A stretch of DNA of 64,000 bases, taken from Paraphysomonas bandaiensis (Eukaryota > Protista > Chrysophyceae). Numbering within the stretch: position 1 is the first letter of the stretch; the number at the start of each line of letters is the position of its first letter. Below are positions 1 to 64,000 of the stretch, in pieces. The stretch spans positions 186,001 to 250,000 of the forward strand of contig CBFFRP010000199.1 in NCBI GenBank assembly GCA_965644295.1, given 5' to 3'. The notes beneath the pieces were generated by a model. It worked only from the letters and a program-made list of their open reading frames with translations, was not told the origin of the DNA and did no database searches. The position numbers and the translations under genes are program-made.

Positions 1-518
1 GTCAATGCCTATTCGGATATCTATCTATTACTAGCACATCATTACACATCACTGAGATGGATGATGATAACAGAATGAAGGATAACAAGAACAGTGATCA
101 AATATGGTTACGACGTCTTCTCAAAGTGTCTATGCATTTATTCCAAGGAAGTCAGAATAAGTCATATGTTACTATATGATGGCAATATTGTGCTCATTGC
201 GAGATATAAAGGACTCTTGCTGACTAAAAAATTAGCTGTGGTATATTACAATAGATGTTTTTGAAGCAATTGCTTCGTACACGCTATATACTGGCTGTGA
301 CTGAGCTCCATATCTTCTTGACTTTAAGGAATAATTTTATGTCAATACTCTTCTCTGCGTATATGAATATGAACTATATATAGGCTGTACTCACGATACG
401 TGTATATTTAACGTATGTGCACTGTATATTCATGGTGATAAGAGTATAGTATATAGTGCGTATGCTCACCCTGATTCACCAAACAACATATATACTGTGG
501 TTGGTGGTTGGTACTATC

Positions 519-660
519 CAGGGGTGTGTAACAATTAATTGAATTGAAAATAATTGTAATTGCAATTTAATTGCATGGAAATGGAAAATATGTAGTTATT
601 GCAATTTAATTGCTAAAAAGCATTTGCAATTTAATTGCTATTAATTGTTACGCAGCCCTG
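519..660. mobile_element. 142-bp MITE, hAT-like (CAGGG family)
   Basis: Left end CAGGGGTGTGTAACAATTAAT matches the reverse complement of the right end (CAGGGCTGCGTAACAATTAAT) at 19 of 21 positions. Exact 8-bp TSD GTACTATC at 511-518 and 661-668. Confidence 0.92.
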
Positions 661-952
661 GTACTATCCAATACTGGCTACTGGCTACACGAGAGCTATT
701 AGTAATATACCAAATATATATTACTCAATCCATCTAATACATATCATTTTGTGTACAAAATATATAACAAACACAGATATAATATATTTTACTTATGGTA
801 TAATATTATATAATTATATAGAATAATAGCTTCCATCATACACTTAACTATACACTTGCGATAACAAATATAGAGAGCATCTTTGCACCACTAAACCCTC
901 TAAGCACTACTACTGCAATCCGTGTTCAGAACAGTTCAAATTATAACGCATA

Positions 953-2125
953 CTACTCATACTCATTTAATTCTTTTTTCAGTTCTGCTAAGCGCCCATG
1001 CAACTGTAATAGCATTGATTCATCGGAACCCACGTTCACGCCCCGCACGTTTTTTTCTGGCGCAACCGGTCTTACGTTCCGCTTACCCTTGCACCCAGAA
1101 GTAGTACGTCTAAGTAGTGCTGATTCCGCATTTGCTATTTCTTGACGCAATCGGTTTAGCTCGCCTTGGACAGTGGTTATTTCTGCACGCCTCTGGTGCT
1201 GCAAGGAAGTGTATTTGTAGTCATAGTACCGCAGGGCCTTGCGTAGCTCTTTCAGGGTATACTTACTTTCCACTCGTATTTCATCATTTCGAGTCCACTT
1301 GGACTCCAGTGCAGATTCGTATCGCATCACCTCCTCTCTCTGTCGCTTTAGACGTACCTCCAGTTCCTCTCTGCAGGCATCCTCTGCAGATGCAACTTGT
1401 TCCGCTGCACGTTCACGACACTCCTTCAGAGCCTGTTTGATATTGTTCCGCTGGAGAGCTGACTCATTTTGACTCTTGGCGAGAACCTCGGTCGCTATAC
1501 GAGAGTTGTGTCGTAACACAAGGTACTGCTCTGTCACAGCCTTTAAATTCGACAACGAGGTCGCGTGCGCATTTCTAAGGGAAAAGAGAAAATTATCTAA
1601 GGACTTTGTGAGAGCTTCACGCTTTTGTTCTTCTAGAGACTTATTTTCCAATATAGCTCGATCTAGCTTACTATGTAAAGCCTTGCACTCACTGGCAATG
1701 TTTTGCCGCAATAAAATAGATTCTTGAAGAGCTCTGGCAAGTTCATCCGCGCCTTCACGCATAAGCTGTTCCATCTCAGCAGCCCTAATCTTTTCCCCGT
1801 TATCTCGCTTTTGTATTGGCTTCGTAGCAGCAACCAATTGCTTGAGATGTTGTGCCTCATAGTAACCCTCTAAGTGGAACTTGTCCAGTATTAATCTCGC
1901 CTCTAGTATCTCCGCCTGTCTCTCTAATATTTCAATTTTCTTCTTAAAAATTCCTGAATCTAACACTACAGATGATGTCTCGCTGTCGAGCCATCTTCCA
2001 CGGAGCTCTGATAGCTCTTTCATATGTTTCTCGGTAGTTGCTAGCTCTTCTATTGCTTGTCTATACTCTTCCTCAAAGTCGAGTGCTCGTTTACGAGCAA
2101 GCTCCACTGAATTCAGCACATTCAT
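953..2125 (-). CDS. Coiled-coil protein, weak resemblance to CCDC77-like proteins
   Basis: Uninterrupted ORF of about 390 aa, E/K/R/L/A-rich with heptad pattern. First ATG at 2125; an upstream exon is not excluded. The family guess comes from remembered motifs only. Confidence 0.75.
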   Translation of the reverse strand: MNVLNSVELARKRALDFEEEYRQAIEELATTEKHMKELSELRGRWLDSETSSVVLDSGIFKKKIEILERQAEILEARLILDKFHLEGYYEAQHLKQLVAATKPIQKRDNGEKIRAAEMEQLMREGADELARALQESILLRQNIASECKALHSKLDRAILENKSLEEQKREALTKSLDNFLFSLRNAHATSLSNLKAVTEQYLVLRHNSRIATEVLAKSQNESALQRNNIKQALKECRERAAEQVASAEDACREELEVRLKRQREEVMRYESALESKWTRNDEIRVESKYTLKELRKALRYYDYKYTSLQHQRRAEITTVQGELNRLRQEIANAESALLRRTTSGCKGKRNVRPVAPEKNVRGVNVGSDESMLLQLHGRLAELKKELNEYE

Positions 2126-3246
2126 ACTCGACAAGACACGGATTTATAATATCAACTAATGGGAGTAATGTGATATGGAAATGAATCAAGCGGATTGGGT
2201 TGTTAGGATGATATATGAGCCCATAGACATGATGATACATGCATGATGTTCAGTCAATGCTGTAATCTAAAATTCAAATAGTAAACAAAAAAGTCCCTGA
2301 GGCAAACACATATTGCAGAAAAGCCTTATTTAATACAACAGTAATCTCAGGGTTTTGGCATAAAAAGGGTTTTTTGATGTCTCGTGGGAGGAGAAATCTA
2401 CATTTTCTTTAGATGCCATCACAGCAAAGAAGTATATCGGATCTTAATGCATTGTGTGGCAGGTGGCAGGCATATAATGGGAGGGAGATCTATAGGAAGT
2501 CCATTGAGAGCAATGGAAAGAAGAGAACCATATCAACCCTACAAATTATGTTGCGGAGGAACTCTTACCATATATTTCACATGACAGTGATATATGGTAA
2601 ATGATAATTCAGCGTATGTCTGTTGCACGAGCAAGATCTCTTCTAGACTGCTGTGTGCTATATGAAATCTACACACAGAGCTACAAAGCAAAGAGAAGGA
2701 CGACACACTAATACAGAGGAAGAAGATGACAGTGGAATTGATATATCATTGAATATGTCGAGCACTGAATTAGTGAAAGCTGCTTTAGTGAATGTCGTAA
2801 CCGTAGAGCTGTAATATAAGTAACGTTGACTAAGGGCTAGCATGATATAACATAACCAGCTAACATAATATAGCCGTGAGGTATTCATTATCAAGCTCTT
2901 CTGTAAGTGGAAGGTGGAACCATTTTTAGGGAGCAAATACAGGATGCACACAACACTCGCTAGTCTCAGTAAGTTATCTACCGGATAAATTCTTTCTACT
3001 CGCCATAGAATAGTCTACGAGGACCTTTCCCCAAGTACGATAGCATAGGATAAAATTATTATTTGTGAACATCGACAGTTACTAATATTCAATGTGAGTC
3101 AGTCAATGCAATACCAAGATAATGTTCATCTCACTCCACATCATGACACAATAAAACGCCATACTATAGAATACCATAAAAATTTAGGAACTCAGCCATG
3201 CGGCTTCTAAAATAAAATTAATCACACACACCATTGGCCTCAAAAA

Positions 3247-4252
3247 TCAGTGCACGACTTCACCGAGGCCTAGCTTCAGCACTCTTCGTGTATCTGCGCG
3301 CCTGGTCATTCCTCCACCTTCAGTGATGAACACGCTGCTGTCAGGAAAACCACGGACGGAATCGCATCCAAGGCGAGCTGAGGAAGGGCTCGTCAGACCA
3401 GACGCCAGTATAGTAGATACTGGCGAAGAACCCTCACTCAACGAAAATTGTACAACATTCCCGTCCCTAAAGTCCGCTCCGATGATAGACTTGCCGTCGG
3501 GTGTAAGAGTGAAGTCATCCAACATAGTGACGCCTTCTGGTTCTATTTCCCGCAACGGGACAGCAGAATACTTGCTAGCTCCAGGCCACGAAAGATCATA
3601 CACCATAACTTTACTTCCAATTACCTAGGGCAGGAATACGTGAAATTATCACACGATTCAGGGGATATCATACCTGAGATACATAGAGCAGACGAGATGA
3701 TTGGTCAATATAGGCTCCATCCGCTGCGTACAGCTTCGAGACATAGTCTCGCACATTTCCATTTGTTGGATTGACTTCATAAACTTCACCTTCACCAGGA
3801 AGAAAGTTGCCTTCCGTGGTGACATAGAGCAAGCCGCTGGTCCAATCTGCAGCTACACCATTTCCTGCCTTCGATAAATGTGCAATAATCGTGAAAGAAT
3901 TAGGAGCATTTTTGTCTATATCAATCACAACAAACTCTTTGTTTCCATTTGTTTCGTTTTTCACGGCAGCAGCACCGTAAAGATGTTGACCTGTTTTGTC
4001 CAAAGCCAATCCATTAAGACCCTCCAATCCTGTCAAATGCACTTCTGTGGTATACGAGTTGAGTTTTTCGTCATAGTATACTTTTGATAAGGTGCCCATT
4101 GTCGTATCACTGACCCAAAACAAACTCATGGAAGAATCACACACCAAATTTTCAGCCCAAACAAAATTATCTGCGATAGTTTCAAGCTCAGACGCGCTGA
4201 CCCATACGGCAGATAGATTAATCAAGAAATATATTCCCAGTGAGGATTTCAT
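3247..4252 (-). CDS. Secreted SMP-30/gluconolactonase-like beta-propeller protein, 2 exons
   Basis: Signal peptide MKSSLGIYFLINLSAVWVSA. Propeller-type motifs WAENL, LNGLALD, GNGVAAD, ADGAYID, LDDFTLTPDG, GLTSPSS. A GT-AG intron at about 3626-3673 joins the two ORFs in frame. Confidence 0.85.
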
Positions 4253-4706
4253 GTTTACAACAGATTTAGCAGTGTTGTTATTATTATTGAAAGCAGGTTT
4301 AGATATTACACAGAGGTTTAAGGAATGGAGATACTGTGACAACAGACACATTCAACACGCACGAGCACTACGACACAGGCATATCTAGGCTCTAGCTATA
4401 CTCTGTACCGCTGTACCTGATACACTGTTAGCAGTGGTGTACCGCTGTACCGATAGAGCTGTACACAATCTGCTGTTTTAAGTTGAGATGAATATACAGC
4501 AATATACGGATGTAGGATTGCAGAAGAATATGCGTATGTGAAGTAGGAAGTAGAAGTAGGTGAAATACTAGTCATCCAACACAACAACAAGACAGTCTGA
4601 GTACGTGTGAAGAGATATATACATACACATAGAGAGAAGGAGAGATAAGGAAGAAGAGTCTATAAGACCCTCTTGCCTCAATTACTTTACTATCATCTGT
4701 AATGAG

Positions 4707-7355
4707 ATGCTAACCATGACAAAAACTACTTCACAAGACAAGCAAAATAATTCAAATGATACAATACGATCATATTTTGCGAGATATTACTTTTATTTTC
4801 TTCGTGTAGTTGTAGTAGTATGTTTATTAGGGGCAGGAGCAGGATGTGGTTATGTATTTCATCAACTTGTTAATGATCTAGAAAATGAAGTAGCAGAGTC
4901 AACATATAAATCAATTGCACAGCATGCACTTAGTAATGCTAAAACACTCACTCAATCTAAACTGGATGCTGGAAAGGCCTTAGCAACACTTGTTTCTTTT
5001 CACCTACCAGACTCTTCAGCTTGGCCTTTCATTGGCCTTTATGGATTTCCAGAAATATCTGATACCATAAATGACTTATCAGAAAATAGGTTTATGAACT
5101 TGGTTGTGCTGGTTGATCCAAGCGATGCCAAAGCTTTCGAAAATCACGCGCAGGAATATTATGGCATGCATAATCCCGAAGGTGCGGGGTACAGTGAATT
5201 CGGTTTTGGCATTTTTGCCGTCAACCACTCTATTAGTAATTATTCAGACGGTCGCTACAATGACATCACCGGCAGAACTTCATTCAGTAGTTCTTACGAT
5301 ATATTGGCTGTTATTTTTTTACACACATTTCCAGCATCATCGGCGTTGATGTACAACATTCATTCAGAGGAATTTCGAGCTAGAGGTGTGGATAGCATGA
5401 TTTCTTGCTTCAATAGCGCTGTGAGTCGAAGCAAGCCTGTTGCGTGTTCGGTAGTTACGGATTTTGTAACCCTGCTTACTATTAGTGATGCAGGCCCATC
5501 GGCCCTCCTTTACCAGCCGGTATATTCTCCCGATAATGCTACGACACTTGTTGGCCTAATAACGACGTCTATTGTCTGGACCTCTGTCCTAGACAGTCTT
5601 TTTCCTGATAAGGTGCGTGACCTGGACTGCGTGATTTCCACAGACACCGCCGCCTATACGTGGACAGTAGGAGGGGGGAAGTCTGTGCTAAAAGGCGCGG
5701 GGGATCTACACAACAAAAAGTTTTCCTCACTTGGTAAAAGTATTGTACTGAATAATGACTTGACCGACGCTTCTGCCTCTGTTCTTTATACTCTTACGTT
5801 ATACCCCACGGAAGCCCTATTCGAGGAGTTTAGAACTAATACCTCGCAATATGTTGGGTTTGGAAGCTCGGCTGTGGCAGTGATATTGCTGATTGGAGTA
5901 CTGCTATTCTACATGTACGAATACAAAACCAGAAAGGAATTTCGAGAGGCGAAGCAAGTCCTTGATTCCAAAAGACGGTTTGTGCGATTCATTTCTCACG
6001 AAATCCGTACGCCTCTGAACACCGTGGTGCTCGGCATGACTCTGATGCAGTCTGAACTGAAAAAAAGACGAAATAGCTGCAAGCTAGAGAACGATGATGA
6101 TAAAGTGGAAGATTTTAACTCTAAAAGGCAGAGAATATGCATGGTAGAGAGTGACTTAGACGAATGGCTTCAGATCAGCACAGATGTACTAGACAATGCC
6201 CAGAATGCGGTGAGCGTCCTCAACGATGTCCTCAGCTACGATAAGGTAGAGACTGGCACGTTGCGATTAGATATAACAGACGTGAATGTGTGGAGTCTCG
6301 TCAATCGCGCTGTCAAAGAGTTTGCGATACAGGCTAGACAGTCAAGCATTACTATGCACCTGATAATGGAGCAGAGGGTTGAGTATACACGATTGAAAGT
6401 TGTAGGGGACCATGTACGTCTAGCGCAGGTCGTGAGGAACTTAATATCGAACGCGCTTAAATTTACGCCTGCTGATGGATCGATTGTGGTGTCGTGTGAG
6501 TGGATTGCAGGAAACGATGCTCGAACCAGTGTTTTTCCGATGGTGTTGAGTCCTGGTAGCGTCGTGCCAGGGCAGATCTGTCCCTCTTCTGGAGTAGTTC
6601 GCATTCAGGTCCAGGACAACGGTGCTGGGATGAAGGAATGCCAAATCAAGAAGCTATTCGACGAGGGGGTACAATTTGACGTGAATACACTGCAGGCTGG
6701 ACAAGGCAGTGGCCTTGGTCTGTATATATCTCAGGGTATTGTAAATCAACATGGTGGAATCATGTATGCTACATCTGAGGGAGTCGGAAAGGGCGCAACC
6801 TTCACTGTAGAACTTCCATTATCTGACACCTTTGAACAGGAGGTTTCGCAGTCAATCCAAGGGAGTGATACGGACAACAATTTGCATGCGGTTACTGAAA
6901 GTTTGTTTTGCGATCTTGGATCAGTTAGCGTCAACACTAATCAACCTAGACCAAGCGTAACAGAGAGTAGTGGTTATAGAATTCTTGTAGTCGACGATGC
7001 CCCGACGAATCGAAAAATGCTAATTAGAATACTTACGAAACAAGGCTATGTGTGCGATTATGCGGAGAGCGGTAGAGAGGCTGTCGATAAATATAGCACC
7101 TGTAATTCCGATAACTACTATCATACGATTTTGATGGACTACGAAATGCCCAGCATGAATGGACCTGAGGCAGCCATGGAATTGCGTGCCATGGGCTGTA
7201 AGAGTCTTATTATAGGAATAACAGGGAACATACTCCCTGATGATGTTACATATTTTAAGTCTTGCGGGGTTTTTGATGTCTTGCCAAAACCACTCAACAT
7301 TGCATCATTGGAACGTGTTTGGAATGAATATGAAGAGTATACTCAGTGTACGTAG
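4707..7355 (+). CDS. Membrane-bound hybrid sensor histidine kinase (TM, CHASE-like sensor, TM, HisKA, HATPase, REC)
   Basis: H-box FISHEIRTPL, N-box NLISNALKFT, G-boxes DNGAG and GSGLGL, receiver motifs LVVDD, ILMDYEMP and LPKP. Two hydrophobic helices flank the sensor region. Intronless. Confidence 0.95.
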   Translation: MLTMTKTTSQDKQNNSNDTIRSYFARYYFYFLRVVVVVCLLGAGAGCGYVFHQLVNDLENEVAESTYKSIAQHALSNAKTLTQSKLDAGKALATLVSFHLPDSSAWPFIGLYGFPEISDTINDLSENRFMNLVVLVDPSDAKAFENHAQEYYGMHNPEGAGYSEFGFGIFAVNHSISNYSDGRYNDITGRTSFSSSYDILAVIFLHTFPASSALMYNIHSEEFRARGVDSMISCFNSAVSRSKPVACSVVTDFVTLLTISDAGPSALLYQPVYSPDNATTLVGLITTSIVWTSVLDSLFPDKVRDLDCVISTDTAAYTWTVGGGKSVLKGAGDLHNKKFSSLGKSIVLNNDLTDASASVLYTLTLYPTEALFEEFRTNTSQYVGFGSSAVAVILLIGVLLFYMYEYKTRKEFREAKQVLDSKRRFVRFISHEIRTPLNTVVLGMTLMQSELKKRRNSCKLENDDDKVEDFNSKRQRICMVESDLDEWLQISTDVLDNAQNAVSVLNDVLSYDKVETGTLRLDITDVNVWSLVNRAVKEFAIQARQSSITMHLIMEQRVEYTRLKVVGDHVRLAQVVRNLISNALKFTPADGSIVVSCEWIAGNDARTSVFPMVLSPGSVVPGQICPSSGVVRIQVQDNGAGMKECQIKKLFDEGVQFDVNTLQAGQGSGLGLYISQGIVNQHGGIMYATSEGVGKGATFTVELPLSDTFEQEVSQSIQGSDTDNNLHAVTESLFCDLGSVSVNTNQPRPSVTESSGYRILVVDDAPTNRKMLIRILTKQGYVCDYAESGREAVDKYSTCNSDNYYHTILMDYEMPSMNGPEAAMELRAMGCKSLIIGITGNILPDDVTYFKSCGVFDVLPKPLNIASLERVWNEYEEYTQCT

Positions 7356-8081
7356 ATTTTTCGAATTTTTTCTTATACAGTAGCGGTTTTTCTTGTGGTG
7401 GATTACCCAACTCTCTTTCATGTACTTGTAGGTTTAGATATAGAATGCTAATGTACTATAGTAATTATAGCTAGTGTATGTCCTTTGACTTTTGAGAGTA
7501 ATTGCAATAATTGTAGAAGAGAAGCGCAAAAAAACTATGATCTAAGCGTGCCGTGATTTCACCACACTCAGTATTCAGTAGCTCTGTGTGACCAATGATA
7601 CTTTCCTCATGAAGTGACATGTCTTAGCATTTAGCCCATATTGTCCCCTGGCAATACTTTTTAAAGGTATGATAGTGAAACATCAAGAATGATCACATCA
7701 CACATCACGTACCTTATCTACTCAATACAGTTGCAAGAAAGCAAGCTCATTATAATGTATTATTCCCATTTTGTTATACTAACCTGAATTAGGATTAACA
7801 GAACGTTCATATATTCTTAGCAACGGGAAATATTTAATATTCGGTTCGAACAGAGAAATTCTATCCTCTTTTAAATATATCACGCAATCGAAATTTACGG
7901 GTAATTCACAATGCAGAGCCATTATTAAAAAGAAGATCATCAAACACTCCGAGTTATATTATATCCTTTGCCTGATGTAGAAGATAATAACCTGTGTTAG
8001 TGGAAGCAATGTATTTTCATAACTAGGACTTCGCAACAAATCTTCTAGAATATGACTGGTGTGTTCAAATGCTATATCTGA

Positions 8082-8888
8082 CAGGGCTGCGTATCAATTA
8101 ATTGTCAATTAATTCACTCAGGTTGTAGTCAATTATAATTGCAATTATTACTTGCTGTCTCAATTTCAACTATTGCAATTAACTGCAATTATTTAGTACT
8201 AAAATACACTAGCTGCCAATATTGCCACATTGAATCTTCACGACTGCCTTTTTGAATAATAGCAGCACTGTCGCCCAGTTGACGCTCAGAAATCGGGTGC
8301 ATTATGAAGAGTTTTCGCCAATCAATATACAAACGTCGTGGAGGTCAAGCTAGTGTTAACCTTACTTCTGTAATTGTAAGGACACTAGTTGAAACAATTT
8401 CTATTCCTCCCGTATTGCACGAGCTTGGCATGCTCCTTTTCACTTGGCATTAGACTTAACACATCGGAACCAAGCTCGAATGATCGCATATGATTAGATA
8501 GAAGCAAGTAGCAGTCAAACACGGAAAATGTGGAGCCCCTTTTCCTGCAGGACAAATCTCTATTGCAGCCTCTTCGTTGATATTATCATTATTTACTTTC
8601 TCAAATAACACTCGTGCAATGACTTCTGGTGTCAGTAAATTAATTAAAATTACTATGTGAGATAATCCTATGAATATTTTATAGTCATTCACCAATCTTC
8701 GATATTTATCCTAAAAAATGGATTTTTCAATGCCGTTTTTTAGCATCTTTTTAGCATAAAAAGGTGGGTTTTTTAATATCAATTAATTGAAGCTAGCTGG
8801 AGTCAATTATAATTGCAATTATGAATCGATGTCCCAATTTCAACAATTGCAATTTCAATAATTGACAATTAATTGATACGCAGCCCTG
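8082..8888. mobile_element. 807-bp non-autonomous hAT-like element (CAGGG family)
   Basis: Perfect 30-bp TIR CAGGGCTGCGTATCAATTAATTGTCAATTA. Exact 8-bp TSD ATATCTGA at 8074-8081 and 8889-8896. Confidence 0.95.
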
Positions 8889-8927
8889 ATATCTGATACT
8901 GAAGATGATTTAAAGTAGTATATATAT

Positions 8928-9011
8928 ATGAAAGTCTTATTATTAGCAATATATAGGCGTCGAGAATCAGCACCAGATTAGTAGTTAGAGATGATTTCTA
9001 GTCAAGCTAGA
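8928..9011. repeat. Dispersed repeat fragment, copy 1 (similar to 31011-31088)
   Basis: Shared blocks ATGAAAGTCTTAT, ATTAGCAATA, TAGGCGTCGAG, CAGCACCAGAT and CTAGTCAAGCTAGA in the same order. Confidence 0.8.
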
Positions 9012-9684
9012 AATATAGGATTTATTTTTTGAATTAGTCTTGCACAATTGTCCTTCACATATATGAGGATACTATTGATTTTAACTATAGGGATAAGGAG
9101 AATCGTCCCTTTTGTCCAAAAATTTTAGAGCTCGGACTTTTGCCCTCGTTTCAAAATTTTGAGCGAGGGACGATGATATAGCCTACAAGTCAACACAGCA
9201 TATTTTAGATCAATTTTGATGTGAACGGATAACAAGTCTTGAAGAGAGGGAACTAAATATAGTAGTGTAAAGTTTCGAAGTTATGAGCGTTGGTGTTGAA
9301 TATTGAATACAGTAGAACAGTAGCTGAGACAGTATTACATGCATTAATGCAGCTCTATCAGCAATCTTTTAGACTAGATGGACTTAATAGAGTGACTGTA
9401 TAATTGTAATTGTGTAATGTATAAGTGACATACATGATCAATGGGTGATAAAATATACTTAACATAATATTTTATTTATTTATTGAGTGTTATATTTACT
9501 GAGTTTACAAATCTGCCCCTCATTTTAAAGAAAGACACTAGCGAACTCCCATTATTCTGTGGTCACATACATCTTGTTGAGTAAAAAAATATTATTTAAA
9601 ACGGTCAACAAATAAAAACATGCAGTGTACAAACTATAAAACTGTAATATATTTACGCCACGCAGTGTAATATACCCAAACATA

Positions 9685-11924
9685 TCATTCTTTTACGAAG
9701 TATTTTTTATCTACGAGTTTCTCAGCTGTTGACTTCACCATATCAAGAGGCAAATGTAGTTGCTGGGCGAGGTGAAGCCATTTGCTTCGGCCAGAGACGA
9801 AATTGGGAAGTCTAGATATATGCTCGATATCACTAATCTTTTTTGCGGCGCTTGATTGTCGATAAGACCACGACGATATTTCACGCTTATCAGCATTTGT
9901 GTATTTTGCGCGTCTCTTTAACCAGGCCTGCACAATATTATCGTACTTGTCTGAAGTTTTCAGAAACAATCTCTCGAGATGTTCCTTGCGCACATTCACA
10001 ACAACTATATCTTCATCCCACTCAGAGTGACAAGATGCAACTGAGTCGTTGTGTTCGTTTGCAGGAGTACTAAGGCGTGTAGCGGTAAGAGAGGACAGCC
10101 TAGACAATCCAGAAAAAATGCCAGATGAAGCAGTAGATGCCGTGGACTGTCGAGTAGAAATGCCATTTTTGTCTTCGTGTCGAGCAAGTAGAGTTGACAC
10201 CTTATCGCATATTTCACTGGCATCGTAGCACACGACGTGGTCGTCGTTGTCACGCATCACGCTTTGGTGGAGACGAAAAAATGGGTGTAACATTAACTCT
10301 CGAACTCTGGCACGCCGGCTGGGGTCCTTATCGAGGCATTTATTGATAAGCATATTGAACTCTTCTGAAAAAATATCTCCCGGTTCAGGAGTGAGTTCGT
10401 CACAAATCAATCGCTGCATGTCCCAGTAATCGGTTGGTGCTTTCTGAGAGGCAGACTGAAGTGGATATCGTGCCAACACGACAGCAAGAAGGGTGAGACC
10501 GAAAGACCATACGTCACTGACACAATCATACTCCCGATTCAGGATACGCTCCGGAGCCATGTAAGCTATGGTACCTACAAAAGAGTTTTCCGACACTACT
10601 CCACTATCTAAGGCAGTCGATATACCAAAATCAGCGACCTTTACTTGGCCGGAACAGTTGAGCATGATATTTCCAGGTTTGATATCTCGGTGCATCTGAT
10701 TTTGACTGTGAAGAAAGTCCAAACCCAACAATACTTGATACGCAATGTCAGCAATAACTTCTTCGTCCCGACACCCCCCGTTATCCACAACATCCTGTAA
10801 AGATCCACCATCCATATACTCTACAACTAAGTTTACCATGCCGTTGGAGCTATCCAGGAAAGCTACGAAAACAGAAAGTGAATATCAGCATATATCGCAT
10901 CCCGACATATAACTCACCGTCATACATTGCAAGGAGCTGTGGGCAACAGCTTACTATGCCGGAGGATTGAGACTTGGCCACTGTGCGCCGACGTCGAAGG
11001 TGAGACGTGGAACTTGATGTCGCTGCATCTGTCTCACTGTCCCAATACTCTTCCCCAATGGTGGTGCTGTCAAGACGCTCATCAATGAGTCTTAGCTGCG
11101 CGAGATTGCGGTAAAGCACAGAGAGTTCGGATGCTATATGTTCGAGGTTTTTCTTTTCGTGAACTGGGATCATCTTGAGCGCCACTACAGTGAGGGTGGG
11201 TACGTGGAAAGCCTCGATTACACTGCCAGAGTTCCCTTTGACTATTGTCAGTGCGACCCAATACATTACAACAATACACACCTGTTCCCAATTTTCCAAT
11301 AGGCACAAAATCAGAACGGCAGCCTGTCAAAAACGACGATGGCGCGTGAGACATATCGCTCACTTCGATTCCCGTCTCGTTTATACGAAAGTCCCCTACT
11401 TGGACGCTACCACCTGGAGTGAGTCTATAGCCTTCCGTTACATAGCTGCTTTCCTGTTTCCCAAATGAAATACAGCCATTAGTATTCTCTTGATCCTCCA
11501 GTACATCAATCTTCAACGCAGGTCTTTTCTTCCTGGACCTGATATTGCCAGTGCTTACTGTACAGCGAGCTGAAGGAGGTTCAGATATTGAATGGGAACA
11601 CTTGACACAACTTTCATCAATATCTACAGACTCCTGACATCCTGTGTCACGCTTATTGTGTGCTCCTGGCAACGCAACAGAGAGAGATCCACTCTTACTC
11701 TCTACACGATTAGTCTCCATATTATGAGATAGCTGCTGAATTGCAATATTTCTGATTGATACTGTCTTTGATTCAACATCAGGACCTTTACCACCACACT
11801 CTATACGAGACATATGATACTTCACATCATCCTCTGTCACATTCATTCTATCAAGACTATCATTTATCCTGGTTTTTACACCAGGTTTAATAGATTTGCG
11901 GTCAACAGCCACCGCAGAGCCCAT
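9685..11924 (-). CDS. MAP kinase kinase (STE7 family), 3 exons
   Basis: Spliced protein contains LGTGNSGSV, VALKMI, EYMDGGSL, HRDIKPGN, DFG, SENSFVGTIAYMAPE and DVWSFG. GT-AG introns at about 11236-11281 and 10863-10917. Confidence 0.92.
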
Positions 11925-12371
11925 TTACAATACACAGACTCTATAGATACATCATCTGATCGATAAGATGGATTTTATTCTTTCTAACATGATCAAATAT
12001 ATATGATTATCATGGAATCGAACTCCGTTGTATTGTAATGTGTGACTAAAGGTGGATGATGATCTATCGGGTGTGTTATGCAGGCGGGCTGAGTACGACA
12101 CAGTCATCGCAATGCCTCAGAACCTTCTGTTCGTCACTTCAATATACTGTACAGGAGTATGTTATGATGTGTGTATGGTTATGAATGTACTGCTGTACTA
12201 GTATGTGTATACAAGAAATACGTGTATTGGTACTTTGTGGAGGCGATAAGAGTACTGCACAGATATTGTAGTGTACACAGGTACACCATGGTACAGCGTA
12301 CAGCAGCATGTTTATCGCAAGAAAAAGTGTTGTGTGGAAATGCAAATACAGGTGGTTGTTCGTATCGATTT

Positions 12372-12444
12372 ATTGAAAAATCGTCGTTTTTTCAGTGAAA
12401 AGTGAAAAAAATGATTTTCAATTGAAAAACGACGATTTTTCAAT
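12372..12444. repeat. Inverted repeat / hairpin in divergent intergenic region
   Basis: ATTGAAAAATCGTCGTTTTT (12372-12391) is the exact reverse complement of 12425-12444. Confidence 0.85.
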
Positions 12445-12620
12445 GAATACTCTCTATATATATCACCACTACATGATACATACAGTGCACCCTTATGGTA
12501 CATCTATACATACCACTCTGTATAGAGTTCCACTGCACTGTAATTGATATCAAAGAAGAATTCCACTCTCTACACACACACCTTCATACACAAACCTTCA
12601 TATGGATAGAACTATCTAAC

Positions 12621-15600
12621 ATGCTTATTATTCTCATCCTATTCACATGTTACACTATCACATTCTCTCAATCAAAACAGTATTTATTAGATCGTTATTG
12701 TGGTCATGATCTATCTCAATATTGTCATTTAGATCATGAATATCAACAACTATTACAGTGTTTACATGATCATAGTAATGGTATGATCATATACTGCTAC
12801 TTGTTTATTAGTATCTAAGCTAATATACAGATATATCCAGTCAGTGTTTGAGGTATATCGGATCATCAGAGAGAGGTCGACAGTTGTATATATATGGCAA
12901 CTAACATTAACTTATTGTGATATATAAGGTGGATGTAATGAGGATGCTATGACGTTATGTTCGAACCATGAGAAGACTGTTGATATATTACAGTGCCTTA
13001 AAGATCATTCGGAGAAACTTAGCGCCCAATGCAAAGAAAACATATTTGGTCACGACAATTCCGACGATACTGCAGCACAAGAAAAAAAACTCAACCAAAA
13101 GCGTGTTACAGTTTTTGTCACTATTATATCAGTTCTCTATCTGTTTATACCGCTTGTGCTGGCGTCCTGGGCTTTACAGAAATTCAGGTCAATTTATTTA
13201 CTGTACACAAGGTTGGGTAACTGGTCAAACCCACGACGGCCTACAAGACAATCACCCCCTACTTCAGAAAGCACTATGGAAGAGCGTCCACGTACACCGG
13301 TGGAGATATCTTTCATGGGAATTTCAGTATGGTTTCGGCAGTCGAGTAGCAGCTTAGCCCAACCGTTTGTAGGTCCTCCCCCGATTCGCATACTGAATAG
13401 GGTAGGTGGTGCATTCCACGTACATCCTGTTTAAACAAATGTCATGACATTTGCTAATATTTTATAGATTGCGGGTAAATTTTTACCCAGTGAGGTGTCT
13501 GCTATTATGGGCCCTAGCGGTTCCGGTGCGCTCACATGTGTTGCGTGAATTCACCTGTATGCTAACTGGCAGGCAGGTAAAACCACCCTTCTACGACTGC
13601 TGGGAGGGCGAATGGGTCATGGCGAGTTTGATGGCGTACGCGCTATCAATGGCATTGCTAAACCACCCACCCAATATGATTTGGTAAGTTATGTAATGCT
13701 ACACCCTAGTTTCTTTGGCCGATTGTGTATCACAGGATATGCGGTCTCAAGGATTTGTTCCTCAGTATGATGTTCTTTTGTCGGAACTCACGGTTTGGCA
13801 GACTATGGTGTACTCTGCTCTGCTACGTATGCCTGTCCGAGTAGATACGGTTGATAAAATTATGCGTGCACGACGGACACTGATAGAAATGGGACTTAGT
13901 GGGGTGGCTGAATCTGTGGTGGGCAGCAATACAATGGGTACATCGAGTGCATCATGTAAAGGGATATCTGGGGGTCAACGCCGCAGGTACTAGTACACGC
14001 GTTTTTACGGGATGCCATGAATTGATAACTTCTGTCGCAGATTAGCGATTGCTCAAGAGCTTCTTGGTAGCCCATCTGTACTATTCCTGGACGAGGTACT
14101 GCTCCAATTCGATATGTTACTTATCTCAACACTTTTCCTTATCTAGCCTACCTCTGGGCTGGATTCTACTACATCACTTCGTCTTATGGATACCCTGCTA
14201 GAACTGAGTCGCTCTAGGGGCAGTACCGTAGTATTGAGTATTCATCAGCCAAGGGCAGAGGTATATACCTATCTCTTATGTTGCTAAACTCACTGCGACT
14301 GAGCCTAGGTGTTTGAAATGTTCGATAATCTGATACTTCTAGGCCAGAAAGGAAGAATGGTTTATAGTGGCCCAGGCCGCAGAGCAAAACATTTGCTATC
14401 ATTATGCCCTGCCGTCACTTTGGATACTGGTAAATATGATAACCCTGGGGACTTCATTATCGATGTACTTGGTCTGGGAGGTGAGGAGGAGGAGAGGCAG
14501 AGATGGGAACAAAGAACTGCGCCTAGCAATACAAACAGTACTCATACTGTGAGTCGCATTGCATCTACAGATAGTGATGTGACTACACCACCTCAACTAG
14601 AGTATGAACTTGACACCATTGAGGCTGGCAATGAGGGGACGATCTCGGATGATGTGACTGGGTGTTTGCCTTGCGTTTCTATATCCAGATTTGATAGTGA
14701 TGCTAGCGATAGTAGTTCGGACAGACGTGGGGAGAATCTGACCCATGAGCTATCAACACACTTTCTGCGGTCGACTGAATTTGCGTTGTTGGTGAGCAGC
14801 ATTGAAAGAGGACTTGTTAACCTTGGTGGTGAAGGGGCGGAAGGTCGGGCCAGGGAAAGAGTGAGTGACCTGTTACATCGAGTGGACTTGGGAAAAGTTC
14901 AATACACTCCTCTGAATGCTGGTATGAGCATTCAAGACTGCAGCGCGGATTCTGATGATGAAGAAGTAGAATTGAACCCTAGACCTGCAGTCAGAGCAGG
15001 GTTCAGTAGAGTAACGCGAACACGTGGAGGCTATGCTATGCCGCCAATAATTGCGGATAGTACAGCGGGAAGAAGTCTGTCTAGCGCTCATGGGGGATGG
15101 TTAGAACGAATGATTCTGCAGTTATGGGTGCTTTTTGCTAGGCGCGTAACGGTTAGTACGTATCCTATTTAATCCCCAGTAGATAATATTAGCAGGTTTT
15201 TCATCCCAGACCCTCCGAAGTACTCGTTTTCTGTGCCCAAAATATCAGTATTGCAGTGATAATTTCTCTTGCGTTTAGCTATGATGTCGTGACCGCACTA
15301 GAGCTGCCATACCAGGTAAGTTCGATGGTTCTAACTGATATTTACTTATATGTTTTATAGGTACTCATGCTAATATTTATACTCTCCAGCTACGCTATGA
15401 TACTACAGGTACCGCTGCATGTGCTAATATATTTACCTAACACCAAATAGTACCTCACTCTTGTTCCTGAGTACTATACGGAGCGGGCGGTTATATCTAT
15501 GGAGAAATCATCTGGAATCATATCGTATATACCGTATGTGCTCAGTGCCCTGCTCACAGAAGTGCCGCGGGCCATACTGCAATGCTGCCTACTGAATGGT

Positions 15601-16605
15601 GAGGAGAATCGGTGTCTCGAAACTCTTGTAGAATAACGTATTTTTATTATAGGTATACTTTATATGATTCATCCTTTGAACCCGGAGCTAGCCAATGCAA
15701 CTTTTAGTTTTGTTTGCCTTATGGTGTGTCAGTTGGTCATATATTGTCGGCATAACTCACCTCTGTGTGTGCTCAGGTCGGGGTATGCGCCTGGCAGTCG
15801 ATCATTTGCGTATGTGCTGTCGTGTCCGACAATATTTCTGTAGCTTACACTGTAAGTTTCCTAATGTTGGGGCTGTAAGTACATTGTTGTTACACTATAT
15901 TGCACTTACCACTTACTCTAGGGGAACTCTGTTCGGAGGTCTTCTCGTTGGTTTGTCAAAAATTCCTTTGGTTTTCCGCTTTGTATACTATCTCTCTGTG
16001 ACGGCAGTCACTCAAAGGGCACTAGTCGCCAATGATATGCAGTGCTGTTACCTTTCCGTCAGCTGCAACTCACTTGTAGCGGATATTTCACGAAATAGAG
16101 GTGAAGAATCTAGCTCGGTGTTTTCGCCTTACGGAGGGGGAAATGGATGGAATCATGTGGGAACAGAATCTGAATCGGACCCTTCAGCGTATTGTCCTCC
16201 GGAATTGCATGTATGCAAATCTCTGTCTGAAGTTATACATTGTAACGTTCCATTAGTTCACAGGAGATGGAAGTGATGAAGGTAACTTAGGGCGCTTGGC
16301 TCTGCAGGTATATTACGCTGTTGGCTTCTCGGATTCAACTAATTTTCGAATCATTTTAGGTTCTCGATTTGCAGCACACTACACCTATAGTATCGCTGTT
16401 CTTTCTCTTTTGGGCCAACATTTTATGTCGTGGCCTGGCTGTTATTATTCTTAGTCTTCGGGAGAAATTTAAGTATAGGTTAGTGCAAGTTGACGAAGAC
16501 CGTATGACTGCAATGGAGCAAGCAGGGCCGAGGCGGCGCAATTTTTTCTTGATAAACCGTACACAGCACGTGAATAACCCTATTCTTACCTTCGCAGACA
16601 TGTGA
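12621..16605 (+). CDS. ABCG (White-type) half transporter with signal peptide, two Cys-rich repeats and a TM helix before the NBD; multi-exon
   Basis: Spliced Walker A GPSGSGKTTLL, FVPQYD, signature ISGGQRRR, Walker B LFLDEPTSGLDS, SIHQP and a C-terminal TMD. Many short GT-AG introns. Confidence 0.9.
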
Positions 16606-17013
16606 GTGATGAATTATAGTATTGGTTTATTTTTAAGTTGTTTGTAGAAGGTCGTCGGGTCAGAGTGGAGTGGAACTGGCAAACATAAATAGTAACAGTT
16701 GATAGAATAGATTATTCGTACTAACTTCTGTCTACACAATAGTGTCGAATAAGACGAATTGTGCAGTTCGGAGTTATAGAGATTGCATCTCTTCAAGATT
16801 ATCTTAAAGTATATACTTTCTTATTGTAAGTAGATATAATCATTGCCTTGTGCTATATTATATTCAAATGGGATTTACTCAAGTGATAGGTAGTAGTAGC
16901 GACACTATGATTAGTTTAGTCGAACACAGACCAGAATAACTGGGGCTTGTCGTACTAGTACTTTATACGTAGATACTGATTACTAAACATATGCCACATA
17001 AGACGAAAAATAC

Positions 17014-19927
17014 CAGGGCCCGATAACAAGATATAGCCAGCAAAAATAAATAACTACTGTATAATAAATAATAATATTTTATAAACCAATACTATATATA
17101 CTAGTATATATTACATATTGAGCGCAAAGACGAAAATATTAGCTTGATCGGTAGAAACTAGTTAGTAATGGTTACAATAATATAATGATGAAAACCCAAT
17201 AACAATACAGCAACTAGTACTCTCAGAATTCCAACTCTTTGTCATTGTCGTTCTCATGATGCCCGTTATGATCGGACGGTGCATCATTGATGACCTGTGG
17301 TACTGTCTTTGCGCTTTGCGGTCCACAAGTGCTTCTTGAACCCGAGGAACTCTCTCTCGCCTGTGAGTCTTTTCCCTCAACAGAGTCGTGGTGTTTTGGG
17401 GGATAAGTACCGGAGCCGCATATATAGCCAGCAGATATTGTTCTGCCCACTCTCCCACTTCTAGCCAAATGCTTGCGTGGTACAAGAGACACTATTTAGT
17501 CTCACTTGTGTAGACGTCTTCTTGGGCCTTGACGAATAAACAGGCATCGCAAGGCACCCGGGGTATTAGGCTGCCTGCTGAAGTCAAGCATCCTGTCAGG
17601 TATATCAACAATCTGCTTGCTCACGTTTGCGTTGAGTGATAGAGCAAAAGTGGCTACACCTTCTTGGTGCTTGCGGTGACGCACAAGTAGGTTTTGTAGC
17701 ACGAAGCACAAAATAGTAGGATATCAGAGTTAAGCAATAGTAGTTAAATTGGTTTGTTACATTAGTTATGACGCTTAGACGCCTATTATTGCTAACAATC
17801 AGACATTCACTACTAGCAGAGTTCGAAGTCGTCGTGGGGTCATTCCTTGTCGCAAGTGTGTCATGATGATAGTCTTGGCTCTGCTGGATAAAATCTCCTC
17901 AACGACCACTCCTATAGTTGAAAACTACCAGCTAATATTCGTACTCTATATTCACGATATGCAACATAGGAACCATGAGCTGTCAAGAAAGAGAAAACTT
18001 CTTGTTGCCTTGCTTCAAGGAAGTTTCAACACCTTGTGCGCGATAAATATGAAAGAGATGACGGTCGAATAGTTTGGAATCGAATAATAATATACCAAAA
18101 TAGGCGTACATGATGATTATTTTACTGGCATCTTGCTTATTGACTGTTTACACTGGCATGCTCTTAACAGATCTGAAGGAAAATATATTCGGTCATATAC
18201 GAGGAGGGCGGTACACTTTTTATAGTTTGGAGTTTAGTATTTGGTGAACAATAGCTTGAACAGAGACAATACGAATTAAAATATAAACATGAATAGCGTT
18301 TTTTGTTGCAGGCAATTATCAGAATTGTTCGATATTATAGTTATGTGATTAGATGAGCTATGTGATCATAAAGAGTAATATATGAGTAATCGAATATATT
18401 GTCAGAAGACACACCAGCATGAACAATATGTATCAATATATTACAATGTATCACGTGGCCAAGTTTTTCTAAAGTAACTAGATTAAACCATAGTCTGCAA
18501 CCATACTGAAAAAAACTGAAAAAAAACTGAAAATAACGTCGATTTTCATACATAAAATAACTGTCATAAAATCAGTCGAAATCATAGTGTGTGAACCACA
18601 CTTCACACTTCACATCACAGTGTTGAGTCAGCGAATTGCAGGTCAAATTAATGTGCTGGTACGTTCATTGTATCCCCCATTCACTCATAGTTTGACATGG
18701 CATTTTGAAAGCGCAAATCAGGCTCTCTTTGCAACAATGAAGATGACGCGACATGAAGCTCAGAGCGTGCTCAGGAAATAGAGATCACTGGGCGCTGGAG
18801 ACCAATTGATTTGGCCAATGAGTCATTCCGTCTGCCTCATACGGTTAATTGAGATCGATACCCTACGTTTAATTTGCGCACTGTCAGCTTCCTCAAGATA
18901 TTCTTGCGTTTTGTTACAGTATCTCTTGTGACGAATATAGCACAGGATATTGACCCTGCCGACTTGAGATATGACTGTGGATCAGTAATTTTGCTTTCAT
19001 TGCGTTCTATATATAAGCCTCTTGCAATTTGGATTCGAATTTATGGAGAACAACATGCCCCAAGAGGTGTAATACGTCATTCGCTACCTTTGCGTGAGCA
19101 ACTTATATGGTACTGAGACCACTTTAGGGATTGCTATCCAAGGATTGATTCTGTTGGCATACGATTCATGGAAATTGTGACAACAAAATTTTTATTTGAC
19201 AGTTGACTCGTATTATCTTGATGAAGCTGCAAGAGAAGGGCTTGCAAGGAAGAAAGTAAGATATTGGAGCTTAGAACCCACAGCGCTTCCAAGCACTCAC
19301 TCGTGAAGTTCGTGAAGGTGTCAATAAGCGAGGACAGTGGAATGGAGTGTGGAATCAACAGCGTAAAGAACTCCTAGTTCATTCTTATACCAAGGATGGC
19401 AAGAAATAAACCGCCTTGTTCAATGCTTATCATAGATCACCTACGAAGTCTACCCCCAATTCTGTGCCTGTGTGCTCCGACTACGGTAAGATGTTTGCAG
19501 CATGTGATGTATTCAATTCGCGGATTAAAGAGAGGATATGGCCTCATCGGCATGGTAGTGGAGGGCATCTAGGCGAAAGAGGAAAGTGTAGCTCGTTTGC
19601 GTTCGGCTGTTGTTCGCAAAATACATTCCATGCGTATTGTAGTATTTGTTCGATAGATACAAATAGTATCGATTATTATAGTTCTGTAACTCGTTAGCTA
19701 GTGAATTGTACACACATGCTGATACTCTATCTAAGGAAACTATAGTATAGAGGGGTACCGTGATTGGTTTGCTCAGTGTTGTAATAATTCCACTTTATAT
19801 CATTGGTTACAGACTATGGTTACAGACTATGGTTTAGTCTAAACAATAAATACATTGTAGCAAACAAATATAAATAATTGCAATATTTATATTGCATTCC
19901 AATATATTTTATCCAATCCTGCCCCTG
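17014..19927. mobile_element. About 2.9-kb degenerate CAGGG-family DNA element containing a nested insertion
   Basis: Termini CAGGGC and CCCCTG. Exact 8-bp flanking duplication AAAAATAC at 17006-17013 and 19928-19935. The AT-rich TTGCAAT-type subterminal motif at the right end resembles other family members. The TIR match is short. Confidence 0.7.
18479..19841 (+). mobile_element. Nested TIR element with a degraded piggyBac-like DDE transposase relic
   Basis: 25-bp TIR TAGA(T/C)TAAACCATAGTCTG(C/T)AACCA, 23 of 25 matching. Relic peptides FYLTVDSYYLDE...L...VRY and PVCSDYGKMFAACDVFN...NTFHAY recall piggyBac catalytic-core motifs. Stops and frameshifts are present. Confidence 0.75.
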
Positions 19928-19976
19928 AAAAATACCAAGGCTTCGAAAACCGTCAATATGAAGTATCTTATTACTA

Positions 19977-21448
19977 CTACATTTTTTCTATGTAAAATTG
20001 CTTGTTATCACAACTTTCATCTAATTTTGGTGAAGTGATCACGTCATTCTTCCTGTATTGTAAATCGTTGTCCCGTGTTGATCCATAAGCACCCATGTAG
20101 TCATGTTTCAAATGCTTCATTGAACCATTAGAAGAGTTGTCATCATCATCATCGATAGTATGCAAAACTAGAGGATCTTCCCAGTCCGAATTACCAGACT
20201 GACTGGACTGAAGTACCGTGCTGTACTGATTTTGTGGGTGGACATTTTTTATAAATCTAATAAAGTGAATGTCAGCTCAGAAGGAAACACAGAAGTATAC
20301 GCAGTGTATCCCCTTACCGGAAGGTCAAATAACCTACAATGACGATAATGACGAAGTTCACTATCCAAAGAACAAAGGACATCTGTACCTCCCATGAGTC
20401 ACATTATTCACTCTAATTTAAGCACATACCAGACCAAGGTGGGCAAATCGATATGCATTGTGCTTTGTCTCGTCGTCGTATAGGTGAACAAATGCGAGGG
20501 CCAGACACAATCCACAGTTGACTACTGGAGGTAGAAGAGAAGCTGATATAGCCGTACCAACTATAGCATTAAATCCACCCTTCGAAACGGCAAGAATGAC
20601 ACCCATACCACTCGGTGCGGCTACTACCAGACCGAGGGTGAGACTGGCAACTGTTCCACGGGAGAGCATCTCATGGCTGCGGTATTCAGGGTCGAACACC
20701 TGACTCGCACACAGTCCCATTACAATTCCGACTATTAATGACATTGCTACCCCCCAGGCCTCATTGCGAATACCCCGTAGAACAATATCGAATTTCATAG
20801 TCGCAAGACCAAATGTCATGGATAGAATCGGACCCATCATTGGGGACACTACGAAGAATATTACGCCATAATAATCGTTTAAGTGTATGAAACTGGTATA
20901 CTTTACCTAACATTGAAGCAATAACTGCAGTCGAATTGTCTCCCAGAAGCCCAGCTCCGGCAATGAGAGATGCCATCACCATTAATGCCAGAAAATCAAA
21001 AGTGAGATGATTGCCTTCTTCAATTAAATCCTATGCATTGAATTATTCACACAAGCATTGAATTAGTAGATATCGTATACCTGTATTTCATCAATAGACA
21101 TACGATCACTAATTGCATAAGCTTTTTTTGTAGGTTTATTATCTTTAAATACAACAGCCGGACGAGACATCACCACAGCAAACACATCTATAGTACCATA
21201 TGCTTCACCACAACCAATTTTTGATAATCTTGTTACAACATCCTATCAATTATTACTCATTACTATGATATTAATTTAATGGTATGATGAAATACCTGCA
21301 AATGTTTTGGTCGTACTTTAAAGTTAATATGCAGTGAATCTTGTGTAGAAAAGTGTGTAATTTTAAATACAGAAGGACATGAATCGAGTTCTTCCATGAC
21401 TGTGTTGCCATAGTGATGTGGGACCACTATATCAACATGTCTTACCAT
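19977..21448 (-). CDS. DUF389-family membrane protein, 6 exons
   Basis: IAGAGLLGDNSTAVIASMLVSPMMGPI and VGTAISASLLPPVVNCG motifs. Five GT-AG introns restore one reading frame. Confidence 0.9.
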
Positions 21449-21567
21449 TGGAATAGTGGTGTATTGAGGGTGTTAGTTGTGTGGACTTTATATATGTACA
21501 TATACTCATATAGTCAGATCAACTCACTGCCTGTATGTGTATATATAACAGCAAAATCTGAGGATCA

Positions 21568-21654
21568 TGTAGCCCGATCAATCCAGCCGTAGCCGGATAA
21601 TGATCCGTACAGTGTAACCTGATGAATCCAGCCGTAACCGGATAGCTGCCCGTA
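21568..21654. repeat. Imperfect 45-bp tandem duplication; its core TAACCGGATAGCTG recurs at 60306-60319
   Basis: TGTAGCCCGATCAATCCAGCCGTAGCCGGATA versus TGTAACCTGATGAATCCAGCCGTAACCGGATA. Confidence 0.75.
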
Positions 21655-21845
21655 TATATAGATACCTCCACATAGTGTGTACTGTCGTATATCTTCATGC
21701 AGCCAGCTGATGTTGGAACCTTTAAACACCCATAGCCACACTAATTGCCATTGTACACTATAAGTTGCCATATGATTATGATGTGGAATTAAGACATTAT
21801 ACCATTTTCTTTCAGGGGCTATAGAGTATCTGTTACACACTTATT

Positions 21846-22391
21846 ATGTCGCAAGTGTTAAGGCTGTTCGTTTTATTAGCATTTCTTTCAACTGGAGTGC
21901 AAAGTGAGTCCAATGCAGATGATGAGAATACTATCTTTGCTCGCAATTATTTGCAACAGTATCCAAGCACGAAAGTTCTTCCATCAGGACTTCACATTCG
22001 AATTATACGAAGTGGTGAGGAACCTCGCAAGCATCCCTCACCAAATTCTCCCTGTCGGTGCCGATATGTAGGGAAAACAATAACCGGCCATGTATTTGGT
22101 GAAAGTGGTGAGGAACCATCTGTTTTTGTTCCAAAAGATGTAATAAAAGGTATTGGAGAAGCATTGCAACTCATGAGCGAAGGTGATGTGTGGGAGTTGG
22201 TGGTTCCAGGAAATATTGGGTATGGTGGATCCACGCTTGTATTTGAGCTGGAATTATTGGAAGTGGGTGAAGAGAAAACTGGATTCGAATTTTCTTATGC
22301 GATGCAAAGCTTAATATGTTTAGCAGTCATTGGAATAATATATATCACTTATAAAAAGTATGGCACAAGTAACAAAGCACACCATGCGTAG
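21846..22391 (+). CDS. FKBP-type peptidyl-prolyl isomerase (Mip-like) with signal peptide and C-terminal TM
   Basis: LPSGL, YVGKTITGHVF, VIKGIGEALQLM, GYG and TLVFELELL motifs; hydrophobic N- and C-termini. Confidence 0.9.
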   Translation: MSQVLRLFVLLAFLSTGVQSESNADDENTIFARNYLQQYPSTKVLPSGLHIRIIRSGEEPRKHPSPNSPCRCRYVGKTITGHVFGESGEEPSVFVPKDVIKGIGEALQLMSEGDVWELVVPGNIGYGGSTLVFELELLEVGEEKTGFEFSYAMQSLICLAVIGIIYITYKKYGTSNKAHHA

Positions 22392-23004
22392 CGTTTTACA
22401 GATTCGTTGAGAATATTTTCCTGTTAAATAAGTTGAAATTGTCAAATTCTAAGTGTAAAATTTATAACATAATAAGTTAGATATGAAGTAAATGCGCGAG
22501 CCGCAGGAACACAACAAAGTATGATCCTCCGTACATTTTCGACGTTGAGATAAACTTGAGCTTGACAACTGGAGAGAAATACTTGATAGCATCTGCTAGA
22601 TACTAGAAACTCATTCACATTCCCATCCAAAATCTAAAGAACAAGAAATTTCTTATTCTTAGGGGCACATACCATCGTTAGTGTGAATGCCGATCTAGGA
22701 GATGCAGGATTAAACACTTGTGTCTATCGCCACAGTGAAGTGTATGTGTTTTAGATATAACCACCACCCTAGGTGTAGGTCGTAGACTTGCAGTCAACAG
22801 ATTATTACAGGGCATTATAAAGTTATTAATGAAAATATAGCAGCATCAATAGTACAAATTTCATGGTAATGCTTCGAACTGTTAGATAGAGCGTACGTAC
22901 GACAACTCGCTCGGTGACCGATAGCATTTAATCCGAAATTTTATTACCAATATATACACAACTGTAACTATCACTTTACGTTCTACGTATGCATTATGTA
23001 AATT

Positions 23005-23451
23005 CTATAATTCCATGTTTTGAAAAGGGTCATCAAGATCATCCTCATCACTTGAAAGAGTACCGGTCGAGTCAACATCTTCAAACCATAAATTTCTTCC
23101 ATAATTTATACATAACTCAGCTCCAACGGGAATATCACTAATTGCTACATAACGGATAACTTGATTGGCCTTATCAATAGTAAATCCAACGTTATTGCGG
23201 CGCGCATGGTTGAACATGCTCCCAAGCCCAAGTGCTAAACCCTGGTTCAATCCTATTGTATACGTGTAATGCGACAATATATCCCTCTCAGCATTTCCAC
23301 TTTCATCACTAGATGGGGTAGGAAATAGAAGAATTGGTGATATATTGACAAGTTCACCGCTTGATATATGCTGACCCGCGAACACGCCTCGTCCTTTACC
23401 AGGAATACTCTTTATAGTAAGGGAAACTAACGGAAGATCGATATCATCCAT
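23005..23451 (-). CDS. Small SET-domain protein-lysine methyltransferase
   Basis: GKGRGVFA, GSMFNH and ELCINYG motifs; first ATG at 23451. Confidence 0.9.
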   Translation of the reverse strand: MDDIDLPLVSLTIKSIPGKGRGVFAGQHISSGELVNISPILLFPTPSSDESGNAERDILSHYTYTIGLNQGLALGLGSMFNHARRNNVGFTIDKANQVIRYVAISDIPVGAELCINYGRNLWFEDVDSTGTLSSDEDDLDDPFQNMEL

Positions 23452-26311
23452 GATGAAATATAATAACACAGCCACTGGTTATGAGAATAAATGCAAAAAC
23501 TTTAAAGTTTCTTCTTTCATCTACCTTCAAAAGCTGCAATAGTGGGATCAAACTATTGAATGAGGGGTGGGTGGTCATGTACATGCATATACTGCTGTAC
23601 AATAGTGGAATATACGGCACTGTGTATGGTGGTGTACGCACTGTGTACCGTATACACTGGTGTACATCCTGTACGTAGGGTAGCAGCACTGTATGTTATA
23701 CGTATACTATGGTACACAAGTGCTGTACAATGAACTGCTGATATGCACTGTAAACCAATGAAATCAGTTCAAACATCTAACTGTGGATTCTATTCGCCAA
23801 TGCGATTAACATACATACAGCAGTGGTGATATTGACCTGCATCTGTGTGGAATATAGAAGTATATGTGATGCAAGATATATGATGCAAGCATGACATGCT
23901 TGATTCTGTGAATAGACAGGTAAGATGACTAGAAACACCAATCTCTGTCTGATATTGCTATTGTCCGGTAGGAGCGGTTCCCTTACTCTGAAGCGAAGGC
24001 ACAACCTGAGCGAGTACTGCATCTTTGCTCAAACGCAAAGTAATTCATTTCTAACCAATTCTCGATGACTACTACTGCAACATAGCGGGTAGAATGACTA
24101 AGCAACTTGAATGATACGACTATCTCTCTATTATGTAAACGATGGGTATATTTCTTATAATACTTTGTAAACAAGTACATTTAGTTAATATAAACATTAA
24201 TAGTACTTAGGTTACTTAAGTTAGATGGATGTTTGTGGTAGTATATGGCACGAAAGAAAGTACACTTGTTGCATGGGTGAACAAGATAGTTGCGCGCTAC
24301 TCAAATTCTACGGAAGGAGGTAGAGTACAAGTATGGCAACCAACACTGAAAAACATAAACTGATTACTAATACTAAAATGTAGGTACAAATAAACGAAAT
24401 TAATGGATAAATTTCCAGTGTGAGTGGGATTTTGAAAAAGACATATATTTTCCACACTTGTTTGTATCTCGATAAGGTTGGTATCTTCTCTTTCTGATAT
24501 AGTTGCAGTTGTACAATCGTACATTTCTGCTCTGAAATATTGTCTATGCTACTTGAGTGGTGGAGTCTTTTTTTCTGTCCTCTGTTCTCTATTGACTTTT
24601 GAACATTTTTACTTGTTTACATCGTGAAAAGAAAGTTATGTTAGACTAGATAAAAGACTATTATCAGTTAAAACACATCAACAACATAATTTTATATTTC
24701 TTTCCTATCAACCTCTGATTAACTTCCGTATCTTGAATCGTCATGATACTTCAGTTTCATTCACAGTTATAGCTATATAGTAATTTTGACTATGTATTAT
24801 AGTTTTTTACACACTTTATTTAACGTATTATACAATTCTAACTTAGGGAAACATAAGTATTCCAACATCCTCTAACTTTGCTTTTACTTCATCTATTCTG
24901 CGTTGGTCTCTTTTTACTTGCTCTGTGATTCGATCGTTCTGTAAAGTGTAATAACCAGCCATATCTGGTTATTTTATGCTATATGAGCTCTCTATTGTAT
25001 ATGTTTAAGTTTGTACATACTACCTGGACAACATAGGTTGAATATTATTATTATTACCATACCTCACATTAAGCTATATGATATATTATGAATATGACAA
25101 TTCATGCTTATCATTGATACTTATATATCTATTCAAAAGACAAAGAAAGATAGGATTACCAATAATGAAGTTCAATGATGAAGATATTATGATTGATGGT
25201 ATATATGTATATGTTCTTATTATATATATATATTAATGCTTAAGGCTGGAGAAGTTTACTGGAGAATTCCGGGTTTGATATCTACGCTGATAGACGTGTA
25301 TTGCCAGATTATCCAGTAATACAGTTGTACTTATGTATTTCATTAGGTACTCATTGTTTATTGAACTGTACTTGGAAGTACGTATACAAGGCTTCAACTA
25401 CAATGAGAATACTGAATGTATCTTCCCTTTTGCATTGATGATGAATCAGTTGTGATCAGGCTGAGCTATTAGTGATGTATATGGATGAAGGTCATTCCTG
25501 TAGGCCTTCCTCTGGCCTGGGAATCATATGTATATATTGATTGTTGATAATAAGATGCAATTTCTGTACTCTGGAAGTTGTTTGTAGATAGTATTGTAGT
25601 TGTAGTCATATTCATTGTTAGCTATCTATTAGTACCATGGAGGGAGAACCTAAAATGGAGGTTCATGACTCTAGTCTGTTTCATTTAGCTCTGAGAAGGA
25701 TCAGAGCAATGATTATTGAAGAACAACAGTCGATATCGAGTGCTGATGAGCAGCGCGTCAGAGATATTGGACTCGTTACTGGATTAGATGATGCTGACAC
25801 CAATAGGAGGGTGTTACAAAAGCATAATGCGTAGTCAAATGCGAGTACAATTTATGACTAGGTTTATAACTAAAATTGACTAGGTTGAATCATTTATTAC
25901 TTTGACCAGGTGTGATTAGGTTGAATAATATTCCCCGCTCTATTGAATATACTGTCAACATAAATTCTTCGTTCTTCTAGGAGTAATGTAATTAATTACT
26001 TAAACCAATACAATTGTGCGAGGTGTTATCACAAACACATCAATGTCAAGAAAGCGGTATGAACTGTATAGAAACACTCAAAACACTCATAGAGTAGGCA
26101 TAAGAGCATTTGCTCGCTTTCCCAATCGAAGTGAAAGAGTCAAGTTGTCATGCTTGTGTAGTATATATCGTACCACTCTAACGAATGGTCAATCAAAATT
26201 TCTGAAGTCACAAAAGTGCTAAGCAAAACTTAAAAACAAATTATTGTAGAATGTACCAAAGTACCTGTCACTCCGATATCACATATATGAAAGGGGCAAT
26301 TCGTAGAAGTA

Positions 26312-29300
26312 CTATTCGCAAACAAACAAATTACATTCTTCCATTTCGTGTATGCGTTGGTAGTCTGCAACAAGTTGTTCTTCGTCTGGATTGATAAGAA
26401 CTACAACCCCACCAAATGTAAAACAGTTAATGGTGGGCTTTACGTCACACCCCGGCTTGAGAAATATCTCCATACTCACGAACGACTTCATTTGTCGAAT
26501 TTCTTCCACAAGATTGATATTCACTTCCGCTAGTGTTCCACTGGTACGACAGATAAGAAACAACAGGCGTCCATCACAATATCTCACTGTTGGCTACAAA
26601 TATACAACGTAAAAACACCAAAACCTTACATTACAAAACAGTATCAAACCTCATTTGGAAGGGCATAAAAAGCTTCTGTAGAGGTATAAGTAGCCACGGT
26701 AGCTTCTACTTGGTTTAATCGTAGTACCGAGTCAGAAATAGGAATCCAAGACCCCTCGGCTCCATGGCATCTAGAGCCCACCTCGACTAGCACTGGTTCT
26801 CCCTTAAACCACTTAACCTCGCCATGACTGGGGCCATTCTTGATACCTAGTGCTGTAGCTACCTTACGCATGTACGTTACCAACTGTTCGTATATCTCAG
26901 GGTTGTCAGACATGATCTTCAGTGCCTGCCCATAGCACACAAAAGGAGCACCATTCGCGGGCCTGCGGTCATACTCCCATATAGCAACAACCTTGTGCTC
27001 CCCATCGCGACTGACCATATCTACAACGTACTCCTGGCCCTCAAGGTACTCTTGAACAAGTACACTGCGATTGACTAGTCCGAGACCATTCACCTTACCC
27101 AAAATACTTCCGAATGCATTCTGCACTTCAGAGACACTCAAGCACAGAGTAACATCATCCGATCCTGCGCTGTCCATGGGCTTCACGATTACTTTGAAAG
27201 GATCAGGTTGCCACTCCTCTAAAAAAGTAGCAATCTCTGTCCAAGTAGTAGCCTGAAGCTGCTTTACGGCTCGAATACCTGCTGATTTTATTGTTTCCCC
27301 CATAATATACTTGTTCCGACGGGCCTCGCTCTGGTCTGTTCCATTTGTACGCAATCCAAAGTGACTCGATAACTTATCAGCAAGCTCCACTCCAGTTTCT
27401 GCGCCTGGAATAATGGCTACTATATTTTCATTGATCTTCCTAATATTAGATGCCATAACTTCAATGTCATCGTTATATCCAATTATTGCTTCAAATGATA
27501 AATTAAGGCCTTCTGGGACGAGATTTTGCAGATTGTCAAGCTTTTCTATCTCCGCGCTGTATATTGCAATGACCTTTATTCCTCTCTGTGTGAACTCAGC
27601 AGCAAGAGAAGCACCAGTGGAAAACGGGTCTACCACAGCAGCGTACTGCACCACTGGAATTTCAGTAGATTCGGTAACAAATAGACCGATTTGCTCCAGT
27701 TCCGCAATTCTAAAGAAAAGACGTACTTAATAGCTGTCTACAAAGACAGTAACGTCATACCTATCATAGTCGCGGTTGAGCTGTTCTTCATTCGCATGTG
27801 CCAGCTTGATGCACCCTCCCCATGAAAAGCAGTTCTCAGTCTTTTTGAGTACATCCTTCGGTTTTACAAAAAATTGATGACCACGATAGGAAGCCATATG
27901 CGTAATTTCCCTCATGGCCATGTCATTGTACCTTTTAACCCTGCCCTCCTGATAACTTACAATCCATTTCAAAGCTCCATAGCTCTCCCTATTGGATATC
28001 TACAATGTATTAAGACAATGTTTCCCACTATTAAAAACGTACCTCACTAGGAATGGTTTCAAAATCACAATCATTTCCACAAAAAACATTTACTGTAGCA
28101 TCAGCTTGAGTAAACCCAACACATTCATTCTACGAACTATTAGGTTAAAAATAAAATATTAAAAACATACCGCTACATCAACCCAAAGACCGTCACCACC
28201 ATGGCATCTAGAGCCCACCTCGACTAGCACTGGTTCTCCCTTAAACCACTTAACCTCGCCATGACTGGGGCCATTCTTGATGCCTAGTGCTGTAGCTACC
28301 TTACGCATGTACGTTACCAACTGTTCGTATATCTCAGGGTTGTCAGACATGATCTTCAGTGCCTGCCCATGACACACAAAAGGAGCACCATTCGCGGGCC
28401 TGCGGTCATACTCCCATATAGCAACAACCTTGTGCTCCCCATCGCGACTGACCATATCTACAACGTACTCCTGGCCCTCAAGGTACTCTTGAACAAGTAC
28501 ACTGCGATTGACTAGTCCGAGACCATTCACCTTACCCAAAATACTTCCGAATGCATTCTGCACTTCAGAGACACTCAAGCACAGAGTAACATCATCCGAT
28601 CCTGCGCTGTCCATGGGCTTCACGATTACTTTGAAAGGATCAGGTTGCCACTCCTCTAAAAAAGTAGCAATCTCTGTCCAAGTAGTAGCCTGAAGCTGCT
28701 TTACGGCTCGAATACCTGCTGATTTTATTGTTTCCCCCATAATATACTTGTTCCGACGGGCCTCGCTCTGGTCTGTACCATTTGTACGCAATCCAAAGTG
28801 ACTCGATAACTTATCAGCAAGCTCCACTCCAGTTTCTGCGCCTGCAATGATTGCTACTATCGGCCACTTTAATGACGCAAGCTCTGCCGTTAAAGTCTCG
28901 AAAGCAATATCACTCTCTATATTACTGTTCAATGAGCATACCCCGCTAAAGGAGAAGTCAAGTCCCTCTGGAACCATATCTACCAGGTCCGCCAGGTTTC
29001 CAGACATCGCTGAAATTACCCTAAATCCCCTCAAGTAACAGAGATACGCCAGCATAGCACCTGTGGAAAACGTATCCACGATAACAACAGCTTCGTCACG
29101 TTGCTCAGTAACTTCAGTTAAAGCTTTATCAAACTTAAAACGATGTACTGGTGGGATTGGTGTGGTAGTATCAGCTTCTTGCCAAAAGTGTTTCCTGTAC
29201 ATAACATCTTCTAAGCTAAGAGTACGACGTCGCTGTAATTTCACTTTATCAACAAAAGTTACAGCTCGTCTCATGTTTGGTCCATTAGCATCAACCCCAT

Positions 29301-29514
29301 GATTTATTTTACGATTATGTGTAGAAAGCATACGACGTTCATCAAATGTAATAGCTTTACTCATTATAGGGCCTTGAGAGTTGATCTCAGCAAATTTTGG
29401 TAATGTTTTAAATGAATTTTCTATAATAAACTCAGATTTCTTTGTTGTTTTTGTAGGACTACAAGGAGGAGCTGAAGGGATGTCATCCTGTGAATGAGAT
29501 TGACTTGTTCCCAT
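26312..29514 (-). CDS. Tandem (double) ATP-grasp ligase, L-amino-acid-ligase/carnosine-synthase-like; 5 exons, about 1000 aa
   Basis: Two modules, each with VD(T/P)FSTGA, GAETGV, RRNKY, IVKPMDSAGS, QEYLEGQEY, HGEV and EVGSRCHG plus a C-terminal domain. Four GT-AG introns (about 28130-28170, 28000-28042, 27710-27760 and 26597-26649) join all ORFs in frame. Confidence 0.9.
26762..28844. repeat. Near-identical 646-bp intragenic direct repeat (26762-27407 and 28199-28844)
   Basis: Offset of 1437 bp; only 4 nucleotide differences found by eye. Confidence 0.95.
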
Positions 29515-29926
29515 TGTAAATAAAGGGAGATATGATATAGAGGTGAATGTATACTATGCTTTGATGAGAATGATGAAGATGTCTAGTGGATAGTGTGGAT
29601 AGGAATAGATACACACAGCAGTACATACAGCAGTACATACCTCTAGCAGAGTACACATACAAATACATCATACTCGACTCTCAATACAACCATACTATAC
29701 TGCTGTATTATATACAATACCAGAGATATATAGACACAAAACCATATGGTTTTTTGACAAACACTTGAAGTGAACGTCAGTAAAAAACACCGAATATATG
29801 GTCATTCTATACATTCAAGACTATAAAAAATGGGTATATTATACACTGCAAGTGGATATTTTTAGGTGAAATGTTTCAGATTTCCGCACTTTTCTTCTTG
29901 ACTTGTTGACCAAAAGCCAACCATGT

Positions 29927-30373
29927 GAGTAAAGGCAGCCACTGGTATCTTTGTCATTGTATGTTAGATATGATGTAATCCTTCTTCCATACCACCAGCA
30001 GGCATTTATTCTATCAAAAGCCACATCAACAGTAGAGATCTATCAGCAGATGAACTACTTTGGAGACTCAGCCTCCTCTGTCTTTACATACATGGATATA
30101 ACGTTGGTTAACCAGGTGTGTGTTGCTATCTATCAGAAGTCCTGTCAGCTAATCGAACAGGATGTTAAGCGGAAATATACACAGAGGTCATGAACTTGGT
30201 GAAGGGTCGCTGCCGCTTTTGTGTGAAAGTGTGTTTAGGCACCGGGGTCACGGGTGAAGAGTATGCTATCGGAATGGACAGGCTATTATAAGATGTTACT
30301 ATATGTAACTTTGGTGACGAAGGTCATGATCTTGAGATGGCAATCCGGTATATGTGGAAGGTAACCGTGAGTA
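29927..30373 (+). pseudogene. Eroded, intron-containing partial duplicate of the DsbA-like gene at 34246-35265
   Basis: Colinear with about 34468-35051, including intron sequence, with several deletions and substitutions. Confidence 0.92.
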
Positions 30374-31010
30374 GATAGTGTAGCAGAAGAAGTGGAGTGG
30401 ATTGTAAAAAACAGGGTATGAGAATAATGTATGTTCAGTATGACCGGACCTTTCCTGTTTCAACGGTATCTCACATTGCGCCTAATAGTGGACCAAGATT
30501 GTTGTAGTAGAGGAGGTACATCCAGCTAGTGGTGGGGATATGACATGAAGAAGACAGAGATGTTGAAAGAAACGAAGATGAACCGTGTGTAGAATGTGGC
30601 TATAATTCTTAATAGTGTAGCGCTTGTAGTGCATGTAGTCTAGTTGAAACTGGTCAGTGTGTTCAGGTCTCAGATTAGGGGGGGGCGCAGCGAAAATGAG
30701 TCGTTATTCACAATCATATATAGGATAAGGAGAACATGGCGTATTAATATAGATTACAAGGTAGGTAGTAGTCTTAGGAAATTTGAGGTTAGCAATAAGG
30801 CCAGATGCGGGATAGGAATTTTCTGTGACTACCGGCTATGGCCGTTAAACCTGTAGAGTATTATGCTGGTACACATGCATAGATAGTAGATAGGACAGTA
30901 AGGAGTTCTACATGGTATCTCTAGAACTTCAATAACAGGTAGAGCAACTAGATTTCTAGATATATCAAACTTTGGTGCACTTATTCCATTTAAGTATATA
31001 TGAAATATAC

Positions 31011-31088
31011 ATGAAAGTCTTATGATTAGCAATAGGCGTCGAGGAACAGCACCAGATAAGTAGCTAAATGAAAACTAGTCAAGCTAGA
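31011..31088. repeat. Dispersed repeat fragment, copy 2 (similar to 8928-9011)
   Basis: Shares the same ordered sequence blocks as copy 1. Confidence 0.8.
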
Positions 31089-31285
31089 TAGACTTCTACC
31101 TGTAACAAACTAGTACAAATTCTCATATGTTACGTCTCAAGTGTTATACAGAGGTTATTGTGCTGATCCTTTCCTACATTAGCCTGTACCCCAAAAAGAG
31201 GAATATAGGGCTATCTGTGCTGCTTGCTCAGATATCCCTGGTCTCATCAGTACAGTGGTAATACAGCATTGAATATGGTTAAGGC

Positions 31286-31316
31286 CAGGGCTAGGCAACA
31301 TTACATTGCAATATAG
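31286..31316. mobile_element. Solo end of a CAGGGCTAGG-type MITE
   Basis: CAGGGCTAGGCAACATTACATTGCAATAT resembles the terminus of the 45356 element. No partner end was seen. Confidence 0.5.
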
Positions 31317-31751
31317 TAGTATCACTAATCAGTAATCAGTTATAATTCTAGTCATAAAGATGACATGATAATCAAACCCACTACGCTGGTAAGCAATAAC
31401 TAGCTGCTTCTTAGCTACTTACAATTTTTCTAATCCTCTGAACCATCACGAGTGACATCAATATATCAACATTATTACGTTTATTCAAAATTAGTTGAAA
31501 TATGCATGCACCGCCCGGGTTATTCAGAAACAACATTATATTAAATGAAATACGATTCGTACCTTTGCGCAACACTGATATAATAAGTTTAGCCATGCTG
31601 AACAGCAGGAGTTCACATGTATTGGAAGTACATTCTTAAATTAAGATGTATGGTTGTATTTAATGGTTTTATATAATAAATAATTTTTTTACTGTAATTA
31701 GTTTTACATTCATTAATCACAAACACTTACTTGAACTCTTTTTTTACATTT

Positions 31752-33486
31752 TCAAAATTCATCTACAAGACTTTCATTACTCTCAGTCACTGCTGTGGCC
31801 TCTACGAGCATTTTTCCTGGCGGCGCAGAGGGTCTGCTCGAAGAGTATTTACTCCTACTTCTAGTGCAGTCTGACTGCGAGCAATTTGTCTCACCAGTTG
31901 CAGTAGATGTGTACTCCTCCGTAGTCGTAATTTGGAAATTTGTTTCACTCCTTCTGCTCTTTCCCCCCCACATGAACCACAAGAACAAGTTATGGTGGAA
32001 AGAAAGGTGAAATATCAAGAGCAGCTGATGTATCAAGAGCAGCAAGCACAAGACTGCCAGGATGCCAATGACTATATAGAAAGGTGCCAAGTTAACACTG
32101 TAATCCTTCTCGTGGCTGCTCGACAAAATCTCTACAGTCGTTGAAGAGGTGGGCAGTTCAGTTGGTGACATTGTCGGTGAAGTTGGGATTGAGGTAGAAA
32201 GTGAAGTAGGCATTACACTTGGCGTTACAGTGGGCATTGCAGTTAAAGTGGAAAAGTCAACAAAGAAAAAGGCAGAATCTCCATGCACAAGCGGAGTGAC
32301 GTCGTCTACAACGCGTAACAGGTAAAAACCACTGCCACTATCTGGCGCCACCATAAAAGTTAAAGAGCTGTCACCTGTATTTAGAACCGCGCCAGTGCTC
32401 TCAAAGATGTCCGCGTTGTGTATGGTGTTCCAGCAAACCAGCTGCCCACCAGACAGGCGAAAGCAAAACTCGAAATGCACGAAGTTTGAAGTACAGTTTG
32501 CTGCTTCCCACCGGACGGCTAAACTGCGCGATACCGTCGTGATGGAAACAGAATCCCCCCATGCCGGTGACATGACATTGTAGCCCAAGCACGGTGTCAC
32601 GGTGGGCGACGTGGTGGGCATATCAGTTGGGGTTGCTGTGGGCACTGAATTTGGAGTTGATGTGGGAATAGAGGTTGAAGCTATAGTGGGTTTATAAGTT
32701 GGCATTGTTGAGGGTAATGATGAAGTGGGCATTACTGTGGACAGTGATGGCGATGTGGAAGGCGTTGTTGTGATTCCGACTTCTAAGTAAGCTTCAACTT
32801 CATGTATTTCAGGCAAAGATAGTTCTCTATCGTACATTATCACTTCTGAAATTGCCCAGTGACTTTGTTCAGAGTATAACGTATTCACTCCTAAATCGCA
32901 GAGGGATCCAAAAACACCATTCGTGGTGCTTCTTTGGACACCATTACTACGGTAAAGATTATACTGGTCCGATGAAATAACCCAGTCAGTTCCGTGAGAA
33001 TCCCGACAACAATCAGTAATCCATGCACTGTGAAACGCAACACCTGCGCGGCCGTGATGAAATCCAGAGAGCCAATTACATGGCCAGCTTAACGAAGAAC
33101 CAGTAAAAATCCTAGACATTGAGCCTCCAATATACTTGGTGCGGTGGAAGAGAGTATATCTGCCAGATGGCACTTGGAAATTCAAAATTGCACTGGGACC
33201 TCCGTAGAGGTACGGCCGAAAATCTTCATCGTAAGCCTGCGAAATAGTACCATAGGTAAAAGCGTGACGACCATTACCCGAAATGTCTGCCCATTGACTC
33301 CCTGAGATGACATTATCCGCACGAAAATGAAAGAAGATCGATGAGGGCAACGCATTTACCACAATAACTAGCACGAAAGTTTATAAAATAAGCGATTAAC
33401 AGAAACAAAGGATCAACGTTCGTTTTACCTTGAATTACTTGTATGAGAATCACCTTTAAAAAGACAGTAATAAATCTGGATATCAT
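31752..33486 (-). CDS. Type I membrane protein: signal peptide, LamG/ConA-like lectin domain, S/T/P repeats, small beta domain, TM; 2 exons
   Basis: Exon 1 MISRFITVFLKVILIQVIQ is spliced through an intron at about 33370-33428. Motifs QWADISGNGRHA and ISEVIMYDRELS..EI..VE.YL are typical of LamG-like folds. PT repeats and a hydrophobic helix follow. Confidence 0.82.
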
Positions 33487-34245
33487 TGCGATAGAATTAA
33501 GATAATCAGTCTATTTCCCTGTCGTTATAAGCGTATGCTCATCACTTTAACCCATTAGTAATACGGAAGAGATCTGAATATTGTGGTTATAGATGAGATC
33601 TGATTGATAAGAGTAGTCTGAATAAGTGAAACAGTAAATAGATATTATGAACAGGATAATAGAAAGATATGTAGCTTATACTCTCAGCTCGCTCTATATG
33701 AGTTCTGTGTGTGTGGAACAGCTATCTGAGTATCTTCATATAGCCAGATATACATGCATGTTCTGCCTGCCTGCCTGGTGGAATTCTATTTTTCCGTAAT
33801 CATGTTCTGTATTGTGTACTGAATACCAAATAGCGTATATATGGGTATACTGGTATACTTGCAGTGGGAATGATGTACAGTATACTGTGTACATGTGTTG
33901 AGCTGCTGAAATAGCCCCATTTTCTCTCCAAATAATCTCCAAAATGATGAATTTTGTGTATGAAAATTGATTATTTTGAGAGAAAATGCAGTGGGGTATA
34001 CTGTATTTCTCGCAATGCTCCTGTAGGAACTTGGAATTCCTACTCTACTGTACAGTACATTATATATGTTGTACTTGCACAAAACTACACACTTTTTGCC
34101 AAAAAAACTCTTTCCCATCAAAAAATGGGTATATTGCAGAGTGCATGGCGGTCTCAATGCATGGTCTCACTTGTACATTCACGAGTCCAGCCACTTAATA
34201 TTCGTCTTGTAACAATTATCAATTTCCAAGTTTTTCTTCCTAATT

Positions 34246-35265
34246 ATGTATCGTAATACTCTTCTTACATTGGTCACCATTGTAACGGCCGTTTTAGGTC
34301 AGAAATCAATGATCCCGCTAAGCTCGAATGAATACTCCTATACGAGAGGAAACCCTTCTTCTAGTATTGTAGTAGAAATGTATATTGACTTAGCATGCAG
34401 TGCCACTATGGATGCGTGGCCTACACTGAATGAAGTAGTGGACGCTTATAGCAATGATGTGTTTTTCGAGTAAGCCACTGGCTTGTCATAATATCTTTGT
34501 CATTGTATGCTATTAGATATCATGTATTCCCTCTTCCGTACCACCAGCAGGCATTTATTCTATCAAAAGCTGCATCAACGGTACGGTTTTTCATGAGAAA
34601 CCTGTAGTTTGTAACCTAAGCAGGTGAACTACTTTGGAGACTCAGCCTCCTCTGTCTTCACATACATGGATACAACGTTTGCCAACCAGGTGTGTGTTGC
34701 TAACTCTGAGAAGACCTGTCAGCTAATCGAACAGGATGTTAGGCGGAAATATACAATTCAGCCACTGCCGATATGACTTACACAGAGGTCGTGGAGTTGG
34801 TGAAGGGCTGGGCTACAAATGGTCGCTGTCTTTTTTTGTGTGAAAGTGTACATCTCACATGTATTTAGGCACCGGGGTCACGGATGAAGAGTATGCTATC
34901 GGAATGGACAGGTTTTTATAAGATGTTACTATAAGTAACTTTTATTTAGTTAAATTTTTTCTGTAGTAACACTGACGAAGGTCATGACCTTGAGATGGCA
35001 ACCCGGTACATGTGGAAGGTAACCATTCATGCTGTGCAACCCAGTGAGTAATTTGATGGGTAGTTTGCGACGTTACATCATATTAATGGTACCCCTTTAT
35101 ATTCTATTAATGGTCTGGAGGTGATGGGACTTTCCACCTTTGCCGAGGTAGGTCTTTGTATCAGTTTAGATTGATGCTCACTTTGGTACCATGCAGTGGG
35201 CTTATACATTAGACCCACTCATTGAAGCAGCACGCCTTCGTAAGAAAGCTGGAAGAGATCTTTAA
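34246..35265 (+). CDS. Secreted DsbA/thioredoxin-fold protein, 8 exons
   Basis: Spliced protein has a signal peptide, VVEMYIDLACSAT, FPLPYHQQAF and INGTPLYSING. Seven GT-AG introns. Confidence 0.88.
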
Positions 35266-35615
35266 CTGCATGATATGATGAAAGAGTTTACATGCTGATT
35301 GTCTATTTTGTGTCTGCAGTGCACATGAAAAGTCATCCAGGGTTAGCAGCTATTTTGATATACCTTTCTAACTAACTTGAAATCAATGACAAGCTATTCG
35401 AGCATCTTATGACTGTAAATAGTACAATATTACCTACGTATATATCAGGCCTTACTGAGACGGTTTGTGTAATACAACTGGCAGTAATTGTAAAATTAGC
35501 TGTCGTAATAGGTAATAGTACCTACTGTAACAGAAGCAGGCGGGTGCAGCAGAGTGAGTGACACAACTTTATTGTTGGATAGACTGTCACTTAATTATTT
35601 AGTCGTTAAAAACAT

Positions 35616-36749
35616 CTATGCTATTTTACTATCTGGCGAGATAGCATGGATGACCATATGATGAATACTTTTGTACTTACGCTTCACATACGTACATCTC
35701 TCTGTTTCATACTTAAAAAATACAGATGGCAATTCGAGGTGTCTCTCAATGGCATCGATACTAGTAAATACGGGGACTACGGGGGTATCACTCGAGACAT
35801 CACCATTGGTACCCTTTGCAGTGCATTCAGAATAAGTTGAAACCCCCTGCAAACCTTTGTCGCTTGATACGGAAGCAGAGGCCTTGTCATGTGTCGCTTC
35901 CTCAGAAGGTGGTGCCTCAGGCCGGAATTCAGCACACACAGGTGGATGAAACAAATCACACAAGCGTTGGGCTAGCCGATGCTCATCACACCTACCATCT
36001 CCGCTACACATGTCCGTCGCAGATTCATTTCCTTCAGCCATAGAAATATCACTATGATCATTACGTAATGAAGAGGATTTCTGAGTTGCTGTTGACTCTC
36101 TCTCGAGCTGACGCGGTACGTCGCTGGCTGACACCATAGCACGCACATCGCAAACCACCTCCCGTACATCACTTTGAAGGTAAAATAATCCATTCGGCAT
36201 AAGATGTGCCCATACACTCCGCAGTAGAGACTGGGTCAAAATTCGCCTCTTCTTGTGCTTTCCCTTCCAATGGGGATCTGGGAATTGAACGCACACAATA
36301 TATACACTACAGCGCTGCTTGTCAAGATCACTAAGAATAGTCTCCAAGTCACCAGCTATGATATTTGCATGAATAAATCCTAAATTCTCGAAAGAATGAA
36401 CTTTACGGTTACTTTCAGTTTCATTCGTATCATGCACCTCACTGTGGTCCTGTTCCTTGTCATAATTCAATACAACCTCAGGGCAATGGTGCTGTCTAGT
36501 GGAAAGAAGAAGAGCATCTAACCTCAGCTCTAATCCCAAATAATTATAATCTATACAGTCTCTAGCAGCATTCAGTAACCATTCGCCTTCTCCACATCCT
36601 AAGTCTATAATGAACGGTTTGGATGTATCACGGAAAGACTGTTTTATCCAATCTGATGACAGTGTTGATAGGCAATTATTGTGTTTTGATTTAAGGGGGT
36701 TCAACTGACGAGGTGGCTCCCCATCGCGTCTTCTTTTACGCCGTCCCAT
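35616..36749 (-). CDS. tRNA (guanine-N7)-methyltransferase, TrmB/Trm8-like
   Basis: IDLGCGEG, YLGLELR, QFPDPHWKGKHKKRR, YLQSDV and C-terminal TERCTYV motifs. Confidence 0.9.
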   Translation of the reverse strand: MGRRKRRRDGEPPRQLNPLKSKHNNCLSTLSSDWIKQSFRDTSKPFIIDLGCGEGEWLLNAARDCIDYNYLGLELRLDALLLSTRQHHCPEVVLNYDKEQDHSEVHDTNETESNRKVHSFENLGFIHANIIAGDLETILSDLDKQRCSVYIVCVQFPDPHWKGKHKKRRILTQSLLRSVWAHLMPNGLFYLQSDVREVVCDVRAMVSASDVPRQLERESTATQKSSSLRNDHSDISMAEGNESATDMCSGDGRCDEHRLAQRLCDLFHPPVCAEFRPEAPPSEEATHDKASASVSSDKGLQGVSTYSECTAKGTNGDVSSDTPVVPVFTSIDAIERHLELPSVFFKYETERCTYVKRKYKSIHHMVIHAISPDSKIA

Positions 36750-37203
36750 AGTGTGTTATGATCCTATGAATCTATGGACAGCGTGAGTTAAGGTTACATG
36801 TAAGGTCATATATAGTATACATATACAGGGATCCATCCAAACCACGGTATACGAGATATACATTGTATTCCTCGAACTCGTACTGCAGTATTGTCTTACA
36901 CTACACTCTTATTGTGTCGTACAATTGTATATGTATAGCAGTACGGAGTACGGCATTCACGATATAGCCCTACAAAGTACAGCAGTACAACAGCATATAT
37001 GTATAGCAGTACATCGCACAACTCCTATGATACTCTACATATACTATACTGTACATGTACAGCAGTACATATATACATATAAGCTCACAGCTGGATGATA
37101 TATACAGAATTCCAGTTATATTAATACACCTCACGATAACATTATCAATCCACATAGGACGTGCTGTGAGGACCCCACTATATCGAATCAATTGAAGTAT
37201 ACT

Positions 37204-38438
37204 ATGTCAGGAGGATTCGGTCAGTACACTATCAAATAAACTCCTCTCTAATCTAATATATATATATATATACAGAGCACTGTCCTGTCACACTGGCATT
37301 CGCTATATTTACTACATTTTCATCATTATTTAAAAAGAAATCTTTCCAGAATGGCATAGGTTATGATTGTAATGCGTCCTTATACCCCTTATGTCTCTAC
37401 AGATACTCTCGCTCTAACACGTGGAGAATTTTCCCGTCTCATTACAGGACATGTATGTTTCAGCAGCATGCCTCAGGTGTTTATTGGCGTTATGTTAATG
37501 TACACTATGAGACAGTTTGAGAGACAGGTGATATCATGACTAATACATGGCATATATATGTAACTGCCACGCAGCTTGGAACTCGAAAGTTTGGTTCATT
37601 TGTTGCTGTGTCATACGCAATAGCGACGTTATCTCAACTTGCTGTCGTCACAACGGCATCTTCTATGGGCATTTCAATATCTATGGCTCCGGGACCGTAT
37701 TTCTTTATTTATTCCCTTTTAGCGCTCTATCACAGTACGTCGTGTAATGAATTGTGTGCTTTCATCATATCGTGTGTTTAGGACACGTTCCTAAGCTGCA
37801 TCCTAGCCGTCACTCACTGTTGGGCGGTTTTAGATTCTCCGAGAAGACGTGGACATATCTGTTCGCATTGCAACTTCTTCTGGGGGACGGCATAGGAAGT
37901 GTTTGCGCCGGCGGGTCTGGTCTAGCAGCCGGTTACCTTTATCTTAGCAACATTTTATGCCTCCAGTCATTCCGAATGCCTAGATTCATTGAGGTAGGAT
38001 GCAGTAGTATACATGCGCCTTGTTGATAACTCTCATACACTGTCGTGTGGCGTATACAGAGGCTCTGCTCTCCTGTTTCTTACCTTCTTGGTAATAACTA
38101 CCGACCCAACACTGCAGTACCAAATCCTTTGGGAGGGACTGGAGTAGGAAGGGCCCCACGTGTGCCTGCTGTTCCTGAATTTCAGCGTCAACAACAGGAC
38201 GATGGGTATAGTCATATGCTTCCTCCACAAGTGACAGCTCCTCCGTCGGAGGAAGATATACAAAGCATTGTGGTGAGTTACCAATTGCGCTCTATTGTCA
38301 CGCAAACTGTTGTAGTGTTTCTCTTACCTCTTTCATCAGAATCTTGGTTTTGAGAGGCAACAGGCCATCAACGCTTTGCGGCTTACAGGGAATAATGTGG
38401 AAGCAGCTGCCAATAATCTTTTCTCAGGGACCGACTAA
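37204..38438 (+). CDS. Rhomboid-like pseudoprotease with C-terminal UBA domain (UBAC2/Dsc2-like), multi-exon
   Basis: Spliced RQFERQLGTRKF, PGPY, FSEKTWTYLFALQL and UBA-like EEDIQSIV.LGF.RQQAINALRLTGNNVEAAANNL. Confidence 0.85.
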
Positions 38439-39184
38439 TGATTGACGTGGATACCGGTAGTATAAACAAAATAATATTTTTATCATACTAGTTTCCACTT
38501 GCATTCTGTAAGAGCAACAATGATGTCTTAGGTAGTAGCTGAGTAATTCGATTAATAGTTAGTTATATGAAATGGAGTGGATAATCGTATAAGAATATAC
38601 ACCATGTGGAACTCAGTCATTAGCCGGTGGAGGAATGGATGCAGAGCACGAGCTCTCCGCCAAGTATTTTTGTATCAGGCACAATCGAGTGCATGGTATA
38701 TACCAGTAGATTGCCATCAGCGTTTATATAGCTGACTACTACTTGTAAAAGTCGGTCTCCATGGTAACATCCAGCTATTGATATAAAAAGATCGTGCACA
38801 TTTTACAAGGACAAAGCAAACAAACATGTTGTTATTACGAAGATATATGAATAGCTTAACACATGCAGGGCTGGGACATACTGTTGCTATCTCATTGGCA
38901 GCCATTCTTGCAATTTCTGTCCCCCTTTTGGGCACAGCAAGAAGGAAACCATTTGATGAATTTTTCACATTCTTAGTGAATCGATTCCCGGAGCACGTAC
39001 GACTTAAAATGTACAAACACTATGATCTACGTATGCAAAATGCAGTATGGGTCATGACCTTTTGCCGTTATTAAAACTCAATTGAAAAAAACATCGCACA
39101 GTACTCAAACTGAATGAAGTGAACAAATCACCACCAACATTCAAGGCTGCGCTACATTAGCTAGAAATAAATTAATTTAATACG

Positions 39185-40462
39185 TTAATTAAAAGTAGCA
39201 CATTTTCCCGGATCTCCACAGCACCTACGATTCTTCAGAGCAATGCTGTCATATGTCATTTTCCAGTAGCCTACATTTTCGGAATCAGGATGTTCCGTGT
39301 ATACTCCATCGCTATTACGTTTCCAGATATCATCAAACGCCGTAATTCCAATTTTAGAGTATCCAGCCTTAATGAACGGTTCTTCATACATTTTATTGTG
39401 AAAAGAATTTTCAATCGATATGAAATCCACTTCCACCGCACTGAAGTTAATCCCTGACAGTGCCTTCAGTTCATAGCCCTCAATATCGAAATCCATATAA
39501 TCTACTTTATGCACATCATATTTATCAAACAAGGATTGCAATGTATCACATTCAGTGACAGTTCGATTATATGAGGTGCCCTCCATTTTCTGCATGATAT
39601 GCATATCATTATCTTCCTCCACGAATGCCAGTTGATGTCGGAGTGTTAACGGCACCGCAAATGTCAGGTGCCCTTTCGAATCAGAAATACACTTCTCAAC
39701 AACACGACACGACCGTACACTTCGAATTTTTTCCGCGAGCTGTGGGTTAGGCTCGATGCATATCCCGTCCCAGCCAAGACATCTGTCAAAGAACCAAGAA
39801 TTACTGTCACGAACTGGATCATTGGCCCCGACATCAACATAGAATCCTTTATAGCCGCTAGGATATAAACTCCTTTTCTTGAAAAAATTTTCATATAAAA
39901 AGTAATCTTGGTGCCATTGAGAATTGGAGCTTTCTAGACATGTATCAATACTTGTTGTGTCAAGCAGTAACCCCGCTCGTTTCCCATGGACAAGCATTCC
40001 ATTAAATAACTGCATGCAATACTCTTGTAGGATGTCATGCTCAACACAAAAACATGCAATTGAATGGTAAAAATCTACGTCTTTGTAGAGTTTATATTCA
40101 ACACTCGTATCTACATCATCGTACTGTATCATAACAGCAATGGAATATACGACATCATTGGGGTTATTGTTCATTGGACAGGTAGAGAATGAATACAAGG
40201 ACTTATCATCAATTCGACTGAATTGGGAAGTTGAGTCGCTCACAGTAATGAGAACATCAGGAGATATAGAGATCTTGAGAGCCTCTATGATAGAGTGGTA
40301 TGTATCTGTGGGTGATTGCGATGCAGATTCTATTGGATGTATACAAGCAAATTGAACGAGATACAGAAGTAGAACTATAGGTGGGTGGGATTTCATGTGA
40401 TGGTGTGAACAGATCCTAGTGTTCATGTATATATTATGGTGATCTGGATCATAGCTACTCAT
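39185..40462 (-). CDS. FkbM-family (Methyltransf_21) SAM methyltransferase, probably secretory
   Basis: SQWHQD, FYVDVGAND...SNS..F...LGWDGICIEPN and DIEGYEL motifs; hydrophobic N-terminal segment. Confidence 0.92.
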   Translation of the reverse strand: MSSYDPDHHNIYMNTRICSHHHMKSHPPIVLLLYLVQFACIHPIESASQSPTDTYHSIIEALKISISPDVLITVSDSTSQFSRIDDKSLYSFSTCPMNNNPNDVVYSIAVMIQYDDVDTSVEYKLYKDVDFYHSIACFCVEHDILQEYCMQLFNGMLVHGKRAGLLLDTTSIDTCLESSNSQWHQDYFLYENFFKKRSLYPSGYKGFYVDVGANDPVRDSNSWFFDRCLGWDGICIEPNPQLAEKIRSVRSCRVVEKCISDSKGHLTFAVPLTLRHQLAFVEEDNDMHIMQKMEGTSYNRTVTECDTLQSLFDKYDVHKVDYMDFDIEGYELKALSGINFSAVEVDFISIENSFHNKMYEEPFIKAGYSKIGITAFDDIWKRNSDGVYTEHPDSENVGYWKMTYDSIALKNRRCCGDPGKCATFN

Positions 40463-40969
40463 ATACTAGTATGGGTATACATATGGATATGATGGACGAA
40501 GTAGAGTCGGAAGCAAGAAGTCGGCATCCTTTGTGTATTTTTGTTCCAATAAGCCTCTAATATTGAGACAACAATTATATGTATTACAGACGTAGTTGTA
40601 TAGCAGTAATATAAAGAATATTTGCTTTAATATATTTCCGAAAAATAAGATGCTGACTGCCCATACGAGTGCGTGTTCAACTCAACTAAATTCATCAGTA
40701 CGACGTATTCTTGCTGTATAGTATACCATCGTATACTGGTATACGCAGAGCTGAAAACTGACTGATATAACGACTAAAATATGCCATTTTTTATAGCATG
40801 AATCTTATAAAATGGAGATATTGGTATCAGCGTGGGATAAAAAACAAGAACATATGGAACAGCGGGGGATAGAAAACAACACACGTAGGTAGTGATGCAT
40901 AATGTGGTTGCTTGGATACAGGCAGCTATGATAAATATATTAACATAATTAGAAAGGACCTAACGCAAT

Positions 40970-41776
40970 ATGAAAGCCAGTACATCATTTCGAGATTTCA
41001 TCTTCGGGGTGCTTTCCTCATCTTTACTCTTTATCGGAGTTCTCTATGCAACCGATCATTTGACACCGTTCTTTTGCTCGCCACATACGTCCAAATCAAC
41101 ACCCCAAATAATCAAGTCTCTAGATTCGAAATCTTTTCCACATTTATCAAGATCACTACAAGAATCAATCCCTATATCTGAAGAGGTGAAAGCCTTTCAA
41201 GCAGCTATACAACGCGATATGGAGGCGAAGGGCAGAAAGAATTTGGTTAGTGCTATTCCTAAAGGCACCATTGGAATGGAAATTGGTGTTTGGAGGGGGG
41301 AGTTTTCACAACTATTTGTAAATGTTGTTGAACCTAAGGAACTGCATCTTGCTGACCCTTGGGCTTTTCAGCCACAATTTTCGCACAGACTCTATGGTGG
41401 GTCTAAAGGGGGAAATTCACGGAAGCAACTCGGTATGGATAAAATATATAGCGATGTTGTCGAAAGATTTAAGGATGTTCCTTCTGTTCAAGTTCATCGC
41501 AACTGGTCTTGCACTTTACAGTATGTCTTTGAGAAGGATTACTTCGACTGGATATACATAGATGGCAATCACTATTTTGACGGAGCGTTTGCAGACCTTT
41601 GCACAACTCTTAAGCTTGTGAAAGTGGGAGGTTTTTTGCTTGGTGATGATGTAGAATGGAAAAATGATGGTGGCGAACGGAGTGTAGAATTAGCCCTCGA
41701 ACATTTCTTGAAGTTTGAGAAGTGTGCGAAAAAAGTTGCGATTGGGAATAACTTCGTATTACAAAGAGTGTGTTGA
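40970..41776 (+). CDS. Class I SAM methyltransferase (Methyltransf_24-like), type II membrane anchor
   Basis: EIGVWRGEFS, DPW, DWIYIDGNH and GGFLLGDD motifs; N-terminal TM. Confidence 0.92.
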   Translation: MKASTSFRDFIFGVLSSSLLFIGVLYATDHLTPFFCSPHTSKSTPQIIKSLDSKSFPHLSRSLQESIPISEEVKAFQAAIQRDMEAKGRKNLVSAIPKGTIGMEIGVWRGEFSQLFVNVVEPKELHLADPWAFQPQFSHRLYGGSKGGNSRKQLGMDKIYSDVVERFKDVPSVQVHRNWSCTLQYVFEKDYFDWIYIDGNHYFDGAFADLCTTLKLVKVGGFLLGDDVEWKNDGGERSVELALEHFLKFEKCAKKVAIGNNFVLQRVC

Positions 41777-42688
41777 CCTCGTACAAGTTTTAAGAATTCG
41801 TATCCTGAGAAGGGATATATACGTGTTAACTGTGTCATTCTTAGACAGTCTCTATCCAGCGATAGCTACGACGATACAATTGCAGGACGTAATGCCTTAA
41901 ACTCAATTGTGAAAGACGTAATACTAGCTCTAATATGCACTATCGTAATAGATGTGGTACACGGAAAAGTATCTACTTAGCATCCGCCTGCTACTGGTAC
42001 TTGCTTAGGAAGAGTTATGATCAATATCGCCCCATCTCACTACGGTTTTGAAAACATTATTTCACGTGACGCCCATTTCACTGCGCTCACTATTAATAGC
42101 TTAATATGCTCTAGTATACTGGTATATTTGTATATACTATATACTTGGTTGTCATCCTGACATTGTAGTCCTTATCTGCTAGCACTTAGGGCATGCAGTG
42201 TACTTGAATAGATAAAAAAGTAGAAATAGGACAATATTACACAATGTAATATGATAACAGGGTATATACAGTTTATTGTTTATTGCGGTATCTATTTAGT
42301 GCAGAGGGTATGTCAACATTTATATACGGTAAGGTTGTAGAAAACTTAAAAGAGTATATAAAATATTATTACCCAGTAAGAAATCAATTGTAATGATATA
42401 CCATTTCAACGCGAATTTTAAGATATACGATACAACGTATTTCTGTCGGAAAAGTACTATTTTAATATTTTAATGCATGATGCATATATTAATATCCATG
42501 ACAAATGTAACATATATAAGATATAAGGCATTAAAAAATACAGTGTTATGTAGAAAGTAGACTATTTTACGTAAGTATAATACCAGATAATGGAATACCA
42601 GGAATGCTTTATATAGATGATCCAAAGACGATGATCGTAAAGTGTAGAAATATAAACCTTTAATTCAATGCAAAAGCATAACACGGCG

Positions 42689-43672
42689 TCAATCTTTGAA
42701 CTTACCTCTGGGTTGAAGAAGATCAAAAAGACATAGTTCAGTACAGGATAGTGGGGGAGGAGGTGGAGGAGGCCAGTGGTATGCATCCGCTATCTCTCCT
42801 GGTAGTGGTCCACGGGCAACAGTAATCACGTGCGTATTATCAAGACTGCTGAAAGTAAAACTCCACTGAGGGCAAGGCCGATTGTCGATACGCGCTATGG
42901 CATATCCTTCGATCCCCCCTCTTCCGGAAGGGTAGTTACTACGAAACGATATATTAAATTCAATCGTGCTCAAGTCCATCTGCAGTCCGTCCCCTACAGC
43001 CTTAATGTAAGCCTCTTTGAGCGACCAGTTGATAAAAAAGTGGTTGTACACTTCCCTATCAGTCGGGTACAGCAAAGATTCTCGCAATTCGATGGCAGTA
43101 AAGTGGTACTTGAATAACTTCACATATGCCGCAGCAGACCCCTGCCACGAACGCCGTGGGGAAAGAGCCACAATGTCAATACCCACCAGATGGTCTGTCG
43201 CACTGGTAATCCCCACATACGAGCCGTGGTGTGAAGTGTTATAGTTCCAGTTTCCCACTTTGTGGTAGCATGACACGACATAAGGCTTGTTCGCCTGAGT
43301 ACGTTTGATCTCATACTCCGAGTCACCACAGCCTAGCTGCTTACGAATTATTTTGCGCTGCAAGAGTGTACTCACCACGGAACGTTTCCAGTCCTCATAC
43401 TGTCTCAGATTTTGTATCTTTTCTTTCTCGTGTGACGTGAGGCTCTCTAATACAGTATCAGTAATTTCTGTTGGCTCTATTTGTTTCACGTCGACGACAA
43501 CAACCTCCCCCAGTTGCTCCTCCAGATTCTTTTTGACAGGGTAGTGCTCATCATCAAAACACAATTTAGGATATGTAGATTTGCAGTTAAAGTCAAAATC
43601 AAGATCACAGGACACTGATGTCGGTGAGTCCGGGTAAGGAGTTTTGGCCTTGCGATTAGGTGTTGATGTCAT
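42689..43672 (-). CDS. Sfp/AASDHPPT-type 4'-phosphopantetheinyl transferase
   Basis: NKPY, YNTSHHG, VGIDIV and WSLKEAYIKAVGDGL motifs. Confidence 0.93.
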   Translation of the reverse strand: MTSTPNRKAKTPYPDSPTSVSCDLDFDFNCKSTYPKLCFDDEHYPVKKNLEEQLGEVVVVDVKQIEPTEITDTVLESLTSHEKEKIQNLRQYEDWKRSVVSTLLQRKIIRKQLGCGDSEYEIKRTQANKPYVVSCYHKVGNWNYNTSHHGSYVGITSATDHLVGIDIVALSPRRSWQGSAAAYVKLFKYHFTAIELRESLLYPTDREVYNHFFINWSLKEAYIKAVGDGLQMDLSTIEFNISFRSNYPSGRGGIEGYAIARIDNRPCPQWSFTFSSLDNTHVITVARGPLPGEIADAYHWPPPPPPPLSCTELCLFDLLQPRGKFKD

Positions 43673-44266
43673 ACTCTACAGCAGATATGTATATATGAAA
43701 TAGAGCGAGAATACTGATGTTCTGCAGCATCCGAAATCAAGTTTGGCGATTATTCAGGGCGTGGGATTGGGGAGTCGTTGCAACGCTCAGTGGACTTCAA
43801 TGCAACAGACATCACTCCAACCATCAGTCAGGAGCGATATCTAAAGACTGAAGCAAGATGATTACAAGTGTCTGTTATATAGCATCACATGTATACTTTG
43901 AACACTGTCATTTAGCACCATCTGTATTGAAACTACAGTGACACTAGAGAAAATATAGTGCAAATATGTAGGAGTTCAATCACATCTGCTATGCCCATTG
44001 CACATCTACCTGAATATGCATACGCTACAGACTATAGCCTACAGTCACATGCTGCTGTATGCCCCGCAACGTATATACGAGTATATGAGCAGAGTACAGT
44101 ACAGTATTCCTACAGGATGTGGACACTTTTCTACTGCTGTACACTACTGTAGGGTATATATATACATCGTATTCCGGAAACATCCTCGACATTTCTCGCA
44201 GCTTCATAACACACACATATCCATATAGATCACAGTCATAACACATCACATACTTTAAATCTACAT

Positions 44267-45099
44267 ATGAACACCTCTGTACTGAGATCTGATTGGGATT
44301 CAACCCAAACAACAATTGAAACACTTGACTTATTACCATATGAAGGCAAGAAGAAGTTTGCAATCGTCTTACACAATATATGCACCCCACAAGAGTGTCA
44401 GGATTTCATTCGTATCTCAGAGGAAAATGGATACGAACAAGCTCTTGTAAGTTGTGATCTAGTTATCGATAGAGTTATTGACAAGATTCGCAGGTTAATG
44501 TTGGTGGTGGAAGACAGTGCTCTATGACTGATATACGCAACAATGATAGAAGTATAATTGATGACCCTGTAACTGCGGAGATATTGTGGCAGCGTATTCT
44601 ACTCGCTTGCCAGCATGATACTAACTTGCTACATGCACCATGGGTAGGAACGGGTTTATTCGCAGTCGGAATCAACGAGCGACTTAGATTCCTCCGATAC
44701 GACCCGGGCACATACTTTACACAACATTATGATGGCTCTTACAGACGTGGCAATGAAGCAGGAGAGTCACGCTGTGGAGAAACATCATATGTAACTATGC
44801 AGTTGTATTTAAACGAGGGGTTCGAAGGTGGGGCAACAAGTTTTTCTAAATTTGGAAGAGCCACCTCCCCTAACAGGTTAGATGTTATTCCACGTACGGG
44901 ATCTGTGTTACTATTTGAGCACCAGTGCTCTCACGAGGGTGCTGTGTTGATAAGTGGCCGTAAGTATGCGATACGATCGGACGTTATGTACACCACTAAG
45001 GGGGATCAGGAGACATATGCTCTCAACCCGATTTCGTTAAATAAGGTGCTGGAACCACCACCGTTGGAGAAGAAAAAAAAGCGTCCGTCTAACACCTAA
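44267..45099 (+). CDS. 2-oxoglutarate/Fe(II) dioxygenase (prolyl-4-hydroxylase-like), 2 exons
   Basis: LRYDPG..F..HYD, LYLNEGFEGGAT, HEG and KYAIRSDV motifs. Intron at about 44447-44492. Confidence 0.92.
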
Positions 45100-45355
45100 A
45101 AGCCAAATCCAGATGATGATGGGTGCTCAGTATCCTAGATCATAGCCGGTTGTTTTAATTAGAGTAATTCCACAAACGTAATCTTACTAATTTCTATCAG
45201 CATACTGTGCATTAGATCTATGACATATCTAAGCCGCCGTTTACCGTTTACACTCTACTAGAAACAGTACTGTAGTTTACAACTACAAATCTTTCCATTA
45301 GATACAATGTGTAAGATTATAGTTACTCCTGGTATCCGCCAGCGCTTGGTTCTAT

Positions 45356-45428
45356 CAGGGCTAGGAAACAATATATTGAATTGCAATGCATTGTACAATA
45401 TATTGCAATATATCGTTTCCTAGCCCTG
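45356..45428. mobile_element. 73-bp hairpin MITE (CAGGG family)
   Basis: 14-bp perfect TIR CAGGGCTAGGAAAC, continuing imperfectly inward. TSD GGTTCTAT / GTTTCTAT matches at 7 of 8. Confidence 0.88.
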
Positions 45429-45838
45429 GTTTCTATTCCTTCACTTTGGCATTCAAAGCATTCACGGCACTGGGAAGTAATCAAATTCCCCAATGTTGTC
45501 ACCATCAATCCCTGTGAATACACTGAATTTCATAATTGATGTGTAGTAAGCTCAAATCATTATGTCATCAATGAACGCATTCAGGAAGCCAATTACTCTG
45601 TTGGGAAACTAACTCTTGTTCAAATATATGGCAATAATCTTAAGCGTTCGCTTAACACTGAGGTTCCAACTCATCCAACAAATTACTTCTTATATATCGT
45701 AGAGGTATAGTTACCACCAACGAATTCCTTAGCACTTGCTCAATTCATATGCTACCCCTCTACTTCGACCACTAGTGAACTAATTACATGTCATTCTCAC
45801 CCCAACTCACAACCACAGTTGCTACAACAGTGACATAA

Positions 45839-46406
45839 TTAACTCTTCTCATGCATAGATGATTCGTCTTTATTGTCCTCAGTTTCTTTGCTTTGTTCGT
45901 CCAGTTCGTTATCACTATCTTCACTACTTGAATCGGAATTGCTATCATCTTCATCCTCGTCATCAGACATGGCTTTCATAATTTCACTAAAATAATCTGA
46001 GTTGTCGCCCTGGCACTTGAGTAGTGGCTCAAACTTGCATGCACACTTTTCAACAAAATCCTCATCATTGGCTTTCGCATTATCTACGCACTGTGCCCAG
46101 GCTATGAACTGAGTCACCGTGGTTAGATTGTGTACGCATAATTACTTACTACAATCTCACCTGGTCTCTGCAAGGAGAGTCTAAAAACATTTTACAAAGT
46201 GGGCATTTCTGTTTTTCAGCAAGCCACTCATCAGGATCCTCATCAGGTTTCACACTTGGAGTTGGTATTGTAGACGGTGCGTTTGTTTCAGGAACTCCCT
46301 TCAAGTCGTCAGCCCAGCTGGCTGCACCACGAACATTGAAAACAACTGCACCTGCAACCAGAGGTGTGGCAGTTTTTCTTAGAGCGAAAGCAATCCGACG
46401 CATCAT
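45839..46406 (-). CDS. GCK-domain / twin-CX9C protein, probably mitochondrial; 2 exons
   Basis: Spliced CPLC..FLDSPCRDQFIAWAQC...EKCACKFEPLLKC..NSDYF. Basic amphipathic N-terminus and acidic tail. Intron at about 46110-46159. Confidence 0.82.
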
Positions 46407-46959
46407 TTCAATTTCTATTGTAATCCTACTACTATCACTATCTCGTGGATGTATTGTGTACAATGCAATATGGCTGCAACAGGAATGACTATAGAACTAT
46501 ACGTACATAGCTACATACATATATATGTAGCTATATGGAACGAATAGGAATACAGAATACAGAATACCATTCTACGTTTGTGTGGATGAGAGGAAGGTAT
46601 GCTGCTGTATACTGATAATACGTATAGAAACAAAGTATGTATGCATATAGCTGTATATGAATGTATATATGTATCTGATTGTGTTCACTCTGTATACGTA
46701 TGTATATATGTGTCCAGTGTATACAGCTGTATATATGTCGTATATGTTATGTATAAAGGTGTATTTGTAGTGAGGTTTGATGTATTTGTAGAGATCTCAG
46801 TGCGTACAGTGTATATGTACAGCAGTACCAGTACACGTACACGTACACGTACACGTATAGATACAGGGGGAATCTATCTCACAGCACAGTCATATGAATA
46901 GACCAGCATGTTAATATATACATAGATACATGACCCTATATGTTTAATACTAATTGAAC

Positions 46960-48677
46960 ATGTCCAGTACTGCAAGCAATGCATTTGATGACTCTTATAT
47001 GCAGAGGCGGACGTCTCTGACGGCTGCTATACGAGAGGCTGTATTAGATATGCATATCAAGAAGCATGTATGGAAACCCCCTCAATTACATAGAGACACA
47101 CATTTACCACCAACATTTGCTGCAACTGGTGGAGAGGTTCGGTCGAGATATGATACACATCGGGAGGAGACCTGGTATGAGCTGTTCTATGATCTAGTGT
47201 TTGTTGCAGCCGCTATACAGATAGGGCACATAGCACAGTCTGATATATCTGTTATCGGGTTGTTTAAGTCTGGTCTTATGTTTGCTGTAATGCGAGCTAC
47301 CTGGGATCAGCTAATGTTTTATCAAAATAGATTCGACACGAAAGATCTCGTCCATTATGTGTACTATTTGGTACAGGCTATGTGTGCGTTTATAATGGCA
47401 GAGCATTTAACGGTTGATGAAAATGATGGTAAATGGGATGAAGGTCGTAACTTAGTTCCCTTTGCAGTAGCTGTAGTTACGGCTAGGTTGTTAAATTCCG
47501 CCATGTATTTCCAAGTAATGTCGCTATCCACTGCTTATAGACACCACCTGTTGGCCGTATCCCTATCTCTTATATTTGCGGCTATTGTTTACATCTTACC
47601 AGTATTACTACCTGGACAGTATTATGTATACTGGATGACAGCCCTTATGTGCGAGCGTACGTGTGTTATGCTGTACATTCGCTACTTTATCCCCAATGAC
47701 GATTCAGCTTTACTGGCGCCTTGGCATATGGGTCATCTTATACACCGTGAAGTACGAACCCCTTATATCTTCACAATATAGTACAGCGCACCTATATGCA
47801 TGAATTCACTGTGGTTGTGGTAATTGTTCACTGTGTTTTGCTATGTAGTGGTACAATATATAATACTTTTGGGGAATCGATACGTAATTTTGTTATGTTC
47901 ATGATGTACGAGATTTCCCCGCTTTTTCCATTTTAACATAGTATGCAGGGCACTTTTATCTTATTGATTCTCGGAGAGGCAATTATTCAGCTCGTGCAGC
48001 ACCCTGGGGGTCTTGCAGCTAATGACTATGCTCGTGGATTAATGGGATTTGCTACTGTTTTCAATGTAGGAGATATGTACTATCAGCAGCAGCTTCTCGA
48101 GAAAGAAGTTATTCGTGACTATCATACCAAGTCACCATCTTATTTGTGGATCTCAGTCCACCTTCTGTTGTCAATGTCAATTCTTTTTTTTGCTGCAGGA
48201 ATCAAGCTAGTGTATGACGAGGAGTTAGGAGAGAGGAAGGTTAAGGAGGAGTTGTTAATGTGTACATCGGCCTCTATTTGCATTGGTTTAATATTTGTAC
48301 TGCGTATGCAATACAAGGGTGTATTTTATGCCGGAGTTAATTATTATCGATATCTCTCTTATGCTTTCCGATTTAGTATTGCCGGGATATGCGCGACTAT
48401 CCCAGTGTTTACACATGATTCAACTCGGTCAGTGGGGGCACTTTTCGTGCTTACGAGCGTGCTTGTCGTACAGGTACAAGTTGTTTACATATTGCGCCTT
48501 AAATGTGTATCATGAAATCTTTATTGACGTGCCGGGATATATATCTAATTACACTGTGCACAGGATTTATTTTCCCACAGTGCCAGCGTCAGTCGTACAA
48601 ACAGCATTTGCTCATCTGCTCAAACTGGAGTTCCAAAACCTTCTGCTGATTTCTTTGAAGACTCATCCTCCAGGTAA
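46960..48677 (+). CDS. LtrA (low temperature requirement A)-like multipass membrane protein; 3' end uncertain (about 48677 or 48876)
   Basis: TWYELFYDLVFVAA, YQNRFD and HLIHREGTFILLILGEAI motifs, the last spanning an intron of about 200 nt. Confidence 0.85.
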
Positions 48678-49336
48678 TTGGTCTATATTCTTTATGAAAC
48701 TCCTGCTTGTGCTTGGCTGTAAATGAAAGTTCCTGTGTTGATTTACGAATTCAGCGGAAACAAACATCCTGCGTTCGATATAAACTACGAATCGGAGGTG
48801 GAATCCCTTGTTCAGTCTCTGATAGATTCTGATAAGGTAAACCATGAGAACTCATCGCAACCTAGCGAGGAATAGGACTTTTTTCGATTTTTCCTTATCA
48901 AAAATTTGTTGTTATGAGCAGTTTTACAATGTAATTAAAACTAAGCGTGCATATGAAACATTAGTGGGATAATAAATACTCCAATATTGTATTAAATTAT
49001 ATTTTATCAGTTTAATGTTTCTGTAGTATGACGTTGGTGTGGTTGGAACAAGACACCTGCAAAATCAAGAATTTCGACCATTTGTATCATGATTGACGAT
49101 AACTTTCTGGCCCAGTACCAACGTACCAACAGCGTTGTGACATCTGAAAGCCCTATATTCGTTTAACAATCCTTCCACTTAAACAAAAATATAATCGCTT
49201 ATAATTAATAATATAGATAGCAGACATCAACAATTAGCAATTTAGATGGGCTAGTACTTAATAACACCACCCGCGCCGATTAGAAAAAAAAATACTACCA
49301 TATATACATTTAAAAACATATATATTGAACAAATGA

Positions 49337-52300
49337 CTATTGCTTAGCACTCGTTAAAAACCTCATTCCGATGTAAACCAAAAACTTATGAGTACCCAGG
49401 ATCAGTAAAAGAAACACGAACTGTCGATACAGAGGGTAATCCCATCCATAGTCACTCAGCAATGATTCGAAATCCGCGGCAATGTGATCATCCCCTTTCA
49501 GTTGGCTAATGAACATAATGCCCATATACCACTTGGCCGGGATAACATATGTCATCCACCGATACCAGAGCTTGAACGTGCTTATCATTGCAGCATATCC
49601 GCATAACATTGATTGCATCGTCAGAGTCAGAGAGGGGAATATTAAAACATTTACCATGGTGTTTGGAGTAAACGTTGAGACAAAAACACCCAAATGTAGA
49701 TTAGCAATTAGCTGTAGGTAAGTCACAGCATAAAACTCAAGAAAATATTTAGTTCCATGTCTCATATCAGATATTGTGTATACTGGAACGAGGACGGCTA
49801 GCACCACGATAGCAAGAGCAATAGAGGTAGAGAATCCCGATACAACCCACGAGGAAAATGTCGATGTGGCGTTGGCATCCCTTTCCCTGTAAAATATCAC
49901 TTTGTCATCTTGCCACATGGGGACTATCTCAACCATCCAGAGATTGGTTGTGATGTACACGACCAGAGAGAGGCCAGTATAATCCAATACACTTCCATCT
50001 GGTGTCAAATCACCCCATACGTATCCTACAACAAAACCGTCAGTCGGAAAAATCATGAGGTGGAAATGCGTGGATTAAACTACCTAAGAGACAGCCCAGC
50101 AGCACTGCTCGCAAAAATGTCGTTATCCAGAACTTGTATCGTCTTATTTCTTTAAGTAGTTCTCGCTCCAAGAGAACGCGGATTGTTATCGGAGATTTCT
50201 TCACGTCTTCAAAATCGGCTAGTATATTTTCCAGTATCACGTCAACCATCACTGCCCACATGGCCCGTTTCGATTTCCTGGAAACTTCTGGAATCAGTGA
50301 AACGAGTTCAACTTCTCCGCCAGGATTAGGTCTAATAGTATTGCTGCTATAAAACTGCTTTCTGGCCATCGATGCAAGATGGTTAAGTGAATGTCTACAC
50401 GATGAGGACGCCATGCCATCTCGGGTTTCCATTGCGGCGTGAATTATAAAATCAGCTGTATTAGTTGAAACGCCAGTAAATCCACATGATCGCAGGTAAT
50501 TCTCACAGCTACATGCCGGACCAAAATACAGCACATGACCCTGACACACAGTAGTTCGTAAGTCGACAATATCGAAACTGATAATGTCCGAAACCGCGCG
50601 TGTACAACAAACATAGCAAATAGTGCGTTACCTCAGATAGCAAAAGGAGTTTGTCAAACTGTTCAAAGAGGTAAGGAGAAGGAGAGTGGATCGTACAGAT
50701 TAGAGTTCTACCGGAAGTGGCAAGTGTCTTTAATCCACGCACCACAGTTCTTGCAAGGAAACTATCCAGTCCTGTGATGAGAATGCAATTAAAATAATAA
50801 TTGAAATAATATACATGTATGATACCTGTTGTCGGCTCATCTAGGAACACCATTGATGGCGAGTTCACAATCTCAACCCCAATAGTCAGCCTTCTAAGCT
50901 GTCCTCTACTGATCATGGAATCTCCAATCACCCCAACTTGATGGTGTGCAATATGCGCCAAACCCAGTACGTGCAAAGTCTCTTCAACCATGTCTCCAAT
51001 CGACGCAGTACAAGCTGTTCTCTGGCGCAGCATTGCGGCAAACTCTAGAGTCTCCTTCACAGTGAAAAGCGGGAAATGTGCATCTTCCTGTAACACGTAT
51101 GCAAATGTCGGGGACGCTTCACTTGCCACGCTGTTAGCTATCTTCATGCCGGGAAACAAAGAACCATTAACCTGTATGGCACCTCCAACAATTCCAACGT
51201 TCGTCCTACCCGCTAAAACATTCAATAACGTCGTTTTGCCTGTTGTAACAAAATATCGAAACCCAAAAACGTCAGAGAATGTCAGTTCATTTGATAAGGT
51301 CAAAATACCTGACCCGCTCACACCCATAACAGCACACATTTCGCCACTATTCACGGTGCCATCGACTCCTTTCAACAGCTGCTTGCCTTCCTTCCTCTCA
51401 AGAAAATCGCCCGGTAGTGTATACGTCACATTCTGAAACAAGAAGTTAACCATTCTGGAAGTAGGAAATGGGGTAGCCGGAGAAAATAAATCATCTTTTT
51501 CAAGATCAAATTCATCGACGGTGTTAGTATTGTTTTCGTCTTTAAAATCTTCAGTGAGAGCATGAGAAGCAGTGCAAGAGTCAGGGGACAGAATTTGCTT
51601 TGAACTATTCAATGGATTGACAGCTTTGGTGTAATTAGCAGCAGGGGAATTTAGCTCATGTGTGACGACGGGTTTGGGAGCGTAAAGAGAAATTAAAATA
51701 AGAAGCTCCAACCCAATGAAATATACAGCCACCACCCACGCAGAGCGGTGAAACTCGAAGTTATCATACTCAAATATCTCCAGAACAATATTGCCTTGAT
51801 GTCTCATTATATCCTCGAACTCATTCATCATCAACTGTCCAGTGCACCAGCGCATGAACGATGCATATACAGCCCACCGTAGCCACTCCGGCAGATCCGA
51901 TTTTTCAACAAAGTAACCAGAAAAAACTAGTTGGGCACAACACAGAATGGCCATCAGAACGAAGCCCTGAATGGCAGAGAAGCTGATATGGGCACACAAT
52001 TGAGCCTGGGCATAGCCGAGAAGTGACCCAAACATTACCATATAAGCAAATCTAAACCATTCTTGATGAATTCCGGACATGTAAAACATCAACACAATAA
52101 AACAGCAGGTACCCAAATACAAAGTGGGAACATCCACGAGTAACAATGCTAGCCACCTTGCAAATGAAGAATACAATTTGTTGGCCTGATAAGCAAAGTT
52201 ACAGTCAGTACAGCCAAGAGCGTTATAAGCCATCCATAAAGCTTACCTGCTCTTTGTTGCAGTATCTACTCATCGCATACATGGACGGAATAGGTACCTG

Positions 52301-53584
52301 ACTAAAGTTTAAATAACGACTATACTATCGCTACTGAGTAACCTACCATGTTGATAACCACGATAAACAGGGGAACTGCAAAGCAAAGAGTAACGTTGTT
52401 GTATACATAGGGGCTTAGTGTGATTCCTTCTTTACTAGGATAAACAAATGAATCCAACTCCGCCAGCTTGTCACCGTTGCGATAGTATATAATCCCGTAA
52501 AAGAGTCCTCCCAGCAAATTACGGGCGAACATTCCGCGGACTCCATGTAGTGTACGAGCAGTATACAGACCGTGGCGACAGGTTAACACCCATATTTGAG
52601 AGAGCAAAGGTAGGGATTTCCTCCTCTCAATATCGAAGTCGCTATTCTCATCAATAACAGAATTCTCGCAGGTGTTTTCGAGTGACCTCTTGTTCCATGC
52701 TTCAACCAGGTGAGCGACGTCGTTGTTGTTACTCATGAGGTGTACAGCAAACTCTACAGTATCTATTTTATGACCCGCATCAGGAACAGTATATCCCACT
52801 TGCATCAGGTATGAATCTAACCCACTAATAGGCCCATCATAAACAATACTGCCCTTTCCAATGAGGACTAAATGGTGCCAAGCACTCAGCATATCAACGG
52901 ATGGTTGGTGTACGGTAGCGATAACAGTTTTATTGTGATTGACCGCTAGGTCTTGCAATACCCGAGCCAGCTGTAAAGATGTGGTCGAGTCCAGTCCTAC
53001 GTAATAGTGTCAATAAAATAACTGCAGCCTTTAATTCATTTTGACTACGACATCGTCATACCTGATGTGGGTTCGTCGAGACATATTACTGTGGGAAACG
53101 ACAACAGTTCATTGGCTATACTCAGCAGCTTTTTCTGTCCTCCAGATATTCCTTTCTTTAATTCCGAGCCAACATATACATCAAGAATGTGTGTTAAATT
53201 CATTGTGTCAGCAATTTCTTGACACAAGGTCATACACTCCTCGTGACTCATCTGTCGGCCAACCCGCAACATTGCAGTGTAATATAGATTTTCTAATACC
53301 GTAAACTCTTCAATATGAAAATCAAAACATTCTACATGAGCAACAAGTGACTTTAACTCTGATTTGACTGGCTTTCCTGCTATATAAATATCTCCTGATG
53401 TGAACCCACTTGTCTTTGTACCGGATAATAAATCCATTAGTGTTGTCTTTCCTGCTCCACTGGGTCCCATTATAGCAGTAACTGAGTGAGGAGGTATACA
53501 TACAGATGTTGGTTGGAGTACATGTATTCGACCTCCCCATGTGTCATTGACAGAGTATGTTAAGTCCTTTGTTTGTACACTCAT
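49337..53584 (-). CDS. Full-size ABCG/PDR-type transporter (NBD-TMD-NBD-TMD), multi-exon
   Basis: NBD1 has GPSGAGKTT, ISGGQKK and LDEPTSGLDS. NBD2 has GVSGSGKTT, ISRGQLRR and LDEPTTGLDS. Two TMDs; GT-AG introns. Confidence 0.92.
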
Positions 53585-53856
53585 TGATGGTTATATAAGA
53601 CTGTTTCAATAGTGTACAGATATAGAGGGGGGGGGTGATGGTTAGAGAGGCTATAGAGGTGAGGTGAGGTGTGTCGGATGAGAGAGTGATACTATGATTT
53701 GAATACTAAAACCACCATACAAACTATTACACTGACTTTATATTGATATGATTGGCTGTATATTCCCCTACATATCTTTTTATATGTACTGCTGTATGTA
53801 TGTGTGCACTGCTGTATGTATGTATGTGTGTACTGCTGTATGCATGTATCTACTGC

Positions 53857-53976
53857 TGTATGTATGTATGTATGTATGTATGTATGTATGTATGTATGTA
53901 TGTATGTATGTATGTATGTATGTATGTATGTATGTATGTATGTATGTATGTATGTATGTATGTATGTATGTATGTA
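53857..53976. repeat. (TATG)n microsatellite, about 30 units
   Basis: Perfect tetranucleotide run seen directly. Confidence 0.98.
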
Positions 53977-54176
53977 CTGCTGTACGGGCCGGGTCGTTTT
54001 TTTTTTGCAGTTTTCGGGCAAGACCGCGAGCCAACAACATACATGCATACATACATACATACAGCACTGTAGATATATAGGAATCTATATACATATAGGA
54101 GTATCTTCTAGTTATTCGACATATCAGACAATCAAACAATCAGTGAAGCTCACATCAGTCTCTCAGATTAACTAAA

Positions 54177-55043
54177 ATGAATATCGAATTACATACTTTA
54201 AAGAATATTTGGAATCATTATATTTTAATCCCTAATCAACAATATTTTGGTGAATATACTGAAATATTCTTATTTATTATTGGAAGTCAAGTGCTTCATC
54301 TCATATCATTCTGGTCACACTGTATCCTACTAGCCATTATTGATCTAAATCCCATATATTTCTCATGGTTTCATCAATGGAAAATTCAAAAAGACTGTTT
54401 TATTGATACAAAGAAATATAAAAAAGCTATTTTTATGGCATTATTTAATCAATTTTTTGTTAATATACCATTTGCTGTTGTGGCTTATGGGATATATACA
54501 ATAAAAGGAGGAATTGCTTATGATGTTGATAGTTTTCCAACTTTAGGACGACTACTTCTTGATTTTATTGGATTTATTGTCATTGAAGAACTGCTATTCT
54601 ACTATGGTCACCTTTGGATGCATCTTCCTCAGTACTACGCCTCATATCATAAGCAGCATCATGAATTCACAGCTCCGGTTGGCGTTGCATGCATATACGC
54701 TCATCCAGTAGAGCATGTACTATGCAACTTGTCTCCTATCGTTGCTGGACCTCTCTTTATGAATTCACACCTCTTTTCTTATTGGGCATGGCTCACGTTC
54801 GCTGTGTTCAGTACAATTGTATCCCACTCTGGGTATCATTTTCCATTCCTTCCATCGAGTGAACGGCATGATTTCCACCACTTAAAGTTTAATGTTAACT
54901 ATGGTCCTACAGGGTTATTAGACTGGCTGTGTAAGACCGACACGACTTTCAATAACACAGCTCAACAGGCACGAAACCGTGTTTTTTTCAGCCTCTCTGA
55001 TGTTCAATACATGATGCAAGACAGTAATGCGAAAGTGCAGTAA
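54177..55043 (+). CDS. Fatty acid hydroxylase / sterol desaturase superfamily protein (FAXDC2/ERG25-like)
   Basis: His boxes HLWMH, HKQHH and HDFHH; YAHPVEH, SHSGYHFP and NYG..GLLDWL motifs. Confidence 0.93.
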   Translation: MNIELHTLKNIWNHYILIPNQQYFGEYTEIFLFIIGSQVLHLISFWSHCILLAIIDLNPIYFSWFHQWKIQKDCFIDTKKYKKAIFMALFNQFFVNIPFAVVAYGIYTIKGGIAYDVDSFPTLGRLLLDFIGFIVIEELLFYYGHLWMHLPQYYASYHKQHHEFTAPVGVACIYAHPVEHVLCNLSPIVAGPLFMNSHLFSYWAWLTFAVFSTIVSHSGYHFPFLPSSERHDFHHLKFNVNYGPTGLLDWLCKTDTTFNNTAQQARNRVFFSLSDVQYMMQDSNAKVQ

Positions 55044-55609
55044 CCTTAACATAACTTTTCTTTTTCCCTCTTTGTCTTGCACTGAGGGTTGTTGAGCAAA
55101 AATAACGAATGTGGCGCTGAATAATTCTCACTAAATTAAATGTTTGAGCTGCCTCTGATACTATGTAATTCAGGCACTCTGATCATATTTTGTGTACTCA
55201 TTATGCAATTTCTTTTAACTAATATATTAATGGTGGTAAAAGAAGACTTCAGAAATATTAAAAATGCTATCAAAGAAATATAAATAGAAGAACAAATACA
55301 CGTTAGTTATGAACCGAGCAGTACATAGTATATATGTATATATGCGTGCATAATAATTCTTAAGAACGTAGTTTTTATTTTAAGCTGTAATCGTATTGTA
55401 ATAGAAGTAATGTTGAATAGGTACGTCACATACACAGAAATCGAAGAAATATAGTCGAGGCTCTTATCAATTCTATGGATAGTTAAAAATTTAACTTCAG
55501 AGTGATATTAACTAAATTAATGTCGCCTTTACTAACAACCAATATTATCATATCTTTGATTGTCACAATATTATTATGCATTCAACATGTTTCAGTTTCA
55601 CTATCCCCA

Positions 55610-55940
55610 TTCTATTTTTTCGTCGTCAATAGTCCAATTTCATGGCAATCACGACTCCAAACCACCGTCGCTCTATCCTCTACAGATGCAGAATTTATGG
55701 CTCTATCCTCAGCAGCATGTCAGGAGACTATTTGGCTACGATCACTACTTTCGGCTTACAGCTACTATTTTCAAAATGTATTTGGTGCAACAACAAGGGA
55801 GCCTCAATCCTGTACATCACCGACACAAAAAGCACACCGCCATTAGATACCACTGTATACGAGAACAAGTTACCTCGCATTCCATCATTATGAATCACAT
55901 GCCCACAAATGAAATATTGGCCGACATTTTCACAGATTGC
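55610..55940 (+). mobile_element. Ty1/copia RNase H relic
   Basis: PISWQSRLQTTVALSSTDAEFMALS, HHRHKKHTAIRYHCIRE and MPTNEILADIFT; frameshifted. Confidence 0.9.
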
Positions 55941-56115
55941 GAGATTCTGGAGCAGGCGCAATACCCGCTAGTAAATTAAGATCTTTAGAAAATCGCAACA
56001 TTCAATGAGAGATATTATACGCTTCGTATGAGTTAAATATGGTATTGCAGCGCAAAATGTTTATTAGTACAATATCCACAGGACCTATACTTGCCACAAA
56101 CTTTTACTTTGTATA

Positions 56116-59100
56116 TTATATTCCAAATTTACGTAGTAAAGATCTAATATTAAGGCGCACAAATCTTCGCCCAACCAAAACCACAGCATATGATGACACT
56201 GAAGCTGCTGTGACAGTACTAGAAACTACGCCAATATCGAAGTACAACTTCTCGCGATCATTTAGTCGCAGAGCACTGTGAACAAATTTTCTAGTGTAAC
56301 CAATGTTGAAATCTGATAGACGCGGAAATTTCAGGAAATGTTTGCATGAAGCTGTGCTCCAGTAGGTCTCATTCCACGGCATCAGTGACTTAATCCGCGA
56401 GCATAAAGCGCTCATAGTAGCAACAGATGCTGTCGGATGAGTAATATTCCCAAATAAGAGAGCTTTGAAAGAAATTCCAAGTTGTGTCCTACTGAGAAAA
56501 GGGACCGAAGTTGAAAGAGATGTTCCGTCCAAATCAGCATCTAGTGATTCAAACTCCTCAACGAGAAGATTATGAGTTCGAGATAAATGAACTAACTCAT
56601 CTGGTAGTAAGCTGTTCCGTGACAGCTTGGGGTTAGATACCGCTTCTTCGATTATGATATCTACCAGACTACGCAGTAAACCGTCAACATTGGCGCACCC
56701 CGATCCCCAATTCTCATAGGCCGAATTCAGATGGTTTTGAAGTTTTAACAACAGCTCCTCAAGGTGTTCCACATCAACAGCACCCGCTTCCTCAGAAGCA
56801 GAAGCTATGGATACATAGAACGACCTCAAAAAATTTATATTACAGGTAGCGGCAGCCAATGTAAGATGAAAAAAAAATTGTTTCAACCGCTTATGCTTCT
56901 CCTTCGTTGACGCCACTCTCACGAGTGAGTTGAGGCTATATACATACATTAGACCACTGAAGACACTGTACTTAGAGTAATCATTGAGCTTACGATAGGA
57001 ATTCCAATTTAAACACCCTGAATGTGGATTAGTGTGGGTAATGTTATTCTCTACAACATTGAACGCGTTCAACTGAGCAAACTCAGCGTATGCGGTGCGA
57101 ATTGCGGCAAGCTCGGTCAATATCGCATCCCTCTCCGGTTGCGTCTTCGCCTCCCTCAAACCCTTTTTGAGAGTTTCAACATAATCACCCAACCGCTTAC
57201 CAGGAGCTCGACCCATTGCTACGCACTCATCCTCCAGAGTATCAAAGATCGCACTTCGAATGCGCTCCACGCACCTCACGCGCCCTTTCTCATCAGCACT
57301 ATTAAAGAGATGTCCATACTCATCCAAATTTTCATTCTCGCGACTTGCATCGAGTTCCTGTAGTTGAAAGTCTATCAACTCTTCTGTAAGAAGAATATGA
57401 TATGAAGCTTTTGCATCATCTATCCGCCCGTCGGTTGCTAGCTGCTTGAAAATAGACTTAAAATCTTCGCCGTCTTTAAGAATATCTTTCACCATATCTC
57501 GTCGGGGAATTTTGATTACCACTCGTTTCCAGTGGTCGTTGACAGGGCTATCCCGGAATCGCGCGAACACGATATCACTTGTGAAACTTGTGCGAGGAAC
57601 TTCTTCGAGCTGAATCAACTTGTCGAAATCCTTAGCATAATCGATGCAACCTTTCTCCCGCAGGGCCTGAATGAGGAATGATTTCGTATCATCAACAGTG
57701 GCAGGGGGGAACATTGTCCTTGAAAGCCTCAGGACATCCATCACCCAGTCGGATTTCTCTTTCGAACCCAGGAGCTGGAACTGGCGAATAGCATGGGGAC
57801 CAACCACAGATGTTACTTGTACGAGAGCCTCTCTTTTAGAGGCGGAACGAATCCGGTCATCAAGAGAGCTATCGTTACCTCGGTCTATCAGCCTGTCTAC
57901 GTATCGTTTGAACTCAATGCACTCCTTGGCTGTCCGGAATTTCTGTGGAATCCTCAATTTAATATATGCAGGTAATACTAGCGGTATAGTAGAAGCAATT
58001 TCTTTGGGAAGCTTCGACATATCTGCCCTACCAAAAAATACTTCGCTGAAGCTTTTAAACCTCTGTTGTGAGCTGACGAGGCCATAAGACCACTCATAGA
58101 GACTAAGAGCATGTTGCGTCGACACTCTATGGGCAATACTCATGGCAATACGGTCAGACCAGGTGTTGGCCAACGGAGCCTGAGTTCGCGGCTGAAATCT
58201 CATCTCATCATCTGCCACATCATCATTGTCGTCCTCATTTACACCAACTCCCACAAGTCCTCTTATGAACTTGAGGCCGTTCGATATGTGGTTAACATCA
58301 GTGATATGAGACAAGGCATATGACCATGCTTCCTTTGTCCAATATTCTTCGGCCCATGGAGACATACCCCACAATCTACGAACGGTGCCAGGAATATTTT
58401 CCACTCGGGGCACCACAAAGAGGGCAGGGTCATCCGCGCCAAATATGGAGGCTTTAACCGATAGACCCAACTGACTACGGTCTGTGAAGGGGATGTGACC
58501 CTTATATTTGGAATCTCTCAAAACACTTGTGAGCTCTTCCAGCCCAACCGCAACCAGAGTATTAGTTCGAGCAAGTTCCATTACAGAATTTGGTAGAATA
58601 TTAATACCATACTCCTGGGCGTTGTCGATTGCCTCCTTGGCCATAACTTCAATTACATTCCTCGTTGCCTCGTCGACTGGAATTGACCCCCAAGACTTTC
58701 GCGCATCTTTGATGTCATCGAGAGCAGCTTGAACTTTATCAAACAGCTTTGTCAGTTTATCCTCTGGTATTTCGCTCTTACGCTTCTCTGATCCTTCACT
58801 TCGGTAATACTTTTCGTAAAATATTCTCAGATAGTGCGCATCGCCGGTGCCCATGGACAAGTTGAGGTGAAAAAGAAACTGTTTCAATTGAAGGTGCTCC
58901 TCTAGGTTACTTGCAGAGTCTATAGTAGCCCCGAAATCGAATACGTAGGCAGTACCTTTCCCTGTATCGGGGTTGTAATCCCAGTTAAAGTTACCCAAAT
59001 GCGGGTCACTGTGTATAACTCTATTAGCGAGTATGTTGTTGGTGTTTTTCTGGGCAAACTCAGCATATGCCCTCCGCATTGCCGCTACTTCTTTACATAT

Positions 59101-60114
59101 CTCTTCGTGTCTGGCGCGGTCGTTTGAAATATGGGCCTGCTCGCGCAATTTCTTTAATCGTCCTCCCATGCCCTCACCAGGAGCTTGGTACATAACCACT
59201 GCTACATCTCGTAGACTCTCCACTATGCGCCCCCGGGCCCGCTTGCAGGTGGTGATATACCTCCCATCATAACTATCTCCCACCTTGTCAAGATTCGTAT
59301 TTTCTCGAGACACATCCACCTCTTGCATCTCAGACTCGATAACCATGTCATTAAATTCCATGAAAGACTTAGCTTGCTGAGATGTTACCTCTCCTCTGTC
59401 CACAAGAGCTTGAAACGCCCGCAACATGTCGTTAGCATCGCGCTGAATCTCTCCTCTAATACCCGCCTTTGGCAATTTCACCACCACCTTGTTCCAATCC
59501 TCACTGCTTGGATCCTCACGATATTTTGCAAAAACAATAGTACCGACTGACCCTGCTTGTACCCCTCCATCGAGTTGAAAATATTCATCAAAGTGCTCCG
59601 CAAGGTCGTGTTCATTTCGTTCCTGAAGATGCTTTATGAGCTGGGATCGTACTTCGCCATATGGCATGGCTGGAAGGTTAGAGCGCGACTCATTCACTGC
59701 TGACATAACCCAATCAGACTTATCCTTGGAACTAAAAAGCTGAAACTGTTTCGTAGCATGAGGACCAGCTATCTTAATCACCTCAAGAAGAGCATCACTG
59801 AGTGCACGTTCACGTGATATACGATCTAAACTCTCATCATTTCCTTTATTAATAAGATCTTTAATTCTTTTATTAAATTCTAAACATTCTTTTCCTGTTT
59901 TTAATTTATATAATAGTTTTAATCGTGTATATTCAGGGATTATTTTAGGAAATACTGATGAGATGGATGGTGGAAACTTAGAGAAATCTAATCGTTCAAA
60001 GACCTCTTTGTTAAACTCATCATATGGGGGATTCTCAAATATATTTCCATATCTCCATTCATACCATTTAATTGTTTCTTCAGCATTCCAAAAATATGTG
60101 AAGATATCATTCAT
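56116..60114 (-). CDS. Tandem ABC1/UbiB-like atypical kinase plus pseudokinase, intronless, 1332 aa
   Basis: Repeat 1 has KQFQ, AGSVGTI, VVVK, EVD...E..N, HSDPHLGN and DFG. Repeat 2 has RQFQ, VVIK, ELD...E..N, HTNPHSGC and YSL in place of DFG. C-terminal hydrophobic segment. Confidence 0.88.
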   Translation of the reverse strand: MNDIFTYFWNAEETIKWYEWRYGNIFENPPYDEFNKEVFERLDFSKFPPSISSVFPKIIPEYTRLKLLYKLKTGKECLEFNKRIKDLINKGNDESLDRISRERALSDALLEVIKIAGPHATKQFQLFSSKDKSDWVMSAVNESRSNLPAMPYGEVRSQLIKHLQERNEHDLAEHFDEYFQLDGGVQAGSVGTIVFAKYREDPSSEDWNKVVVKLPKAGIRGEIQRDANDMLRAFQALVDRGEVTSQQAKSFMEFNDMVIESEMQEVDVSRENTNLDKVGDSYDGRYITTCKRARGRIVESLRDVAVVMYQAPGEGMGGRLKKLREQAHISNDRARHEEICKEVAAMRRAYAEFAQKNTNNILANRVIHSDPHLGNFNWDYNPDTGKGTAYVFDFGATIDSASNLEEHLQLKQFLFHLNLSMGTGDAHYLRIFYEKYYRSEGSEKRKSEIPEDKLTKLFDKVQAALDDIKDARKSWGSIPVDEATRNVIEVMAKEAIDNAQEYGINILPNSVMELARTNTLVAVGLEELTSVLRDSKYKGHIPFTDRSQLGLSVKASIFGADDPALFVVPRVENIPGTVRRLWGMSPWAEEYWTKEAWSYALSHITDVNHISNGLKFIRGLVGVGVNEDDNDDVADDEMRFQPRTQAPLANTWSDRIAMSIAHRVSTQHALSLYEWSYGLVSSQQRFKSFSEVFFGRADMSKLPKEIASTIPLVLPAYIKLRIPQKFRTAKECIEFKRYVDRLIDRGNDSSLDDRIRSASKREALVQVTSVVGPHAIRQFQLLGSKEKSDWVMDVLRLSRTMFPPATVDDTKSFLIQALREKGCIDYAKDFDKLIQLEEVPRTSFTSDIVFARFRDSPVNDHWKRVVIKIPRRDMVKDILKDGEDFKSIFKQLATDGRIDDAKASYHILLTEELIDFQLQELDASRENENLDEYGHLFNSADEKGRVRCVERIRSAIFDTLEDECVAMGRAPGKRLGDYVETLKKGLREAKTQPERDAILTELAAIRTAYAEFAQLNAFNVVENNITHTNPHSGCLNWNSYRKLNDYSKYSVFSGLMYVYSLNSLVRVASTKEKHKRLKQFFFHLTLAAATCNINFLRSFYVSIASASEEAGAVDVEHLEELLLKLQNHLNSAYENWGSGCANVDGLLRSLVDIIIEEAVSNPKLSRNSLLPDELVHLSRTHNLLVEEFESLDADLDGTSLSTSVPFLSRTQLGISFKALLFGNITHPTASVATMSALCSRIKSLMPWNETYWSTASCKHFLKFPRLSDFNIGYTRKFVHSALRLNDREKLYFDIGVVSSTVTAASVSSYAVVLVGRRFVRLNIRSLLRKFGI

Positions 60115-60519
60115 TGTAGTGTGATGTTCATATGATGTCTAGGTATGGTGATATCAATCATATGGATATATATGTACAATGAACAGCATAGAGCGAGAGA
60201 TATGCATATGTATGATATGTCATTACAATCTTCTTCTCTACCTTCATGCACTTCCACTTCGTCTTTTAGACTTCCACTTTTATCCTAAAGAATCACCGGA
60301 TATATTAACCGGATAGCTGACCGTGTTCCGGCTATCATATATCAGGTTTACAAAATCCTGCGTTTTTTTAGTTGCAAGAAATACTGTTTTTCTCCAAATT
60401 CACCATCAAAATGATGGATTTTAAGTATAAATATTGCGTATATTGAGAGATAATCTTGCAGGTGATTGTTGAAGAGGACATGATGAATGATGCATATGGA
60501 GCCGATATCCAACCGATCG

Positions 60520-61730
60520 ATATACACTGGCTGGAAGTGTTATCTTGCAACACCTTCAGTAGGTCTATATTGTAACCCTGACTCTTGATGAAATCTGCAC
60601 ACTGCATCACTTCCATAATCATGTCTGACAGTCCAATCAGTTCTAATTCAGTGGAGTCCCTCGTCACTATTCTCTGCTTCGAGGACTTGCATAGAACTGT
60701 TGCGCCTGAACCTTGAACACAAGTCCTGTATGACCCTTACCATCGTCATGACACACAAATGCAGCAACAATGCATCCAATGACAGCCAGCTCCTTCCCCA
60801 CGCATAGCAACTAGTCTTGCTCCTTAGTCGCGTTCAGGTAGCGGGCCACCCTGCCGTGCTTCTCTATGTCTGCTTGTGTTGGGCTCTTGAATCTTGTGCT
60901 GAGGTAAACAACAGCAAGTAATATATCCGGTCTAACCCTTTTGTCCAGATATAGCAACTGCGCCACCATCTTGATGGAACTTCCGCCTGTCGCTCTTTTC
61001 AATGAGTTTACTTGTGGTGTTCTTAAATAGCGTAGCGGTAGCAGGTGATGTAGCGGTCCCCGACACTCCGTGTTCTCGTAGAAAATTCTCGATATACGAT
61101 CTCATTCATTCTGTCACCCTATCTCCCTCTGCTTTAACGTGCATTCCTAGGTATGATAGATCCTTCTCATCTTCGTGTTTTACATCCCCAAGCTTCTCTT
61201 TTAGTTTCTTCAGCAACTCTAGGCAGTCGCCATATGGCTCGACATAACTAGTATGTCATCACAAATATCACCACTGTACACTTTTGCCCGCCAGCTACTT
61301 TGTTCATGACACATGGGTCGACCGCGTTGTGCTCGAACCCCAAACTCCTTAGATATTCTGTAAGCTTGTTGTACCATAGTTTGTCGCTCTGGATGCATTC
61401 ATACAACGCCTTATCTAGCCGAACCAGTAGATTACCAGTCTCGTCTACGTACGAAGATACTTCAAGAGGTATCTTCTTCAATATCGTGGTTAACATGGGG
61501 TCCAGTTTCATGATGACTTCTTCGCCTGACATCTCTGCGTTCAGGTATGCCCCCTCTGTCCATGGTACCTATGTGACGTCCCTCCTTAGCAGCTATCGTA
61601 GGCACATCATTATCGATGCAGGCTGCAGTCGATAATGGTGTGTCTTCGTACACCATCCTGTCTTGTTGGGCGCCGTTAGCTACCAGCCTTGCCTTTATCT
61701 TCTCGAAGCGCCTTAAGCCATCATAATTCC
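60520..61730 (-). mobile_element. Degraded Ty1/copia retrotransposon RT-RNase H
   Basis: KIKARLVANG, LDKALY....SDKLWY, DPCV, RVRPDILLAV, TRDSTELELIGLSD and LQDNTS; many frameshifts and stops. Confidence 0.92.
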
Positions 61731-64000
61731 CAGGGGCTCCGACAAGGTTATCAAGAATGATTGTCGCCACACACTGAATAGGTCGGTATATAGACGCTGC
61801 GGCTTGTGTTGCTTATCTTTGATTCTGTGTCCACATACTGACGACTTCTATGTGGACATATAGTAAACTAGACTTCTATACCGAATCATTGTTTTGCTCT
61901 ACGACACATCGTAGTAATCCATTGATATGGCAGTCGTGTCCAGCCTATAAAGATCTGTTCAGTCTATGAAAGGAAAATAAAGTAAAAACTCTTGATACAT
62001 CATCTCTCACCTCAGTCAACATAACTCTCTCCTCTAACCAATACGACAGGACTGGTATAGATTTCATTGTTACTATGAATATATCAAACAGTATAATCAT
62101 AACGATATACTGTATATCGATAACGATATATATATAATGTATATATTTATATAGTTTCTAAAATACTGAAAAAAACACGTAACGTTTATTAATTAAAACA
62201 TCTATTAGCATTCTCTTACACCATATTATATAACCTGCTGTATACTGACTCTAGACGCATTCTCCTTTAAACACTCAATACCTGGTTATATTACAGACCA
62301 GCGGATTGTGACCAGAGTCATACAGAGTGCTACATTCCATTTCACCCTTGAGGGCCACAGGTATTCCACATCATCTTCTCATCCTATGCATTCACATAAA
62401 AATTGTCAGATACCTTGACTATGTAAGCACCCGTCGAGGACATTTACTGCAGACTTTTCAACTGTATATGCAAGGGCTTAAGTGCTGCGGCATGTCCTGG
62501 ACAGCAAATTGTGCCCATTCACGCTAGGCCTGGTCTTCACCTGCACCCAGGGGTTCACGATGCTACACTTGGTTTCACTCACTATATGGTGGTCTGAGTC
62601 CTGACTGTGGATGTAGGAAATCAATTGTTTAGGTCACCTTCAAGACAGCGTATCTGAAGTCTTTGGTGCACTGTTCTGCAGCCTAATGAAAGACCTCATA
62701 TATATAACGTCTTATCATTAACAGAAAACATGAGCATTGAATTACAAAATTAAAGTAAATTATGAATATTGCTATATATTTCTACTACTTAACACTACGA
62801 AAGGTGCAACCATTTCCACTGGTAAGGAGATTGGATTAATCGGGAGGGTGCCCCTTGTAGTAGGGATTTGAAGGTCTTGGCTGATGCTAAGGAGTAGGTA
62901 ATTTAGGGATCCCGTACTCAGATGGCGACGTGGGGTAGAAATCGGGTTTTCACTTTGCCTTGCCTTTTGCGTAGTAGCTCCAAGATACACATGTCGAATT
63001 TTCGTCATTTGGGTATATCATATGATGAAGCAGTAGTTAGGGCATGAGGTGGTACGCTAGAAGTGCTCAGGGGATGCGATACGAAGGCTGCCAGACTTCT
63101 AGTTATGCCGAAGACGTATGATTGTTGATAGGTGTTTTGGGCGGGGGCGTTTTTGCCAATATTGATTTACCTTCAAGTTCATCAGAAAAGATTGTAGCCT
63201 AGTCATCAACAGCGCATTCTGGTTGAGTTAAAGGTTTCGGAGTATCAGTTTGAATATGAGTATCACCGGTATAGATTCGGCACATTTATTATAAACACCA
63301 GGCGTGAACCACGTTCAAAGTAATTAATACCAAGCTTGGATATAGCATAAAATTATCATTAAATTACTAGAAGGGACATGTCCAATCGTGATTGTGTGAT
63401 TGGTCTATGAAATTGAATATTACGTGTGTGCTTTTTCATTGGATTTTGGAACCCATTTGCTCGTATCTTGTCAATCATAAAGTACTTTCCTCGCAAAGTA
63501 TAAGCTTTAAAAGCAAATAAATACTGAAAAAGTAACACAATCACAAAAAGTCTGCTTGAACTCATCTCAATACATAGTGTTTTTTACAGTTTTGTTTTCC
63601 TAAACACTAATTACCATTACTCGTTAGTAGGCACACCTCATGTCGTTCATGGGCATGATATACTGCTGTACGATAGAGATTGTGGACGTAAAAAGCATCC
63701 TGTAGTCTTATACCTTGACTTGCAATATAGTACTCGTACAGACCGTGTACTGTATATATAGCACTGATGTGTTAAATGAAATTGTAAGGATGCTATCATA
63801 CATGTTCCTGGCTTGTTCTACACTTTGATACACTTCTGACAAAGATACTACTTGCTGTGCTATTAGTGTGTATTATCACAAAGCCTCTTCAGCATGTATA
63901 TATATATAAACTTTCATACATGTTATATAAACTTTACCTATCTTACGTCTTCTATTACACAGACATATAACAACAGTTGACAATCAGAGTAGACATCTGA

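What the first reader, a model, noticed from the sequence alone, without database searches (positions are those of the whole stretch)
26312..29514. Single-chain double ATP-grasp ligase with two differently tuned modules
Seen: splicing four GT-AG introns fuses two complete ATP-grasp modules into one protein of about 1000 aa. Its N-terminus MGTSQS fits the N-myristoylation consensus MGxxxS and is followed by a basic Ser/Thr-rich extension (RRAVT, RRRTLS). The N- and C-terminal domains of the two modules are strongly diverged (ENCFSWGG versus INCFTFGG; CHGGDGLW versus CHGAEGSW). Known: L-amino-acid ligases and carnosine synthase use this fold for ribosome-independent amide bond formation, and residues outside the ATP core contribute to substrate choice. 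Inference: a membrane-tethered, phospho-regulated two-step peptide/amide assembly enzyme making an unknown small metabolite in a protist. This is the best candidate for an undescribed system in the window.
Basis: partly seen in the sequence, partly recalled or inferred. Interest (0 to 1): 0.8.

Follow-up and report, generated by a model that had tools for sequence, protein, structure and literature searches.

The report
Fused double ATP-grasp ligase gene
This is a real chrysophyte gene encoding two complete amide-bond-forming ATP-grasp ligase units in one N-myristoylatable protein; it belongs to a family found across stramenopiles, including Phytophthora, whose product nobody has identified.

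Summary
On the minus strand, 29514-26312 is a 5-exon gene with four GT-AG introns (41, 43, 51 and 56 nt). It encodes 1003 aa with two full L-amino-acid-ligase-type ATP-grasp modules after a 140-aa N-terminal extension that starts MGTSQS.

The fusion is not an artefact. The same genome, close or identical to Paraphysomonas MMETSP1103, has at least five such loci. Complete transcripts match two of them exactly. One transcript splices the inter-module intron at the position homologous to ours. In the other locus one exon runs straight across the junction.

Both modules keep every ATP-grasp hallmark motif. The architecture is not unique. Double-module proteins of about 950-1030 aa occur across stramenopiles (chrysophytes, Triparma, brown algae, all oomycetes sampled) and are only auto-named. 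I found no functional study.

New here: the cores of the two modules are homogenised locus by locus by gene conversion (662 nt at 98.9% in this gene). The N-domains and C-terminal lids stay module-specific across the four paralogues.

The MG start fits the myristoylation pattern and is conserved from oomycetes to this gene. "Phospho-regulated" and "two-step assembly" remain inference. Expression of this particular copy could not be checked. The scan had already noted a double ATP-grasp ligase on another piece of this genome.

The parts
28171..29514 (-). Exon 1 (448 codons): start codon, disordered N-terminal extension (aa 1-140, about 29514-29095), then module 1 N-domain, central ATP-grasp domain and the start of the C-domain
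   Evidence: Pfam ATP-grasp_4 at 1.4e-14. MG start fits PS00008.
28130..28170 (-). Intron 1, 41 nt, GTATGT...TCGTAG
   Evidence: There is no counterpart in paralogue C147.
28043..28129 (-). Exon 2 (29 codons), module 1 C-domain helix region
   Evidence: The frame is continuous. It is homologous to the end of exon 4 in module 2.
28000..28042 (-). Intron 2, 43 nt, GT-AG, after ...IPSE
   Evidence: The same position as the transcript-proven intron of paralogue C147 (AMPSE|C).
27761..27999 (-). Exon 3: module 1 C-terminal lid subdomain (ENCFSWGG)
   Evidence: Groups with the module 1 lids of the paralogues, 41-54% identity versus 23-35% to module 2 lids.
27710..27760 (-). Intron 3, 51 nt, GT-AG, phase 2: the inter-module intron. 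If retained it carries an in-frame stop.
   Evidence: The homologous intron (NQDYRR|IEELQ) is spliced in transcript P0240 of paralogue C147.
26650..27709 (-). Exon 4 (353 codons): short linker, then module 2 N-domain, central domain and the start of the C-domain. There is no ATG before residue ~80 of the exon.
   Evidence: Pfam ATP-grasp_4 at 7.4e-15. PDB L-amino acid ligase 30vh at E 2e-37.
26594..26649 (-). Intron 4, 56 nt, GT-AG, after ...LPNE
   Evidence: The same position as the proven intron of C147 (SYPSE|P).
26312..26593 (-). Exon 5: module 2 C-terminal lid subdomain (INCFTFGG) and TAG stop
   Evidence: LAL_C2 at 25.3 bits, below the cut-off of 29.4. The module 2 lid clade has bootstrap 100.
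28199..28860 (-). Gene-conversion tract, module 1 copy
   Evidence: 98.9% identity over 662 nt with 26762-27423. Third codon positions are 95-100% identical.
26762..27423 (-). Gene-conversion tract, module 2 copy
   Evidence: Same calls. The 7 differences are 5 synonymous, 1 Ala/Pro at the tract edge and 1 His/Tyr.

Best explanation
The region is one protein-coding gene of a heterotrophic chrysophyte (Paraphysomonas). It encodes a 1003-aa protein built as follows:
- An N-myristoylatable, intrinsically disordered 140-aa extension that carries conserved short motifs.
- Two complete L-amino-acid-ligase-type ATP-grasp modules, joined by a linker of about 15 aa.

Each module should bind ATP-Mg, activate a carboxylate as an acyl-phosphate and couple it to an amine, as bacterial L-amino acid ligases do (inferred from motifs and fold).

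The fusion is the covalent version of the usual homodimer of these ligases. The ATP-binding cores of the two halves are kept nearly identical by recurrent intragenic gene conversion. The N-domains and C-terminal lids, the parts that shape the substrate pocket in characterised L-amino acid ligases, are module-specific and older than the paralogue expansion.

The most likely working mode is therefore two ligations with different substrate pairs on one polypeptide. These could be consecutive steps towards a tripeptide-like amide, or two related products. The reaction would take place at a membrane surface to which the myristoyl group reversibly recruits the enzyme.

Shown: the gene structure, the fusion, conservation of the catalytic motifs, the concerted evolution and the family distribution. 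Inferred: the activity, the substrate difference, lipidation and any phospho-control.
For: - **Gene model.**: four GT-AG introns and a continuous frame.
- **Fusion.** One search finds at least five double-module loci in the same genome (C199, C378, C147, C123, C577). In one search a single 605-aa ORF at C577 runs from the module 1 lid into the module 2 N-domain. In some searches the complete MMETSP1103 transcripts P0240 (988 aa) and P0121 (978 aa) map exactly onto C147 and C577. The introns of P0240 lie at the positions of our introns 2, 3 and 4, including the inter-module one. Module 2 has no start codon of its own.
- **Family and fold.** ATP-grasp_4 is found in both modules. The best solved relatives are L-amino acid ligases: 30vh at 2e-37, then RizA and BacD. 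The AF2 model of paralogue P0240 has pLDDT 84.9 and residues 1-125 disordered. Each module superposes on L-amino acid ligases 3vot, 4wd3 and 3vmm at TM 0.72-0.81.
- **Competence.** The VKP lysine, the SAGS loop, the QE[YF]L hinge, HxE and E[VI]G[SA]RCHGG are kept in both modules of 19 proteins.
- **Concerted evolution with module-specific flanks.** In the core tree M1 and M2 pair per locus (bootstrap 100, 98, 95, 67). In the N-domain tree there are M1 and M2 clades (99, 94). The module 2 lid clade has bootstrap 100. Conversion tracts of about 220, 90 and 45 codons are seen in three loci and none in the fourth.
- **Myristoylation signal.** 43 of 109 long family members start with MG and 40 of those fit PS00008, as do all four type-A paralogues.
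- **Precedent.** RhiM and RhiC are homodimeric L-amino acid ligases that act one after the other (PMC13579937).
Against: - No RNA evidence exists for this copy.
- No residue distinguishes module 1 from module 2 across the whole family: 0 at the 70% threshold in 56 proteins. A universal division of labour is therefore not shown, and module differences are lineage-specific.
- LAL_C2 is below its Pfam cut-off in exon 5 and absent in exon 3.
- The inter-module geometry is only moderately confident (pTM 0.62) and comes from a paralogue.
- No neighbouring biosynthetic genes hint at a product.
Confidence: 0.6

Rival explanations
1. Covalent pseudo-homodimer. Both modules catalyse the same single ligation, and the fusion merely fixes the dimer that L-amino acid ligases form anyway. 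The divergence of the N-domains and lids reflects asymmetric packing rather than different substrates.
For: No family-wide module-specific residues exist. 97-128 columns are conserved and identical in both modules. The cores are repeatedly homogenised. L-amino acid ligases such as RhiM and RhiC are homodimers.
Against: Module-specific N-domain and lid clades persist through four paralogues despite gene conversion next door (bootstrap 99, 94 and 100). Oomycetes have 26 positions fixed differently in the two modules. This suggests selection for difference.
Confidence: 0.25
2. A protein-modifying ligase. Like RimK or tubulin-tyrosine-ligase-type ATP-grasp enzymes, the modules would add amino acids to a protein or peptide substrate at a membrane rather than make a free small metabolite.
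For: The long conserved disordered N-terminal extension with docking-like motifs and a lipid anchor signal suggests targeting to partners. No metabolic gene cluster lies nearby.
Against: The closest sequence and fold relatives are free-amino-acid ligases (30vh, RizA, BacD, BL00235). RimK and TTL families were not among the Pfam or PDB matches.
Confidence: 0.08
3. Two adjacent tandem-duplicate genes wrongly joined by the splice model, or an assembly artefact that created the near-identical 662-nt repeat.
For: This copy has no transcript evidence. An intron-retaining isoform of paralogue C147 exists in the transcriptome (Transcript_8770: ORFs P0047 of 566 aa and P0241 of 447 aa).
Against: Module 2 lacks a start codon. 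The homologous junction is spliced in P0240 and is intron-free in C577 and P0121. About 100 double-module proteins from many species share the layout. The repeat carries 7 real differences, and conversion tracts differ in length among loci.
Confidence: 0.05

Closest known systems
Bacterial L-amino acid ligases (PDB 30vh 'L-amino acid ligase'; RizA/RhiM 4wd3; BacD/YwfE 3vmm, 3wnz; BL00235 3vot)
   Same: Each module has the same three-domain ATP-grasp fold (TM 0.72-0.81). It shares the sequence motifs, including E-x-[AG]-x-R in place of the classical E-x-N, with phmmer E down to 2e-37. Acyl-phosphate chemistry is expected.
   Different: Those enzymes are single-module proteins of about 390-470 aa that dimerise non-covalently. 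Here two modules are fused, preceded by a conserved myristoylatable disordered extension, in a eukaryote. The substrates are unknown.
DdaF, dapdiamide A synthase of Pantoea agglomerans (the name automatic pipelines give to family members)
   Same: An ATP-grasp amide ligase of the L-amino acid ligase type. Eukaryotic 'dapdiamide A synthase' homologues were noted as restricted to stramenopiles, haptophytes and Symbiodiniaceae (PMC8399598).
   Different: Orthology was not tested here and no eukaryotic member has been assayed. DdaF is single-module and acts within a bacterial gene cluster, and no such cluster is present here.
RhiM + RhiC of rhizocticin biosynthesis
   Same: Two L-amino acid ligases with different specificities act consecutively to build a tripeptide-like product, and both are dimers (PMC13579937). 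This is the functional model for a two-step reading.
   Different: They are separate polypeptides in a bacterial cluster. Consecutive action is only inferred for the fused protein.
Carbamoyl phosphate synthetase large subunit
   Same: The classic single chain with two ATP-grasp modules that arose by internal duplication. It is the top full-length Foldseek match by E-value (1e-28).
   Different: The global superposition is poor (TM 0.27-0.30, rmsd about 22 A, 12-13% identity). The chemistry differs (two phosphorylations rather than amide ligations), and there are extra oligomerisation and allosteric domains. The gene here is not a member.
Carnosine synthase CARNS1
   Same: A eukaryotic ATP-grasp_4 amide ligase that makes a dipeptide (general knowledge).
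   Different: It has a single catalytic module. It was not compared here, and no CARNS1 match appeared in any search.

Membership tests
ATP-grasp superfamily (Pfam ATP-grasp_4, PF13535) | Profile match above the curated cut-off | tested here: met
   54.5 bits (exon 1) and 55.4 bits (exon 4) against a cut-off of 27
ATP-grasp superfamily (Pfam ATP-grasp_4, PF13535) | ATP-binding lysine, glycine/serine-rich loop, hinge, two Mg-binding acidic residues and the catalytic arginine | tested here: met
   VKP, SAGS, QEYL, HGE and EVGSR are present in both modules and conserved in 38 modules of 19 proteins
ATP-grasp superfamily (Pfam ATP-grasp_4, PF13535) | Three-domain grasp fold | tested here: met
   AF2 model of paralogue P0240 (pLDDT 84.9) matches ATP-grasp structures. 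It was modelled on the paralogue, not on this copy.
L-amino acid ligases (BacD/RizA type) | Closest solved relatives are L-amino acid ligases over the N-domain and central domain | tested here: met
   30vh at E 2e-37 over residues 6-299 of exon 4. RizA 3e-9, BacD 1e-8.
L-amino acid ligases (BacD/RizA type) | LAL_C2 C-terminal domain (PF18603) | tested here: inconclusive
   Exon 5 scores 25.3 bits, below the cut-off of 29.4, and exon 3 has no match. Many homologues carry a precomputed PF18603 hit.
L-amino acid ligases (BacD/RizA type) | ATP-dependent ligation of unprotected amino acids with release of ADP and phosphate | not testable with these tools
   Needs an enzyme assay
DdaF / dapdiamide A synthase | Orthology to Pantoea DdaF and addition of Val to fumaramoyl-DAP | not tested
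   Only automatic names in databases. PMC8399598 places the eukaryotic sequences apart from the bacterial ones.
Carbamoyl phosphate synthetase-type double ATP-grasp | CPS-like mutual arrangement of the two modules and accessory domains | tested here: not met
   TM 0.27-0.30, rmsd about 22 A, 12-13% identity
N-myristoylated proteins | N-terminal M-G-{EDRKHPFYW}-x-x-[STAGCN]-{P} | tested here: met
   MGTSQSH fits, as do the four type-A paralogues and 40 of 43 MG-starting homologues
N-myristoylated proteins | Actual lipid attachment and membrane association | not testable with these tools
   Needs metabolic labelling and a G2A mutant

The most novel reading that the evidence does not exclude
The family makes a still unknown, stramenopile-wide small amide such as a tripeptide-like compound. 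Two differently specified ligase modules on one myristoylated chain would carry out two consecutive ATP-dependent ligations. The enzyme would be recruited to membranes and switched by kinase or phosphatase action on the conserved R-A-x-T-F motifs of its disordered N-terminus. Its two halves would be kept mechanistically matched by intragenic gene conversion.
Probability: 0.25. Interest if true: 0.7.

Novelty: new variant of a known kind. Interest (0 to 1): 0.45.

Why it matters
ATP-grasp L-amino acid ligases are known almost only from bacterial antibiotic pathways. This gene shows that a fused double version, with a conserved lipid-anchor signal and a conserved regulatory-looking tail, is a standing part of stramenopile proteomes, from bacterivorous chrysophytes to brown algae and crop-destroying oomycetes, yet no product or role is known. 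Identifying the product would add a ribosome-independent peptide or amide pathway to eukaryotic metabolism. It could also point to a lineage-specific target in oomycetes. The locus-by-locus homogenisation of the catalytic core beside protected substrate-side domains is a clean natural example of mosaic concerted evolution inside a single gene.

Tried and rejected
- **Transcript of this copy.** I looked for a full-length transcript or orthologue by word search with P0240. Nothing was closer than 55%.
- **Module-diagnostic residues.** I looked for residues that separate the two modules across the whole family. There were none at 85% or 70%.
- **Single ancient M1|M2 split.** I tested this on a whole-module tree. 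It was rejected: modules group by lineage (7 changes), which fits concerted evolution.
- **CPS-like architecture.** Rejected on TM and rmsd.
- **Gene neighbourhood.** I checked it for a biosynthetic cluster. The neighbours are unrelated: Methyltransf_4, FKBP, SET and DUF389.
- **Literature.** Searches for tandem, double or fused ATP-grasp, for oomycete ATP-grasp, for PITG_20994 and SDRG_04930, and for the PDB code 30vh gave no functional study.
- **The 881-aa ORF at C378.** It turned out to be an (ACAT)n microsatellite read-through, not a long N-terminus.
- **Joined protein.** The joined (spliced) protein of this gene was deliberately not built or searched. Only single exons were used, by reference.
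- **Exhaustive representative search.** Not used, because no claim here rests on the absence of relatives.
Full report
**Observation**

Reading the sequence and computing the model gives five exons:
- 29514-28171
- 28129-28043
- 27999-27761
- 27709-26650
- 26593-26312, including the TAG stop

The four introns are 41, 43, 51 and 56 nt long and all are GT...AG. The reading frame is continuous, with 3009 coding nt (1003 aa).

The ATG at 29514 is the first start after an upstream stop. All quoted peptide strings are present. Pfam ATP-grasp_4 is found in both large exons at 54.5 and 55.4 bits against a cut-off of 27. The last exon gives a sub-threshold LAL_C2 match.

Every search used single exons by reference, and the joined step is left out.

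**Is it one gene?**

Module 2 begins in exon 4 with a short linker and has no ATG until about 80 residues into its N-domain. It therefore cannot be translated as a complete unit on its own.

A six-frame search of the window's own genome (62.5 Mb, 669 contigs) found the same tandem pair at four other loci: C378, C147, C123 and C577. It also found a C-terminal fragment on C57.

At C577 a single 605-aa open frame runs from the lid of module 1 straight into the N-domain of module 2, with no intron.

Two complete transcriptome-derived proteins of Paraphysomonas MMETSP1103 map exactly onto two of the loci:
- P0240 (988 aa) maps to C147.
- P0121 (978 aa) maps to C577.

This also identifies the organism as that strain or a very close relative.

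The introns of P0240 sit at AMPSE|C, NQDYRR|IEELQ and SYPSE|P. These are the positions of introns 2, 3 (inter-module) and 4 of the gene under study. Splicing across the inter-module junction is therefore proven for a paralogue and inferred by homology for this copy.

Direct RNA evidence for this copy could not be obtained. No full-length orthologous transcript is in the protein collection.

An intron-retaining isoform of C147 also exists (Transcript_8770). Its ORFs are P0047, which is module 1 plus 22 intron-encoded residues, and P0241. Retention of our intron 3 would likewise stop translation after module 1.

**What it is**

- By sequence, the nearest solved proteins are L-amino acid ligases: 30vh at E 2e-37 over residues 6-299 of exon 4, then RizA, BacD and BL00235.
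- An AlphaFold2 model of the paralogue P0240, built with 56 family members, has mean pLDDT 84.9 and pTM 0.62. Residues 1-125 are disordered.
- Each module superposes on L-amino acid ligases with TM 0.72-0.81.
- The whole chain aligns to carbamoyl phosphate synthetase only nominally (TM 0.27-0.30, rmsd about 22 A). The double layout is therefore not CPS-like.
- Both modules keep every hallmark of an active ATP-grasp enzyme: the VKP lysine, the SAGS loop, the QE[YF]L hinge, HxE and E[VI]G[SA]RCHGG. They do so in all 38 modules of 19 proteins examined.
- Neither module looks dead.

**Concerted evolution**

The two modules of this gene share a 662-nt tract, 28860-28199 versus 27423-26762. It is 98.9% identical, with 95-100% identity at third codon positions. 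The N-domain codions just upstream are only 41-64% identical. The seven differences are five synonymous, one Ala/Pro at the tract edge and one His/Tyr. That argues against an assembly collapse.

The other loci show tracts of different extent:

| Locus | Conversion tract |
|---|---|
| C199 (this gene) | about 220 codons |
| C378 | about 90 codons |
| C123 | about 45 codons |
| C147 | none |

Trees by region make the pattern explicit:
- On the core columns, module 1 and module 2 pair within each locus (bootstrap 100, 98, 95, 67).
- On the N-domain, the four module 1 copies and the four module 2 copies form separate clades (99 and 94).
- The C-terminal lids of module 2 form a clade with bootstrap 100. 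Lid identity is 47-59% within module 2 and 23-39% between modules.

So the duplication predates the paralogue expansion. The catalytic core is repeatedly homogenised, and the substrate-side subdomains are kept distinct.

Across the whole family, however, modules group by lineage. No residue distinguishes module 1 from module 2 in all 56 proteins, while oomycetes alone have 26 such positions. A universal division of labour is not shown.

**N-terminal extension**

MGTSQSH fits the PROSITE myristoylation pattern, and so do the paralogues (MGNNNT, MGNQSS, MGNEQS). Of 109 long family members, 43 start with MG and 40 of these fit the pattern. These include essentially all the oomycete proteins.

The extension carries conserved short motifs:
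- F-[KR]-x-L followed by R-A-x-T-F-D-E-R
- a second [KR]-[AS]-x-T-F
- D-V-[ML]-[FY]-R-[RK]-[HY]-F

RRRTLS is not conserved.

The motifs have an arginine at -3 of a Thr, which fits a basophilic kinase site. Some copies also fit the RVxF phosphatase-1 docking pattern. Both readings are inference only. A single myristate without a second signal gives weak, reversible membrane binding (general knowledge), so 'tethered' is too strong.

**Distribution and prior knowledge**

Word searches returned about a hundred double-module proteins of roughly 850-1080 aa. They come from:
- chrysophytes (Paraphysomonas, Ochromonas, Epipyxis)
- Triparma
- Chrysophaeum and Aureoumbra
- Ectocarpus and Undaria
- every oomycete genus sampled (Phytophthora including PITG_20994, Plasmopara, Peronospora, Pythium, Lagenidium, Saprolegnia, Achlya, Aphanomyces)

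Their names are generic or automatic: 'ATP-grasp domain-containing protein', 'biotin carboxylase', 'Dapdiamide A synthase', 'Argininosuccinate lyase 2'.

One paper notes 'dapdiamide A synthase' homologues restricted to stramenopiles, haptophytes and Symbiodiniaceae, and up-regulated in symbiotic Durusdinium. It offers no biochemical test and, in the passages my term search returned, no remark on the double architecture (PMC8399598). Searches for tandem, double or fused ATP-grasp enzymes and for locus tags found no functional study.

The neighbouring genes in the window are unrelated: Methyltransf_4, FKBP, SET and DUF389.

**Mechanism and rivals**

The best-supported reading is a single-chain, covalently fixed version of the L-amino acid ligase dimer. 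RhiM and RhiC are homodimers and act consecutively (PMC13579937). In this reading both halves are active and the module-specific N-domains and lids give two substrate pairs. The main rival is a pseudo-homodimer doing one reaction twice. The lack of family-wide module signatures favours that rival. The persistence of module-specific subdomains next to an actively converted core counts against it. A protein-modifying role, and a mis-joined gene pair or assembly artefact, are minor rivals.

**Verdict**

The claim of an undescribed system is only partly right:
- The architecture is a widespread but uncharacterised stramenopile family.
- It is a new variant of the L-amino acid ligase kind rather than something categorically new.
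- The mosaic gene conversion and the conserved myristoylatable, motif-bearing N-terminus are the points worth following.
- The scan had already noted the near-identical cores of this same stretch (s1-448496) and a 'membrane-tethered double ATP-grasp ligase' on another piece of this genome (s1-442448), consistent with the paralogous loci found here.

Noticed in passing
L013:5527-6474 and L016:1584-2471: An (ACAT)n-type microsatellite of about 1 kb lies directly upstream of two paralogous double-ligase genes (C378 and C577). It creates spurious long ORFs, such as the '881-aa' frame that runs into the true MG start.
   Followed up: partly
L017:3179-3732 (G000 contig C57): An orphan fragment covers only the last ~95 residues of exon 4 and most of exon 5 of module 2 (80-83% identity). 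No upstream module was detected. It is probably a partial duplicate or pseudogene.
   Followed up: no
L014:3632-3727 (C147 inter-module intron): The MMETSP1103 transcriptome holds both a spliced isoform (P0240, fusion) and an isoform that retains the 96-nt inter-module intron. The retained form gives a module 1-only ORF (P0047, 566 aa) and a downstream module 2 ORF that starts at an ATG inside the intron (P0241). This could be pre-mRNA or a regulated way to make a single-module protein.
   Followed up: partly
window 29514-29095 (-), aa 1-140: Two conserved [KR]-A-[VIL]-T-F motifs (KAITF, RAVTF) fit the RVxF protein phosphatase 1 docking pattern as well as an R-x-x-T kinase site. Related motifs recur in oomycete and type-B family members.
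   Followed up: partly
window 31755-33374 (-): A 540-aa open frame next to the gene has no Pfam family at E<=0.001.
   Followed up: no
window 35619-36749 (-), 21846-22388 (+), 23008-23475 (-), 20421-20849 (-): The neighbouring ORFs carry Methyltransf_4, FKBP_C, SET and DUF389 domains. They have no evident link to the ligase.
   Followed up: yes
It may be part of the same expansion of amide-ligase genes.
   Followed up: no
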